Shown piece after piece: positions 1 to 11,303 of a stretch of 11,303 nt of DNA (its first letter is position 1; each line of letters begins with the position of its first letter). Position numbers and translations under genes: made by a program. The stretch is taken from positions 1-11,303 of the forward strand of contig JBBQRQ010000130.1 of NCBI GenBank assembly GCA_038214755.1. Reading direction: 5' to 3'. Below the pieces are notes generated by a model, which worked only from the letters and a program-made list of their open reading frames with translations, was not told the origin of the DNA and searched no databases. The stretch comes from Verrucomicrobiota bacterium. Its GTDB lineage: Bacteria; Verrucomicrobiota; Verrucomicrobiia; Limisphaerales; CANJXF01.

Positions 1-70
1 CGCCGGAAGTTTCCAGAACAAACGGATGAAAACCATTGGATAAGCGTTCGCGGATGCGATCAAGATTCAT
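1..70 (-). CDS. Small hypothetical protein, N-terminus only (runs off the left edge)
   Basis: Hand translation from ATG at 70 gives MNLDRIRERLSNGFHPFVLETSG..., open to the edge. It resembles from memory small PVC-group hypothetical proteins (unverified). Upstream is TTGATT-N16-CAACCT-N7-ATG. Confidence 0.55.
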   Translation of the reverse strand, partial: MNLDRIRERLSNGFHPFVLETSG

Positions 71-155
71 GGGATGCAGGTTGCCCAATTTTGTCTGGCA
101 ATCAAGTGGATTACCCGACGAATAAACGCATTCAGGTCTTCTTTGAAATTTTTCT

Positions 156-279
156 TCATCGCGCCGCGACGCCCAGCACCATCACCTTTCCATCGGTCGA
201 AAATTCAACGTCGAAAAGGTCCCCCCGGTTTGGCAGCCGGGAGCACGACTCTCTTTTGCTCATCGCACATCACTGTCAT
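156..279 (-). pseudogene. Frameshifted AbrB/MazE/SpoVT-like small DNA-binding (antitoxin-like) gene
   Basis: ATG at 279 reads MTVMCDEQKRVVLPAAKPG, then stops at 205-207. Removing one G from the G6 run (C6 at 221-226 on +) continues DLFDVEFSTDGKVMVLGVAAR* (stop 156-158). The joined D..KRVVLP...PGD.FDV....GKV pattern fits the AbrB swapped-hairpin fold. Confidence 0.5.
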
Positions 280-313
280 GTGGGGACAATCCCCACCCCG
301 CCGACCTTTTCAA
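280..313 (-). promoter_or_regulatory. Putative sigma70 promoter with an overlapping palindromic operator
   Basis: TTGAAA(313-308)-N16-GATTGT(291-286)-N6-ATG(279). The inverted repeat GTGGGGA-caa-TCCCCAC (280-296) covers the -10. Confidence 0.4.
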
Positions 314-368
314 ACTTAACTCCATGGCAACTTGGACGCTCCACAGCCTGAGGTTCGCATCTTTTAGG

Positions 369-515
369 ACCGGTTAGCATCGCCTCAAGCGAGTGCGAAG
401 ACGCCTCATTCGATGTTAAATGTTAGATGTTCACTGTTCGATCAATTTTAAACATTCAACATCGAACATCGAATTGTTTTCCAGCCGCACCCGCCGGAGG
501 CCGATGCTACCCGGT
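369..515. repeat. REP-like inverted doublet, family A (GTAGCATC.GCCTCCGGCGGGTGCG) enclosing inverted heptamer arrays
   Basis: Arms are accggttagcatcgcctcaagcgagtgcg (369-397) and cgcacccgccggaggccgatgctacccggt (486-515). Inside are tcgatgt/taaatgt/tagatgt/tcactgt and aacattc/aacatcg/aacatcg. A second copy lies at 3057-3144. Confidence 0.75.
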
Positions 516-544
516 GGTGGCGCGAATCTTCTTCGCGGCATTTT

Positions 545-1807
545 TCAAAGTTCTAAAATTCGTTTCAGCGCAGAACTTTTTTTCAGTGGGCTGATCAGCG
601 CCAGATTCAATCTCTCCGGTCGGAAAAGTTCTCGCGCGATGGCTCGGACTTCACTGACGCGCACGTCGCTTAATCGCTGTTTGACTTCGTCCGGCAACCA
701 GATTTTTCCGTAGCCCAAGAAATGTTCGCCGATCCACATCATTTGCGCCTCGGTGCTTTCGAGATGCATGTCGAGCTGGCCGATGACGTAATCGCGCGCG
801 CGGCGAAGTTCCCCCGGCGAAATTATTTTTTCCGCCAGATTTTTCAACTCCACCGAAATTAATTTCAACGCCTTTTCAACTTTGTCGGTTTCAAGCCCGG
901 CGGAAATGACCAGATCGCCCGTGTCATCGAAATAACTCGCCGCACTATAAATCGAGTAGGCCAGCCCGTGCTTTTCGCGAACGGTTTGGAACAAGCGCGA
1001 GCTCATGTTCTCGCCGAGAATCGTGTTCAACAAACGCAGCGAAAATCGGCGCTCGTCATGCCGCGAACAACCGCGAATGCCGAGGGCGATCTGGGTTTGC
1101 TCCGTGTTTTTCGTCAAGAGGCGGGCGCGCGGTTCGGTCTGCCGGTTGGTCGCGGGAAGGAAGGTCGCGCGTTTGCCGACACGAAAATGCTTGGCCAGTT
1201 TTTTCACCGCTTCGACCACTTGTTTGTGCTGAAGTTTTCCGGCGGCGGTAATCAATGTGGCAGAGGCGACGTAATTTTGTTTTTGATAATCCAGAATTTT
1301 CTGGCGTGTTGTGGCGTCAAGAGTCTGTTCGGTGCCGGCGAGCGAGCGGCCCAACGGTTGATCGGGCCAGAGCGTTTCGTTGAGCAATTCCTGGACGTAT
1401 TGCTGCGGTTGATCGCGATACATCGCGATCTCTTCTTTGATGACGTTGCGTTCGCGATCAATCTCAACCGGAGCGAGAGTCGAATGGAGAAACATGTCGC
1501 CGAGAACATCAAGTAATTCATCGAAACGGTCGTGGCGCGCTTTGGAATAGAAGCAGCTGTTTTCTTCGGAGGTGAACGCGTTCAAATAACCGCCGATTCC
1601 TTCCACGTCCTGAGAAATTCTTTCGGCGGACCGTTTCTTGGTTCCTTTGAAAAGCAGATGCTCGATGAAATGGGAAACTCCGCTGATGTCGGCGGGTTCG
1701 TGACGCCCGCCCACGCCGACCCAAATTCCCAAACTCACGCTCGACATGTGCGGCATTTCCGTCGTGGCAATGGTCAATCCATTTGGCAGGCGCGTGATTT
1801 GATACAT
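545..1807 (-). CDS. M16 (pitrilysin/insulinase family) zinc-dependent peptidase
   Basis: 420 aa. Inverted zinc motif HFIEH in G.SHFIEHLLFKGT, plus LNAFTS, ERNVIKEEI and C-terminal SSRLFQTVREKHGLAYSI, all typical of M16B peptidases. Confidence 0.95.
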   Translation of the reverse strand: MYQITRLPNGLTIATTEMPHMSSVSLGIWVGVGGRHEPADISGVSHFIEHLLFKGTKKRSAERISQDVEGIGGYLNAFTSEENSCFYSKARHDRFDELLDVLGDMFLHSTLAPVEIDRERNVIKEEIAMYRDQPQQYVQELLNETLWPDQPLGRSLAGTEQTLDATTRQKILDYQKQNYVASATLITAAGKLQHKQVVEAVKKLAKHFRVGKRATFLPATNRQTEPRARLLTKNTEQTQIALGIRGCSRHDERRFSLRLLNTILGENMSSRLFQTVREKHGLAYSIYSAASYFDDTGDLVISAGLETDKVEKALKLISVELKNLAEKIISPGELRRARDYVIGQLDMHLESTEAQMMWIGEHFLGYGKIWLPDEVKQRLSDVRVSEVRAIARELFRPERLNLALISPLKKSSALKRILEL

Positions 1808-1818
1808 CGAATTTATTT

Positions 1819-1848
1819 AACCACGGATGAACACCGATGGACACGGAT
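1819..1848. repeat. Short 10-mer tandem repeat (CACGGATGAA-like)
   Basis: aac-cacggatgaa-caccgatgga-cacggat, just upstream of the peptidase start. Confidence 0.65.
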
Positions 1849-1871
1849 TTAACAAAAGCTCCGAGAGCGTT

Positions 1872-1945
1872 GTAGCCGCCGACGTGAGGAGGCGGATTTC
1901 GTCGCAATTCTGAAATCCAATCCGCCTCCGCACATCGGCGGCTAC
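1872..1945. repeat. GTAG-type REP doublet, family B (GTAGCCGCCGACGTGAGGAGGCGGA)
   Basis: gtagccgccgacgtgaggaggcgga (1872-1896) and tccgcctccgcacatcggcggctac (1921-1945) are near-perfect inverted arms. A second copy lies at 2220-2293. Confidence 0.85.
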
Positions 1946-1984
1946 GGTTCTCAGTGGTAATTATTCAGTAGAGAAGGTTGCTCG

Positions 1985-2173
1985 CCCTCACCCTAACCCT
2001 CTCCCCCGAGGAGAGGGAACCGCCATGGACAGATCTTGAAAATTATCATGCGCGTTGTGCCATTCCTGCATTCTGGTCATTCGCAAAAAAAGCTGATAAT
2101 AACCGGCCGCACCAAATTTACAAAAACGCGCAAACGATTCTCCCTCTCCTCGGAGGAGAGGGCCGGGGTGAGG
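1985..2173. repeat. REP doublet, family C (CCCTCACCCYRRCCCTCTCCC...GGAGAGGG)
   Basis: ccctcaccctaaccctctcccccgaggagaggga (1985-2018) and the inverted tccctctcctcggaggagagggccggggtgagg (2141-2173) flank an AT-richer spacer. Same family as 11023-11290. Confidence 0.85.
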
Positions 2174-2219
2174 TCGAGCGTTTCTCTTTTACTGATTGAG
2201 TGGCGCTTGGTCGAGCGAG

Positions 2220-2293
2220 GCAACCGCCGACGCGAGGAGGCGGACTGAATTCCGAATTGCGACCAAGCTCCGCCTCCTCACGTCGGCGGCTAC
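2220..2293. repeat. GTAG-type REP doublet, family B, second copy (inverted relative to 1872-1945)
   Basis: gcaaccgccgacgcgaggaggcgga (2220-2244) and tccgcctcctcacgtcggcggctac (2269-2293). The spacer contains gaattgcgac, the reverse complement of gtcgcaattc in copy 1. Confidence 0.85.
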
Positions 2294-2297
2294 GGAA

Positions 2298-2981
2298 TCA
2301 CGCGAGCGTTTTCGGAGTAACTGCCGGCGGGCCAACCCGTTGTTTATATTCCAAAATAATATTCGCCGCGGCTTGCGGATCATCCGTCACCGTGAACAAA
2401 TCCATGTCGCCCACGCTGATGAAATTATTTTTTTCCAACATGTTTTTTGTCCAGTCCAGCAGTCCCCGCCAGTAATCGCTCCCGATCAGAATCAGAGGGA
2501 ATTTTGGGATGCGCCCCGTCTGCACGAGGGTGAGCACTTCAAAAAACTCGTCCAGCGTCCCGTAGCCACCGGGCATGAAGATGAAGGCGATGGAATATTT
2601 GACGAAGCAAACTTTGCGCGAAAAAAAATAATGAAATTGCAGCGGGATGTTGGCGAATTTATTTCCAGCTTGTTCAAAAGGCAGTTCGATATTGAGTCCG
2701 ACGGATTTTCCTTTCGCTTCGCTTGCGCCGCGATTGGCCGCCTCCATAATTCCCGGCCCGCCACCGGTGATGACCGCGAGATTTTCTTTCGCCAGAATTT
2801 TCGCGATGTCCACCGCGCTTTGATAATACGGATTGTCCGGCGTCGTCCGCGCCGAGCCAAAAATGGTCACAGCCGAGCCGACTTGGGAAAGAGTTTCAAA
2901 CGATTCAACGAACTCCGCCATGATCCGAAAAATCCGCCACGGATCTTCCCGCGTAAACGGAGGCGTGGTCTGAAGGTTCAT
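2298..2981 (-). CDS. LOG family (TIGR00730) Rossmann-fold protein, nucleotide phosphoribohydrolase-like
   Basis: 227 aa with TIFGSART, ITGGGPGIMEAANRGA, GLNIELPFEQ, YFFSRK and the LOG signature PGGYGTLDE. Confidence 0.95.
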   Translation of the reverse strand: MNLQTTPPFTREDPWRIFRIMAEFVESFETLSQVGSAVTIFGSARTTPDNPYYQSAVDIAKILAKENLAVITGGGPGIMEAANRGASEAKGKSVGLNIELPFEQAGNKFANIPLQFHYFFSRKVCFVKYSIAFIFMPGGYGTLDEFFEVLTLVQTGRIPKFPLILIGSDYWRGLLDWTKNMLEKNNFISVGDMDLFTVTDDPQAAANIILEYKQRVGPPAVTPKTLA

Positions 2982-2987
2982 GGAGCG

Positions 2988-3015
2988 AGAATAAAAAGAA
3001 AAACCCGAATGTCGA
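2988..3015 (-). promoter_or_regulatory. Putative sigma70 promoter for the LOG gene (leaderless geometry)
   Basis: TCGACA(3015-3010)-N16-TATTCT(2993-2988)-N6-ATG(2981), with no Shine-Dalgarno upstream. Confidence 0.5.
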
Positions 3016-3056
3016 ACGGGGAATTAAAGTGTCTAAGGCCGACGTGTTTTATTGAG

Positions 3057-3144
3057 GGGTATCATGCCTCCGGCGGGTGCGAAGAGAGTTTCGCCATTCG
3101 ATGTCCGATGTTGGCTTCGCCCCCGCCGGAGGCAGATGCTACCC
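3057..3144. repeat. REP-like inverted doublet, family A, second copy
   Basis: gggtatcatgcctccggcgggtgcgaag (3057-3084) and cttcgcccccgccggaggcagatgctaccc (3115-3144). The internal cattcgatgt is shared with the 369-515 copy. It lies just 3' of the FMN reductase stop. Confidence 0.8.
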
Positions 3145-3154
3145 GCCGCCACTT

Positions 3155-3748
3155 TTATTCTCTGTGTCGCGCCAGAAACCCCGCCTCCGTTCCTGCAAGA
3201 TCGGCGCGGCGTTGATGCGCCAAAAGCTTTCCGTAAACCACGACATCCCGCGCGAACATCTCAAGGCGTTTCTCCAATTGCGGGTTAACAATTTTTCCAT
3301 TTTCCAAATCAACGTCCTCCGAAAAAGAAACACCATACGGCAAAGTCCACGCGTAACATTGCCGGGCGACGGTGCGGATTTGATCAGTCACGGTGAGTCC
3401 TTTTTCGTGCGAGGCGACGAGGGTCGCAAAAAGTTTTCCAGCAAACTCGCGCCAGAAATGGTCGAGAAAACTTTTCATCGCGCCGCTCATTGAGCCGTGA
3501 TAATCGGGCGTGCCGAGAAGCAAAACGTCCGCGTCATCGACTCGTTTTTTGAGAGGTGGATAGGCGGGCGCGTCGTGCGAAATATCCGGATTGTAGAGCG
3601 GCAAGGGTTCGCGCTCGAAATCCACCACATCAACCACGCATCCCGCCGTTTCCAATTTTTTCGCGACATGACAAATCATTTTGCGCGTGACGGATTCACG
3701 TTGCAGGCTGCCGATGACGGCGAGGACGCGCAGTGAGGATTCACTCAT
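3155..3748 (-). CDS. NAD(P)H-dependent FMN reductase (flavodoxin-like SsuE/ChrR family)
   Basis: 197 aa with the FMN phosphate loop VIGSLQRES and GTPDYHGSMSGAMKSFLD. Confidence 0.92.
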   Translation of the reverse strand: MSESSLRVLAVIGSLQRESVTRKMICHVAKKLETAGCVVDVVDFEREPLPLYNPDISHDAPAYPPLKKRVDDADVLLLGTPDYHGSMSGAMKSFLDHFWREFAGKLFATLVASHEKGLTVTDQIRTVARQCYAWTLPYGVSFSEDVDLENGKIVNPQLEKRLEMFARDVVVYGKLLAHQRRADLAGTEAGFLARHRE

Positions 3749-3754
3749 TGGAAA

Positions 3755-3783
3755 ATAATTTGCCGGTTATGAACCGATGTCAA
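3755..3783 (-). promoter_or_regulatory. Putative sigma70 promoter for the FMN reductase with a palindrome in the spacer
   Basis: Perfect TTGACA(3783-3778)-N17-AATTAT(3760-3755)-N6-ATG(3748). The inverted repeat CGGTT-N3-AACCG lies at 3764-3776. Confidence 0.55.
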
Positions 3784-3823
3784 CGCGGCGGTAGGCGCAG
3801 GCGGTGAGGCAAGCGGCGATGAC

Positions 3824-3975
3824 GTAGCGCAGGATTGTATCCTGCTGTATCGCCGGTTTGAAACCGGCTGAACGTCGCAACCAGAGAAAGTCTGTAGTTT
3901 TTCGAAAGTCTCTGGGCCTGGCGGTTCTTCGCAGGTTGAAAACCTGCGATACGGCAGGATGCAATCCTGCGCTAC
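3824..3975. repeat. GTAG-type REP doublet, family D (double-hairpin arms), intergenic copy
   Basis: gtagcgcaggattgtatcctgctgtatcgccggtttgaaaccggc (3824-3868) and gcaggttgaaaacctgcgatacggcaggatgcaatcctgcgctac (3931-3975). Homologous to 7328-7462. Confidence 0.9.
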
Positions 3976-3997
3976 TTTGGGACGCTCGCCCTCGCCG

Positions 3998-5098
3998 CTA
4001 TTTCATCAAGTGGAACATTTCCAAAAGCCGGACCAGCCCGTAGGAAATCGACCCGCAAATCGGAATCGTCAAAATCCAGGTCCAAATCATTTTCTCAATC
4101 ACGGACAAATTCAGCGCGCCAAAACGTTTGGCCGCGCCGACTCCCATGATCGAGGCGGAAATGTTGTGAGTGGTGGAAACAGGAATTCCCAAATGGGTCG
4201 CCAGAAAAATAACCACGGCGGAACTCGTCTCAGCGGCGAAACCGTTGATCGGTTGCAGCTTCACCATTTTGTGGCCGAGCGTTCGGATGATGCGCCATCC
4301 GCCCGCCGCAGTTCCCGCGCACATCACGACGGCGCAAGTGATTTTGATCCACAGGGCGATATCCAAATCTTTTCCTTTGGCCGGTTCGGGCGTGTGCAGA
4401 AACGAGAGCCAAGCCGGCAAATGTTCGAACGCGCCCGTTTTCGTTGCGGTCAACAAAGCGAGCGCGATGATGCCCATGGTTTTTTGCGCGTCGTTCGTGC
4501 CATGCATAAAACCCATTCCCGCGGCGCTGAAAATTTGCAGCTTTCCGAAAACATGATTGATCGTCAGAGGTCGAAGCCGTTGCAAGCCGATGTATAAAAT
4601 TGCCATGATGATAAAGCCGAGAACAAATCCGAGGAACGGCGACGTGACCATCGGCACGATCACTTTCCATAAAAGTCCTTTGCCTTTGAACCAGTGTTGC
4701 GCATCGGGCTGTGACCAGATAATCACGCGCCAATTATTTTTCGCCGCAGCGAACGCGGCTCCGCACAAGCCGCCGATTAGCGCGTGGCTGGAACTGGACG
4801 GCAAACCAACCCACCACGTCAAAAGATTCCAAACGATGGCGCCGAGCAGCGCGCAGATTAACGCTTCGCTGGTCAGTGAAAAAATTTTCGTATCGACGAG
4901 GCCGGAGGAAATTGTTTTCGCCACCGCCGTGCCCCACATCGCGCCGACCAGATTCGTGACCGCCGCCAAACCGATCGCCATGCGCGGAGTCAAAACTTTT
5001 GTGGACACCACTGTCGCGATGGAATTCGCCGTGTCGTGGAAGCCGTTGATGTACTCAAAGGCCAGCGCGACCAGGACCACAATGAAAATCAGCGTCAT
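3998..5098 (-). CDS. pit: Inorganic phosphate transporter, PiT family
   Basis: 366 aa and hydrophobic, with PiT signatures INGFHDTANSIATVV, GLPSSSSHALIGG, HGTNDAQKTMG and PVSTTH. Directly downstream of a DUF47 gene. Confidence 0.96.
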   Translation of the reverse strand: MTLIFIVVLVALAFEYINGFHDTANSIATVVSTKVLTPRMAIGLAAVTNLVGAMWGTAVAKTISSGLVDTKIFSLTSEALICALLGAIVWNLLTWWVGLPSSSSHALIGGLCGAAFAAAKNNWRVIIWSQPDAQHWFKGKGLLWKVIVPMVTSPFLGFVLGFIIMAILYIGLQRLRPLTINHVFGKLQIFSAAGMGFMHGTNDAQKTMGIIALALLTATKTGAFEHLPAWLSFLHTPEPAKGKDLDIALWIKITCAVVMCAGTAAGGWRIIRTLGHKMVKLQPINGFAAETSSAVVIFLATHLGIPVSTTHNISASIMGVGAAKRFGALNLSVIEKMIWTWILTIPICGSISYGLVRLLEMFHLMK

Positions 5099-5104
5099 GC
5101 CGGG

Positions 5105-5734
5105 TCAGGAATTTTTGAGCACGATGTGATTGATGACGTTGCCGGCGTCTCGACAGCGGTCGGTGACCTTTTCCATCAGGTCGTAAAATTCTTTGAGAAA
5201 AATTGCCTTCAGCGGCTCGTGCTTGCCGGAATATAAATCGCGCAACAAATCCAAAACCAATTCGTCCGCCTCACTTTCGATGGCTTGAAGTTGATCGTTG
5301 TGCGCGCGAATTTTTTCGGGATTCACTCCGCGCCTCAATTCCCGGATCATCAACAAAAGGGTGTCGGTGGATTTTTCCATCATCGCCAGTTGCCGGGAGA
5401 TTTCCACTCCGCGCAAAAATTGGGGCGCAATGACAATCCGTTCGCCCACTTTTTCGACCGTCTTCGGAATTCGATAAAGCGCGAAGGAAAGCGCTTCGAT
5501 GTCCTCCCGCTCCAGCGCGGTCACGAACGTGGTGGCCACGGCTTCGCTGATTTGATCGGCGATCCGTTTTTCTTTTTGCCGCGAGACGACAAACTCATTC
5601 AAGGTGCGCGCTTCCGCCGCGCTTTGCACCAGCTTGAGCAACGCCTGCACACTGGCCCGGCCTTCCTCGGCGCTGGCTTCCAACAAATCAAAAAATTTAT
5701 CTTCTTGGCCGAGTAGTTTTTGGAGGGAAAACAT
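5105..5734 (-). CDS. DUF47 family (PhoU-like) phosphate transport regulator
   Basis: 209 aa, helical, with FFDLLE, TFVTALEREDI, IESEAD, EKVTDRCRDAGNVI and a C-terminal VLKNS. Its stop lies 6 bp before the pit start, the canonical DUF47-PiT pair. Confidence 0.93.
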   Translation of the reverse strand: MFSLQKLLGQEDKFFDLLEASAEEGRASVQALLKLVQSAAEARTLNEFVVSRQKEKRIADQISEAVATTFVTALEREDIEALSFALYRIPKTVEKVGERIVIAPQFLRGVEISRQLAMMEKSTDTLLLMIRELRRGVNPEKIRAHNDQLQAIESEADELVLDLLRDLYSGKHEPLKAIFLKEFYDLMEKVTDRCRDAGNVINHIVLKNS

Positions 5735-5764
5735 AACAATTTATTTTGTGGCCCGATTCGCGAA

Positions 5765-5792
5765 ACCTTAGGCGAGCTATTTGGCGACACAA
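5765..5792 (-). promoter_or_regulatory. Possible sigma70 promoter for DUF47-pit
   Basis: TTGTGT(5792-5787)-N16-TAAGGT(5770-5765), 30 nt upstream of the ATG at 5734. Confidence 0.3.
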
Positions 5793-5818
5793 GTCAAAAG
5801 CCAACGAGGGCGTCCAAC

Positions 5819-5990
5819 AAATCCCGAATTCCAAAATCCGAGATCCGAAAGAAATCCGAAGCGCGAAGGCTGAAAGTGGTGCGGAGCTGGGCTGGCCGCA
5901 AAGTGCTTTTCGGGGCGCTGACCGGCAGTCGTTTTCGGCGTTCGGATTTCGGCCTTCTTTCGGATTTCGGGGATTCGGATTTCGGATTTC
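5819..5990. repeat. Inverted pair of heptamer tandem arrays (AATCCGA / TTCGGAT)
   Basis: aaatcccgaattccaaaatccgagatccgaaagaaatccgaa (5819-5860) and ttcggatttcggccttctttcggatttcggggattcggatttcggatttc (5941-5990) are complementary arrays in the tolC-DUF47 gap. Confidence 0.8.
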
Positions 5991-6001
5991 CGCCCAATGT
6001 C

Positions 6002-7510
6002 TTACAACTGGCCGACGGCGAAGCTCAGAGCGTATTGCGCGGAATTGTAATCGGCGATGGCTTTCAAATAATCAAAACGCGCCCGGGTCAAATCCTGTTC
6101 GGCCTGGATATTTTCCAAGACAACTCCCACGGCAAATTCCCTGCGCAATCCAGCGAGACGCAAACTTTCTTCCGCGCTGGTGAGAATTTTTTTGGCCGAG
6201 GCGATCTGGTCGCGCAACGACTCGACTCGGACAAACGCCTCAACCACCTGCCGCCAAATTTCGTCATCCATTTTTGTGGCGGACAGTTCAACTGTCTTCA
6301 AACGGGATTCCGCCGCGCGCGTTCTGCCGAAATCGAACAGGCCGCCGGGCCCGATTTTCCAACTCACGCCGACGAAGTAATCTTCCTGCTCGCCGAATCG
6401 GCTGGGACCAGCACTGCTGTCCCCGCCCAATCCGCCCGCAAAAACTTGCGCGCCGACAGATGGAATGAGCGGGCCATAAACCGCGCCCTGTTTTGTCTTT
6501 TCCGCAGCGGCGATGGAAGCGCGACTTTGTTTTAATTCCGGCCTCATCGAACTCGCCTGCGCGAGGAACGAGCCGAGGGAAACGTTGGTTGCAAAAAGTG
6601 TGAGCGGCATCAACTCGGAATTTTCCGCGACGAGTTCCACCGCAGGATCGAGATGCAGCGTTTGCGCCAGACGCGCGGCGGCCGTGCGCCGTTGCTCTTC
6701 AGATTGCCGCAGCGAAAGTCGATTTCTCTCCGACTGAATTTTCACGCGCAATTCGTCGCCTTTGAAAGTGAGTCCGGCGGAAACCACCTCGCGGATTTGT
6801 CCTTCGTAATTTGTGGAAATTTGCACCGACTCCTCCGCCACTCGAATCGCCGCCTGCGCAAAAAGCAGCGCGAAATAATTTTGCGCTGCCGCTCGCGTTG
6901 TCTCCTGCCGCTGCGCGGCGAAAGCATGTTCGGCGACATTCACCTGCTGTTTGGCAGCGAGGGATTTGTAAATCGCGTCGCCCAAATCCACTTGCGCGCC
7001 GAGCGTCGCGCCCGGCGCATAGGATTGTTTGTGAACGTCAATTAATTTTCCCTCTACGGTTTGGATGAGATTATCGTGCCTTCGGTAACTTACGCCCGGC
7101 GAAAGCCAGGGAAAAAATTGCGCCATCGCGCTGGTGTGATTGGCCCTGGCCTCGTTTAATTTTTCCCGCGCGATTTGGATGTCGAGATTTTGTGCGCTGG
7201 CCAGGCGAAGCGCGGTTGGCAGGTCAATGGTGTAAAAATTCGTTCCAGTTTTGTTTGTATGCGAGACATCGGCTTGCGCAAATAAGGTCGGCGCGAGATT
7301 GAGCCAGGCGACGGCGAGAACGAGAACGTAGCGCAGATTTTTAATCTGCTGTATCGCAGGTTTAAAACCTGCAAAGCGTCGAAAACAACCGGTCCGCTTC
7401 CGAATTTCCACCGTCTTGCCGATTGCAAATCGGCGATACGGCAGGTTGCAAACCTGCGCTACAAAGCCCGCGCGAATCGTCAATCGTAAATCGTCAATCC
7501 GAAGTTTCAT
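6002..7510 (-). CDS. TolC family outer membrane efflux protein with a repeat-derived N-terminal extension
   Basis: 502 aa with OEP features (IDLPTALRLASAQNLDI, RPELKQ, LSFAVGQL). Signal h-region VLVLAVAWLNLAPTLFA. The ATG at 7510 overlaps the MFP stop (ATGA). Confidence 0.92.
   Translation of the reverse strand: MKLRIDDLRLTIRAGFVAQVCNLPYRRFAIGKTVEIRKRTGCFRRFAGFKPAIQQIKNLRYVLVLAVAWLNLAPTLFAQADVSHTNKTGTNFYTIDLPTALRLASAQNLDIQIAREKLNEARANHTSAMAQFFPWLSPGVSYRRHDNLIQTVEGKLIDVHKQSYAPGATLGAQVDLGDAIYKSLAAKQQVNVAEHAFAAQRQETTRAAAQNYFALLFAQAAIRVAEESVQISTNYEGQIREVVSAGLTFKGDELRVKIQSERNRLSLRQSEEQRRTAAARLAQTLHLDPAVELVAENSELMPLTLFATNVSLGSFLAQASSMRPELKQSRASIAAAEKTKQGAVYGPLIPSVGAQVFAGGLGGDSSAGPSRFGEQEDYFVGVSWKIGPGGLFDFGRTRAAESRLKTVELSATKMDDEIWRQVVEAFVRVESLRDQIASAKKILTSAEESLRLAGLRREFAVGVVLENIQAEQDLTRARFDYLKAIADYNSAQYALSFAVGQL
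7328..7462. repeat. GTAG-type REP doublet, family D, in frame inside the tolC-like gene
   Basis: gtagcgcagatttttaatctgctgtatcgcaggtttaaaacctgc (7328-7372) and gccgattgcaaatcggcgatacggcaggttgcaaacctgcgctac (7418-7462). 135 bp = 45 codons (VAQVCNL...KNLRY). Confidence 0.9.
7475..7499. repeat. Heptamer tandem repeat (AATCGTM)x3.5 in the tolC-like 5' end
   Basis: aatcgtc-aatcgta-aatcgtc-aatc, encoding IDDLRLTI. Confidence 0.7.
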
Positions 7511-8712
7511 TTCGCCTCCACCACTTTCACGGGCTGTCCATTGGCCAACGTCATTTTGCCAACCAAAATCACGGGCACATTTTCGGAAACATTTTCGAGC
7601 ATCTCGACGAAAACGCCGTCGTTAAAACCGGTTTTCACCGCGACCTTTTTTGCTTTCCCATCAACGACGGTAAAAACAGACGACCCGTTTTTTTCCACGA
7701 GCACCGCCTCGACCGGCAATAGTAAAGTGTTGGAATGTTTTTCCACGCCGATTTTGGCGATGGCGTACATGCCGGGACGCAACGCGCCGCTGGAATTTTC
7801 CAAATCAATTTCGACGAGCATCGTTTTGCTCGCGTCATCCAGCGCCTGGGAAAACCGCGTGACGTTTCCCACAAAATTTTTTCCGGGCAATTCTTCGACG
7901 GACACCTTCACCGGGAGATTTTTTTTAATGAGCGGAACTTCCGGTTCAGGCACGGCGACTTGGACGCGGACAGTTTTGAAATCCGCAATGGTCAGCAACG
8001 CCGCATTTTGCGGCGCGCTGCCCGAAGTTGCCGCTGGAACAAATGCGCCAACATCAACAAAGCGTTTCGTGATCACGCCGGAGAACGGCGCGCTGATTTT
8101 GCAAAAACTCATGAGCGTTTCGGCGCGATCCAAATTCGCTTTGGCCATCGCGCTTTTTGATTTTACGGTATCAACCGACTGCGAGACGATGAGGTCGGGC
8201 GCTTTTTTTTGCGCGTCGCTGGCGCGTTTGAAATCCAGTTCGGCAATTTCAAATTCAGCTTTGTATTTGGCGAGGTCAGCCAGAAGCTCGGGCACCTCAA
8301 TCTCCGCGAGCACATCGCCGGCTTTGACTTCATCGCCTTTGTCCACGGCAATCGTTTTTAAATAGCCGGTGACTTTTGAGTAGAGCGTCGCTTGCTGATT
8401 GGCGACAACATTGGCGGGAAGAGAAATAGTTCGCAGAATTTCGCCGCGCTTCGGCTCGACCAATTTCACGCTGACCGGCGGCGCAATTTTTTGCGGCAGA
8501 GAAGACTCACTCGGCTTGCAACCGGAAAGAACGCCGAAGAAAACGGGAGCGATTAAAAATATAATTGTAACGCCATGTCGAAGGACCACGCATTTTCGAC
8601 AAAATTTCTCCCGTAACGGAGCGCCGGTTTGCAACCGGCTTTGAATCCATCCGCCGAGGCCAAGCCGATTGGAAACCAGCGCTCCGATCTGAACCATGAT
8701 TGTTTTGCGCAT
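7507..8712 (-). CDS. Efflux RND transporter periplasmic adaptor (membrane fusion protein), probable lipoprotein
   Basis: Motifs KVTGYLKTIAVDKGDEVKAGDVLAEI, ISAPFSGVITKRFVDVG and LRPGMY, with lipobox LSGC after a hydrophobic stretch. Start placed at ATG 8712 (4 nt after the EamA stop) rather than 8820. GTG at 8589 is an alternative. Confidence 0.92.
   Translation of the reverse strand: MRKTIMVQIGALVSNRLGLGGWIQSRLQTGAPLREKFCRKCVVLRHGVTIIFLIAPVFFGVLSGCKPSESSLPQKIAPPVSVKLVEPKRGEILRTISLPANVVANQQATLYSKVTGYLKTIAVDKGDEVKAGDVLAEIEVPELLADLAKYKAEFEIAELDFKRASDAQKKAPDLIVSQSVDTVKSKSAMAKANLDRAETLMSFCKISAPFSGVITKRFVDVGAFVPAATSGSAPQNAALLTIADFKTVRVQVAVPEPEVPLIKKNLPVKVSVEELPGKNFVGNVTRFSQALDDASKTMLVEIDLENSSGALRPGMYAIAKIGVEKHSNTLLLPVEAVLVEKNGSSVFTVVDGKAKKVAVKTGFNDGVFVEMLENVSENVPVILVGKMTLANGQPVKVVEAK
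8617..8686. repeat. GGAG-type REP doublet, family E, in the MFP 5' region
   Basis: cggagcgccggtttgcaaccggctt (8617-8641) and aagccgattggaaaccagcgctccg (8662-8686). It uses the same 17-nt hairpin unit as family D. Confidence 0.8.
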
Positions 8713-8716
8713 ATTT

Positions 8717-9154
8717 TTACGAATGGGGCGAGTAGCGAAGCAAAAACAGGCCGGCGAGTGAAAGCGCAATTCCCAGCAAGCGTTGCCAGTAAGCGGGTTC
8801 CTTAAAAAATAAAATTCCAACCACGGCCATGAGCGCCGCGCCGCCCGCCAGAATCATCGGCACGGCGGAAAGCGGCCCGCCTTTTTGAAAAAGTAAAAAG
8901 AAAAAAATAGTTCCAACTCCGACACACAACCCGGTCAGCACCGAATAGAAAATTCCCGGCCCGCTGGATTTTTGGTTCCATTCTCCCGCGAACCAGAGCC
9001 AGCCGAGATAAAACGCAATGGTAATGGCCGCGCTCGCCTCCACCGTAAATCCACCGAGTCCATCGCCGATTTTGTCCGCCGCCATTTTTGTGAAGATTTG
9101 ATGCAGGCCGTAAAGAATTGCCGCTCCAACCGCATACCAAAACCAGTTTGTCAT
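8717..9154 (-). CDS. Single-domain EamA/DMT family transporter
   Basis: 145 aa with about 5 hydrophobic segments (WFWYAVGAAILYG...FTK, GGPLSAVP, GILFFKEP, LLGIALSLAGLFLL). Start is ATG 9154 (after AAAGG) or in-frame ATG 9169. Confidence 0.88.
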   Translation of the reverse strand: MTNWFWYAVGAAILYGLHQIFTKMAADKIGDGLGGFTVEASAAITIAFYLGWLWFAGEWNQKSSGPGIFYSVLTGLCVGVGTIFFFLLFQKGGPLSAVPMILAGGAALMAVVGILFFKEPAYWQRLLGIALSLAGLFLLRYSPHS

Positions 9155-9158
9155 GTTG

Positions 9159-9335
9159 CCTTTTTTCATGGGCGCATCGTGGCACAACGTCCACAGTAGT
9201 GGGGCGGACATCCTGTCTGCCGTCTGGGGCTTCCAGCCCCAGGATTCGCGGGCAAGATGCCCGCTCGGACAGGCTGGAAGCCCGCCCCACTACATCTGAT
9301 TGGCGGTGGGGCCGAGATGCGTCCTTTTTTCATGG
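9159..9335. repeat. 13-bp direct repeat CCTTTTTTCATGG flanking a REP-containing segment
   Basis: Identical copies at 9159-9171 and 9323-9335, 164 bp apart. On the minus strand each reads ccATGAaaaaagg. Confidence 0.75.
9196..9293. repeat. GTAG-type REP doublet, family F (intergenic)
   Basis: gtagtggggcgg...ccgccccactac with internal hairpins (ctggggcttccagccccag, gcgggcaagatgcccgc). It shares ggacaggctggaagcc with 9654-9669. Confidence 0.85.
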
Positions 9336-11303
9336 TTGAGATTTTTGAAAAATAAAATACGCGCTCTGCGAATCATCCGGGTCAAGCGAGACAGATTTCG
9401 TTTTTTGATTTTTCAAAACGATGGCGAAAACAGAGGGCAGAATAAACAGCGTTGCAAAAGTCGCCGCCGCCAAACCGCCGATGACCGCGCGGCCAAGCGG
9501 CGCGGTTTGTTCGCCGCCGTCGCCCAGTCCGAGCGCCATCGGAATCATTCCCGCGATCATCGCGCAACTGGTCATGAGGATCGGGCGGAGACGACTGCGC
9601 GCGCCTTCGACTGCGGCATCGCTGGAGAGTAGGGCGGGCGTCTCGCCGGACTTGGACAGGCTGGAAGCCTGTCCTACTCTGGCGCGCTCGGCAAAAGTCA
9701 CGAGGAGGATCGCGTTCGCCACCGCCACGCCGACCGCCATGATCGCGCCCATGAACGATTGAATGTTCAATGTCGTTCGCGTGAGCCAGAGCATCAGCGT
9801 TACGCCAGCGATCACGGCAGGAACTGCGGACACTACCACGAGCGAGAGACGCAGCGATTGGAAATTGGCGGCGAGCAAAAGAAAAATAATCACCACCGCG
9901 AGCAGCAAGCCCGTCTTCAATCCATCAAGCATCTGGTTCATCGGCACGATTTGCCCGCGCAGATTCACCGTGGTTTTTGCCGGCGGATCGCCCACGTCGC
10001 GCAAAACTTTTTCGATTTGTTTCGACACGGTTCCGAGGTCCGCGCCGGAAATATTTGCGGTCAACGTGATCAATCGTTGCATGTTGTATCGGTCATACTC
10101 GCCGACAGCGGTTCCTTCGCTGACGTTCGCGATGTTGCGCAGCAATGTGGATTTTCCATCTTTATTCGAGATAGGAACATTTTTGATTTCTTCGAGCGAA
10201 TTCATTTTCGCCGTTGGAATCTGGACTTGCAGATTGTAACTGACGCCGCTGTTGGCGTCGGCCCAATAATTCGGAATTGTAAAACGACTCGAAGCGGTCG
10301 CGGCCACGAGAGAACGGGTCGCGTCCGAAACTTTCACGCCCATCAATCCGGCACGCTCGCGATTGATGGCCACATCCACCGTCGGATAATCAAGCGCCTG
10401 GCCAAACTGAAGGTCGCGCAGCGCAGAGATTTTCAAAAGTTTCTCGCGAATTTTTTCCGCGTATTCGCGGCTGGCGACGAGGTTCGGCCCGGCGACGGCG
10501 ACTTCAATCGGTGTTGGGGAACCGAAGCTCATCACGCGGCTGACGATGTCGCTTGGCTCGAAAGAAAATTTCACATCGGGCATTTGCTCGGAAAAAATCT
10601 GGCGCATCCGCTCCTTCAACTTTTCGATTCTAACCGGCGCGTCGTGTTTCAATTGCACTTGCAGCACCGCTTCTTCCGGGCCGCTGTTCCAGAGGTGAAT
10701 CAGGTTGACCGGGTAACTCGGCGCATGAACGCCGACGAATGCGAGAGTGATGGCGACGTGGTTCGACCCGACTTCGTTCTTGATGAGTTCGAGCGTTTGC
10801 AGCGCGAAGGCTTCGGTTTTCTCGACGCGAGTTCCGGTGGCCGCGCGAAGGCGAACGGAAAGTTGGCCGGCGTCAACTTTTGGAAAAATTTCGGTGCCGA
10901 GTTGTTTGCCAAAAATCCAAATCACGACAGCCGCGAGAAAAAGATAAACGAATAAAACGAGCCAGCGGACGCGGACGGTTTGTTGGAGGAATTGAGAGTA
11001 GCGGGATTGCAGGCGCGCGAAACCCCTCACCCCGGCCCTCTCCCCTTCCGAAGGGGCGAGGGAGAATCGTTCGCCGCCCGTCCTTAAATTCCCGTCTGTG
11101 GTCAAATTCCCACCCGCTGTCAAATCACCTTGCGCCACCAAATCAGTGCGCTCGGATTTCTGATTCGCTAGAGTTGATTCTCCCTCACCAACCAAACCAG
11201 AGGCGGATGTTGAAAGCGGGACGTCCAACCGTTCTTTGGCTGAATACGATTCTCCCTCTCCCATCGGATGGGAGAGGGCCGGGGTGAGGGCGTTTGGTTT
11301 TTC
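9330..11303 (-). CDS. Efflux RND transporter permease (AcrB/AcrD/AcrF-CzcA superfamily), C-terminal half with the 5' end outside the window
   Basis: Motifs LGTEIFPKVDAGQ, FQSLRL..VV.SAVP, LNIQSFMGAI, NAILLV, RLRPILMT and APLGRAVIGGL. The frame is open upstream of 11264 to the edge (EKPNALTPALSHP-M), so the ATG at 11264 is internal. Confidence 0.95.
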   Translation of the reverse strand, partial: EKPNALTPALSHPMGEGESYSAKERLDVPLSTSASGLVGEGESTLANQKSERTDLVAQGDLTAGGNLTTDGNLRTGGERFSLAPSEGERAGVRGFARLQSRYSQFLQQTVRVRWLVLFVYLFLAAVVIWIFGKQLGTEIFPKVDAGQLSVRLRAATGTRVEKTEAFALQTLELIKNEVGSNHVAITLAFVGVHAPSYPVNLIHLWNSGPEEAVLQVQLKHDAPVRIEKLKERMRQIFSEQMPDVKFSFEPSDIVSRVMSFGSPTPIEVAVAGPNLVASREYAEKIREKLLKISALRDLQFGQALDYPTVDVAINRERAGLMGVKVSDATRSLVAATASSRFTIPNYWADANSGVSYNLQVQIPTAKMNSLEEIKNVPISNKDGKSTLLRNIANVSEGTAVGEYDRYNMQRLITLTANISGADLGTVSKQIEKVLRDVGDPPAKTTVNLRGQIVPMNQMLDGLKTGLLLAVVIIFLLLAANFQSLRLSLVVVSAVPAVIAGVTLMLWLTRTTLNIQSFMGAIMAVGVAVANAILLVTFAERARVGQASSLSKSGETPALLSSDAAVEGARSRLRPILMTSCAMIAGMIPMALGLGDGGEQTAPLGRAVIGGLAAATFATLFILPSVFAIVLKNQKTKSVSLDPDDSQSAYFIFQKSQP
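9629..9677. repeat. GTAG-type REP doublet (family F-related), in frame inside the RND permease
   Basis: gtagggcgggcgtctcgccggacttggacaggctggaagcctgtcctac, encoding VGQASSLSKSGETPAL between NAILLVTFAE and AAVEGARSRLRP. Confidence 0.85.
11023..11290. repeat. REP doublet, family C, in frame inside the RND permease
   Basis: cccctcaccccggccctctccccttccgaaggggcgagggagaatcgt (11023-11070) and the inverted acgattctccctctcccatcggatgggagagggccggggtgaggg (11246-11290). No stop in the permease frame. Confidence 0.88.

Follow-up and report, generated by a model that had tools for sequence, protein, structure and literature searches.

Mobile hairpin repeats usually lie between genes. The palindromic elements of Rickettsia (RPEs), taken in the preliminary description as the nearest precedent for repeats written into proteins, are ~150 bp long and encode a conserved peptide (review PMC10969869). 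A closer precedent is given by the intragenic GTAG REPs catalogued in the verrucomicrobium Opitutus terrae (Di Nocera, De Gregorio and Rocco 2013, PMC3733652), whose list of 70 rows includes genes with two insertions and an insertion at residues 511-526 of an acriflavin-resistance (RND) protein, and where many 5' REPs are argued to be non-coding. The phenomenon of in-frame intragenic REPs is already published, and a related bacterium has it. The BoxC repeats, also called PIT or TM-ECO, are intrastrand-triplex repeats (Holder et al. 2015, PMC4666352), and the E. coli MG1655 motif is described in that source as always intergenic and not found with mobile elements.

The window analyzed here, a stretch of 11,303 nt, is one whole contig, and its end falls within the largest of the elements described below (11023-11290). 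The genes of an RND efflux pump and the elements within them are read on the minus strand: the C-terminal half of the RND permease with TM7-TM12 (9330-11303, Pfam ACR_tran), an EamA-like transporter gene without repeats inside (8717-9169, Pfam EamA and gene call), the membrane-fusion protein, MFP (7507-8712, Pfam HlyD_D23, start uncertain), and a tolC-like outer-membrane factor of 502 aa (6002-7510, ORF with Pfam OEP and orthologues). Hairpin repeats stand in the open frame of at least two of the three efflux genes. The four palindromes first noticed were recovered in stop-free frames of the tolC (7328-7462), MFP (8617-8686), and permease (9629-9677 and 11023-11290) ORFs, with fold z values against dinucleotide shuffles of -4.3, -5.1, -5.0, and -7.7, respectively. 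Intergenic relatives of three of them, belonging to the same profile families or to linked ones, are likewise present as described: an f6 REP dyad at 3824-3975 for the tolC element, a GTAG REP cluster of f13/f15/f9 at 9196-9293 for the f9 element at 9629-9677, and an f8 dyad at 1985-2173, nested between two f1 REP dyads (1872-1945 and 2224-2293), for the element at 11023-11290. The MFP element is without a relative inside the window and has 67 GGAG-tagged copies genome-wide. The profile search gave no repeat match within the M16 peptidase, LOG, FMN reductase, PiT, and DUF47 genes, as first reported.

The four elements do not form a single class: two are of the GTAG type and RAYT-linked, one is GGAG-tagged, and one is BoxC-like and DUF559-linked. 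The tolC and TM10-TM11 elements start with GTAG, end with CTAC, and have hairpin arms in inverted pairing. In the genome, profile matches numbered 242 for f6, 203 for f8, 94 for f55, and 86 for f9; in the 2.39-Mb sister genome G001 there were 0 to 2 matches per family for the 17 families tested. Within genes lay 131 of 1260 repeat clusters (~10%), a count from which the low-complexity families f34, f35, f45, and f48 and matches with E > 0.02 were dropped and whose coding and intergenic categories are approximate, as gene calls came from our own dicodon model. The unpublished genome G009 enters search tallies alone and supports none of the claims made here. Intergenic positions were taken by 117 of the 135 f6 clusters and 46 of the 77 f9 clusters.

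Candidate helper genes were found beside the same families. The genome contains 17 Y1_Tnp matches, and RAYT genes are flanked by f6 dyads on contig C10, by f9/f21 on C64, and by f13/f15/f9 on C33. The tolC element aligns end to end with a dyad flanking the C10 RAYT gene, which has an internal stop, and an arm of the element at 9629-9677 matches the REP adjoining the C64 RAYT at 23 of 25 bases. The single DUF559 gene, located on C14, is flanked by f8 dyads. No true GGAG copy of the MFP family adjoins any of the 17 Y1_Tnp matches; two f55 matches at the C10 RAYT are the inner hairpin of f6, and f5, another GGAG-tagged family, flanks a RAYT on C13. With GGAG in place of GTAG, the MFP element behaves like a REP dyad outside the GTAG REP class.

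We consider it highly probable that these are genome-wide palindromic families spread by helper nucleases, and that the pump copies persist as near-neutral loops after frame-breaking insertions have been removed. Nucleases encoded elsewhere in the genome likely spread all four elements, RAYT proteins (through GTAG-guided single-strand cutting and strand transfer) and DUF559 proteins being the putative movers. Selection likely purges insertions that break the frame and tolerates those in the pump, where the inserts would be translated and presumably neutral; the frame is set by the whole replaced segment, flanking bases included, rather than by how long the palindrome is. Alternatively, the intragenic dyads could be leftovers of in-frame RAYT or DUF559 cassettes from which the enzyme gene was deleted between the repeats. 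Complete RAYT domains with flanking REPs do occur in frame inside ORFs of 1440, 1003, and 970 aa of this genome, the C64 RAYT cassette encodes the peptide VGQASSL that is also present in the TM10-TM11 insert, and in relatives, long ORFs (718 aa in G013) contain DUF559 domains bearing f8 arms. This origin is nevertheless unlikely, as an insert of cassette size is absent from all 91 permease homologues (33 aa being the largest among the gaps listed) and the core of the TM6-TM7 insert, beyond its arms, has no match in the genome except a second version on contig C135.

The short f9 GTAG...CTAC dyad at 9629-9677 covers residues 543-559 of the TM10-TM11 loop with a net gain of 12 aa, the TM10-TM11 span being 41 residues here versus 29 in 62 of 71 homologues. 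The f8 dyad at 11023-11290, with a 225-bp core, adds a net ~74 aa to the TM6-TM7 linker, where the span is 149 versus 60-75 in 67 of 70 homologues. Both were placed between helices by hydropathy, and the extra residues coincide with the palindromes; judged from these span counts, each of the two is a genuine in-frame insertion. The 49-bp palindrome in the TM10-TM11 loop corresponds to a net gain of 36 bp, and no target-site duplication, which together with an inserted unit of fixed length marks a classical MITE, is evident by eye in the comparison with G001, which at pS ~0.6 is too distant to fix the boundaries. Different families, lengths, and peptides fill this loop across relatives. In a quick tree of 49 rows, the six TM10-TM11 inserts require 6 changes, at least 5 of them forced by starred branches; for L185, among the six, the insert is 8 aa long and no inverted repeat was detected in it. 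A single ancestral TM10-TM11 insertion is not favored by the same tree.

Both arms of the TM6-TM7 element fit the published arrangement of a C-rich stem, a loop, and two G-rich stems when the first loop is allowed 3-10 bases. They have the type B CCG second loop and form an inverted pair, and their first loops of 7 and 9 bases are outside the published 3-6, for which reason the element is named BoxC-like. The strict BoxC pattern occurred at 7 genome sites, none inside the window.

Because the window ends within this element, the large-insert permease might be a product of assembly or strain mixture, or the gene might truly be split at the repeat. The N-terminal half of the permease lies on C135, which overlaps the end of the window by 101 identical bp and holds the second version of the element, whose core differs but is equally long (83% identity over 281 bp); beyond the element follows an unrelated, GC-richer gene end (63% versus 55%). 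However, both core versions are open in the permease frame, and purifying selection acts on both permease halves. In run X1, one contig carries the permease N-terminal half and then the C135 core without differences, and it departs from C135 exactly at the element end, where the C135 read depth drops to zero; together these suggest a chimeric C135 tail and not a split gene. In G012, the same kind of element sits in the same place within one unbroken ORF of 1098 aa. An artefact or a split is quite improbable.

The two remaining elements lie at the 5' ends of their genes. The tolC element, an f6 GTAG...CTAC REP dyad of 135 bp at 7328-7462 assigned by fold, profile, and dyad alignment, covers residues 17-61 of the signal-peptide n-region directly ahead of the hydrophobic stretch 59-77, and four 7-bp tandem units at 7472-7499 form a second kind of in-frame repeat (~9 residues) at the tolC 5' end. 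The tolC ATG overlaps the MFP stop (ATGA) with GGAGG ahead, the position of this coupled start is the same in orthologues, and no in-frame ATG, GTG, or TTG occurs from the element end to the hydrophobic stretch. Given the conserved coupled start, the tolC element is likely translated. The MFP element at 8617-8686, a GGAG-tagged f55 hairpin dyad, would occupy residues 9-32 counted from the 8712 start. It is included if translation begins at ATG 8712 or 8697 and excluded from GTG 8589, which gives an ordinary lipoprotein signal of 24 aa, the signal of the G001 orthologue being 21 aa. The MFP element may thus lie upstream of the true start, as a frame that is open there is not equal to a translated one. 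Shine-Dalgarno-like motifs, present at 204 of 2645 called starts, are too rare to decide between the MFP starts. Of the two signal-peptide n-region sites proposed initially, that in tolC stands as likely translated, and that in the MFP may or may not be, given the normal signal offered by the downstream GTG.

It is almost an even prospect, though slightly on the lower side, that the N-terminal elements (the MFP one certainly, the tolC one possibly) are hairpins of non-coding leader RNA and that only the permease inserts code for protein. The normal lipoprotein signal from GTG 8589 favors such leaders, as do the arguments on 5' REPs in the Opitutus terrae study (PMC3733652) and the genome-wide picture, in which upstream elements show no bias toward forming N-terminal extensions (of 545, the gene frame is open in 114 and the other frames in 104 and 157). 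The tolC gene, with its coupled start and no later one in frame, argues against them, and in the MFP orthologues of G003, G005, and L155 palindrome-like peptides likewise separate the first Met from the h-region. If translated, the tolC and MFP extra residues are predicted to be lost with the signal peptide and would be absent from the mature proteins.

Returning to near-neutral insertion filtered by selection, frame retention was assessed in the 60 intragenic clusters whose two flanks match one and the same G001 protein. The frame was intact in 54 (90%) versus 15% expected for intergenic clusters inserted at random, a figure that covers only well-conserved flanks, so that decayed broken genes are missed. 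Four of the 54 frame-intact clusters brought no net residue gain, and across families the inserts have variable cores and add a net 0 to 80 aa. The proposed enrichment of coding copies for lengths of 3n was not borne out, as such lengths occurred in 6 of 28 coding versus 62 of 196 intergenic GTAG dyads (p=0.38), and in 0 of 5 coding versus 10 of 47 intergenic f8 dyads. The stop-making GTAG phase was seen in 0 of 28 coding copies, which follows from how these copies were chosen and is not evidence. Median pN/pS was 0.215 in 43 genes with inserts and 0.195 in 784 others (p=0.17), so that the host genes show ordinary purifying selection and no sign of its relaxation; the pump genes ranged from 0.09 to 0.26. 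Together with the span gains and hydropathy, frame retention and pN/pS bear out the initial idea that the families colonize permissive protein sites while the genes stay intact.

The pump is one of several such gene clusters and no special target, with 131 intragenic clusters genome-wide and four-gene windows holding at least three inserts on eleven contigs. Its three clusters in ~2100 codons compare with 0.24 expected (P=0.002, post hoc), an excess that pure chance explains poorly and that counts against the preferred reading. The excess, the repeated striking of the same loops in relatives, and the coexistence of two same-length cores would suit inserts selected for function, either as hairpins tuning translation or membrane insertion or as recombination points that vary the pump. 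We hold this to be very unlikely: families, lengths, and peptides vary within one loop, the loop is without an insert in 62 of 71 homologues, the nearest among them, and longer genes carry more inserts per residue. The dense windows on eleven contigs and the long-gene excess indicate that permissive loops account for the recurrence.

More tentatively, and with a probability below even, BoxC-like repeats may be non-autonomous partners of DUF559 (Vsr-like) nuclease cassettes, a second REP-like system that, with RAYT, keeps refilling a few fixed landing loops of this permease family and generates new protein loops. The independent gains (at least five) at a single TM10-TM11 codon position and the BoxC-like dyads of two distant lineages at one TM6-TM7 position would then reflect such refilling, and the 60-residue core would turn over fast by changes of 18-bp units with the frame held. 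The repeats would be an ongoing source of new protein loops, and the link, if borne out by biochemistry, would give a role to an unexplained repeat and to a domain of unknown function; the literature search, which covered papers outside subscription, returned no paper on it. Independently of this, the locus is a test case in which a repeat-rich genome and a nearly repeat-free sister measure the selection filter and map tolerant loops of RND permeases. In practice, such inserts confuse the calling of start sites and lead to broken or misjoined assemblies, as at this locus.

Compared by description with the RPEs (PMC10969869), the elements are alike as palindromic in-frame inserts in unrelated intact host genes with a predicted extra peptide, and differ in that they come from several unrelated families whose cores and lengths vary. 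The arms of 11023-11290 share with BoxC/TM-ECO the C-rich 9-mer stem, the loop, and two G-rich 9-mer stems 3 bases apart, whereas the element is intragenic, its family flanks DUF559 genes, and its first loops are longer than described (PMC4666352). In common with the REP/REPIN-RAYT systems termed REPtrons, as these are outlined in PMC8266576, there is GTAG at the hairpin foot, dyads are inverted, and genes for cognate Y1 HUH transposases are flanked by the same repeats; here, in contrast, ~10% of clusters are intragenic, an internal stop interrupts the f6 helper, the MFP family carries GGAG and no helper was found for it, and f8 is without the GTAG tag. The Opitutus terrae REPs (PMC3733652) are the most similar in having GTAG...CTAC dyads in frame within ordinary genes and doubtful 5' copies, but the sequences are other ones and there are more families in one genome (~40 profiles). 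Relative to that catalogue, the empty sister genome, the frame-survival count, pN/pS, and the tree of independent gains are new, and minor further points are the same loop colonized repeatedly and independently and a BoxC dyad within a gene.

The window proved to be a complete contig (C130) of a 5.1-Mb assembly (G000) comprising 175 contigs. The C-terminal half of the RND permease gene (9330-11303), whose product has Verrucomicrobiota records as its nearest named relatives, lies on the minus strand, as do the EamA gene, the MFP gene and the outer-membrane factor gene tolC. The permease relatives suggest a verrucomicrobial host, and the single sequencing run found to contain this DNA, a sediment metagenome, may represent the source sample. 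All four palindromes reported in the preliminary description of the pump genes were recovered, with fold z-scores of -4.3 to -7.7 against shuffles. By profiles derived de novo from frequent 16-mers, the tolC element (7328-7462) belongs to family f6 with 242 matches genome-wide, the MFP element (8617-8686) to f55 with 94 matches, some overlapping f6 and 67 being true GGAG-tagged copies, and the permease elements in the TM10-TM11 loop (9629-9677) and the TM6-TM7 linker (11023-11290) to f9 with 86 and f8 with 203 matches, respectively. The profile search also placed the three intergenic relatives (3824-3975, 9196-9293, and 1985-2173) in families of the pump elements and gave no match inside the peptidase, LOG, reductase, PiT, and DUF47 genes, as had been described. 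The EamA gene (8717-9169) is located between the permease and MFP genes; no EamA match at E 1e-20 was found in the 12 orthologous loci first fetched.

In the permease, the palindromes correspond to extra residues. A homologue with at least 50% identity was present in all 91 loci examined. The TM10-TM11 loop spans 29 residues in 62 of 71 measurable homologues and 41 in the window permease, and the TM6-TM7 linker spans 60 to 75 residues in 67 of 70 (75 in the same-genus sister genome G001) and 149 in the window permease. Based on hydropathy, the former insert lies between helices ending at residue 539 and starting at 574, and the latter precedes helix 109-137, the Pfam match beginning immediately past it at residue 93; the helices are numbered by a six-plus-six count and the AcrB topology. 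The 49-bp TM10-TM11 palindrome lengthened the gene by just 36 bp net, so part of the loop was replaced.

The same correspondence is likely for tolC and depends on the start codon for MFP. The start codon of tolC (ATG, 7510) and the stop codon of MFP overlap, orthologues begin at the same coupled position, and no alternative start codon was found downstream of the element ahead of the hydrophobic stretch. Compared with G001 and the relative G005, the N-terminus has 54 additional residues, of which the dyad contributes 45 and a heptamer run about 9. The tolC element is therefore, judging from the sequence, likely translated. The first 61 residues contain 15 K/R. Heptamer tandem arrays occur at 5819-5989, 408-474, and 7472-7499; in intergenic stretches they form inverted pairs, at the 5' end of tolC they are in frame, and several tolC orthologues likewise begin with heptamer-like peptides. 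In MFP, the ATG at 8712 takes in the element and the GTG at 8589 yields a normal 24-aa lipoprotein signal; three orthologues (G003, G005, and L155) carry palindrome-like peptides ahead of the h-region. Extra residues in the signal regions would be cleaved off.

Genome-wide, 3,035 matches formed 1,260 clusters, of which a purpose-made gene caller placed 895 in intergenic regions, 168 in the open stretch ahead of a called start, 131 well within genes, and 66 elsewhere. The share of clusters inside genes varied widely by family (f32, 15/36; f9, 19/77; f6, 1/135; f22, 0/66). The 17 families tested had 46 to 326 matches each in G000 and 0 to 2 in G001 (2.39 of about 4.4 Mb fetched; loci L034-L153), an enormous difference in repeat load within one genus, and G001 therefore supplies empty sites. 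Among the 60 clusters with both flanks matching one G001 protein, which represent survivors only, 54 were frame-intact, 3 contained a stop and 3 a frameshift, compared to an expected frame-intact share of 15% for intergenic clusters inserted at random; the net gain was 6 to 80 residues in 50 of the 54. Palindrome lengths themselves did not show the enrichment for multiples of three raised earlier. Uncorrected pN/pS proportions between G000 and G001 (829 pairs, 2 of them excluded because of length) were 0.215 in genes with inserts (n = 43) and 0.195 in the others (n = 784; P = 0.17), and the values of 0.26, 0.24, 0.20, and 0.09 for the pump genes agree with host genes kept under selection. Inserts were found in 136 of 4,394 genes, 17 with two and 3 with three, and 23 four-gene windows on 11 contigs held at least three. 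With 3 inserts observed and 0.24 expected (P = 0.002, post hoc), the pump is above the genome average yet not unique.

The TM10-TM11 loop carries clear palindromes in four other homologues (L155, L031, L029, and L189), which begin at about the same codon and represent at least three different repeat types, and a short insert with no palindrome detected in L185. On a quick tree of 49 rows (homologues with at least 60% identity, insert columns dropped), the six inserts require 6 changes, of which well-supported branches force at least 5. In the L029 permease (genome G034), palindrome-type inserts occupy three sites, one behind TM4 and the others in the TM6-TM7 linker and the TM10-TM11 loop. Records L183 and L189, titled Klebsiella, form a tight group with a Verrucomicrobia record in the permease tree, which suggests mislabelling. 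In genome G012, which belongs to another clade, the TM6-TM7 linker holds an f8 dyad at the identical point; its core is shorter and partly similar, and the dyad may come from independent insertion or from segment transfer.

The window contig terminates within the large element 11023-11290. The N-terminal half of the permease gene is on contig C135, which overlaps the end of the window by 101 identical bp and then carries a different core of equal length, 83% identical over 281 bp and also an open frame. Both cores (window 11060-11200; C135 9360-9480) show degenerate 18-bp (6-aa) units, the first 101 bp being identical. Past the element, the tail of C135 (9540-9872; 63% GC) is the 3'-terminal part of an unrelated gene, which we take from its peptide to be methylmalonyl-CoA-mutase-like; this tail had no other match in the assembly. 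A contig from sequencing run X1 tracks the N-terminal half and the C135 core with no difference, then departs from C135 at the end of the element, where depth on C135 falls to zero. The population thus likely holds two insert versions and the C135 tail is likely chimeric, joined via a repeat arm, the X1 evidence covering the N-terminal half and the C135 core.

G000 encodes 17 Y1_Tnp (RAYT) matches and one DUF559 gene. The RAYT gene on contig C10, which has an internal stop, is flanked by f6 dyads, the upstream one aligning end to end with the tolC element, and RAYT domains on C64 and C33 are flanked by f9 repeats. RAYT domains with flanking REPs lie in frame in ORFs of 1,440 aa (C33, 16136-16378), 970 aa (C64, 10402-10626), and 1,003 aa (C88, 19561-19815). 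The DUF559 gene on C14 (about 1540-3390; L244) is flanked by f8 dyads: at least five stand in tandem before it, and one further arm comes after it. With relatives taken in, full-length DUF559 matches numbered 19, 3 of them without loci; among the 16 examined, G000 included, 10 had an f8 arm within 400 bp, compared to 0 of 14 weak matches.

The preliminary description, in which repeat families colonize permissive sites of one pump's proteins, was thus confirmed as an observation and partly supported as an interpretation. We infer an expansion aided by RAYT, and probably by DUF559, followed by purging of harmful insertions. Repeat families would have expanded in the G000 lineage with the help of RAYT, for which PMC8266576 describes GTAG-guided cleavage and strand transfer, and DUF559 is probably a further helper. 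Insertions with flanking replacement would land in genes; those breaking the frame or hitting folded cores would be purged, and insertions into cytoplasmic loops and the n-regions of signals would be retained as near-neutral peptide. The phenomenon itself is already known: Rickettsia palindromic elements are the older precedent (PMC10969869), and Di Nocera et al. is the published comparison. Both arms of 11023-11290 match the BoxC/TM-ECO pattern of PMC4666352, but the first loop is longer in the window element. Within the literature searched, a frame filter measured against an empty sister genome, one loop colonized repeatedly, and an intragenic BoxC-like dyad linked to DUF559 go slightly beyond what is in print.
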